This document shows positions 1 through 38,723 of a stretch of DNA of 38,723 nt, piece after piece (within the stretch, counting starts at the first letter, position 1; every line of letters starts with the position of its first letter). Made by a program: the position numbers and the translations under genes. The notes below the pieces were generated by a model. It did no database searches. It saw only the letters and a program-made list of their open reading frames with translations, and was not told the DNA's origin. The DNA is taken from sequence record SRR2962707_1591. The stretch is one strand, 5' to 3'.

Positions 1-29
1 CACAGGTTCAATCCCTGTCACGCCCACCA
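1..29 (+). tRNA. 3' end of a tRNA (T-arm, acceptor strand, CCA), probably tRNA-Val; truncated by the window start
   Basis: T-arm ACAGG-TTCAATC-CCTGT, then CACGCCC-A-CCA. This matches my recollection of alphaproteobacterial tRNA-Val 3' ends. The anticodon is outside the window. Confidence 0.9.
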
Positions 30-255
30 TTGCCACCCCAATTTCCAACAGCAACACTGCCCGGCACCCTCAAATCGCCGGGATTTGCCCAATAGTCGGG
101 CACATGCTGGCAAATTGCCATTTTCGCGCTGCGTCAAATGGCCTATTCCAGTTGCTCCGCGCCCCGGCGCAGCTTCCCGTCTTGTGTGCGGCTCTGGCCG
201 TGCAAGGCCCGACCCGGGTTGTCCCGTGAGCGGACTGCCCCAAGAGCGATAACCC

Positions 256-1392
256 ATGCCGTTGAATGTCCAGTCTTTGAAGAACGTCTCACCCCGCCAG
301 ATCCTGTTGGGCGCCGGTATCGTGCTGCTCGTGGTGATTATCGTGGTTTTCTGTTACCGGCTTTACGGGCGGTTCGCGGGCCAGGAGGGACAGCATTTCC
401 CGATGCCGGTCGTCGAGACCATCGCGGCGCAAACGGAGCAGGTCGAAGTGCTGGTTTCCGCGCTCGGGACGCTGCAGGCGGATCAGGCGATCACGGTCAC
501 GCCGGAAATCACTGGCATCGTCACCAGCATCGATTTCGAGGACGGCCAGCGCATCGAGAAAGACGGCATCATCATCACGATCGACGACAAGGATCTGAAG
601 GCTCGTCTGGCGCAGTCCGAGGCGCGGCTCACGCTGACGCGGGCCAACTACCAGCGCGCCGAACGTCTGTTGAAGCAGGGCTCGGGAACGGCGCGCGCGC
701 GCGACGAAGCGCTCAACGACTTCAAGTCGGCGGAAGCGGAAGTTGCGGCGACCAAGAGCGCGCTGGACAAGGCGACCATCACGGCGCCTTTCTCCGGGAT
801 CATCGGTTTGCGGCAGGTGAGCCTTGGCCAGTATGTGACGGCCGGCCAGCCGATTGCCACGCTCGCCGATGTCGACAATCTCCGCATCGATTTCCGCGTG
901 TCGGAAACTTTCCTCGTCCAGATCGCGAAGGGGCAGGATGTCAGCGTCGTTTTCGATGCGCTGCCGGGAGAAACCTACAAGGGTGTCATCAGCGCGGTCG
1001 ATCCGGTGGTCAGCGTCGACGGGCGTGCGCTTAGCGTCCGCGCGCTCCTTTCCAATGACACTGGCAAGCTGCGTCCGGGGCTTTTCGGCCGCGTCGAAAT
1101 CATCACGGAAGTGCGCGATTCGATCCTGTTACCGGAATCCGCGGTCGTCGCATCGCCGGAAGGCGGAGAAGCGGTTTTCAAGGTCATCGACGGCAAGGCA
1201 GAGCTCAACCCCGTCAAGCTTGGTGAGCGCCAGCCGGGCAAGGTCGAGATACTCTCGGGCGTCGAGGAGGGCGATACCATCATCGTCAGCGGGCAGTTGA
1301 AGATACAGAACGGCGCCCCGGTTGATATCGCGAACGAGAAAGAGGCCGGCGGCGAACCGGCGGCAGAGGCAAACGCCGCTACGGCGAACTAG
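256..1392 (+). CDS. RND efflux periplasmic adaptor (membrane fusion protein)
   Basis: N-terminal TM anchor, lipoyl-like half, coiled-coil hairpin, ITAPFSGIIG and LRPGLFGRV motifs; lies directly upstream of an RND permease. Confidence 0.95.
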   Translation: MPLNVQSLKNVSPRQILLGAGIVLLVVIIVVFCYRLYGRFAGQEGQHFPMPVVETIAAQTEQVEVLVSALGTLQADQAITVTPEITGIVTSIDFEDGQRIEKDGIIITIDDKDLKARLAQSEARLTLTRANYQRAERLLKQGSGTARARDEALNDFKSAEAEVAATKSALDKATITAPFSGIIGLRQVSLGQYVTAGQPIATLADVDNLRIDFRVSETFLVQIAKGQDVSVVFDALPGETYKGVISAVDPVVSVDGRALSVRALLSNDTGKLRPGLFGRVEIITEVRDSILLPESAVVASPEGGEAVFKVIDGKAELNPVKLGERQPGKVEILSGVEEGDTIIVSGQLKIQNGAPVDIANEKEAGGEPAAEANAATAN

Positions 1393-1405
1393 CCGGGGGA
1401 CGGGC

Positions 1406-4400
1406 ATGAACATTTCCGAACTCTTTATCCGCCGGCCCGTCTTCGCGACGGTGGTGAGCCTCATTCTGATGCTGATCGGGCTCGTCTCCTACGACCGGCT
1501 CTCGGTGCGCGAGTATCCGGAGATCGACGAGCCTGTCGTGACCGTGACGACGACCTATCGCGGCGCGAGCGCCTCGGTGATCGAGCGCGAAGTCACGCAA
1601 CCGCTCGAAGACTCCATGGCTGGTATCGAGGGCATCGAGGTTCTGTCGTCGGCAAGCCGCGCCGAGACAAGCCAGGTGACGGCCCGCTTCAGTCTCGAAA
1701 CGGACCCGGACGTTGCAGCGAGCGATGTGCGCGACCGCGTCGGGCGCGCGCGCGGCCTGCTGCCCGACGAGATCGAAGAGCCGATCATTGCCAAAGTCGA
1801 GGCCGACGCGCAGCCGATCATGTATATCGCCTTCAAGAGCGATCGCATGTCGGAACTCGACATTACCGACTATCTCGACCGCATTGTGACGGACCGGCTT
1901 CAGAACCAGCCGGGCGTGGCGCAGGTTTCGGTCTTCGGCGGCCGCGAATATTCGATGCGCGTGTGGATCGACCGTGCCCGTCTCGCTGCCTACAACCTGA
2001 CCGTTCAGGACATCGAAAACGCGGTTCGTGCGCAGAACGCAGAAATTCCTTCGGGGCGTATCGAAAGCCGCGACCGCGAATTCACCGTGGTTTCAAAGAC
2101 CGCGCTGCAGACGCCGGAGGAATTCAGGAACATCGTCGTCAAGGAGACGGACGGCTTCCAGGTTCGCATGAGCCAGGTGGCGAAGGTGGAAGTTGCGGCT
2201 GCGGACGAACGCCGCTCCGCGACCTATAACGGCGAGACGTCCATTTCGCTCGGCGTCGTGAAGCAGGCGACCGCCAATCCGCTCGATGTCGCCGCGAATG
2301 TGCGCAAGGCGCTCGACGATCTCGCGCCGACATTGCCGACCGGCATGTCGTCTTTCGTCGGCTACGACACATCCATCTTCATCGCGGAGTCGATCGACTC
2401 CGTTTACGAAACGATTTTCGAAGCCGTCATTCTCGTCGTGCTCGTGATTTTCGTTTTTCTGCGAACCCTGCGTGCCTCGTTCATTCCCGTTGTCACGATT
2501 CCGATTTCGCTGATTACGAGTTTCGCGATCATGCTGATGCTCGGCTTCAGCATCAATACGCTAACGCTTCTTGCCATGGTGCTCGCCATCGGTCTCGTGG
2601 TGGACGACGCCATCGTGATGCTCGAGAACATCTATCGGCATATCGAAGAAGGAAAATCTCCCTTCCAGGGCGCCATCGAGGGCTCAAAGGAAATTACGTT
2701 CGCCGTCATCGCGATGACGCTCACGCTGGCTGCGGTTTATGCGCCGGTCGGTTTCGCAGAGGGCCGGACGGGCAAGCTATTCCTTGAATTTGCACTGACG
2801 CTGGCGGGAACTGTCGTCGTCTCCGGTTTTGTCGCGCTGACGCTGACGCCCATGCTCTGCTCGAAGCTGTTGCGGCACGAAACGAGAGAAACACGGCTGC
2901 AGCGCTGGCTTCGCCTGCGACTCGACGAGATCGACGCCGGATACAAGGACATGCTCACACGCGCGCTGGCGCGCCGCCGTATCATTCTCGGGATCGCATT
3001 CGGTGTTGCACTTTCCTGCGGCGGTCTCTTCATGCTTCTGCAACAGGAACTCGCTCCCTTCGAGGATCGCGGCACGCTGCTCGTCGTCGGCCAGGCACCG
3101 CAAGGCGCAACACTGGAATTCTCCCAGCGGTATGCGAAGCAGCTTGAGGCGATTTATGTCGATATTCCGGAAGTTGCGGGCTATCTCGTCGTTTCCGGGT
3201 TTCCGCAGATCACGGACCTGATCTCTTTCTCGCGCCTTGTTCCCTGGGAGGAGCGCGACCGCACGCAGCAGGACATCGTTCAAACGCTACAGCCGAAGCT
3301 CAACCGGATTCCCGGTATCATGGCGTTTGCGGTCAATCCGCCCTCGCTCGGCCAGAGCGGAAGATCGCAGCCCATCGAATATGTCATTCAGGCATCAGGC
3401 AGCTATGAAGAGCTCGAGCACTATGTAAGCGCAATGATGCAGGAAGTGTGGGCCAATCCGGGTTTCGTGAACCCGGACACAAACCTCAAGCTGCAGAAGC
3501 CCCAGCTCGACATTACCGTGAACCGCGCAAAGGTCGTTGACGCGGGCATCGACGTTTCGACGGTGGGCCGGACGCTTGAAACGCTGCTCGGGGGACGTCA
3601 GATCACGCGTTACGAGCAAGGCGGCAAACAATATGACGTGATCGTACAGGTGGCCGACGACGACCGGCGCACACCGACCGACATCAGCAACATCTATGTC
3701 CGCGGCGGAAAGGGCGAGATGATCCAGTTGTCGAATCTCGTCACGGTACAGGAAACGGTGGCGCCGAATTCGCTCAACCATTTCAACCAGCTCAGATCGG
3801 CGACGATTTCCGCCAACCTCTCGCCGGGCTATTCGATGGGCGAAGCGCTCGAATTCCTCGATGCGACGGCGCTGCGCCTGCTGCCTGCAAACGCGCAGAC
3901 CGATGTCGACGGGCAGCTTCGCGAATTCGTGAAGTCGTCCGGCACGATTGCCGTCACCTTCGTCCTCGCGCTGCTCTTCATCTATCTCGTTCTCGCGGCG
4001 CAGTTCGAGAGCTTCATCGATCCGCTGATCATTCTCGTCAGTGTGCCCCTCTCCATTGCCGGCGCGCTCATGCTGCTGTTCCTCACCAACACGACGCTGA
4101 ACATCTACAGTCAGGTCGGCCTGATCACGCTGGTCGGCCTTATCAGCAAGCACGGTATTCTGATCGTCGAATTCTCGAACCAGCTTCGTGAGAAGGGTCT
4201 GTCGGTTTACGACGCGGTGGTCGAGGCGGCGGGGCTTCGCCTCCGCCCGATCCTGATGACGACCGGCGCGATGGTGCTCGGTGCGATGCCGCTTGCGCTC
4301 GCTTCGGGCGCGGGTGCGGAGAGCCGCCGTTCCATCGGCTATGTGATCGTCGGCGGCATCAGCTTCGGCACGCTGCTGACGCTGTTCGTCGTGCCGACCG

Positions 4401-4480
4401 TCTATCTGATTATTGCGGGCTGGCGGGAGCGCAGGATCGAGGCGAAGGCCGCAGGCGCGGCGCACGCGCCGGCCGACTAG
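1406..4480 (+). CDS. RND efflux permease (AcrB/AcrD/AcrF family)
   Basis: Begins MNISELFIRRPVFATV at ATG 1406. Proton-relay motifs GLVVDDAIVMLENI, GLISKHGILIVEF and RLRPILMT are present; about 1024 aa. Confidence 0.97.
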   Translation: MNISELFIRRPVFATVVSLILMLIGLVSYDRLSVREYPEIDEPVVTVTTTYRGASASVIEREVTQPLEDSMAGIEGIEVLSSASRAETSQVTARFSLETDPDVAASDVRDRVGRARGLLPDEIEEPIIAKVEADAQPIMYIAFKSDRMSELDITDYLDRIVTDRLQNQPGVAQVSVFGGREYSMRVWIDRARLAAYNLTVQDIENAVRAQNAEIPSGRIESRDREFTVVSKTALQTPEEFRNIVVKETDGFQVRMSQVAKVEVAAADERRSATYNGETSISLGVVKQATANPLDVAANVRKALDDLAPTLPTGMSSFVGYDTSIFIAESIDSVYETIFEAVILVVLVIFVFLRTLRASFIPVVTIPISLITSFAIMLMLGFSINTLTLLAMVLAIGLVVDDAIVMLENIYRHIEEGKSPFQGAIEGSKEITFAVIAMTLTLAAVYAPVGFAEGRTGKLFLEFALTLAGTVVVSGFVALTLTPMLCSKLLRHETRETRLQRWLRLRLDEIDAGYKDMLTRALARRRIILGIAFGVALSCGGLFMLLQQELAPFEDRGTLLVVGQAPQGATLEFSQRYAKQLEAIYVDIPEVAGYLVVSGFPQITDLISFSRLVPWEERDRTQQDIVQTLQPKLNRIPGIMAFAVNPPSLGQSGRSQPIEYVIQASGSYEELEHYVSAMMQEVWANPGFVNPDTNLKLQKPQLDITVNRAKVVDAGIDVSTVGRTLETLLGGRQITRYEQGGKQYDVIVQVADDDRRTPTDISNIYVRGGKGEMIQLSNLVTVQETVAPNSLNHFNQLRSATISANLSPGYSMGEALEFLDATALRLLPANAQTDVDGQLREFVKSSGTIAVTFVLALLFIYLVLAAQFESFIDPLIILVSVPLSIAGALMLLFLTNTTLNIYSQVGLITLVGLISKHGILIVEFSNQLREKGLSVYDAVVEAAGLRLRPILMTTGAMVLGAMPLALASGAGAESRRSIGYVIVGGISFGTLLTLFVVPTVYLIIAGWRERRIEAKAAGAAHAPAD

Positions 4481-4483
4481 GTT

Positions 4484-5737
4484 TCAAAAATACCTGGCGA
4501 TCCTGATCTGCACATAGTCGTCGTCGGCGATGTTGTAGACCGGATCACGCGTGGGAACGTCTGCGAAGAAATAAGCTTCGAGTGAAAGCCTGTAGTCCGT
4601 CGCGATCCGCCTTTCGCCGCGAAAACGGAAACCGAGCGCGCCTGTTTCCGTGTCGACGACTGCGCCGCCCAGCATGCTCGTCGTCGCGATGTCGTTCGCC
4701 GACCAGCGGAACGCCAGAAAGGCGTCGTTCTGATAGGGGTTTCGCTGGTTCATGCCGCGCGTGTCATAGGCATATTCGACGACCGCTCCAAGGTCGCCAT
4801 CGGTGTCGAATGCGCCGTAGAACGTGTACTCGATGCCGCCGGTCGCCGCCGCATAGTCGTCGCCGAGCTCCCGCCGCCCGAAGCCCTCCAGCTTGTAGAG
4901 CCATGCACCGATTGTGGCTTGAAGATCGACCGATGCCTGCTTCATCTGCGGGTAGTAAGGAGCGAGCACGAGGTTGCCACCACCGTCGAGCGCAGGTTGC
5001 AGGATAGGATCGCGCGCCGTCCCTTGAAAGTAGGACACGCCAAGGTCGAAGTCGCCGAAACTGTTGCCGTAGCGCGTGGCGAAGTCCGGGTGCCACTCTT
5101 CCGCGCCGCTTTCGTAGCGCGTCAGGTCGCGTTCGACCGGGATGTCGGTTGCCGGGCGTCCTTCGCGCCCCGGGAAGGTCCGCTCCCGGAAATAGGGCAG
5201 GAGAAACGCCTCCAGCGTGCCGAAGGAACGGACGGTCCGCAGCCGCATCATGGGCTGACCGAGTTTCACTTCCTGTTTGATCGGGTCTTCGATGAAGTCC
5301 GTCTGGTTCACCACGTCGACGAGATGCACTGCCTCCGTCACACCCCAGAAGACCTTGTCGAAGCCGATGCGGAATTCCCAGTCCTCTGCGTAATAGGCGT
5401 AGCGTGCCTCGCGAATATCCCAATGGCTGCGTTCGCCATCGCGCTGGTCGAGACGGGCAAAGGGAGTAAAGACGAAAGCCTGGTCGTTTCCGTCCCAGAG
5501 ATATTGAGCGGTCACTTCGCCGGCGAGCGAGAGCGTCGTGTCTTGCTGGCGCGAACTCGACGGACTTTGCGTAAAGACGCGAAGCTCAGGCTCGATATAG
5601 CCCCGCAGCTCGAACTCGCTGCCATGGGCCGGGCCGGTCATGGCGGAACCAAGCCCCGCGCAAAGCGCGAGCGCTGCTCTTCCCCCGATCGACGCCTTCC
5701 ACACCACGCGACAAATCCTGCAAAGCAAAGAATGCAA
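4484..5737 (-). CDS. Putative outer-membrane beta-barrel protein
   Basis: Signal-peptide-like region ending AHG/S, alternating aromatic beta-strands, C-terminal beta-signal (...IARYF). The true start may be slightly downstream. Confidence 0.75.
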   Translation of the reverse strand: MHSLLCRICRVVWKASIGGRAALALCAGLGSAMTGPAHGSEFELRGYIEPELRVFTQSPSSSRQQDTTLSLAGEVTAQYLWDGNDQAFVFTPFARLDQRDGERSHWDIREARYAYYAEDWEFRIGFDKVFWGVTEAVHLVDVVNQTDFIEDPIKQEVKLGQPMMRLRTVRSFGTLEAFLLPYFRERTFPGREGRPATDIPVERDLTRYESGAEEWHPDFATRYGNSFGDFDLGVSYFQGTARDPILQPALDGGGNLVLAPYYPQMKQASVDLQATIGAWLYKLEGFGRRELGDDYAAATGGIEYTFYGAFDTDGDLGAVVEYAYDTRGMNQRNPYQNDAFLAFRWSANDIATTSMLGGAVVDTETGALGFRFRGERRIATDYRLSLEAYFFADVPTRDPVYNIADDDYVQIRIARYF

Positions 5738-5797
5738 CGAAAGTTACAGGTCCGGTCTTAACCGTCCGCAAACGAACTTCTTAACAAGGCCTTTCGA

Positions 5798-6631
5798 TCA
5801 GCGTGCCCGCTCAAGGCTCGAGGTCGAGAAATCCTTTTCGGTCAGCCCGGTTTTGAATTCATAGCCTTCCCAGATGAGCGTCGTTTTCTTGTCCGTCTCG
5901 TGGTTGATCATTTCGAGTTCGCGTGGGCGCCAGATGCTGTCGAGATAGCTGTCATACTCGCCGACAGTCAGCGTTTTCAGGAGCGCGGTCTTGCGGTCGT
6001 AGTAGTCCGTCTTGCGGAGCAGGTAGTCGGTGGTGTCGATCCAGACGGCCTGCTTCGTATAGCCGGAGCCTTCATAAGCGGGGGTCCGCTCAATGACATG
6101 GCATGTGCGTTCGCCGCACGGCTCGTCCCGCAGCCATTGATAGGTGAACTTGCCGACCTCTTGCGCCGCGAGATCCTCGAAGGCGAATTCGCTGCCGACG
6201 AAGGGACCGGATTTGTTGGAGGAAGAAATACGCTTCACGCGCTTCACGGCGGGCAGATAGAGCCACTGGTCGTCGGGTTCGCCGACATGCGCGTGGGTAA
6301 GCAGCGCCGTTCCCTCGATGTCGCGTGGCTTGTCGAAGACCATCAGGCTCCAGTCGCCTTCGTTCGCTTCCGTCACCTCGAGCATCGTGAATTGCAGCTC
6401 GCGCTCGCTGATGTCTCCGGCGGCGTTGGTCAGCACCATTTTCATGCGCGCTTTGGCGTCACTCCAGCCGCTGTCGCGGCGGTCCATCTCTTCGGCAATG
6501 GCGAGGCCGCGGGCGGCAGGGTCGCTTTCGGGCGGCAACGCCGTTTCCGCGGCTGCGGGCGCCGCGCGCATGCCTGCGAGCAGGGCGAGAGTAGCGATGA
6601 AGACGGCTACTTTTCTGGTTGGTCCGGTCAC
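5798..6631 (-). CDS. Outer membrane lipoprotein-sorting (LolA-like) periplasmic protein
   Basis: GTG start with GGAGGGG RBS, signal peptide, and DDQWLYLPAVKRVKRISS and FVGSEFAFED motifs typical of the LolA_like family. Confidence 0.88.
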   Translation of the reverse strand: MTGPTRKVAVFIATLALLAGMRAAPAAAETALPPESDPAARGLAIAEEMDRRDSGWSDAKARMKMVLTNAAGDISERELQFTMLEVTEANEGDWSLMVFDKPRDIEGTALLTHAHVGEPDDQWLYLPAVKRVKRISSSNKSGPFVGSEFAFEDLAAQEVGKFTYQWLRDEPCGERTCHVIERTPAYEGSGYTKQAVWIDTTDYLLRKTDYYDRKTALLKTLTVGEYDSYLDSIWRPRELEMINHETDKKTTLIWEGYEFKTGLTEKDFSTSSLERAR

Positions 6632-6713
6632 GTTTTCCCCTCCCGTTCCGAGTCAGGGGATGATGCCTGCCAGCCTCACCCGTTCCAAGGGGAAATCGGA
6701 ATTTCGCCGCCGG

Positions 6714-7793
6714 TTAACCAACATCCGCCAGGGCGAGGCGTTTTTCGCGCATCTCGCGGATGACAGGCCCCAGCATTTCCTCATGGAAGCGGTCGCAGCC
6801 GATGCAGAGATTGGCGTAGGGCTTGCCCTGTGGCGTCGTGGTGTGGGAAGCCACGCGGAACTGTTCCTCGTCCCAGCCCATGCTTTCGCCCATATGGAGA
6901 GGGTCGCCGGCGTTCAGCGCCTCGAAGACAGGGTGGCCCTTCAAGCTCTCCAGAATGTCCACCAGCCGCTCGCCGGTCAGGTTTCCGAGCGGCAGCTTCG
7001 TCTTCAAGCAGCAGGGAAAGACGTCGCCATTGGGCTCGATCGCGACTTCCGATCCCGCCATCCCGTGGTTCAGGAAGTTTTTTGCACCCGACCAGCGGGA
7101 GCAGAAATTCGTGGCCATGGTCGCGGTCGAGAGGCCGTTTTCCCAAGCGCGGCCGCGCGGCCAGAGTTCGGCGATCCATTTGCCGGGCTGGGCGCCGAAA
7201 AAGACATAGAAGGGTCCGTCTTCCGTCAAGTGATCGCGACCGCTTGCGGGGTCAGGAACGGGCCGGAAGCCCGCGCTTTCAAACATGGCGGTAAGCTTTT
7301 CCACGAAGGGCTCGCGCTTCTCGCCTTCCATGCCGACGTGATAATCGTCGAGGCTCGCCACCGCGATCATCCAGACGCCGCGCTCGCGCAACTCGTCCAG
7401 GATTTTCGGGGTTACGACATCGCCCGTCGTCTGCATGCTGATCCGCGCGCCGCCGCGCCCGTATTTTTCCTGCACGGCTTCCATCGCCGGATACAAGAGC
7501 GCCTCGCGGACCGGATCGATCAGCAGCTCGCCGCCCGCCATGATGATGCGGCCGATGCGCGTCGAGGGCGTGCCGTCCGCGTTCGGATGGGCGGGATCGA
7601 GATAGGTCATGGTGTTGGGGAGATTCGCGATGATGCGGCGATGATTGTCGATGCCCTCGCCGACGACAGCCTTCAACTCGCCCCGAACATAGGGCCGGAA
7701 GCGCGTGTCGTAGCAGTGCTTGCACTTCCTGTGGCAGGCATAGGTGAGGACGTAGTAGATCGATTCCATCGCCGGGTGCTCTCCGTTGCTCAT
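6714..7793 (-). CDS. Radical SAM protein with a reduced SPASM/twitch-like C-terminal domain
   Basis: CxxxCxxC (CHRKCKHC), GGE motif, C-terminal IEPNGDVFPCC and CIGC. Alternative starts at 7769 and 7814. Confidence 0.9.
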   Translation of the reverse strand: MSNGEHPAMESIYYVLTYACHRKCKHCYDTRFRPYVRGELKAVVGEGIDNHRRIIANLPNTMTYLDPAHPNADGTPSTRIGRIIMAGGELLIDPVREALLYPAMEAVQEKYGRGGARISMQTTGDVVTPKILDELRERGVWMIAVASLDDYHVGMEGEKREPFVEKLTAMFESAGFRPVPDPASGRDHLTEDGPFYVFFGAQPGKWIAELWPRGRAWENGLSTATMATNFCSRWSGAKNFLNHGMAGSEVAIEPNGDVFPCCLKTKLPLGNLTGERLVDILESLKGHPVFEALNAGDPLHMGESMGWDEEQFRVASHTTTPQGKPYANLCIGCDRFHEEMLGPVIREMREKRLALADVG

Positions 7794-7842
7794 GCGAGCA
7801 TAGCGGAGGAACACCTCACGAGCGCTTCACATCTGCGCGAGT

Positions 7843-8688
7843 CTAGAAAGGCCGGTCGCCATCCACAGTCACGCGCTCCATGTGGCGGCGGTGGCCGTGG
7901 TAGTCGTTGAGCGCGAAGTGCTGCGCTGCGCGATTGTCCCAGAAGGCGATGGCGTGTTTCGTCCAGCGGAAGCGGCAGGTGAAGGGCTCCTGCGTGCAAT
8001 GCTCGAAGAGGAAGTTGAGCAGCGGGCGGCTTTCGCGCCTCGTCATGCCGCTGAATTTTTCGGTGAAGGCCGGGTTCACATAGAGCGCCTTGCGGCCCGT
8101 CTCGGGATGGGTGCGCACGACCGGGTGTTCGAAGAAAGGCGTGTCGTCGCCCGCCGTCGCGACCTCCATGCCCTTGCGCTGTTGCGCCGAGTGGCCGCGC
8201 TCGCTGTATTCGCCCTTCGCGGTGTGGATGGCCTTCAGGCCTTCCAGCATCGTCTTCATGCCGTCCGACAGGGCTTCGTAGGCGAGATACTGGTTAGCCC
8301 AGAGCGTGTCGCCGCCATAGGGCGGCACCTCCTTCGCGTAAAGGATCGAGCCGAGCGCCGGCTCTTCGAGAAACGACATGTCGGAGTGCCAGCCGCCGCC
8401 GAAATTAATGCGGTCTTCCGGCTCCTTCACGATCTTCATGATCTCCGGGTGGCCATCCATGCCTTTCACGTAAGGGTGGATGTTCAGCGTGCCGAAGCGG
8501 CGGCCGAAAGCCTTGTGCTGCTCGTGGTCGATGCTCTGGTCGCGGAAGAAGATCACGACATGGTCGAGAAAGGCCTGGTGGATGGCATCGAAGGTTTCGT
8601 TCGAGAGGTCCTTCGACAGGTCCACGCCTTCAATCTCGGCGCCGAGCGCGCCGGATATCGGCTTCACTTCGATGGTCTTCTGTCCCAT
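7843..8688 (-). CDS. TauD/TfdA family Fe(II)/2-oxoglutarate dioxygenase
   Basis: WHSD (HxD), GGDTLWAN, HPVVRTHPETGRKALYVN and WDNR...QH motifs; GAGGAGG RBS. Confidence 0.95.
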   Translation of the reverse strand: MGQKTIEVKPISGALGAEIEGVDLSKDLSNETFDAIHQAFLDHVVIFFRDQSIDHEQHKAFGRRFGTLNIHPYVKGMDGHPEIMKIVKEPEDRINFGGGWHSDMSFLEEPALGSILYAKEVPPYGGDTLWANQYLAYEALSDGMKTMLEGLKAIHTAKGEYSERGHSAQQRKGMEVATAGDDTPFFEHPVVRTHPETGRKALYVNPAFTEKFSGMTRRESRPLLNFLFEHCTQEPFTCRFRWTKHAIAFWDNRAAQHFALNDYHGHRRHMERVTVDGDRPF

Positions 8689-8706
8689 GTCAGCCTCCTC
8701 GTGGCT

Positions 8707-9315
8707 TCACGCGGTCGCCTTCTGAAAGGCGGGGCGTTCGCCAAGCAATGCGAAATAGGCATTCACGTTCGGGTAATCGTCTGTCAGCAGGCTGAACAGC
8801 TTGCAGAGCAGAAGATCGTAGCCGAGCATTGCATCCGCCGCGGTGAATTCATCGCCGCAGATGTAATCCTTGCTGGCAAGCTCCCCGTCGAGAAGGCCGA
8901 GAATCTTTTTGGCGTTCTCCACACTCTCCGCTGCAACCTGCGGAATACGCTGGTCTTCGGGGCGGATGAAAGAGTGCTGCGCGATGTTGCCGAGCGGGCC
9001 CATGAAGGTCGCCTCGGCGAAATGGAACCAGTGGAGATATTTCCCGTGTTCCGCCGTGCCCGGCTTCGGTTCCAGCTTTCCCTTGCCGTGCTTCCCGAGC
9101 AGATATTGCGCGATCGCGCCGGACTCGTTCAGAATCAGCCCGTCATCGTCGATGGACGGCACCTTGCCGAGCGGGTGGATCGCCAGATAGGCCTCGGACT
9201 GGAGATCTTCAGGGGCGAATTTGAGGGTTTTCACCTCGTAGGGAATGCCGAGCTCCTCACAGAGCCAGATGATGCGCACGGAGCGCGTGTTCGGTGCATG
9301 GTAGATCTTGAGCAT
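8707..9315 (-). CDS. Glutathione S-transferase family protein
   Basis: MLKIYHAPNTRS, HPLGKVP, LNESGAI and FTAAD motifs; ATG 9315 with GGAG RBS. Confidence 0.93.
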   Translation of the reverse strand: MLKIYHAPNTRSVRIIWLCEELGIPYEVKTLKFAPEDLQSEAYLAIHPLGKVPSIDDDGLILNESGAIAQYLLGKHGKGKLEPKPGTAEHGKYLHWFHFAEATFMGPLGNIAQHSFIRPEDQRIPQVAAESVENAKKILGLLDGELASKDYICGDEFTAADAMLGYDLLLCKLFSLLTDDYPNVNAYFALLGERPAFQKATA

Positions 9316-9389
9316 GTTTTCTCCCTGAGCGCGCCTCTTTTCCGGGCGCCGTTCGGTTGCCGTTTCCGCCAGTCTAGCGGAAGCGGCGC

Positions 9390-10479
9390 TCACCTGCGAG
9401 GGGCGCGGGGGAAAAGGCGTTCCAGCGTTGACGCAAAGGCAGGCAGGAAGAAGATCGCCGCCACCATGTTTGCAAGAAACATGACGGACAGGAGAATTCC
9501 CATATCCGCCTGACGTTTCAGGCCGGAGAAGGCCCAGGTCGATACGCCGATAGCGAACGTCAGTCCGGTGAAGATCACGGCGACGCCGATCTGCCGCAGC
9601 GCAAGCGGGTAGGCGCGTTCGATGGGGAGCCCCTCGTCGGGGAAACTCTGCAAACGACTATAGATGTAGAAGGCGTAGTCGACGCCGATGTCCGTTGCGA
9701 GGACGAGTACGGGCAGCGTCGATACCTTGAGGCCCGCGGCCGACAATCTCGGCTATGTCGCGGTTGTAGCGCGAGGAGGGCCAGAGCTCGGAGGAGCCTG
9801 CGGTCAGGTCGCCGATATGGCGCTGCTGGGTTTCATAAACGGCCGCAACGAGCAGAACGGCGAAGACGACGAGAGCGCAGGTGGCCGGCACGGGGCGAGC
9901 GATATTGCCTAGGACGTCCATGATCCGCTCGCGCGAATGCCGGAGCCGCGCGAAGGTTTCGGCAAAACCGGGGCGTACCGGCATATACGATGCAACAAGC
10001 GGCAGCATGATGAGGTTCGTGGCGATCTTCAGTGCGACGCCGAGCCCCGCCATCACCGCCAGGTCCTGTATCACTTCGATGGGGATCAGATAAAGCGTGT
10101 CGAAGCCGACAAGGTCGGTCACGAACGCGAGAGAACCCGGCACCAGAAGGCGGCGGAAAGTCGTGCGCGCCGCCTGATCGACGCTGTGGCCTTCGCTCAG
10201 CTCGTTGCCGATCAGGTTGATCTGCTACACGCCATGGCCGACACCGATTGCGTAGACGAGGAAGGGCACCAGAACGGCGAGCGGGTCGAGCCCCCGATCC
10301 ATCAGATGCAGGAGGCCGAATTGCCAGACGAGGGAGACCACCGAGCAGAAGACGGCGAGAAAGGTCAGTTGCGGTGAACGGCAGTAGATGAAGACGGCAA
10401 GTGTGGTGAGAACGAAAGCGAGAATGAAGAAAATGACGACGTCGCTCGCGCCGTCCGCGATGTCGCCGATGAATTTGGT
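9390..10479 (-). pseudogene. Degraded MMPL/RND-family transporter
   Basis: The 5' half is missing. There is an in-frame TAG at 10225-10227 (GHGV*QIN) and an internal deletion with frameshift near 9735 that joins RYNRDIAEIVGR to GLKVSTLP...GVDY. The remnant is about 1.1 kb. Confidence 0.88.
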
Positions 10480-10905
10480 TCCTACGAGCTGAGTTCGCCC
10501 GCGCACAAATACACTGACGTCATCAAGGCGGGTCATCTGAACCAGGACCTTGTGCGCTACGAGAAGCACCGTGTCTGGGCAGTGGAGGGAACGCTGAAGC
10601 CGACGCAACGGCATGTCTACAGCCGCCGCGTCGGGTACTTCGACGAGGACAGTTACAACATGGTTGCGGGCGAGCTTTACGACGCCCGCGGCGGGTTGTG
10701 GCGCGTGCAGGAGGCGCACATCCTTCAATATTACGACGTGCCGACCTGCTTCAACGCTTCGGACGTGGTCTACGATCTCGTGGAGGGGCGCTATGTGGTC
10801 CAGAATCTCAAGAACGGAGAGGCCGGGATTACTTTCAACGCAGACGAACTCAACGACATGATGTTCGTCCCGGAAGAATTGCGCAGGCGCATCAACCGCC
10901 GCTGA
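10480..10905 (+). pseudogene. C-terminal remnant of a DUF1329-family protein
   Basis: Frame reads SYELSSPAHKYTDVIKAGHLNQDLVRYEKHRVWAVEGTLK...RHVYSRR...DEDSY...YDARGGLWR, which is the DUF1329 C-terminus. There is no N-terminus or signal peptide, and it abuts the MMPL remnant. Confidence 0.85.
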
Positions 10906-10920
10906 AACGCCGGAAGGAAA

Positions 10921-11607
10921 CTAGCCCAGCGCGCCCACTAAAGAGGCGCGCTGGGACATTTCGATCCAGTTGCCGTCCGGGTCGCGGACGAAGGAAATGC
11001 GAGCGACCTTGCCGAGCGTCTGCGGCGCGCGGCCCTCGCGGCCGCCGCGGGCAACTATCGCGGCGTGTTCCTCGTCCACATTGCGTATCTGGATTGTTAT
11101 GTAACGGAAGCCCTGCCCTTCGAGCGAGGGGTCAGGCAGGGTGTCTTCAGACTTCTCGAAAAGAATGACGCTGTCGCCGCACACAAAGCTGTCGCCGCCT
11201 TCCTCCGGCACGTCCGGGAGGCCGAGCGAGACCGCATAGAAGCGCCGGTGCGCGTTCACGTCCCGCACGCCGAGGCGAATGCCGATCCGTTCGATGCCAT
11301 GTGCGCCCGGCGGCACCAGCGTCACCTTGTTACCGTCCGGGTCGGTCAGGCGCTTGGGGCCGAGGAGCCCTTCGCGCACGATCAGCAATTCGCGGTAGCC
11401 GGAGGGCGCCGCAATCGGCAACTCGCTTCGTGAATGGTTGATCTTCAGCACAGAGCCCAGAAGATCGTGGCGGTGCTGCTCCAAACCGCCGCCGAGCGGC
11501 AGCACATGATCGAAAGGCAGCCCGATTTCGTTCTGCCAGAAGTCGAGCATCGGTTCGAGGTTCGTCGTGAAGAGGCCGACATCGATGCGCGGTTTTGCGA
11601 GTTCCAT
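10921..11607 (-). CDS. VOC/glyoxalase family protein (two modules)
   Basis: Repeated DPDGN motifs (LTDPDGNKV, VRDPDGNWIE); AGGAGG RBS; 15 nt downstream of the thiolase-like gene. Confidence 0.88.
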   Translation of the reverse strand: MELAKPRIDVGLFTTNLEPMLDFWQNEIGLPFDHVLPLGGGLEQHRHDLLGSVLKINHSRSELPIAAPSGYRELLIVREGLLGPKRLTDPDGNKVTLVPPGAHGIERIGIRLGVRDVNAHRRFYAVSLGLPDVPEEGGDSFVCGDSVILFEKSEDTLPDPSLEGQGFRYITIQIRNVDEEHAAIVARGGREGRAPQTLGKVARISFVRDPDGNWIEMSQRASLVGALG

Positions 11608-11622
11608 GCCGGCCTCCTTGTC

Positions 11623-12765
11623 TCAGGTTGCTTCGTTCGAGAAGACGATGGTGCCGGAGGCGGCGAACATGCCGCCGACGCCATGCGCGATGGAGATTTT
11701 CGCGCCGGGCACCTGCGCGGGTGCGATGCCACGCATCTGCCGCACGCTCTCCTGCAGCGCGTACATGCCGTACATGCCGGAATGCATGTAGGAAAGGCCG
11801 CCGCCATTTGTGTTCAAGGGCAGTTTGCCTCCCGGTCGCGTGTTGCCTTCTCGGATGAAGGCAGCGCCTTCGCCCTTGCCGCAGAAGCCGAGGTCTTCGA
11901 GCCCGTAGATCGGCAGATGCGCAAAGGCATCGTAGATCATCAGGTGGTCGACATCCGAATGTTTGATGCCCGCCTCATCGAAAGCCTTTTTGCCCGAGAC
12001 GCGAAATGCCTTTGAACTCGTGAAGTCTTCCATCTGGGAGATCATCGGCGTTTCGCAGCTTTCGCCGGTGCCGAGGATGTAGACCGGCTTCTGCGGAAAG
12101 TCCTTTGCGCGCTCCGCACTGGTCAGGATCAGCGCACCGCCGCCATCCGTCACCAGGCAGCACATCAGCAGACGGAACGGCCAGGCAATCATCTTGGAGT
12201 TCAGCACATCGTCGACCGTGATGAGATCGCGGAAGCTCGCGCGCGGGTTCTTCGACGCCCATTCGCGCTGCACCACGGCGACATTCGCCACGTCTTCCTC
12301 GCTCACGCCATATTGCTTCATGTAGCGCAGCGCCGGGATCGTGAACATGGTCGGCGGGTTGGTGATACCGTAAGGCACTTCGAACTGGCCGGACTGGCTC
12401 GCTGGATCGCGGCTGAAGCGGCGCGCACCGACGCGCGAGCGGCCGCTTTCCGCATGGGTGATAAGAACGGTGTTGCAGAGCCCTTCATTGATCGCGGCTG
12501 CCGCATGGCGGACATGCAGCATGAAGGAGCAACCGCCGACACTCGTGCCGTCGACCCATGTCGGTGTGATGCCGAGATAGTGCGCGACCTCGACAGGGCT
12601 GTCGCCTGCCGTTGCGACGCCGTCAATATCCTTCGCGGTCAGGCCCGCATCCTTCATCGCGTTGAGCGCCGCATCCGCGTGCAGCATCAGTTGCGAGGTG
12701 TTCGGAATCTTGCCCATCTCCGTCGTTTCGGCGGCGCCGACGACGGCCACTGTTTTCTGCTTCAT
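11623..12765 (-). CDS. Thiolase-like protein (SCP-x/Ltp2-type, DUF35-associated)
   Basis: CCLVTDGGGA, IYDAF and LPLNTNGGGLS motifs; paired with a DUF35 gene. Confidence 0.92.
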   Translation of the reverse strand: MKQKTVAVVGAAETTEMGKIPNTSQLMLHADAALNAMKDAGLTAKDIDGVATAGDSPVEVAHYLGITPTWVDGTSVGGCSFMLHVRHAAAAINEGLCNTVLITHAESGRSRVGARRFSRDPASQSGQFEVPYGITNPPTMFTIPALRYMKQYGVSEEDVANVAVVQREWASKNPRASFRDLITVDDVLNSKMIAWPFRLLMCCLVTDGGGALILTSAERAKDFPQKPVYILGTGESCETPMISQMEDFTSSKAFRVSGKKAFDEAGIKHSDVDHLMIYDAFAHLPIYGLEDLGFCGKGEGAAFIREGNTRPGGKLPLNTNGGGLSYMHSGMYGMYALQESVRQMRGIAPAQVPGAKISIAHGVGGMFAASGTIVFSNEAT

Positions 12766-12769
12766 CGCC

Positions 12770-13183
12770 TTAGCCTTTCGAGGGACGGAATTTCGGGAGG
12801 CTGATCTCGTCGCTGGCCTTCTCGAAAATCACTTCGAGGGGCATGTCGAGTTCAAGCGCTTCCGGCGTTTGCGGACAATCGACAACATTGGTCATCATGC
12901 GCGGACCTTCCGCGAGCGTAACGACTGCGATCGAGTGCGGTTCGGTTCCGAAGTCCGGCCTCGGGCGATGATTGATGATGTAGCTGTAGAGCGTCGCCTT
13001 GCCGCTCGCCTTGTAGATTTCGACTTCGCGTGATCCGCAGGCGGGGCAGAAGGGGCGGGGCGGGAAATAGCTTTCCTTGCAACCCGTGCAGCGCTGCAGC
13101 CTCAGCTCGCCCTCCCGGCACCCTTCCCAGAAATGAATGGTTTCAGGCGTCGGCGAGGGCAGCGGGCGATTGTAGTCCGCCAT
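12770..13183 (-). CDS. DUF35 family Zn-ribbon/OB-fold protein (ChsH2-like)
   Basis: CxxC...PPRPFCxxC zinc ribbon and LAEGPRMMTN OB-fold; GGGAG RBS. Confidence 0.93.
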   Translation of the reverse strand: MADYNRPLPSPTPETIHFWEGCREGELRLQRCTGCKESYFPPRPFCPACGSREVEIYKASGKATLYSYIINHRPRPDFGTEPHSIAVVTLAEGPRMMTNVVDCPQTPEALELDMPLEVIFEKASDEISLPKFRPSKG

Positions 13184-13225
13184 CGAAGTCTCCCTGTTTT
13201 TGTGTTCGAATTCTTGTTGGCGGCG

Positions 13226-13253
13226 AGGATAGCCGGGCGGGAAGAATTGGCAA
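13226..13253 (-). promoter_or_regulatory. Candidate sigma70 promoter of the DUF35-thiolase-VOC operon
   Basis: TTGCCA-N16-TATCCT on the minus strand, about 43 nt upstream of the ATG. Confidence 0.5.
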
Positions 13254-13338
13254 ACTCCCGGAATTCTGCGGTTTTGTGCCGTTGATTCTGGAGAGCCTCA
13301 ACCTTATGTTTCAAAATGAAACATTATCGGGAGCGGCG

Positions 13339-13740
13339 ATGCGCAAGCGCCTTCTTATTCTGGCCGGATTGCTGGCGGCGGGGGTCCTGACCCCGGCGGC
13401 GTCCGCCGGGACGCGCTGGGTCGATCCGTGGGCGCCTTATGACGCGGAGCCTGCCCTTGCCGGCGGGCCCGGCGAGCATCATCGCCCCCATACGCGCCAC
13501 CCAGACGGGAAGGTGTGGATCGATCCCTGGGCGGGCGAGCCCTGCGCCTGCGCGGAGGAAAGCGCCGACATCACCGGCTCGCTCGGTTTTGCGGGGTTCA
13601 ATGGCGGCGTCGGCCACCGGCAGGCAGTCGTCGTCATTTCGAACGGCTTCTATTTCAATCCATCGCTGCCTGCCGGGCAGGCCGCAATGACAGGTGCACG
13701 CGCCGCCCCGGTTCACCCGCTCGGCCGCCCGCGCTTCTGA
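13339..13740 (+). CDS. Hypothetical secreted protein
   Basis: GGGAG RBS, signal peptide MRKRLLILAGLLAAGVLTPAASA, two W-x-D-P-W-A repeats. Confidence 0.65.
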   Translation: MRKRLLILAGLLAAGVLTPAASAGTRWVDPWAPYDAEPALAGGPGEHHRPHTRHPDGKVWIDPWAGEPCACAEESADITGSLGFAGFNGGVGHRQAVVVISNGFYFNPSLPAGQAAMTGARAAPVHPLGRPRF

Positions 13741-13753
13741 TTTTCCGCCTCGT

Positions 13754-14422
13754 TCAAAAGCCGTGAAACGTCGCAAAACTTTCCAGGGGTTCGCGCTCGG
13801 CGACGAGCGTGTTCACGGGCTGCGTTTCGTCGGCATATCCGAGCGACATGCCGCAGACGATGTATTCATCATCCGGAACATCGAGCACGTGGCGCGTCAC
13901 GCTCCAGAAATTGTTCCACGCGCCTTGCGAGCAGGTGTCCAACCCGCGCGCCTTTGCGGCCAGCATGATCGACTGCATGAAAATCCCGATATCGAGAAAG
14001 CTCATCGCATCGAGATCCTTGTCGATGGTGAAGATGAGCCCGACAGGTGCGTCGAAGAACTGGTAGTTGCGGCCCCATTGCCGCCAGTTCGCTTCCTGAT
14101 CGCCCTTGGGAATGCCGATCAGCCCATACATCGCCTTGCCGAGCGTGCGCATGCGGCTGGTGTAGGGCTCCTTGCGCTTTGACGTGCGGGGGAATTCCGC
14201 GCCTGCGTCGGCAGGTTTCGTTTCGCGATGCGCCAGCACCTCCACCTCAAGGCGGCGTCTCGTCTCGCCCGCCACGACATGCACCTTCCAGGGCTGAATG
14301 TTCGTGCCGGAAGGCGAGAGCCGGGCGAGTTCGAGTATTTCCGTCACGAGGTCGAGCGGCACGGGGTCAGGCTTGAAGGCGCGCACGGATTTCCGCGCTT
14401 TCAGCGCTTCGTCGAGGTTCAT
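13754..14422 (-). CDS. Nitroreductase (PnbA/NfnB-like)
   Basis: RKSVRAF, SPSGTNIQPW, FFDAPV and GMSLGY motifs; ATG 14422 with GGAG RBS. Confidence 0.93.
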   Translation of the reverse strand: MNLDEALKARKSVRAFKPDPVPLDLVTEILELARLSPSGTNIQPWKVHVVAGETRRRLEVEVLAHRETKPADAGAEFPRTSKRKEPYTSRMRTLGKAMYGLIGIPKGDQEANWRQWGRNYQFFDAPVGLIFTIDKDLDAMSFLDIGIFMQSIMLAAKARGLDTCSQGAWNNFWSVTRHVLDVPDDEYIVCGMSLGYADETQPVNTLVAEREPLESFATFHGF

Positions 14423-14563
14423 GGGGATGCTCCAGCGAGAGAATGTCGGTGGCGGATTGTTAGCAGGCGCACATATGCCCGCAAGCCCTATCCGCCGTCC
14501 TTGATAATATTGCACTCTCCGTGCCATAAAGATGCCGCTCGGAAAACCCAAGCGAGTCACGTA

Positions 14564-15667
14564 ATGGCGGACGGCACGATCATCGTTCACGGCCTCACGC
14601 TTTCCTACTTCACGGGAAAGCTCGAGGCCTGGCTGCGCGCGAAAGGTATTCCCTACCGGTTCGCCGAAATGGATACGCGTGCTTTCCGCCGTGCCGGCCG
14701 CGCGACCGGTGTTCTGCAAATGCCGCAGGTCGAAATGCCGGACGGCAGCTGGCTCACCGACACGACCGCCATCATGGGAGAGTTCGAGACGCGCTTTCCC
14801 GGTCCGGCACTTTCCCCGCGCGATCCGGCGGCACGCTTCGCGAGCCTCCTTCTTGAGGACTATGGCGACGAGTGGCTCTGGCGGCCCGCTCTTCACTATC
14901 GCTGGTCCTTCGCCGAAGACATGACGCTGATGAGTGCACAGATCGCGCGCACCATGCTGCGCGATCTGAAGCTGCCGTTCTGGCTCCGGCGGCAGATCGT
15001 CCTGCGGCGCCAGCGCCGCGTTTATCTCGCGGGAGATGGGGTCACGAAGGAAACCGTGCCGCAGATCGAGGCCCTCTATCTCGACACGCTTGATGCGATG
15101 GAAGCGGTCCTCGCGAAGCGCTCCTTTCTCATGGGCGAGCGCCCCGTTGAAGCCGACTTTGGCTTTTTCGGCTCCATGTTCCGTCACTTCTCGTCCGATC
15201 CGACGCCAGCCGCGATCATGCGCGCGCGGGCGCCGCATGTACTTCTCTGGGTGGCACGTCTATGGGCCGTGCAGCCCGGCGACATCGAGAAGGCGGCACT
15301 TCCCGCCTCCGTGCCAGACGATCTTGCCCCGCTCTTCACGCGCATTTCTTCCGAGTATCTCCCCTATCTCATCGCGAACGAGTCCGCGCTTGCGCACGGC
15401 GACAAGCATGTCGGCTATTCGCAAAATGATGTTCGATGGCAGGTGCCGGTGAGCCCCTATCGCGCGCGATGTTTCGCGTCGCTCCGGAAGGAGTATGCCG
15501 TGCTCGACAGCGATGCCCGCTTGAGGGTCGATGCGCTGTTCGGCGAGGGCGCGGGGATTCTCTCGGGCAAGGGCATCTATAGTGTTGAAGACAATCCCGC
15601 GCCGCGCCCGGCGTCGCGGCCGGTAGACAGGCACTGGCGCGGTGCCGCTGGAAGGAAAAGAACATGA
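14564..15667 (+). CDS. GST-fold protein (long, atypical family)
   Basis: SYFTGKLEAWLRAKGIPY, QMPQV...DTTAI, DEWLWRPALHYRW and ADFG motifs; ATGA overlap with the sulfatase gene. Confidence 0.85.
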   Translation: MADGTIIVHGLTLSYFTGKLEAWLRAKGIPYRFAEMDTRAFRRAGRATGVLQMPQVEMPDGSWLTDTTAIMGEFETRFPGPALSPRDPAARFASLLLEDYGDEWLWRPALHYRWSFAEDMTLMSAQIARTMLRDLKLPFWLRRQIVLRRQRRVYLAGDGVTKETVPQIEALYLDTLDAMEAVLAKRSFLMGERPVEADFGFFGSMFRHFSSDPTPAAIMRARAPHVLLWVARLWAVQPGDIEKAALPASVPDDLAPLFTRISSEYLPYLIANESALAHGDKHVGYSQNDVRWQVPVSPYRARCFASLRKEYAVLDSDARLRVDALFGEGAGILSGKGIYSVEDNPAPRPASRPVDRHWRGAAGRKRT

Positions 15668-17436
15668 TCATCCGTCGTCTCGCGGGCGCTGTCTCCTTGC
15701 TTACCGCTCTCGTATCATCCGCCATTGCGCAGGAAACGGCGCGGCCCAATATCGTGGTGATCGTGGCGGATGATGTCGGCTTCAGCGATTTCGGTGCCTA
15801 TGGCAGCGAGATTTCGACACCGAATATCGATGCGCTTGCCGCGCGCGGCGCTCAGTTCTCTAATTTCCATGTTGCGCCCGTCTGTGCGCCGACGCGCGCC
15901 ATGCTGATGACCGGTACGGACAGCCACCTTGCGGGTATCGGCAACCTGCCGGAGTCGGCGCCCCATGCGCATCGCGGCCAGCCGGGTTATCTCGGCCGCC
16001 TCGCGGACGATGTCGTCACCGTTGCAAGTCTTCTGCAGCATGCGGGCTACCGCACGGCGATGGCGGGCAAGTGGCATCTCGGCCATGACGCGGCTTCGCT
16101 TCCCCCCGCTCGCGGTTTCGATCGTTCCTTTGCGCTCGATGCGTCGGGTGCGGACAATTGGGAAAAGCGCTCCTATCTGCCGATCTACGACGATGCGCCC
16201 TGGTTCGAGGATGGCGAGCCCGCCGACCTGCCGGAGGATTTCTATTCCTCGAAATTCATCGTCGACAAGACGATCGAATATCTGGACGAGGATGCGTCGA
16301 GCGGCCGTCCATTCTTCGCCTATCTCGCTTTCCAGGCAGTTCACATTCCGGTGCAGGCGCCGCGCGAGTTCGTCGAGAAATACGAAGGCGTTTATGCGGA
16401 AGGCTGGGACGCGCTCCGCGAGGCGCGCTTCGCCAATGTGATCGAGCGAGGCCTCCTTCCCGCCGATATGGAACTCGCGCAGATGCCTGAAGGTTTGCGC
16501 GACTGGAGCGCCCTTTCGCAAGACGAGCGCGCGCTTCTCGCAAAGAGCATGGCCGTCAATGCGGGCATGCTCGAAGCGATGGATTTTCATATCGGCCGCT
16601 TCATCGCTCATCTGAAGGAAACAGGCGCTTACGACAACACGATTTTCCTCGTCATGTCCGACAATGGGCCCGAGCCGAACCTGCCGACGGATACGCCGGG
16701 CTTTTCGCAATGGCTCTGGTGGACCGGCTATAGCCGCGACATCGACACGCTCGGCGAGAAGGGCACTTATGCCTTTATCGGGCCGGAGTTCGCGAGCGCG
16801 GCCGCGTCACCCGGCGCCTTCTTCAAGCTTTATGCGGGCGAGGGCGGCATCCGCGTTCCGTTCATCGTTGCGGGCGCTGGCATTCCGGCGGAAGGTCTTG
16901 TGGCGGATTTCAGTTTCGTCACCGACGTCGCGCCGACCATTCTCGACCTCGCTTCCGTTTCGCCGGTCGAGGAGTTCGGGGGTAAGCCGGTGAAGCCGAT
17001 GATGGGCCGTTCGCTTCGGCCCTTGCTCATGGGCGAAACCGACACGCATTACGCGGATACGGAGCCGGTCGGCATGGAGGCGGCGGGCAACGTCGCGCTC
17101 TTCCGCGGCGACTTCAAGCTCGTCCGCAACATGCCGCCGCTCGGCGATGGCACATGGTCGCTCTACAACATCAACCTCGATCCCGGCGAGACGCGCGACC
17201 TGTCGCCCGAGCGGCCCGGCCTTCTCATGGATATGCGGACGGACTACGAGGATTACGCGGCCTCGGTCGGGGCGCTGGAAGTGCCTGCAGGCTACAGGCA
17301 GATGCAGCAGATTGCCGACGACTGGGTCGAGAATAACCGATGGAAGCTCATCCTCGGCGCGTTCATCATTCTCGCGGTTATCGCCGGGTTCGGCTGGCTC
17401 GTCTTCCTCGGCATTCGCCGTCTCATGGCGCGCTAG
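15664..17436 (+). CDS. Arylsulfatase (formylglycine-dependent, Cys-type) with signal peptide and C-terminal TM anchor
   Basis: PNIVVIVADD, CAPTRAMLMTG (CxPxR), GKWHLG and SDNG motifs; hydrophobic C-terminal helix followed by RRLMAR. Confidence 0.95.
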   Translation: MIIRRLAGAVSLLTALVSSAIAQETARPNIVVIVADDVGFSDFGAYGSEISTPNIDALAARGAQFSNFHVAPVCAPTRAMLMTGTDSHLAGIGNLPESAPHAHRGQPGYLGRLADDVVTVASLLQHAGYRTAMAGKWHLGHDAASLPPARGFDRSFALDASGADNWEKRSYLPIYDDAPWFEDGEPADLPEDFYSSKFIVDKTIEYLDEDASSGRPFFAYLAFQAVHIPVQAPREFVEKYEGVYAEGWDALREARFANVIERGLLPADMELAQMPEGLRDWSALSQDERALLAKSMAVNAGMLEAMDFHIGRFIAHLKETGAYDNTIFLVMSDNGPEPNLPTDTPGFSQWLWWTGYSRDIDTLGEKGTYAFIGPEFASAAASPGAFFKLYAGEGGIRVPFIVAGAGIPAEGLVADFSFVTDVAPTILDLASVSPVEEFGGKPVKPMMGRSLRPLLMGETDTHYADTEPVGMEAAGNVALFRGDFKLVRNMPPLGDGTWSLYNINLDPGETRDLSPERPGLLMDMRTDYEDYAASVGALEVPAGYRQMQQIADDWVENNRWKLILGAFIILAVIAGFGWLVFLGIRRLMAR

Positions 17437-18668
17437 AGCCCCAGCACGGCTTTTGCCATGATGTTGCGCTGAATTTCGTTCGTGCCTGCATAGATCGAGC
17501 CCGCGCGGTCGTTCAGGTATTTCGGCGCAACGGTCCATGAGTAATGGGGCCCGACAGGCGTCTCGTTCGGCGAGACTTGCGGGGCGTCCGGCACAGGGCC
17601 GCCGGGCGCCGTCGCATGTGGCTGGAAGGGCAGCGCGTAGTAGGCAACGGTTTCGAGCGCGATTTCCGTCAGGCGCTGGCTCACTTCCGTGCCGCGTGTC
17701 TTCAGCAACGAGGATTCCGCGCCCGGTGCCTCGCCGTGGCTCAGCGCAGACATGATGCGATGCTCGGTATATTCGAGTGCGGTGATCTCGGCCGCCGCCT
17801 CCGCGAGTTTCAGCGCGAAGCCTTCATCGTTGATCAGCTTTCCGCCGCCGCCTTCCGCTTCTTCGCCCGCCATGCGGCGGATGCGGTCGAGCCGCGTGTG
17901 GAGCCCCGGTGCATAGGCGTGCCCGCCGCGCTCGAACTGCATCAGGTATTTCGCCACCGTCCAGCCATCGCCCACCTTGCCGACGACATTCTTCTTCGGC
18001 ACGCGCACATCGGTGAAGAATATCTGGTTCTGGATATGCTCGCCCGACAGCATGATCAGCGGCTCCACCTTCAACCCCGGCGTGTCCATGTCGATCAGGA
18101 TGAAGGTGATGCCGCGCTGGGGAATATCTTCCTTCGAGGTGCGCACGAGATTGAAGATGCGGTTCGCGTAATTCGCGTGCGTCGTCCAGATTTTCTGGCC
18201 GTTGCAGACGAAGTCCTCGCCGTCTTCCTTCGCGCTCATCTGCAGGCTTGCGAGATCGGAGCCCGAGCCCGGCTCCGAATAGCCCTGGCACCAGAAATCC
18301 TCGCCGTTCAGGATGCGCGGCAGGTAGTAGGCTTTCTGCTCCGGCGTGCCGTAGCCGATCAGCACCGGCCCGCACATGCCGAGGCCCATGGGCGAGAGAG
18401 CAGGTGCGCCGGCCGCCGCAAGCTCGCTCGAAAAGATGTAATGCTGGATTACGCTCCAGTCGCAGCCGCCATGTTCGACCGGCCATGCGGGCGCAATCCA
18501 GCCCTTTTCGTAGAGCGCCTTGTGCCACGCCATGGTGGTGTCGTAGTCGGCATAGACGCTTGTCATGCGCCGCCCCACGGCGCGCAGTTCCGGCGTCAGT
18601 TTTTCGTCGAGAAAGCCGCGTACCTCGTCGCGAAAGGCGGCGTCCGCCGCGCCGAAGGCGAGTTCCAT
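17433..18668 (-). CDS. Acyl-CoA dehydrogenase (PimC/FadE large-subunit type)
   Basis: WCQGYSEPGSGSDLASL, NGQKIWT, FERGG and IYAGTNEIQRNI motifs; GGGAGG RBS. Confidence 0.95.
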   Translation of the reverse strand: MELAFGAADAAFRDEVRGFLDEKLTPELRAVGRRMTSVYADYDTTMAWHKALYEKGWIAPAWPVEHGGCDWSVIQHYIFSSELAAAGAPALSPMGLGMCGPVLIGYGTPEQKAYYLPRILNGEDFWCQGYSEPGSGSDLASLQMSAKEDGEDFVCNGQKIWTTHANYANRIFNLVRTSKEDIPQRGITFILIDMDTPGLKVEPLIMLSGEHIQNQIFFTDVRVPKKNVVGKVGDGWTVAKYLMQFERGGHAYAPGLHTRLDRIRRMAGEEAEGGGGKLINDEGFALKLAEAAAEITALEYTEHRIMSALSHGEAPGAESSLLKTRGTEVSQRLTEIALETVAYYALPFQPHATAPGGPVPDAPQVSPNETPVGPHYSWTVAPKYLNDRAGSIYAGTNEIQRNIMAKAVLGL

Positions 18669-18815
18669 GTTTTCCTCCCGGTTCAACAATGTTTGCGGGG
18701 AGTAGGCCCCCGCCGCCGATCCCATGTCAAACCGGCTGTGTTTCGCCAGTCTTTCGCTAGGTCATTTCGCGCCGCGCATTGTCGTACTATGCTCCATGAC
18801 AGGGAGGAGCCGATC

Positions 18816-19604
18816 ATGGAGAAGGGCGACATCGCGCTGGAGCTGCATCAGTTTCCTCATTCGCATTACAACGAAAAGGCCCGCTGGGCGCTCGACTTCA
18901 AGAGCGTGCCGCACAGGCGGATTTCCTATCTGCCGGGGCCGCACGCGGTGGCGATAAGGAAACTCGCGGGTACGACCGAGACGCCGGTTCTGAAGATCGG
19001 TGGGCTTGTCGTTGCGGGCTCCGCCGCCATCATCGACGCGCTGGAAGCGAACTATCCCGAGCCGCCGCTCTACCCCGCCGATCCTGAGCTCCGCCGCCAG
19101 GCGCTCGCGCTGCAATCCTGGTTCGACATGGAAGTCGGGCCCGGCATCCGTCGCGCCCTCTTCGCGGAACTCACTCAGGAGCTCGGTTATATCTGCAAGA
19201 TATTCGCGTCTGAAAAGCCGCTCCATACGCGCCTCTTCTACCGCGCCGTGCTGCCGCTCGCGCGCGGAACGATCCGCCGGTCCATGGGGGTGGACGAGCC
19301 GGGCGCCGTCGAGGCCGGATATCGCGTCACGCAGGCTGCGCTCGACCGTGTGGCCGCACAGGTCAACCCGAGCGGCTATCTCGTCGGCGACCAGTTCTCC
19401 ATTGCCGACCTTGCCGCCGCCGCGCTCCTTGCGCCTGCCTGCAACCCGCCCCATCCCGATATGGAGTTTCCGCTTCCGCGCCCGGCGCGTATCGACGCCT
19501 GGTTCGAGTGCTGGGCGGCGCATCCCGGCGCGCAGTGGGTTCGGACCATCTACCGCAAACACCGGCCGAGCCGCGTGCTTCCGCTTCGCGCCGCGGCGGA
19601 CTGA
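18816..19604 (+). CDS. Glutathione S-transferase family protein
   Basis: SHYNEKARWALD, GSAAII and FSIADL motifs; GGAGGAG RBS. Confidence 0.9.
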   Translation: MEKGDIALELHQFPHSHYNEKARWALDFKSVPHRRISYLPGPHAVAIRKLAGTTETPVLKIGGLVVAGSAAIIDALEANYPEPPLYPADPELRRQALALQSWFDMEVGPGIRRALFAELTQELGYICKIFASEKPLHTRLFYRAVLPLARGTIRRSMGVDEPGAVEAGYRVTQAALDRVAAQVNPSGYLVGDQFSIADLAAAALLAPACNPPHPDMEFPLPRPARIDAWFECWAAHPGAQWVRTIYRKHRPSRVLPLRAAAD

Positions 19605-19697
19605 TTGGCCGCCGGGCTGGAAAGCGCGCGCCGTTTGACGTAAAGGAAGGGCCGTCCCCGCGTGGGGGGCTGAGCAGCCCGGAAAGCATCTCGTTCC

Positions 19698-21050
19698 ATG
19701 TCGGAAGAAGAAAAAACAGGGACGGCGGAAAAAACCGCCGCGCCGGTGGAGCCGAAGCTGCCGTCCGTCCCGGAGGGCGTGCGCAAGACGACGCCGCAGG
19801 AGCGCAAGCGCGCCTTTTCCATTCTTTTCGTCTGCCTCCTTTCCGTCGGCATGGGTCAGACGCTCGTCTTCGCCGTTCTGCCGCCCATCGCCGCCGATCT
19901 CGGCATGAGCGAGTTCGAGACGACGATGATCTTCTCGCTCTCCGCCGCGCTCTGGGTGCTGACCAGCACCTTCTGGGGCCGCCGCAGCGACGTGATGGGC
20001 CGCAAGCCTGTCATCCTGATTGGTGTTTTCGGCTTCGGCATCTCCACCACGCTTGTCGGCCTCGTGCTGCTTGCGGGATACCAGCAGTGGATTTCGATTG
20101 CGCTGATGTTTCCGCTCGTCATGGCGGCGCGCGCGATTTTCGGCATTTTCGGATCGGGCTCCATGCCCGCCTCTCAGGCCTATGTGGCGGACCGTACGAC
20201 GCGGGCGGAACGCGCAGGCTCGATTGCGCAGATCGGTGCCGCCTTCGGTCTCGGCACGGTGGTGGGGCCGGGCGTCGCCGCCGCCTTCGCCGAATTTCAC
20301 ATCCTTGCGCCATTTTTCGCCGTCGGTCTTCTCGCCTTCGTCAGTGGCTTTGCGATCTGGATATTGCTGCCCGAGCGCACAAGGCCCAAGACGCTTCTAG
20401 CCGAGAAGCAGGAAAAGCGTGCATCGCTCCAGTGGCGCGCGCCAAATGTCCTGCCCTGGCTCACCATCGGTGTGGTGCTCAGCCTCAGCCAGTCGATCAT
20501 GATGCAGCTTTTCGCTTTCTACCTCATGGCCGAACTCGGCATGAAGGGCTCGGAGGCGACACAGCTCGTCAGCGTCGGCATGATGGCGATGGCGATGGCC
20601 ACGCTCGTCGCGCAGCTCGGCCTTATCCAGCGGTTCGATCTCTCGGTGCAGTTCCTGCTGCGCTGGGGGGCGATCACGATGATCCTCTCCTTCGCGATGC
20701 TGGTCTTCGGCGGCTCCTACGGCGTGCTCGTTTCGGCGCTCGCGCTGGCGGGCCTCGGTTTCGGTTTCCTGCGTTCGGGGCTTTCGGCCGGCGCGTCGCT
20801 ATCGGTTTCGCTGAAGGATCAGGGCGCGGTTGCGGGGCTCATCGGCTCAACGGCGGCGACGGGCCATATCCTCAATCCTGCCATCGGTATTCCGCTCTTC
20901 TACGTGATGCACTCCGCGCCGTTCATGCTCGGCATCGTGCTGATGGTTGCGATCCTCGCTTTCGCGATTTTCCATCCGGTGCTGAAGAACCTGCGCAGCA
21001 CGGATGCGAATATCGCGGACGAAGAAGAGGAAGAGATCGGGCTACACTGA
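19698..21050 (+). CDS. MFS transporter (DHA1/TetA-like)
   Basis: About 12 TM helices, motif A GRRSDVMGRKPV, GLGTVVGP antiporter-type motif. Confidence 0.93.
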   Translation: MSEEEKTGTAEKTAAPVEPKLPSVPEGVRKTTPQERKRAFSILFVCLLSVGMGQTLVFAVLPPIAADLGMSEFETTMIFSLSAALWVLTSTFWGRRSDVMGRKPVILIGVFGFGISTTLVGLVLLAGYQQWISIALMFPLVMAARAIFGIFGSGSMPASQAYVADRTTRAERAGSIAQIGAAFGLGTVVGPGVAAAFAEFHILAPFFAVGLLAFVSGFAIWILLPERTRPKTLLAEKQEKRASLQWRAPNVLPWLTIGVVLSLSQSIMMQLFAFYLMAELGMKGSEATQLVSVGMMAMAMATLVAQLGLIQRFDLSVQFLLRWGAITMILSFAMLVFGGSYGVLVSALALAGLGFGFLRSGLSAGASLSVSLKDQGAVAGLIGSTAATGHILNPAIGIPLFYVMHSAPFMLGIVLMVAILAFAIFHPVLKNLRSTDANIADEEEEEIGLH

Positions 21051-21053
21051 CGA

Positions 21054-21248
21054 TTATCTGCCGGTCTGAACGCCCATCAGGTTCACGACATGCACGATCA
21101 TCATGATCGCTACGAGAACCGATACGAGAATGAGCGGTGTCGTCGGCAGCATCCGCACCCGTGAGAAATCGGGCGGCCGCTTTTCGAGCCAGATGAAAAA
21201 CCCGGCACTTGCAAGGCTCGCCGCCAGAAGGGCGAGCGTCACCGTCAT
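21054..21248 (-). CDS. Small two-TM hypothetical membrane protein
   Basis: Two hydrophobic helices separated by EKRPPDFSRVRMLP. It starts right at the stop of the upstream hydrolase (alternative GTG 21254 overlaps the TGA). Confidence 0.7.
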   Translation of the reverse strand: MTVTLALLAASLASAGFFIWLEKRPPDFSRVRMLPTTPLILVSVLVAIMMIVHVVNLMGVQTGR

Positions 21249-21250
21249 CG

Positions 21251-22246
21251 TCACGCGAGGGCGCCCTCGGCGCGCCATTGCGCCATCATCGCGCCGACCG
21301 ATGCCGCGAAGGCTTGCGGCTGGTCGAGCATGATGTGGTGCTGTGCGCCCGGCACCGTGAAGACGGGCCTTTCCGGTGCGAGACGGCGCAGGAAGTCGAG
21401 CTTTGCCAGCTCGTAGTCCTTGCTCTCAAGGCCGAACATGGTCGCGCTCGGGCAGGCGAGGTTCGCGTAGATCTCCGCGTGATCGTTGCCCATGCGCAAG
21501 CCGTTGAAAATCGAGGCGTCGAACTTCCACGTCCAGCCCGTTTCCTCGAAGGTCCGCTTGCCCCGCGTCTCGCCTTTCGTCACGGCGCGCAGGCTCAAGG
21601 GACCGATGTAATCCAGAATGAAGCCGTTGGCGCAGGGCTGTAGCGGCGCGAGGCGGAAGCGTGCCTTCGCCTCTTCGAGATCGCTGTAGATTTTCGTCGG
21701 GCGGCGTTCCTCGCCGTTGAGGAACCACTCATGCGCGTCGTCGGCGGGACGCACCGTGAAGTCGCACAGGAGAAGACCGCCGAGGCGCTCGCCGTAATGT
21801 TTCGCGGCGATCAGCGAGACAAAGCCGCCAAAGGAATGCGCCACCACCACCGGCTTCGGCCCGAGCCCCGCATTGAGCGCGACCTCGCCGATTTCGCGGG
21901 CAAAGGTTTCGCGCGAATAGTCCATGCGCCAGCCGCTGTCGCCCATGCCGCCGAGATCCATCGAGGCGACATTGTATTGGTCCGTCAGCAGCGGCGCGAT
22001 GAAGTGAAACCAGTGCGCATGTGCGCCGTTGCCATGCACGAAGAGGATGCCGGGACGGGCAGGGTCATGGTTTCCCCAGCGCAGATAATGGATATCCGTG
22101 CCGTCCACGTTGAGGCGGCGGCTTTCATGGGGCGCCGCGAGCGCCTGGCGGAACCAGAGCGGGCGGTGAAGAACGATGTCTTCCTCGGGCAGCGTGACAG
22201 GCGATGTTTCGGGCTGCCGCCCGGCGGTCCTGCAGGTCGTGTTCAT
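21251..22246 (-). CDS. Alpha/beta fold hydrolase
   Basis: HGNGAH oxyanion region, AHSFGG nucleophile elbow, HHIMLDQP catalytic His. Confidence 0.92.
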   Translation of the reverse strand: MNTTCRTAGRQPETSPVTLPEEDIVLHRPLWFRQALAAPHESRRLNVDGTDIHYLRWGNHDPARPGILFVHGNGAHAHWFHFIAPLLTDQYNVASMDLGGMGDSGWRMDYSRETFAREIGEVALNAGLGPKPVVVAHSFGGFVSLIAAKHYGERLGGLLLCDFTVRPADDAHEWFLNGEERRPTKIYSDLEEAKARFRLAPLQPCANGFILDYIGPLSLRAVTKGETRGKRTFEETGWTWKFDASIFNGLRMGNDHAEIYANLACPSATMFGLESKDYELAKLDFLRRLAPERPVFTVPGAQHHIMLDQPQAFAASVGAMMAQWRAEGALA

Positions 22247-22283
22247 TCTATGAGACTCGAAGCGATAACGGATTGGCGATCAT

Positions 22284-22763
22284 TCAGGCGTCGGGCAGCA
22301 GCATTCTGAGCAGCGCCCGCGCGGACGTCGGCTTGCTGAGCCGCGGAATCTTGCCCGCTTCGCCCCGGAAAAGATGTGTGTCGTCGGCATGCGCCGTCGC
22401 GAAGACGACGTGCACGCCCGCCTCGCGCAGCCCTACCGCGAAGTCGAGCGAATATTCGCCATTGAGGTTCACGTCGACCACGGCCATGTCGATGCCGCCT
22501 TCCGCGGCAAGGTGCTCCGCATCCGCGAGCGACCAGGCGGGGCCGGCAATATCAGCGCCTGCCGCTTCGAGCGTCTGCGCGAGTTCCATGCCGACGAAGA
22601 ATTCGTCTTCCACCACGAGAACCTTGCGTCCCGCGAGGGGAAGGCTGCGCTCAGGCCCGCTGCCGCTACCGGAAACGCCGCCGCCGCCGCCCACGGTGCC
22701 GGAAAGCCACCACAAGGGGACAATGCTGATGATCCGATCGGCTATGCGTGTGCCTGTCCTCAT
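22284..22763 (-). CDS. Single-domain response regulator (FATGUY-like)
   Basis: VLVVED, phospho-Asp in VVDVNL, VVFATAH and SKP motifs; ATGA overlap with the kinase stop. The start may be downstream (GTG 22694). Confidence 0.88.
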   Translation of the reverse strand: MRTGTRIADRIISIVPLWWLSGTVGGGGGVSGSGSGPERSLPLAGRKVLVVEDEFFVGMELAQTLEAAGADIAGPAWSLADAEHLAAEGGIDMAVVDVNLNGEYSLDFAVGLREAGVHVVFATAHADDTHLFRGEAGKIPRLSKPTSARALLRMLLPDA

Positions 22764-24229
22764 GATTCTACGCCTCGCTCTTCCGGTATCTTGGCCGTTC
22801 TGCCGGTGGTACCCGCTTTTTCGGTATGCAGTTTCGGCAGAAGGATATGGATGGATGTTCCGCCCGACTTGTTTCTTGTTCGTCGTATTTCGCCGCCGAA
22901 TTGCCGCGAAAGATTTTCGATGATCATCGAGCCGAGACCGGTGCGTGTCGCCGGCTGGTCCATGTCGTCGTTGGGGCCGACACCGTCATCCTCCACCGCC
23001 AGCACGGGCACGCCGTCGTCTCCGAGGGCGAATGACGTGGCGATTGTTCCCTCCGCGCGATCATCGAAGGCATGTTTGATGGCGTTTGATACAAGCTCAC
23101 CCAACACAACCGCAAGCGTTGTGGCATCGCGGGAGGCGACGATGAGAGGCTCGAAATCGCTGGAGATGCCGATTGACGTGCCTTCGAGCGCCGAATCCGC
23201 GAGGTCCGTGACCACGGCCTGAAGCAGGCTGTCGACGCGGGTCGACTGCAGATCGTCGCCAAGGCGGAGCTTGCGCTGCGCCGTGCTGATGGTCTGAATG
23301 CGTCCACGCGCCGTTTCAAGCGCGGCGCGCGCCGATTCGTCGTCCACCTTCGCCTGCTGCATCCGGAGAAGGGAGGACACCATCGCGAGGTTGTTGCCGA
23401 CGCGATGCGTTACCTCGCGAAGCAGCAGCTCCACGCGGCCGCGCTCGTATTCGGCGCGGCCCGTTTCGGCTTCCGCCATCTCGCGGGCGATTTCCAGTTC
23501 CCTCGTTCGGTCGCGCACACGCGCTTCGAGTTCGTCGTTCAGCAGCGCGAGCTGGTGGCGGCGGCTTTCGACGGAGGCGAATTGCCGTCTCGTCAGTTGC
23601 GCGGACAGAATGGCGACGATGATCGTCGCTGCGAGCGCGCCGATGATCGAGGCGGAAAGCCATGTGCGCGTGGTGATGGTATCGGCCTGCCGTTCGATGA
23701 GGCGTCCGCGTTCGGCCTCCTGCGCCGAGGCCACGATATCGCGGATCTCGTCCATCAGGGCTTTGCCCCGGTCCTGATTGACGATCGCAACCGCGTCGGC
23801 GAAGCGGCCCTGGCGGCCGAGAGCGACCGTTTCGTCGATCACGGCGAGACGCCGTTCCGTTGCCTTGCGGAGCTGCGAGACCCGTACCGCCTGTGCGGAA
23901 TTGGACGGCACGCGGCTTTCAAGTCCGGACAGGCGCTGCCCGATCTGCTGGCGCATCTCTGTATAAGGTTCGAGATAAACCGCGTCCTGCGTCAGCAGGA
24001 AGCCGCGCTGGCCGATTTCGGCATCCTGAAGCACATTGAGAACGGCGCGTAGTTCCGCCCTTATCTCGAGCGTGTCGACGACCTCTTCGGCACTTGACCG
24101 GGCCATGTTCGAGAGCGTCAGGGCTGCTATGCCTGCTGCGAACAGCATCGCGAAGGCGACGGCCATCAGCCAGACGTTGACGCGGCGCATGGTTGCAACG
24201 TCAGCCTGTTCAGCCCCGAAAAGACGCAT
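22760..24229 (-). CDS. Sensor histidine kinase, CHASE3 plus HisKA_2 family
   Basis: TM-CHASE3 (DAEIGQRGFLLT, GKALMDEIR)-TM, H-box EVTHRVGNNL, ELVSNAIKHAF, DDGVG and GLG. Start uncertain (24190, 24229 or 24289). Confidence 0.92.
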   Translation of the reverse strand: MRLFGAEQADVATMRRVNVWLMAVAFAMLFAAGIAALTLSNMARSSAEEVVDTLEIRAELRAVLNVLQDAEIGQRGFLLTQDAVYLEPYTEMRQQIGQRLSGLESRVPSNSAQAVRVSQLRKATERRLAVIDETVALGRQGRFADAVAIVNQDRGKALMDEIRDIVASAQEAERGRLIERQADTITTRTWLSASIIGALAATIIVAILSAQLTRRQFASVESRRHQLALLNDELEARVRDRTRELEIAREMAEAETGRAEYERGRVELLLREVTHRVGNNLAMVSSLLRMQQAKVDDESARAALETARGRIQTISTAQRKLRLGDDLQSTRVDSLLQAVVTDLADSALEGTSIGISSDFEPLIVASRDATTLAVVLGELVSNAIKHAFDDRAEGTIATSFALGDDGVPVLAVEDDGVGPNDDMDQPATRTGLGSMIIENLSRQFGGEIRRTRNKSGGTSIHILLPKLHTEKAGTTGRTAKIPEERGVES

Positions 24230-24386
24230 AAACTTCTGAAGCCCCAACTGGCGACGGGCTAATGTGGCCCTGAACGTAGAAATCCCCATTCTGGAAAGAT
24301 AACAAAGCGCGGGGAAAACCCCTATAGCCGATAAACCTAAGCCTGTCTCTGGACCGGTGAAACCGGCGCATAAATGGGCTTTGCGG

Positions 24387-24415
24387 TTGACAGAAAGAGG
24401 GTCGCCGCATAGGTT
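24387..24415 (+). promoter_or_regulatory. Sigma70 promoter of rpmJ
   Basis: TTGACA-N17-TAGGTT about 90 nt upstream of rpmJ. Confidence 0.7.
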
Positions 24416-24505
24416 CCGCGCCAATTCAAGGGCGTTCCGGCATCGGGCCGGAGGCGGGGTGCATCCTTTGCGCCGATCCGCGGGAGCCCGAGCCGAGGTT
24501 GAGCC

Positions 24506-24631
24506 ATGAAAATTCGTAACTCCTTGAGATCGCTTCGGAATCGGCACCGGGACAATCGTCTCGTCCGCCGCAAGGGGCGCGTCTATATCATCAACAAGAC
24601 GAACCCCCGCTTCAAAGCCCGTCAGGGCTGA
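24506..24631 (+). CDS. rpmJ: 50S ribosomal protein L36 (zinc-free, YkgO/type B)
   Basis: Absent from the ORF track. Hand translation gives [41 protein letters not shown] (41 aa), with a GAGG RBS. Confidence 0.97.
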
Positions 24632-24673
24632 GCGTGCTGGCGCGCTCCGTGTGCGTCAGGTTCAAAGAATTCT

Positions 24674-24702
24674 GGCCGCTTCCTCCGGGAGGCGGCCTTT
24701 TT
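24674..24702 (+). terminator. Rho-independent terminator after rpmJ
   Basis: GGCCGCTTCC-TCCG-GGAGGCGGCC stem (10 bp, one G:U) followed by TTTTT. Confidence 0.85.
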
Positions 24703-24718
24703 CGTCTGGAGGCGGGCG

Positions 24719-25339
24719 TTGAATAGCAGGCCGGAAGCAGTCGTCTTCGATATCGGCAATGTGTTGATCCAGTGGGATCCGCGTCACCTCTATCGCAAGG
24801 TCTTCGCCTCGGAAGAGGAGATGGAGACCTTCCTCCGCGATGTCTGCACGATGGAGTGGCATCTGGAGCATGACCGGGGCCTTTCCTTCGCCGAAAACGC
24901 GGCACGGCTCAAGGCGAGCCACCCGGACAGGGCGGAACTCATCGACATCTGGGGCGCGCGCTACGGCGAAATGGTGCCGGGCCGTGTGGCCGGCGTGGCG
25001 CCGCTGGTCGAGGCGCTCCACGGTGAGGGCGTTGCCCTTCATGGCCTCACCAACATGCCGGTGGGGTTCTTCCCCGAGCTCTGCGCCCGCTTTCCCGAGC
25101 TTTGCTACCTGCGCGAAACCGTGGTCTCCGGCGAAGAGGGGCTGCTGAAGCCCGACGCCGCCATCTACGAGGTGCTGATCGGCCGGGCGGGGCTCACGCC
25201 CTCGCGCACGCTTTTCATCGACGATTCGCCGCGCAACGTGGACGCCGCCGTCCGGCTCGGCTTCCTCGGCCACCGCTTTACCACTGCCGAGGGGCTCGCC
25301 GGCGATCTGCGCTCCCTCGGTCTCCTTCCGCCGCTTTAA
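24719..25339 (+). CDS. HAD family phosphatase
   Basis: FDIGNV, LTN, KPD and FIDD motifs; TTG start with GGAGG RBS. Confidence 0.92.
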   Translation: MNSRPEAVVFDIGNVLIQWDPRHLYRKVFASEEEMETFLRDVCTMEWHLEHDRGLSFAENAARLKASHPDRAELIDIWGARYGEMVPGRVAGVAPLVEALHGEGVALHGLTNMPVGFFPELCARFPELCYLRETVVSGEEGLLKPDAAIYEVLIGRAGLTPSRTLFIDDSPRNVDAAVRLGFLGHRFTTAEGLAGDLRSLGLLPPL

Positions 25340-25455
25340 AAAGCGGCTCGCGGCTTTCCGCGTTTGCGTTCTGCCCTGCTCCGCAGGCTAAGATGCGCTT
25401 TGCGGCAGCCTCTGCCTGTTGCCGCGGGTGTTTCTGGCGAACGGAGAAGGTGCAA

Positions 25456-26511
25456 ATGAGCGACAGGTTCATGATTTACGGAGCAACCGGCTATACCGGC
25501 AAGCTCGTCGCCCGCACCGCAAAGGCGCAAGGGCTCAATCCGTTGCTCGCGGGCCGCAACGAGGCGCGGCTCAAATCCATCGCCGCGCAGCATGGCTTCG
25601 AGTATCAGGCGATTGCGCTCGACGAGCCGGAAGTGCTCGATGCCGGGCTCTCCCAGGTCGGTACCGTGCTCCACATCGCCGGGCCCTTCTCCCAGACCTC
25701 GAAGCCGATGGTCGATGCCTGCATCCGCACCGGCACGCATTATCTCGATATCACAGGCGAGATCGACGTCTTCGAAGCCTGTGCCGCGCGCGACGAAGAA
25801 GCGAAGAAGGCGGGCGTCATGCTGATGCCAGGCGTCGGTTTCGACGTCGTGCCGAGCGATTGTCTCGCTGCGCACATGAAGGCGCGGATGCCGGATGCGC
25901 GTGAACTGACCCTCGGCATCGCCGGGCTCTCGAACATGTCGCATGGCACCGCCAAGACCGGCATCGAAAGCATCGGCAAGGGAACGCGCATCCGCCGCGA
26001 CGGCAAGATCATCTCCGCAAAAAAGACACCGCGCCGCGAGATCGATTTCGGTCACGGCGCGAAGGCGTCCATCGCGGTGGGCTGGGGCGACGTGTCGACG
26101 GCGTGGCACTCGACGAAGATCCCCGACATCACCGTTTATTTTGAAAGCAATCCGCAGTTCGAGCAAATGGCCAAGATGGGCCGCATCGCGCGCTGGGTAA
26201 TGAGCATGGGGCCGATGCAGCGCGCGCTGAAGAAGCGGATCGAGCAGCAGCCGGAAGGGCCGAGCGATGCCGAGCGCGCGGAGGGCTATGCCGTCCTCTA
26301 TGGCGAGGCCGTGGGGCCGAATGGCGAGCGCGTGCAATCGCGCCTCTCGACGCCCGAGGGCTATACGCTGACTGTCATGACGGGCCTTGAAATCGTCCGG
26401 CGGGTGCTCGCGGGCGAGGCGAAACCCGGCTTCCAGACGCCATCCTCGGTGTTCGGTGCGGATTTCATCGCCGAGTTTGAAGGCTGCAGCTATCAGGACC
26501 TGAATAGCTGA
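25456..26511 (+). CDS. Saccharopine dehydrogenase-like / trans-acting enoyl reductase family oxidoreductase
   Basis: YGATGYTG Rossmann motif, AGPF, HYLDITGE and GFDVVPSD. Confidence 0.9.
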   Translation: MSDRFMIYGATGYTGKLVARTAKAQGLNPLLAGRNEARLKSIAAQHGFEYQAIALDEPEVLDAGLSQVGTVLHIAGPFSQTSKPMVDACIRTGTHYLDITGEIDVFEACAARDEEAKKAGVMLMPGVGFDVVPSDCLAAHMKARMPDARELTLGIAGLSNMSHGTAKTGIESIGKGTRIRRDGKIISAKKTPRREIDFGHGAKASIAVGWGDVSTAWHSTKIPDITVYFESNPQFEQMAKMGRIARWVMSMGPMQRALKKRIEQQPEGPSDAERAEGYAVLYGEAVGPNGERVQSRLSTPEGYTLTVMTGLEIVRRVLAGEAKPGFQTPSSVFGADFIAEFEGCSYQDLNS

Positions 26512-26559
26512 CGGGGAGTTGATTTGGTCCTGCCGCGCCCGCGCCCTATCATTCCCTTC

Positions 26560-27189
26560 ATGAACATGCGGGCTCTCTGTCTTCTCCTTTTTTCCGTCGC
26601 TGCGCTTTATGCGCCGGGCGTCAGGGCAGCACCGCCTCCGGAATTGCCGCCTGCGGAATTGCCGCCTGCGGGTGCACCGCTTTCCGAGGAGGGCAAGGCG
26701 GAGGCGCGCGACACCGTTCTCGACCGGCTGTTCACCGAACTCGCCAAAGCCGAAAGCGAGGAGGCCGGCCGCGCCCTCGAACGGGCGATCCAGGGTGTCT
26801 GGCTCACCTCCGGCAGCCCCAGCATCGACCTTCTGATGGGGCGGGGGCTTGATGCGCTCGGCGAAGACAATATCGACCGCGCCTATTTCTATTTCGACGA
26901 GGTGGTGACGCTTGCGCCCGGTTTCGCGGAAGGCTGGAACAAGCGCGCCGCGATCCATTATCTGCGAGAGGACTATGCGGCGGCGCTGCGCGATCTCGAG
27001 CAAGTGCTTCGCCTTGAGCCGCGTCATTACGAGGCGCTGGCGGGGCTTGGCGTCATTCTCGAAGACCTAGGCGACAAGAAAGGCGCGCTGGAAGCCTATC
27101 GCCGTGCGCTCAAGCTCGACCCCTGGCTCAAGAACGGCGGCACGCGGATTGCGCCGCTCGAACTCGAGGTCGAGGGGCGTGGCATCTGA
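26560..27189 (+). CDS. Exported tetratricopeptide repeat protein
   Basis: Signal peptide, Pro-rich linker, TPR motifs (AEGWNKRA, LEPRHYEALAGLG). Confidence 0.88.
   Translation: MNMRALCLLLFSVAALYAPGVRAAPPPELPPAELPPAGAPLSEEGKAEARDTVLDRLFTELAKAESEEAGRALERAIQGVWLTSGSPSIDLLMGRGLDALGEDNIDRAYFYFDEVVTLAPGFAEGWNKRAAIHYLREDYAAALRDLEQVLRLEPRHYEALAGLGVILEDLGDKKGALEAYRRALKLDPWLKNGGTRIAPLELEVEGRGI
26639..26671 (+). repeat. 15-bp in-frame tandem duplication (ELPPA x2)
   Basis: CGGAATTGCCGCCTG twice, plus CGG, within the TPR protein linker. Confidence 0.85.
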
Positions 27190-27229
27190 TGTGGTGATCC
27201 GCGCGGCCCCCGCAGCCGTATCTTCCTGA

Positions 27230-28261
27230 ATGAACCGGGCTTCCTTCATGACAACGTTCCTCATCGTCGCCGCCATATGCGCCGTCGCGCTCTTCATGTC
27301 GCTCGGCGCGGCGCGGGCGCAGACCATGTGGCCGCCTGATGGTTTCGTTGAACTCGATGGAGAATTCGCCGGATCGCGGCTTCACTATGTGGACAAGGGC
27401 ACGGCGAAGCCCGGCGTCGCGCCCGTCATTCTCATCCATGGCGCGAGCGGCAATCTGCGCGACATGGAACTGGCGCTGGTGGACAGGCTCGCGGTCAAGA
27501 CCCGCGTCATCGCCTTCGACCGTCCGGGTCATGGCTGGAGCGACCGCACTTCCAACCCCGATATCGCAAACCCCGCCGTTCAGGCCGCTGCGATCCGCAA
27601 CGGGCTGAAGAAACTAGGCGTCGAAAATCCCGTTCTTCTGGGGCATAGCTGGGGCGGCTCCGTCGTCTCGGCCTATGCGCTCGCGTGGCCGGACGAGATC
27701 GCGGGGCTGCTGCCGTTGTCGGGCGCGCTTTATCCGTGGCCGGGCGGCGTCGCCTGGTATCACTCGGTCGTGCGCACGCCGGTGGTCGGCTGGTTCTTCA
27801 CAAACCTTCTCGTCGCGCCGGCGGGCAAGCTCCTGCTCGACAAGGGTGTCGCCGCAAACTTCCATCCCGACAAGCCGCCGGAGAACTACGCGAAGAAGAC
27901 GGCGCTGCCGATGCTCTTTCGTCCCGCCGAGTTCCGCGCGAACAGCGAGGACACGGCGCAACTGAAAGCCTATCTCGCGGCGCAGAGTTCGCGCTATGGC
28001 GAGATCGCGGTGCCCACCATCGTCATCACCGGCAATGCCGACCACACCGTCTCGCCGAAGATTCACTCGTACCGGTTTCACAACGAGGTTTCAGGCTCGG
28101 AGCTCATCAAGCTCAAAGGCACGGGCCACATGCCGCATTATGCGCATACGGATGTTGTGGTGGACGCGCTTCTCCGCCTCGCGCGCGGCGAGAGGCCGCG
28201 CGCAGGCATGACGACGATTTACGCCGATGGAAAGATCGAGATGCCGGAGGCGGCGGACTAG
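27230..28261 (+). CDS. Alpha/beta fold hydrolase with N-terminal signal/anchor
   Basis: HGASG, FDRPGHG, GHSWGG, D in GNADH and GHM. Alternative start at 27248. Confidence 0.92.
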   Translation: MNRASFMTTFLIVAAICAVALFMSLGAARAQTMWPPDGFVELDGEFAGSRLHYVDKGTAKPGVAPVILIHGASGNLRDMELALVDRLAVKTRVIAFDRPGHGWSDRTSNPDIANPAVQAAAIRNGLKKLGVENPVLLGHSWGGSVVSAYALAWPDEIAGLLPLSGALYPWPGGVAWYHSVVRTPVVGWFFTNLLVAPAGKLLLDKGVAANFHPDKPPENYAKKTALPMLFRPAEFRANSEDTAQLKAYLAAQSSRYGEIAVPTIVITGNADHTVSPKIHSYRFHNEVSGSELIKLKGTGHMPHYAHTDVVVDALLRLARGERPRAGMTTIYADGKIEMPEAAD

Positions 28262-29694
28262 GCGCCTTCCGCGCTCCGCCGCCCGACGAAGGCGACGCGC
28301 AGCATGTTGGTTGCGCCGGGTGTTCCGAGCGGCACGCCCGCCGTCACCACGATGCGCTGGCCGGGCTCCGCGAAGCCTTCCTGGAAGGCGATGCGGCAGG
28401 CGCGTTCCGACAGGTCCTCAAGATCTTTCGCGTCTTCCGTCAGCACGCAATGCAACCCCCAGACAAGCGCAAGCCGACGGGCCGTCGCATGCACCGGCGT
28501 CAGCACGATGATCGGAAAGAGCGGCCGCTCGCGCGCGGCGCGCAGGCCCGTCGAGCCTGAATTCGTCCAGCAGACGATGGCCGCCGCGTTCAGCGTGTCG
28601 GCAACGGAATGCGCCGCCGCCGAGATCGCGTCCGCGCCCGTCGCTTCCGGTTCGGTGCGCTGCGCATAGATGATGCCCGGATAGGTTGGATCGTTTTCGA
28701 CGGATTGCGCCACGCGGTCCATCATCGACACGGCTTCGATCGGGTACTCGCCCGCCGCCGATTCCGCCGAGAGCATGATCGCGTCCGCGCCTTCGAAGAC
28801 TGCCGTCGCCACGTCCGAAACTTCGGCGCGCGTCGGCGTTGGTGAGGAGATCATCGATTCCAGCATTTGCGTCGCGACGACAACGGGCTTGCCCGAGCGT
28901 CGCGCCGCGCGTGTGAGGCGCTTCTGCCAGCCCGGCACATGTTCGAGCGGCAGTTCGACGCCGAGGTCGCCACGCGCGACCATGATCGCGTCCGATATCT
29001 CGATGATCTCTTCCAGATGCGCAAGCGCCTGAGGCTTCTCGATCTTGGCCATCACCGCCGCGCGCCCGCGCGCGATCTTGCGCGCCTCGGCAACGTCGTC
29101 GGGGCGCTGGATAAACGAAAGCGCGACCCAGTCGACGCCGAGGTCGAGCGCCGCGTCGAGATCGCTGCGGTCCTTTTCGGTCAGCGCCGCCAGCGGCAGC
29201 ATCGTGTCCGGCAGGCTCACGCCCTTCCGGTTCGAGAGCTTGCCGCCCACCGCCACTTCCGTGTCGATGTAGTCGCGTCCCTTGCCCATCACATGCAGGC
29301 GAATTTTGCCGTCGTCGAGCAGCAGCGATTGCCCCGCGCTCACCGCGTCGAAGATCGCCGGGTGGGGCAGTGGCGCGCGTGTCTCGTCGCCGGCCTTCTT
29401 CGAGGTGTCGAGGCGGAAGCTTGCGCCGGTCTTCAGTTCGGCGCTGCCGCCCTTCATTTCTCCGATCCTGAGCTTCGGGCCCTGCAGGTCGGCCAGAATG
29501 CCGATCGGCCGCCCGACCTCCTTCTCCACCTGCCTGACAGCGGCGTGAACGCGCTTCAGGCCCTTGTGGTCCAGATGGCTCATGTTGAGGCGGAAAACGT
29601 CCACGCCCGCATCGAAGAGCTTGCGAATCATGTCCGGCGTATCGGAAGCCGGACCCAGCGTGGCGATGATCTTGACGTTGCGGCGGCGGTTCAA
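28258..29694 (-). CDS. pyk: Pyruvate kinase
   Basis: KIIATLGPAS, RLNMSH, DLQGPK, MVARGDLGVE and ATQMLESM motifs; TTG start with AAGGAG RBS. Confidence 0.98.
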   Translation of the reverse strand: MNRRRNVKIIATLGPASDTPDMIRKLFDAGVDVFRLNMSHLDHKGLKRVHAAVRQVEKEVGRPIGILADLQGPKLRIGEMKGGSAELKTGASFRLDTSKKAGDETRAPLPHPAIFDAVSAGQSLLLDDGKIRLHVMGKGRDYIDTEVAVGGKLSNRKGVSLPDTMLPLAALTEKDRSDLDAALDLGVDWVALSFIQRPDDVAEARKIARGRAAVMAKIEKPQALAHLEEIIEISDAIMVARGDLGVELPLEHVPGWQKRLTRAARRSGKPVVVATQMLESMISSPTPTRAEVSDVATAVFEGADAIMLSAESAAGEYPIEAVSMMDRVAQSVENDPTYPGIIYAQRTEPEATGADAISAAAHSVADTLNAAAIVCWTNSGSTGLRAARERPLFPIIVLTPVHATARRLALVWGLHCVLTEDAKDLEDLSERACRIAFQEGFAEPGQRIVVTAGVPLGTPGATNMLRVAFVGRRSAEGA

Positions 29695-29704
29695 CCTGTA
29701 CTCC

Positions 29705-31060
29705 TTAAGCCTTCTCTTCCGGCCCGGGGGCGTCCGGTTCGGGATGCCCTACCAGTATTACGCGAAAATCGTTGACGTTGGTGTAACTCGGACCGGTCGT
29801 GACCAGATCGCCAAGCTCGCCGAAGAAGGTGCCCGAATCGTGGCGCGCAAGCATCGCTTCCGGGTCGAGCCCCCGCTCTGTCGCACGTTTTAGTGTATCC
29901 GGCGTGACGATGGCGCCTGCCGGGTCGTCAGCCGCGCCCGAGCCGCCGTCGATGCCGTCCGTGTCGGCAGCAAGCGCATATATGCCCTCCGCGCCGTCGA
30001 GCGCAATGGCGAGCGCCAATGCGTATTCCTGGTTGGGGCCGCCTTTTCCGGGTTCGCTACCATCCTCGAAAGTCACGCCCGCCTCGCCGCCCGAAATGAT
30101 GGCCACGCATCTTCCCTCCGCCCTCGCTTTCAGCGCGAGCGCGGCGTGTGTCTCCGCAAGGTCGCATGCCTCGCCCTCGATGCCGTCGCCAAGCGCCACG
30201 GGCTCATAGCCTTCGGCGCGCGCAATGGCCGCCGCTGCGCCGAGCGAGCCGGTGCCGCTCGCGACGAGCTTGTAGCTTGCATGGGCGAAGATGTCGTCGC
30301 CGGGCTTTGGCGTTTCGGGCAATGTCATGATCTTTTCAAAAAGCTCCAGCGGCACCGGCGGGCGGAGCGCATTGAGCACCCCTTCCACGCGTGCCTTCGA
30401 GGTCGTGTCGGGCACGGTCGGGCCCGACGCGATGGTGCTCGGGTTGTCGCCCGCCACATCCGAGATCGCCAGCGTCAGTGAGCGGGCGGGGTGGATCGTC
30501 TCGGCGAGCCTGCCGCCCTTGATGCGCGAGATGTGTTTGCGGACCGCGTTGATGTCGCCGATGGGTTTGCCGGAAGCGAGCAGCGCGCGGGTCAGCCATA
30601 TCTCGTCTTCGAGCGTCAGTCCCGGCATGGGTTGCACGGTCAGCGCCGAGCCTCCGCCCGACAGCAACACCAGCGCGAGGTCTTCCGGCCCCACCCATTC
30701 GGCAAGCCGGAGCAGCCGCTTCGACGCCGCCTCTCCCGCCGCATCGGGTATCGGGTGCCCGCCTTCGAGTACTTCCACGTGCCGCGTGGGACGGCCATGA
30801 CCGTGCCGCGTCAGCGCGAGCCCCTCAAGATGTGTGCCCGGATAATGTTTGGCGTACCAGTCTTCCGCGACGGCGGCCATCGACGCCGCCGCCTTGCCGA
30901 TCGCCATCACCACGAGCCGCCCGTGGCCGGGCTCCGGTGGCGCGGGCAGATGGGGCGGAAGGCAGGTTTCGGGAAGCGCGTCCCTCACCGCCGCGTCGTA
31001 GAGACGTCTCAGCCGCACTCTCGTCTCGCGCTTGTGTGTTTCGGGGTCGTTCCCTGCCAT
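29705..31060 (-). CDS. Glycerate kinase type 2 (MOFRL/TtuD-like)
   Basis: GKAAASMA, LSGGGSAL, RKHIS.IKGG, ISGGE, TDGIDG and TNVND motifs. Confidence 0.93.
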   Translation of the reverse strand: MAGNDPETHKRETRVRLRRLYDAAVRDALPETCLPPHLPAPPEPGHGRLVVMAIGKAAASMAAVAEDWYAKHYPGTHLEGLALTRHGHGRPTRHVEVLEGGHPIPDAAGEAASKRLLRLAEWVGPEDLALVLLSGGGSALTVQPMPGLTLEDEIWLTRALLASGKPIGDINAVRKHISRIKGGRLAETIHPARSLTLAISDVAGDNPSTIASGPTVPDTTSKARVEGVLNALRPPVPLELFEKIMTLPETPKPGDDIFAHASYKLVASGTGSLGAAAAIARAEGYEPVALGDGIEGEACDLAETHAALALKARAEGRCVAIISGGEAGVTFEDGSEPGKGGPNQEYALALAIALDGAEGIYALAADTDGIDGGSGAADDPAGAIVTPDTLKRATERGLDPEAMLARHDSGTFFGELGDLVTTGPSYTNVNDFRVILVGHPEPDAPGPEEKA

Positions 31061-31080
31061 GGCTCGGATATAATCCTTTT

Positions 31081-31935
31081 ATGGACGATACTTCATTTCA
31101 GTCTGGTGAGGGCGCTATTCCAGAGGCCGCTTCATCTCAGCCTTTCGAACTCGTTAATCCGCAGGGCGCGCCGCGGTTTATCGTGGTGTGCGATCACGCC
31201 TCGAGTGCGTTGCCGGACGGTTATGGCACGCTCGGTCTTCCGTCTGCGGAGTTTGAGCGCCACATCGCCTGGGACATCGGCGCTGCGGGCGTTGCGCGCC
31301 GCATCGCGGCCTATCTCGATTGCCCCGGCGTACTCGCGCGTTTCTCGCGCCTGCTGATCGATCTCAATCGCGGCGAGGACGATCCGACCATCGTGATGAA
31401 ACTGTCCGACGGCGCCATCGTTCCAGCGAACCGTGACGTCGATCCACACCGCGACGCGGAGGAATTCGCGCATCGCATCGCCGCGTTTCATGCGCCCTAT
31501 CACGCGGCCATCGAAAAGATAATCGCGCGGGCGCGTGACGCGCAGGCCGTGCCGATCGTCGTCTCGGTTCACAGTTTCACGCCGCGCTGGCGCCGCTTCG
31601 AGCGTCCGTGGCAGACGGGGCTGTTATGGGACCGCGACGACCGCCTCGTCGGCCCGCTGATCGAGGCTCTCTCCGGGGAGGGCTTCACGGTGGGCGACAA
31701 CGAGCCATATACGGGCCGCCTGAAGAACGACTGCATGTATCGTCACGGCACCATTCACGGTCTCCCGCATATCCTGATCGAGATCAGGCAGGATCTGATC
31801 GAAACGCCGGAGGGGCAGGGCGAGTGGGCGATGCGTTACGCGCGGCATCTCCTTGCCGTTGCGTCGCTGCCCGGCATTCGCGAGGTCCGGCATTTCGGGT
31901 CGCATACAGACGCATCGCTCCCCATATCCGCCTGA
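31081..31935 (+). CDS. N-formylglutamate amidohydrolase family protein
   Basis: CDHAS, HIAWDIG, SRLLIDLNR, SVHSFTP, GDNEPY and EIRQD motifs. Confidence 0.93.
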   Translation: MDDTSFQSGEGAIPEAASSQPFELVNPQGAPRFIVVCDHASSALPDGYGTLGLPSAEFERHIAWDIGAAGVARRIAAYLDCPGVLARFSRLLIDLNRGEDDPTIVMKLSDGAIVPANRDVDPHRDAEEFAHRIAAFHAPYHAAIEKIIARARDAQAVPIVVSVHSFTPRWRRFERPWQTGLLWDRDDRLVGPLIEALSGEGFTVGDNEPYTGRLKNDCMYRHGTIHGLPHILIEIRQDLIETPEGQGEWAMRYARHLLAVASLPGIREVRHFGSHTDASLPISA

Positions 31936-31951
31936 AGCAACGGAGGAAGAC

Positions 31952-32254
31952 ATGAACAAGGAAACGCAAACCGAACTTGAGGCCGCCGCTTTTCGCCGCC
32001 TTATGGGTCACCTGCGCGCGCGTACCGATGTTCAGAACATCGATCTCATGATCCTTGCGGGCTTCTGCCGCAACTGCCTCGCGGACTGGTACCGCGAAGC
32101 AGCCGAAGAAAAAGGCATCGCGGTCTCGAAAGACGAGGCGCGCGCGGTCGTCTATGGCGAGCCCTTCGCGGAGTGGAAGAAAAAACACCAGCCGGACGCG
32201 ACCCCCGAACAAGTGGCGGCTTTCGAGGCGGCGCAGAAGAAGAGCCACGGCTGA
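31952..32254 (+). CDS. DUF1244 domain protein
   Basis: EAAAFRRL, DVQNIDLM and AGFCRNCL motifs; GGAGG RBS. Confidence 0.92.
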   Translation: MNKETQTELEAAAFRRLMGHLRARTDVQNIDLMILAGFCRNCLADWYREAAEEKGIAVSKDEARAVVYGEPFAEWKKKHQPDATPEQVAAFEAAQKKSHG

Positions 32255-32262
32255 GCGGCATT

Positions 32263-32294
32263 CCATCCACCGTTCATCCACATCTCTATCCACA
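32263..32294 (+). promoter_or_regulatory. Three direct DnaA-box-like repeats upstream of gapR
   Basis: CCATCCACC (32263), TCATCCACA (32274) and CTATCCACA (32286), compared with consensus TTATCCACA. Confidence 0.55.
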
Positions 32295-32313
32295 GCTTTC
32301 TTCTGCCCGCATA

Positions 32314-32342
32314 TTGCCGTGCCGCCCGCGCGCCTCTATCGT
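32314..32342 (+). promoter_or_regulatory. Candidate sigma70 promoter of gapR
   Basis: TTGCCG-N17-TATCGT, 41 nt upstream of the ATG. Confidence 0.55.
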
Positions 32343-32383
32343 CCCGGCCCTCACGGCAACAAGTATCAGTGGAGCGTCGCAAC

Positions 32384-32647
32384 ATGGCGGACGGCAATAC
32401 GCCTGCGAATACGGGCACGATCGCGCGGGACCAACTCCGGTCCATCGTCGAGCGCATCGAGCGTCTGGAAGAAGAAAAGGCGGCCCTCGCCAACGACATC
32501 AAGGAAGTCTACGCGGAAGCGAAGGGCAACGGCTTCGACACGAAGACGCTGCGCCAGGTGGTCCGCATGCGCAAGCAGGACAAGGCGGAGCGGCAGGAGC
32601 AGGAAGCGATCCTCGAACTCTATTTGAGCGCCCTCGGCATGATCTGA
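32384..32647 (+). CDS. gapR: DUF2312/UPF0335 nucleoid-associated protein (GapR)
   Basis: [17 protein letters not shown]...[26 protein letters not shown]...EAILELY.ALGM. Confidence 0.92.
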
Positions 32648-32711
32648 GGCGGGCTGAGCCTCCGGTTCTTTTTCCCGCGCGCGCCGCGTTAGGGCATACT
32701 CATCCTCAGGT

Positions 32712-34541
32712 GTGGCGAGGCGTATCCCGCAAGACGATACGCCCGGTGAACGGGAGTATCGCGTGAGGGAGGACGATCCCGGCGCGCAGGGCGAACCTCG
32801 AGGCAGCGCGGCAACGGGTAGCGGGACGGCGGACGGCAAGGCGCCGTCGTCGCGTCTCGGCGAAGCGGTGGATGCGGTCTATGGCTATGCCGCCGGCCGC
32901 TACAACTGGGAAGACCTGATCGGCTTCCTTGCGCATCTCGATCATGACAGCGAGGCGGGCGTCGCGGACCCGGGCGATCTCGTCTCGACGCTCGGCGCGC
33001 ATCTGCGCCGCGCCGACGAACTCGCGACCCGGCTTCATGCCGATGACGGCGCGGCGGAACCGGACTACGCGCTTCTCCTTCTCGGTCACGACCGCCACAT
33101 CGCGTCCTCGAACGAAGGCGGACGCGTGTTCTTCGGCAAGGTCTGCGCCTCGGTCGAAACAGGTAAACGGCTCTCTTTCCGCGATGGCGAGCACGCCGCG
33201 CTTTTCAAGGAAGCGCTGAACGGATTGCAGCAAGGCGGCGCGGCGGCGCCCGTCCTTCTGCGCCTTGCCGATGAGGAAGGGGGGACGGAGCTTCTCTGTT
33301 ATCTCGTGCGCGGCGAGAGCCTGTCGCCGGCCATGCTGCGCGCGGTCGAGATGGACGAAGACGAGCCGCGTCCGCTTTGCGCGCTTGTCGCCGCACCGCC
33401 GGAGGCGGGCGACGATGCGCTCGACATCTTCCGCAATGCGCTCGGCCTCACACCGGCGGAAGCGCGGCTCGCCGCGCGTCTTCGTTTCGGCCTGTCGCTG
33501 AAGGAAGCGTCGGAAGAGCTCGGCATTTCGGTCAATACCGCGCGCAACCAGCTCAAATCCGTTTTCGACAAGCTCGGCGTCAATCGCCAGGCCGATCTGG
33601 TGCGCCATTTGACGGAGCTTGCCGCGCTCGCCACCAGCATGCAGGGCGCAAGACGCGCCAAGGCGACCGTCACCGCCGCCGAGCGCCGCACCGTTGTCCT
33701 GCCCGACGGGCGCCTCATCGCCCTTCGCGACCTCGGTCAGCCGGACGGCTTCCCCGTCATTCTTCTTCCGCCGCTCGTGCAGTCGAGCCTGTTGCGTCCG
33801 CGTGAGGCGGAAATCGCGGGCGAGTGCGGCGTCCGGCTCGTCAGTGTCGAGCGTCCGGGCATCGGCCTGTCGACGCGCGACCCGCACGGCACCTACCGCA
33901 CCTTTGCAAACGACCTCGCTCATGTCGCCGATGCGCTCGGGATCGATCGCTTCGTTCTTCTCGGCTGGGCGTCCGGCGCGCCTTATGCGCTGACAGCCGC
34001 GTCCGTCCTCGGCCCTCGCGTGACGCGGCTCGCGCTCGCGACGCCGCGTCTCGGCTTTCGGTCGGACCTTGAGCCGACAACGCCCGCGCGCCAGTTCTTC
34101 GGCGGGCTGCGCCGTCACCCCTGGCTATTCGAGGCGGTCTTCTCGATCATGCGCGCAAAGCGCTCGCGCCGTTTCTTCCGGCCGATGATCCGCAACTTCC
34201 TCGAAACCTCCGAGCCCGACCGCCTGCTCTTCGAAACCGACACCTCGCTTCTCGATTGTTTCACCGACAGCTTCATCGAGGCGATCGACAGGACACACAA
34301 GGGCCTCGTCCAGGAACTCAATTTCTATTCGAAGGACACGCCCGCCGACGTCGCGGGCATTGTGCGGCCGCTTCTTGTCTGGCACGGCCTCGAAGACGAG
34401 ATGAACAGCGCCGAGGATGTGAAGCGCATGCTCGCGGGCGTTCCCGTCGAGGCGTTCAATTTCACGGCGGGCGACGGCCACATGGTTCTGTTCGCGCGGT
34501 TCCGCGAGGTTCTGATGCGCCTTGTCAATGACGGGCATTAG
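32712..34541 (+). CDS. Regulator: PAS-like region, LuxR-type HTH and alpha/beta-hydrolase fold lacking the nucleophile (paralog 1)
   Basis: HTH GLTPAEARLA...NTARNQLKSVFDKLGVNRQADLV; hydrolase LPDGR, ERPGIG, GWASGAPY, WHG..D and GDGH. Alternative GTG start at 32763 with GGGAG RBS. Confidence 0.88.
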   Translation: MARRIPQDDTPGEREYRVREDDPGAQGEPRGSAATGSGTADGKAPSSRLGEAVDAVYGYAAGRYNWEDLIGFLAHLDHDSEAGVADPGDLVSTLGAHLRRADELATRLHADDGAAEPDYALLLLGHDRHIASSNEGGRVFFGKVCASVETGKRLSFRDGEHAALFKEALNGLQQGGAAAPVLLRLADEEGGTELLCYLVRGESLSPAMLRAVEMDEDEPRPLCALVAAPPEAGDDALDIFRNALGLTPAEARLAARLRFGLSLKEASEELGISVNTARNQLKSVFDKLGVNRQADLVRHLTELAALATSMQGARRAKATVTAAERRTVVLPDGRLIALRDLGQPDGFPVILLPPLVQSSLLRPREAEIAGECGVRLVSVERPGIGLSTRDPHGTYRTFANDLAHVADALGIDRFVLLGWASGAPYALTAASVLGPRVTRLALATPRLGFRSDLEPTTPARQFFGGLRRHPWLFEAVFSIMRAKRSRRFFRPMIRNFLETSEPDRLLFETDTSLLDCFTDSFIEAIDRTHKGLVQELNFYSKDTPADVAGIVRPLLVWHGLEDEMNSAEDVKRMLAGVPVEAFNFTAGDGHMVLFARFREVLMRLVNDGH

Positions 34542-34699
34542 TTACCGCCGGACTAGATGTAATTTGCGTCTATAGCGGAGGCGGTCCCGTGTTTGTGGCG
34601 GCGCGGGCCGCCGTTTCCGATTTTCAGGCTGCTGTCATTCATCCTAAAGTGCGGGGCCGGGGCGGGGTGCTCCGGCAATCCTCAAGAGGGTGTCGGGGC

Positions 34700-36466
34700 G
34701 TGTCCGGGTTGAAAACGGGAAGCGGCGAGGGTGCGTCTGGCGAGCGCGCGGTTTCCGTTCGTCCCGATCTTGCCGTGGCGCTCGACGCCATCTACGGCTA
34801 TGCGACCGATCCTGAAAACTGGGAGGAGATGAGTTCGCTCCTCGATGAGATCGGCGCGGGTGCGGATATCGCGCCGGTGGCCGAGGGTATGCGTGCGCAT
34901 CTCTCCCGCGCGGAAAGTCTCGCGCGGCGGCTTCACGAGGCGGCGCCGGACGACAATGCCTCGCCCGCCTATTGCCACATGGTAATAGGCCGCGACCTGC
35001 GCATCGCTGACATATCGGACGCCGCGCGCGAGATGCTCGCACCGTTCTGCAAGCCGCTGCGCACCGGCAACCAGCTTCTCTTCACCGATCCCGAGAACGC
35101 GGCGCGCTTCCGCGCGCTTGCCGCTTCCGTGACGCAAGGTGCAGTCGGCCCCGTTCTGCTGCGGCTTGTACTGGAAGATGGCGAGGAGGCGGTCTTCGGC
35201 TATCTCGTCGCGGAGGCGAACCTGCCCGAACCGCTGCGGCGCCGGTTCGATCTTCCAGAGGAGGCGCGGCGTGGCGCCATCGCCTTTGTCGCTCCGGACC
35301 GGGAGGCGGCGGGCGATGCGACCCGCATGTATCGCGAGACTTTCGGCCTCACGCCCGCGGAAGCGCGCCTCGCCGCACATCTGAAGGATGGTTATTCGCT
35401 GAAGGAAGCGTCGGCGAAACTCAATGTCTCGATCAACACCGCACGCAACCAGATCAAGAGCGTGTTCGAGAAGCTCGGCGTCAACCGGCAGAGCGATCTG
35501 ATCCGCCATCTGACGGAGCTTTCGCAGCTCGCAACCTATATCAGTGCCTCGCAAGGTGAACCTGCCGAGCGTCCGGTGCCGGTCGTGTCCGGCGACGTGC
35601 CGCTCGACTTCGTGACGCTGCCCGATGGCCGCCGCCTCGCCTGGCGCGACTACGGGCGGCGCGATGGTCGGCCGGTTGTGCTGTTTCCGAGTTCGATCAG
35701 CAGTTCCCACATCTGGCAGGGAGAGGCGGAAGGGGCCTTGCGCGCGGGGCTTCGCTACATCGTGGTCGAGCGGCCGGGCACCGGCGCGTCCACGGCCGAC
35801 CCCGATCTCACCTTCGAGAGTTTTGCGTGCGACTTCGAACATTTCGTTGATGCGCTCGGCCTTGAGCGGTTCCGTCTCGTTGCGCGGTCATCGGCCTCGC
35901 CCTTCGCGCTCACCGCCGCCGCCCGTCTCGGGCCGCGCGTCGACCTCCTGATGCTCACCTCGACGCGGCTCGGCATTCCCGAAGGCAGCAAGACGAAGCC
36001 GCTCGGCATGCTCGGCGCATTCTTCAATAATCTTCGCCGTTATCCGTGGCTGCTCGATTCAACGCTCTTCATCCTGCGCGCGAAGATGTCGCGCAACTTC
36101 ATCCGCCCGCTCGTCTACAAATTCTTCGAGAACTCGCCCGCCGATGTCGAACTGATCCGCGCGACGCCCTCGCTTGAGGCGGCGATGATCCAGAGCACCA
36201 TGGAAACGGTCTCCCATACCTATGCGGGGCTGCTGCGCGAGTCGCAGCTTTATCTCGACGGCATCAGCCTCGATCTCGGCGGTCTCACGGCGCCCATCAT
36301 TGTCTGGCATGGCGAGGCGGATGGGGTCGTGCCGCTCGGCGAGTTGAAGCGCCGTCTCACCGAACTCAGGATCGAGCCTGCGGAAATGCGCACCTTCCCC
36401 GGCGACGGGCATTGCTTCCTCAACAAGCATTGCGACGAGATATTCGCCCGCCTAACAGCCCCCTGA
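34700..36466 (+). CDS. Regulator: PAS-like region, LuxR-type HTH and alpha/beta-hydrolase fold (paralog 2)
   Basis: Same architecture as the upstream gene, with ERPGTG, ARSSASPF, WHGEAD and GDGH. Start uncertain (GTG 34700 or 34589). Confidence 0.88.
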   Translation: MSGLKTGSGEGASGERAVSVRPDLAVALDAIYGYATDPENWEEMSSLLDEIGAGADIAPVAEGMRAHLSRAESLARRLHEAAPDDNASPAYCHMVIGRDLRIADISDAAREMLAPFCKPLRTGNQLLFTDPENAARFRALAASVTQGAVGPVLLRLVLEDGEEAVFGYLVAEANLPEPLRRRFDLPEEARRGAIAFVAPDREAAGDATRMYRETFGLTPAEARLAAHLKDGYSLKEASAKLNVSINTARNQIKSVFEKLGVNRQSDLIRHLTELSQLATYISASQGEPAERPVPVVSGDVPLDFVTLPDGRRLAWRDYGRRDGRPVVLFPSSISSSHIWQGEAEGALRAGLRYIVVERPGTGASTADPDLTFESFACDFEHFVDALGLERFRLVARSSASPFALTAAARLGPRVDLLMLTSTRLGIPEGSKTKPLGMLGAFFNNLRRYPWLLDSTLFILRAKMSRNFIRPLVYKFFENSPADVELIRATPSLEAAMIQSTMETVSHTYAGLLRESQLYLDGISLDLGGLTAPIIVWHGEADGVVPLGELKRRLTELRIEPAEMRTFPGDGHCFLNKHCDEIFARLTAP

Positions 36467-36611
36467 ACTTGAGGCTGTCCCCCGGCCTTAACCATCTCCC
36501 CGCCAATCCTTGGTCCATTTGCACTATTCTGACGGCCCCTCCGCGCCGCTACGACTCTTTGGCAGAAGACCCGGACATGGGGTGCCGGGTCCGATTCCAA
36601 AGGGGCTTACC

Positions 36612-37346
36612 ATGAAGATGAAAACCGCAGGCATTCTGGTCGCGGCCGCGACGCTGATCGCGGGCTGCCAGACAACCGGCATGGACCCGTCGGCGCTGAT
36701 CGGCGCCGCCACGCAGGTTGCCGCCGGCAGCGCCGCGCCGTCCGCCGCCAGCTACGCGGGCGCGCCCGCCTCTTCGCTCGCGCAGGATCCGGTCACCGTT
36801 GCCGCCGTGCAGCAGGCCGCCGCGCGCCAGGGCATCGCCATGACGCCGGACCAGGCGGCCACCGCCATCGCCATGCAGCAGTCGGGCGCGAGCAATGCCA
36901 GCCTTCAGAACGCCGCGCTTCAGCAGGCCGCCGTCAATGGTGGCGCCGCGCTTGCCGGTCAGCAGATCGCGCAAGCGGCGATGACCACCACGACGACCAC
37001 GGCCACCACCACGGACGCCGGTGCGGCGACCGCCGCTCTCGCGCCCGCGGGCACGCCGGACGGCATGAAGTCTTGCGAGCAGCTTTCGGCCGAGATCGCC
37101 CAGCAGCAGCAGGTGATCACGACCGCGAATTCGAGCTCCAGCAATGCGCAGATCGTCGATGCGGGCCTCGGCATCGCGCAGTCGGTCGGCCTCCACTTCG
37201 GCGGCTTCGGCCTTGGCGGCATCCAGGCGGCGGGGGCTGCGAGCAATGTCGCCAACCAGCAGAAGCAGGCCGCGGAGGAGCAGGTCCAGCAGGCTGAAAT
37301 CCGCGTGCAGGTGCTCTCCGGCATCTATCAAGGCAAGGGGTGCTGA
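36612..37346 (+). CDS. Ala/Gln/Thr-rich lipoprotein of unknown function
   Basis: Lipobox LIAG-C, Thr run, SCEQL..E helix, glycine-rich hydrophobic segment, C-terminal KGC. Confidence 0.85.
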   Translation: MKMKTAGILVAAATLIAGCQTTGMDPSALIGAATQVAAGSAAPSAASYAGAPASSLAQDPVTVAAVQQAAARQGIAMTPDQAATAIAMQQSGASNASLQNAALQQAAVNGGAALAGQQIAQAAMTTTTTTATTTDAGAATAALAPAGTPDGMKSCEQLSAEIAQQQQVITTANSSSSNAQIVDAGLGIAQSVGLHFGGFGLGGIQAAGAASNVANQQKQAAEEQVQQAEIRVQVLSGIYQGKGC

Positions 37347-37396
37347 GGAGCGGAGTTTTCCCGTCTCCCGGAACGTCCAACGGAACAGCTATCGAA

Positions 37397-37490
37397 TCTC
37401 CATTGGCGGTCTTAGGCGTCGACCCGGACGCACACCCCTAGGCGGTCAGTGGAGACCGGGGGGGCCGTAACAGGCTCCCCCGGACTCTTT
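37397..37490 (+). ncRNA. Candidate structured RNA (sRNA or structured 3' UTR)
   Basis: Long imperfect stem 37397-37416 with 37437-37455, capped by a CGTC/GACG hairpin and followed by a second hairpin. G:U pairs favour the + strand. I recognise no family. Confidence 0.4.
37456..37490 (+). terminator. Terminator-like hairpin between convergent genes
   Basis: CCGGGGGGGCC-GTAACA-GGCTCCCCCGG (11 bp, one G:U) then ACTCTTT; the U-tract is weak. Confidence 0.65.
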
Positions 37491-37492
37491 AT

Positions 37493-38266
37493 CTACTCGT
37501 CCTCCCGGCCTTCCTCGCGGCGGCGGTCCGCCAGCGCGTCCGACAGGGCGGAGGCAAAGATGCCGGCGGGCATCGCAATCAGGCAAATGCCCATCAGTGC
37601 GGTCACTGCCGCAAAGACGCGGCCCAGCACCGTCACCGGATAGACGTCGCCATAGCCGACCGTCGTCAGCGTCGCGATCGACCACCACATGGCGCGCGGA
37701 ATGCTGCCGAAGGCTTCCGGCTGAATGCCGCCCTCGATCAGGTAGAGCATGGTCGAGGAAATCACCACCAGCATCATGGCAAGGCCGAAGGCCAGCACGA
37801 GTTCGCTGGCGCGGCGGCTCAGCGCCCGCGTGACGAGCGCCATGGAGCGCGAGAAGCGGCCGAGCCTTGCCAGTTGCAGAATGCGCATCAGCCGAACGAG
37901 GCGGAGCAGGAAAGCTTCGCTGCCGACCGCGAAAAGAAGCGTGGGTGCCAGCACCGCAAGGTCGATCAGCGCGGGCGCGCTCACCGCGTAGCGCAACCGG
38001 CCGCGCCAGCCGCCTGCATAGGCCGGGTTCTCCACGCAGACCCAGAGCCGCAACGCATACTCGGCGAGAAAGAACGCGATGACGAAATTGTCCGCCACGT
38101 CCCACCAGAGTTCGTAGCCCCGCGTCAGCGTGTCTTCCGTTCCCGCCAGCGCCATGACGACGGAGACGAGGATCACCGACATGATGATCTTGTTGGTTAC
38201 GCTGAAGCCCGGCTGCTTGCGCGCGCCGGGGTCCAGTTCCAGATAGAGCCGGTGCCTGATTGTCAT
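37493..38266 (-). CDS. Voltage-gated potassium channel (6TM, KvAP-like)
   Basis: S4 LLRLVRLMRILQLARLGR, pore helix AMWWSIAT, selectivity filter TTVGYGD. Confidence 0.95.
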   Translation of the reverse strand: MTIRHRLYLELDPGARKQPGFSVTNKIIMSVILVSVVMALAGTEDTLTRGYELWWDVADNFVIAFFLAEYALRLWVCVENPAYAGGWRGRLRYAVSAPALIDLAVLAPTLLFAVGSEAFLLRLVRLMRILQLARLGRFSRSMALVTRALSRRASELVLAFGLAMMLVVISSTMLYLIEGGIQPEAFGSIPRAMWWSIATLTTVGYGDVYPVTVLGRVFAAVTALMGICLIAMPAGIFASALSDALADRRREEGREDE

Positions 38267-38364
38267 TGCCGCCCCGCCAGAGAATCCCCGGGGGCAGCAT
38301 ACATGGGCCGCACGAAACGTGCAGGGCCCGCGCGAATGCGGGGCGCCGCTTTCGCCGATCTAGG

Positions 38365-38523
38365 TTAAGGCGCGGAGGCGCCGCCGCGTTCCATCAGCGC
38401 GCGGACCTCGGCGGCCTTGACGCCGTCGCGCGCCATCACCAGCCGGATCAACGGATCGGCGAGCATCTCGTTCAGCGTCATCTCACGGATGAGCTTGTGC
38501 CTGGCGAAGGTTGAGAACGGCAT
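38365..38523 (-). CDS. Small hypothetical protein (52 aa)
   Basis: Absent from the ORF track. Hand translation gives MPFSTFARHKLIREMTLNEMLADPLIRLVMARDGVKAAEVRALMERGGASAP*, with GAGG 7 nt upstream and GC-rich third positions. Confidence 0.75.
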   Translation of the reverse strand: MPFSTFARHKLIREMTLNEMLADPLIRLVMARDGVKAAEVRALMERGGASAP

Positions 38524-38595
38524 GGCAGCACCTCGCTTTGCGTGTACCGGGCGGGGCCATGAGCGGGCGGCCTCAACCCCGTTTGCTTGATCTAG

Positions 38596-38612
38596 TTAAG
38601 AGTGACTCGCAA
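38596..38612. promoter_or_regulatory. Fur-alpha-box-like inverted repeat
   Basis: TTAAGAGT-G-ACTCGCAA (8-1-8, 6 of 8 symmetric), about 73 nt upstream of the 52-aa ORF. Confidence 0.5.
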
Positions 38613-38695
38613 ATGGGGCGGGAGTGAGGCAGATTCAAGGGGGAAAGGGCGGGGAGGGCGGGATTGGGGCGTTTCGGGTTTCTCTATCCCAATAT

Positions 38696-38723
38696 CGTCA
38701 TGGCCCGATTTATTCGGGCCATC
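38696..38723 (+). repeat. Start of an alphaproteobacterial REP-like palindromic element, cut by the window end
   Basis: CGTCATGGCCCGA-TTTAT-TCGGGCCATC with a 9-bp perfect stem; resembles the GTCATGGCCGGG...CCGGCCATC intergenic repeats. Confidence 0.65.

Follow-up and report, generated by a model that had tools for sequence, protein, structure and literature searches.

What might a bacterium gain from two adjacent DNA-binding regulators that both end in a hydrolase fold, one with Ala and the other with Ser at the position of the catalytic nucleophile? This question is raised by a pair of paralogous genes in the 38,723-nucleotide stretch of sequence record SRR2962707_1591 analysed here (the window), which a first-pass annotation had read as a possible dead receptor coupled to an active enzyme.

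Domain architecture of the two regulators

A program-made list of open reading frames placed the two genes at 32712..34541 (609 aa) and 34589..36466 (625 aa), both on the plus strand. According to ribosome-binding sites (RBS) and start codons conserved across orthologs, we reset the starts to GTG 32763 and GTG 34700, and the revised proteins agree with the database forms P0001 and P0030, respectively. Paralog 1 (32763..34541, plus strand, 592 aa; Ala-type) and paralog 2 (34700..36466, plus strand, 588 aa; Ser-type) share 42% identity from end to end (E 8e-134), and the common layout proposed for the tandem genes was confirmed. Both have N-terminal helices with a PAS-like domain (approximately aa 34-215 in paralog 1), a LuxR-type helix-turn-helix (HTH; approximately aa 229-282), a linker and an alpha/beta-hydrolase fold (approximately aa 305-590).

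The N-terminal three-helix segment and PAS-like core of paralog 1 (32862..33467, plus strand) were modelled alone with a pLDDT of 83.3. The domain resembles solved structures of the PAS fold, a five-stranded antiparallel sheet with flanking helices. Its profile matched the DosP PAS domain in the PDB at E 7.2e-5 and those of histidine kinases, Aer2, FixL, and DcuS at weaker E-values, and all top Foldseek matches of the model were PAS domains (E ~1e-3, probability 0.99-1.00). VIA-align gave Z-scores of 6-7.1, which lie within the tool's stated background range, and rmsd values of 3.4-4.1 over 91-107 residues. The structural matches included the PAS domains of VqmA (7dwm), EL222 (3p7n), and the Burkholderia LuxR-family protein 3mqo (Z 5.8-5.9), in which a single polypeptide likewise carries a PAS-fold sensor ahead of a four-helix HTH of the LuxR/GerE kind; because the Z-scores fall within the background range, this similarity is at the level of the fold only. 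Unlike these regulators, the paralogs have an extra three-helix N-terminal segment and an internal HTH that is followed by a hydrolase-fold domain of ~290 residues. A Pfam scan at E<=0.1 returned only HTH and alpha/beta-hydrolase models, with no AHL-type autoinducer-binding domain, the N-domain being PAS-like.

The GerE/LuxR HTH model (PF00196) matched the two proteins with 21.0 and 21.1 bits (E 2.6e-4 and 2.4e-4) over 54 of its 57 positions, 2.4-2.5 bits short of the Pfam gathering score of 23.5. PF00196 is annotated on many close homologs in precomputed lists, and the window proteins also gave weak NCBIfam matches to LuxR-family regulators. The AlphaFold model contains a four-helix HTH bundle (helices 231-241, 246-253, 257-271, and 276-293), and T259, K270, and Q276 are kept in 132 of the 133 full-length representatives drawn from the best 150 of 2195 family matches plus the two window proteins. 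The recognition helices, NTARNQLKSVF in paralog 1 (33534..33566, plus strand) and NTARNQIKSVF in paralog 2 (35435-35467, plus strand), are near-identical (NTARNQ[LI]K), and the HTH domains share 65-73% identity, compared with 28-40% for the other domains. The two paralogs therefore most likely have the same DNA specificity.

Both C-terminal domains exceeded the gathering scores of Abhydrolase_1 and Abhydrolase_6 (PF00561/PF12697; 44-50 bits against cut-offs of ~26), and Foldseek matched the fold to many hydrolases with a probability of 1.00. The nearest solved relative is 9wlv from Microlunatus sagamiharensis (E 3.9e-27; Foldseek E 2.7e-15), a free-standing 290-aa enzyme with Ser at the elbow that is named 'pimeloyl-ACP methyl ester carboxylesterase' in its sequence file. 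Its elbow, GWSGGGPHAL, corresponds to GWASGAPYAL of paralog 1, and it represents the 'GWSGGGPY-type enzymes' with which paralog 1 had been compared; a family-specific cap (approximately aa 424-495 of paralog 1) has no alignable counterpart in 9wlv. The data support the proposal of two one-component-type regulators, each carrying a hydrolase-fold domain of sensor-like character.

The nucleophile position in the pair and in the family

The catalytic motifs were found as first read, namely LLPP, GWASG, WHGLEDEM, and GDGH in paralog 1 and LFPS, ARSSA, WHGEADGV, and GDGH in paralog 2. In paralog 1, the elbow G401-W-A403-S-G405 lies at 33963..33977 (plus strand), with Ala403 encoded by GCG (33969-33971). 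In paralog 2, A395-R-S397-S-A399 lies at 35882..35896 (plus strand), with Ser397 encoded by TCA (35888-35890). Ala403 and Ser397 share the nucleophile column, a register fixed in three ways: the Ser of 9wlv (G-W-S-G-G) falls in this column; the elbow 10-mer needs no gaps in the alignment with canonical members of the family (HG, G-Y-S-A-G, D, H); and in the AlphaFold model a strand spanning 397-402 passes directly into a helix that starts at residue 403. Thus a nucleophile (Ser, Cys or Asp) is absent from the elbow of paralog 1 and present in that of paralog 2. The acid and His were retained in both, as claimed: Asp545 (34395-34397, within WHGLEDEM at 34380..34403, plus strand) and His573 (34479-34481, within GDGHM at 34470-34484, plus strand) of paralog 1, and Asp541 (36320-36322) and His571 (36410-36412; both plus strand) of paralog 2. 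They align with the 'HGDGDQIVP' and 'PH' stretches of the arylesterase 3ia2, which we take to hold its catalytic Asp and His. The reported loss of the HG oxyanion motif also held, with PP in paralog 1 and PS in paralog 2 at this position, and the A-R-S-S-A elbow of paralog 2 departs from G-x-Nu-x-G. The HG motif is not a strict requirement in every hydrolase.

An exhaustive profile search for the family returned 2195 matches at E<=1e-30. The best 150, all at E<=1e-64, and the two window proteins gave 152 rows, 133 of them with all three domains. Among these 133 representatives, the nucleophile column holds Ser in 35, Ala in 31, Leu in 19, Met in 13, and Gly in 11, with Thr (8), Val (5), Cys (5), Ile (4), His (1), and Trp (1) as rarer states; the full Ser/Asp/His set occurs in 33 and Ala/Asp/His in 16. 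At least 13 changes between Ser and non-Ser were counted on the family tree. The strongest family-wide conservation is in E233, T259, K270, and Q276 of the HTH and in scaffold motifs of the hydrolase domain, and the triad is not among it. Nucleophile loss is therefore the norm in this PAS-LuxR-hydrolase family. Given that catalytic residues are lost in most of the family, the hydrolase-fold domain is most likely a small-molecule-binding or regulatory module, not an enzyme.

The Ala and Ser clades are sister groups with a support of 99, and the pair is, by this phylogeny, an old duplication inside the Parvibaculum lineage. Fitch parsimony placed Ser at the root, Ala at a 74-tip subgroup and Ala at the common ancestor of paralogs 1 and 2; of the 130 inner branches of the underlying FastTree topology, 52 have support below 80. 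The nucleophile codons are GCN in the Ala clade and TCN in the Ser clade, with synonymous variation within each. Ala is thus probably the ancestral state of the pair and the Ser of paralog 2 was probably regained by one GCN-to-TCN change, the reverse of an asymmetry in which one copy died.

The first-pass annotation regarded LuxR-hydrolase fusions as known, for which the literature searched gave no support: we found no paper there on an architecture of PAS-like domain, LuxR HTH and alpha/beta-hydrolase, only database auto-names. The text of the census PMC3466318 has no occurrence of 'hydrolase'. Relatives carry the automatic name 'pimeloyl-ACP methyl ester carboxylesterase/DNA-binding CsgD family transcriptional regulator'.

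Gene pairing, selection and the neighbouring lipoprotein gene

A family member was present in 29 of the 73 family genomes. Ala- and Ser-type copies co-occurred in nine of them and in the window, in tandem or consistent with tandem; AWASG and TRSSS copies were unlinked in three; 15 had the Ser type only and two the Ala type only. Because incomplete MAGs are common among the genomes surveyed, 'Ser only' denotes an empty syntenic slot (in the eight loci displayed), not absence proven genome-wide. Orthologs therefore occur singly on both sides and Ser loss is widespread in the family, two findings that weaken the proposed pair by the criteria of the first-pass annotation itself. Within Parvibaculum, a Ser-type copy is always present where there is a GWASG or AWASG copy (12 genomes and the window). 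The proposal of a dead receptor paired with an active enzyme is thus supported only in part; paralog 2 lacks the HG motif, its A-R-S-S-A elbow is non-canonical, and nothing in these comparisons marks it as an active enzyme.

All 29 GWAS[GS]/AWASG sequences have Ala in the nucleophile column. In six genome pairs, the dN/dS of the hydrolase domain was 0.09-0.21 for the Ala type and 0.14-0.30 for the Ser type, and purifying selection on the former is at least as strong as on the latter. These comparisons support the view that the nucleophile-less state of paralog 1 is conserved and selected. Ala-type hydrolase domains are 72-87% identical and those of partners of one type 75-87%, whereas the partners of clades B and C share only 49%, against 72-79% for the Ala-type domains of the same genomes.

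The conserved gene order is gapR, the Ala-type gene where present, the Ser-type gene, and a lipoprotein gene. The slot is marked by gapR (PF10073; 32384..32647, plus strand), after which a terminator-like hairpin lies at 32646-32662. Between the paralogs (34542..34699, plus strand) are a conserved -10-like TAAAGT (34645-34650), an RBS-like AGAGGG, and a leader inverted repeat, CCGGGGCGGGGTGCTCCGG (34657-34675, plus strand). Each regulator gene has its own conserved -10-like element and RBS, which, with the hairpin after gapR, predict separate promoters.

Directly 3' of the Ser-type gene lies a near-invariant, operator-like block 1, TGGTCCATTTGCACTATTC (36511..36529, plus strand). It follows every Ser-type gene of clades B, C, and E (21 loci and the window), even those of clade E that are not linked to their Ala-type partner, and recurs with two mismatches after the Phaeomarinobacter gene. 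It was single-copy at that place in all five genomes (5/5), with no hit for a reversed-pattern control. Block 1 is homologous to a 16-bp palindrome, TGGTATATCTGTACCA, of the Ala-only genomes; in loci L100 and L101, a lone Ala-type gene is followed by this perfect-arm version and the lipoprotein gene. Outside these two loci, the TGGTA-N6-TACCA class was not found near family genes (11 matches in 1.08 Mb versus 21 in shuffled sequence). The centre of block 1 lies ~43 bp before the predicted start of the lipoprotein transcript, and a covariation-supported leader hairpin follows at 36568..36591 (plus strand), with the invariant core CCGGACATGGGGTGCCGGG at 36571-36589. The lipoprotein gene (36612..37346, plus strand) encodes an exported protein with a signal peptide, the lipobox LIAGC and no family match, and lies downstream of the regulator in all 15 aligned loci. 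Its conservation and adjacency make it the likely target of the Ser-type regulator; none of the RNA runs searched covers the locus. Neither regulator gene had a block-1-like site in its upstream region, and the shared recognition helix is the sole basis for proposing that paralog 1 converges on the lipoprotein promoter. Relocated AWASG copies adjoin a different exported-protein gene without block 1, which suggests that Ala-type copies can have their own targets.

Regulatory models for the pair

We consider it rather probable that the paralogs are one-component transcription regulators, members of a large Pseudomonadota family, in which the hydrolase-fold domain would serve as a small-molecule-binding or regulatory module rather than an enzyme. 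Paralog 2 would be the primary local regulator, probably activating the lipoprotein gene that lies beyond block 1 and the leader hairpin. Given its probably ancestral nucleophile-less state, strong purifying selection and near-identical recognition helix, paralog 1 most likely shares the operator class of paralog 2; it would bind its ligand without turnover and, through competition or the formation of mixed dimers, add a second input.

Known systems resemble this arrangement in part. RsbQ and RsbP of B. subtilis and 45 homologous pairs form a bipartite RsbQ-PAS sensing module (PMC3183031), where alpha/beta-hydrolase and PAS domains together are likewise the input of a signalling protein. According to that paper, RsbQ is a separate protein that is encoded upstream and needs its catalytic triad, the outputs linked through a coiled coil are solely PPM phosphatases, histidine kinases or diguanylate cyclases (GGDEF), and 'helix-turn-helix', 'LuxR', and 'DNA-binding' do not occur (PMC3183031). 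The family of the paralogs, with a C-terminally fused hydrolase domain, a LuxR-type HTH as output and a nucleophile usually absent, departs from RsbQ-PAS modules on each of these points, and no RsbQ entry was among the best 60 solved-structure matches of the hydrolase domain. D14/KAI2, which hydrolyse, and GID1, which does not, are plant hydrolase-fold receptors of small molecules, and KAI2 paralogs subfunctionalise after duplication. These receptors signal via partner proteins and keep the HG motif, whereas the paralogs have a fused DNA-binding domain and no close sequence relationship to them. PqsE of P. aeruginosa modulates the LuxR-type RhlR independently of catalysis; however, its fold is that of a metallo-beta-lactamase and it works in trans, on a receptor that binds AHL, while the alpha/beta-hydrolase fold is fused here.

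Among the alternatives, paralog 2 could possibly, though doubtfully, be a trigger enzyme or hydrolysis-dependent receptor whose regained Ser-Asp-His triad cleaves the signal; DNA binding would then be switched, as in D14/KAI2, by that cleavage or by a covalent intermediate, with paralog 1 binding only. The Ser, Asp, and His are retained throughout the loci of clades B, C, D, and E and in 53 of 88 close homologs, with synonymous variation of the TCN codon; the nearest solved relatives are real esterases, and the Ser clade forms an island among Ala, Leu, and Met relatives, which suggests a selected change. However, PS, RS or QS replaces HG, the elbow departs from G-x-S-x-G (A-R-S-S-A or A-N-S-S-S), the close relative P0062 (ATASA) has returned to Ala, and a small residue at a tight turn could toggle between Ala and Ser without catalysis. 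It seems unlikely that the two form an obligate, possibly heteromeric pair in which one lipid- or ester-type signal is received by a dead paralog 1 and cleaved by an active paralog 2. Their co-occurrence in Parvibaculum and the selection that holds both the Ala and the Ser state would fit, and the near-identical recognition helices make mixed dimers on one operator conceivable; against this stand the Ser-only genomes with their empty slots, a lone Ala-type gene beside the same lipoprotein gene in two genomes (G071 and G072), the three genomes with unlinked copies, the absence of Ser from 98 of the 133 representatives (best 150 of 2195 matches plus the window proteins), and separate promoter-like elements for each gene.

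We likewise give little credence to a hydrolase-fold domain that binds no small molecule and acts as a scaffold for oligomerisation or protein-protein contacts, with the PAS-like domain as the real sensor. This would account for conservation concentrated in RPGxGxS, WHG, and the elbow glycines and for triad positions replaced freely, even by Leu, Met or Trp, among the best 150 of 2195 matches plus the window proteins; PAS plus LuxR HTH alone is, moreover, a widespread self-sufficient architecture, seen in short relatives. Yet the hydrolase domain is constrained like the domains flanking the HTH (dN/dS 0.09-0.30), and the divergence between B and C partners is confined to it, which is what a change of ligand specificity would produce. 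A paralog 1 decaying towards loss is highly improbable and was rejected as contradicted by the selection data. Repeated loss, with Ser-only genomes nested in clades with paired members, and sequence resembling the 3' end of paralog 1 in loci L011 and L018 would agree with decay, but the frame is intact in all eight aligned tandem loci, dN/dS is 0.06-0.31 in every domain of paralog 1, Ala403 is conserved despite synonymous codon variation, and across the B/C split its hydrolase domain is more conserved than its partner's.

What is new at this locus is the invariable series of elements after the Ser-type gene: the operator-like block, then the leader hairpin supported by covariation, then the gene for the exported lipoprotein, its likely target. 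A bolder version, in which paralog 2 rebuilt a working Ser-Asp-His set from a pseudoenzyme ancestor and became a fused bind-and-destroy receptor at the same promoter as the bind-only paralog 1, strikes us as a long shot. If true, paralog 2 would be a hydrolysis-dependent, D14/KAI2-like receptor fused directly to a DNA-binding domain after a single Ala-to-Ser change, and the cell would read one signal through a 'bind' channel (paralog 1) and a 'bind-and-destroy' channel (paralog 2).

Domain architecture and triad states of the two regulators

The two regulator genes, called as ORFs 32712..34541 and 34589..36466 in a scan of the window, are adjacent on the same strand. Upstream regions were aligned for 8 orthologs of the Ala-type and 17 of the Ser-type, and the RBS and start codon conserved in them place the start of paralog 1 at GTG 32763 (RBS GGGAG, 32752-32756) and that of paralog 2 at GTG 34700. 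The refined forms of 592 and 588 residues are identical to P0001 and P0030, their database counterparts, which are the only two of the search's proteins on a 3.70-Mb contig (the basis for copy number); they share 42% identity end to end (E 8e-134). Both paralogs have a three-domain architecture. Abhydrolase_1/_6 matches lie above the Pfam threshold in the C-terminal half of both, and the GerE/LuxR HTH match (E 2.6e-4 and 2.4e-4) lies approximately 2.5 bits below the gathering score. In the AlphaFold model of full-length paralog 1 (mean pLDDT 79.9), three N-terminal helices precede a mixed alpha/beta domain and an HTH of four helices (231-293); a disordered linker (286-304) then leads to the hydrolase domain, which bears a large cap (441-523) made of helices.

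The N-domain is PAS-like, a claim that we make at the fold level only. Its profile matched the PAS domain of DosP among solved structures (E 7.2e-5), with weaker matches to histidine-kinase PAS, Aer2, FixL, and DcuS. When it was folded alone (pLDDT 83.3), the top Foldseek matches were all PAS, LOV, PYP, or phytochrome-PAS (E about 1e-3, probability 0.99-1.00). A structure search independent of Foldseek returned PAS domains at Z 6-7.1 and matched the PAS domains of three LuxR-type regulators (3mqo, VqmA, and EL222) at Z 5.8-5.9, all of which are values within the range that the tool calls common. Protein-atlas queries with the N-domain and with the downstream lipoprotein returned only unnamed clusters, at 0.88-0.93.

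The first-pass annotation had proposed that paralog 1 carries Ala in the nucleophile column of its GWASG elbow, that paralog 2 retains Ser, and that both keep the acid and His and have lost the HG motif. These motifs and triad states were borne out in every detail by alignment, by the columns of distant relatives, and by the AlphaFold model. The triad columns are Ala403/Asp545/His573 in paralog 1 and Ser397/Asp541/His571 in paralog 2, and the HG position reads PP and PS, respectively. The elbow Ser of 9wlv, the closest solved enzyme (G-W-S-G-G, E 3.9e-27), shares its column with Ala403 of paralog 1 and, in the A-R-S-S-A elbow of paralog 2, with the first Ser. In both paralogs, the columns of the acid and the His align with the 'HGDGDQIVP' and 'PH' stretches of the arylesterase 3ia2, which we take to hold its catalytic acid and His. 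A register shift that would make Ser404 the true nucleophile of paralog 1 is ruled out, and the register of GWASG settled, by the 9wlv column, by distant Gallionellaceae members with canonical HG, G-Y-S-A-G, D, and H in the same columns without gaps, and by the modeled elbow, where strand 397-402 runs directly into a helix starting at residue 403.

Nucleophile states in the family and the history of the pair

A word-indexed search returned 108 proteins, including P0022, a tandem-type copy from P. lavamentivorans DS-1; of the 108, 88 matched the query broadly (coverage 47% to 100%). Almost all named proteins among those 88 carried the name Parvibaculum, and the nucleophile column was occupied by Ser (53), Ala (31), Leu (3), or Asp (1). 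With a cut-off of E<=1e-30, an exhaustive profile search yielded 2195 representatives; its 150 strongest matches (each at E<=1e-64) were aligned with the two window proteins, and 133 of the 152 rows contained all three domains, which sets the family size at no fewer than 133 full-length clusters at 50% identity. Nucleophile loss is family-wide: the column in these 133 rows holds S 35, A 31, L 19, M 13, G 11, T 8, V 5, C 5, I 4, H 1, and W 1, with a complete Ser/Asp/His triad in 33 rows and Ala/Asp/His in 16. The hydrolase scaffold is conserved throughout and the triad is not, while the HTH residues E233, T259, K270, and Q276 are each conserved in 132 of the 133 rows. A FastTree phylogeny of these rows divided them into two halves, one of 55 mostly canonical rows and one of 78 mostly nucleophile-less rows that includes the Parvibaculum clade, and it requires at least 13 changes between Ser and non-Ser. 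The loci are spread over Alpha-, Beta-, and Gammaproteobacteria, and local duplication and split or fused forms recur across the wider family. We also observed PAS+HTH relatives lacking the hydrolase domain (loci L044, L045, L055, L056, L063, L068, and L071), which form tandem arrays of two or three genes or adjoin full-length members; in L045, the opposite strand additionally carries a gene for a canonical hydrolase of this subfamily (GFSGG) that stands alone.

A maximum-likelihood tree built from 54 full-length genes groups the Ala clade (GSASA, AWASG, and GWASG) and the Ser clade (GRSSG, ARSSG, TRSSS, ARSSA, and ANSSS) as sisters, with a support of 99 on the joining branch, and the outgroups carry Leu, indicating that the duplication is old. 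Fitch parsimony on the 133-row tree placed Ser at the root, Ala at a 74-tip subgroup, and Ala at the ancestor of both window paralogs. The simplest reading, for a deep topology that is weakly supported, has paralog 1 retaining the ancestral Ala and Ser being regained in the lineage of paralog 2, which we regard as no more than suggestive. The Ala codon is always GCN and the Ser codon always TCN, one step apart; because third positions vary inside each clade, each state is held by selection.

Of the 73 family genomes surveyed for pairing, 29 have a member at E<=1e-40, and these were classed by elbow motif. GWASG occurred with a Ser-type copy in nine genomes (eight with adjacent genes on one contig and one split over two contig ends), the window being a tenth case, and AWASG occurred with TRSSS on different contigs in three. 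Fifteen genomes had the Ser-type only, and two had the Ala-type (GSASA) only, a result upheld at a looser threshold. The expectation of conserved pairing thus held in one direction: among the genomes with a member, the Parvibaculum Ala-type was never seen without a Ser-type copy, but the converse fails, and outside Parvibaculum nucleophile-less copies occur alone. Since the Ser-only genomes nest inside clades whose other members are paired in the 54-gene tree, the Ala-type copy has been lost several times. At eight Ser-only loci the Ser-type gene directly follows gapR, where the Ala-type gene sits in most tandem genomes.

A side observation concerns two Ser-only loci, L011 (approximately 5520-5545) and L018, which retain TCAATGCCGG(A/G)CATTAA between gapR and the Ser-type gene. 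This stretch looks like the 3' end of the Ala-type gene, from its final codons through the stop (GTCAATGACGGGCATTAG), and may be what a deletion of that gene left behind; it is also nearly palindromic itself (AATGCC-G-GGCATT).

Both copies are under purifying selection. Nei-Gojobori dN/dS for the hydrolase domain in six genome pairs was 0.09-0.21 for the Ala-type and 0.14-0.30 for the Ser-type; the 'dead' hydrolase domain of the Ala-type is therefore not decaying and is more constrained than that of the Ser-type, which rules out paralog 1 as a decaying gene. Between genome pairs, the Ala-type hydrolase domain is 72-87% identical, and that of the Ser-type partners in the same pairs is 75-87% identical within one type and 48-51% across the split between types B (ARSSA) and C (ANSSS). 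Ala-type copies in B versus C genomes remain 72-79% identical in this domain, compared with the 48-51% of their partners. This suggests that the Ser-type sensor domain diverged in a burst at the B/C split, perhaps with a shift in specificity. B and C genes were never seen to co-occur and occupy the same slot. Meanwhile, the HTH of the two paralogs of one genome is 65-73% identical, as against 28-40% for the other domains, and the paralogs have a recognition helix in common, its sequences being nearly the same (NTARNQLKSVF and NTARNQIKSVF).

Candidate operator, leader hairpin, and the linked lipoprotein gene

Paralog 2 is followed by a lipoprotein gene (36612-37346) whose product has a signal peptide, the lipobox LIAGC, and no family match, and an exported protein gene lies 3' of the Ser-type gene in 15 of 15 aligned loci. 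The Ser-type gene, block 1, the hairpin, and the lipoprotein gene are strictly linked. Block 1 (36511-36529, TGGTCCATTTGCACTATTC), near-invariant in the aligned intergenic regions, follows the Ser-type gene immediately in 21 loci and the window, including clade E copies unlinked from an Ala-type partner; the hairpin core is present in 19 of these 21 and the window, and the Phaeomarinobacter gene has block 1 without the core. Block 1 is absent 3' of AWASG and GRSSG genes. In five of five genomes searched, block 1 was single-copy at its place (reversed-pattern control, 0), and genome G027 had it with two mismatches plus one unrelated three-mismatch match. Allowing up to three mismatches, TGGTCCATTTGCAC gave 4 matches in the window against 2.4 expected, of which the exact match, at 36511, is the only one that counts. 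In L100 and L101, the lone Ala-type gene has the same lipoprotein family downstream and, at the block-1 position, TGGTATATCTGTACCA, a 16-bp palindrome with perfect 5-bp arms that shares 14 of 19 positions with block 1. The TGGTA-N6-TACCA palindrome class as a whole was not enriched near family genes (11 matches in 1.08 Mb versus 21 in shuffled sequence).

From this pattern we infer that block 1 is a candidate operator. A conserved -10-like hexamer, TACGAC, lies at 36550-36555, 5' of the lipoprotein gene, and the centre of block 1 would lie approximately 43 bp upstream of the transcript start predicted from this hexamer, both the promoter and the distance being predictions. All -10-like hexamers cited here derive from conservation only; when the intergenic regions concerned were scanned with the sigma-70 consensus, no promoter emerged. 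A query of public runs for 32300-36600 listed no RNA data set covering this interval.

The lipoprotein leader contains a stem-loop at 36568-36591, whose core (36571-36589, CCGGACATGGGGTGCCGGG) is invariant across aligned loci, with the loop and core reading ACAUGGGGUG inside CCGG...CCGGG. It was found in the window and in L001, L003, L005, L007, L009-L012, L015-L020, L023, L024, L026, L027, and L031. The core region forms a hairpin that is supported by covariation: of 10 pairs, 4 show compensatory changes among 18 sequences, those changes lying in the outer pairs; 94.4% of cells are paired versus 87.2% in shuffles, and the covariation score is 0.295 versus 0.142, with 0 of 500 shuffles reaching either observed value, while slid registers are only 21-46% paired. 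No Rfam family reached the gathering score anywhere in the window. The hairpin could be an RNA stability, processing, or protein-binding element. A loose pattern of the element matched at 4 places in the window, where shuffles gave 0.85 (maximum 5), a count that is not significant alone. Ten of 15 loci (the window and nine others) have a related inverted repeat (CCGG-N-GGGGTG/ATGGTG-N-CCGG), with the same orientation and a similar loop, in the leader of the Ser-type gene (34657-34675 in the window), where it separates a -10-like hexamer from the RBS; it showed no compensatory changes in 10 sequences.

Several further features of these loci were recorded. The paralog 1 leader has a hairpin-like inverted repeat (32719-32726 / 32736-32743), with one at the same position in L001, L004, L005, L007, and L009; its sequence differs in every genome and is unrelated to the Ser-type-leader element. 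Downstream of relocated AWASG copies in L008 (9900-10380) and L014 (9842-10335), another small exported protein is encoded, Gly/Pro/Lys-rich and bearing a signal peptide, preceded by a stretch conserved between both (GCGTCATTTT.T.GCCATA.GC.GTTGCTC); its gene may be a separate target of the Ala-type regulator. In the window, gapR (32384-32647; PF10073, E 1.1e-36) lies immediately 5' of the regulator slot, as in most Parvibaculum loci, and is followed by a terminator-like hairpin (32646-32662). Stand-alone alpha/beta-hydrolase genes occur at 27230-28258 (+) and 21251-22243 (-); in many related loci, the former is syntenic at a distance of approximately 5.5 kb on the 5' side of the regulator slot; it scores only about 30 bits against the family profile, and is therefore no close relative. 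A CHASE3 and HisKA_2/HWE-type histidine kinase is encoded at 22760-24544 (-); among the scanned ORFs, we noticed no response regulator next to it.

A possible two-input sensing system

We propose that both regulators would bind block 1 as dimers and activate the lipoprotein promoter. A small molecule bound by the hydrolase-fold domain, perhaps together with the PAS domain, would control DNA binding or activation, and paralog 2 may or may not hydrolyse its ligand. Paralog 1 would then provide a second input on the same operator class, by competition or through mixed dimers. The upstream neighbours (pyruvate kinase, glycerate-kinase-like, N-formylglutamate amidohydrolase, DUF1244, and gapR) did not hint at a ligand.

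Receptors that use a hydrolase fold to bind small molecules are well known from plants; in bacteria, RsbQ is the main case. The plant receptors and the PAS/LOV-LuxR regulators VqmA and EL222 are among the nearest kinds, but neither has the PAS-LuxR-hydrolase fusion. Another near kind is the RsbQ-PAS module. According to passages of PMC3183031, it combines a hydrolase in trans, which needs its triad, with a phosphatase, kinase, or cyclase output; as described there, it also lacks this fusion. Full-text literature searches found no paper on the fusion, and a term search of the Actinobacteria census of LuxR architectures (PMC3466318) gave 0 occurrences of 'hydrolase' in the text covered. What appears to be new is the pairing of Ala and Ser paralogs, the defined candidate operator, hairpin, and putative target, and the probable regain of Ser in the paralog 2 lineage.

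In the family described here, which has at least 133 full-length clusters, a transcription-factor output is fused directly to the hydrolase fold. The Parvibaculum pair is a natural experiment in a bacterium that is not a pathogen, in which an Ala-type and a Ser-type regulator stand side by side with the same DNA-reading helix and one sharply defined candidate promoter. It bears on whether catalysis is needed for signalling, whether a lost nucleophile can be regained, and what these domains sense.
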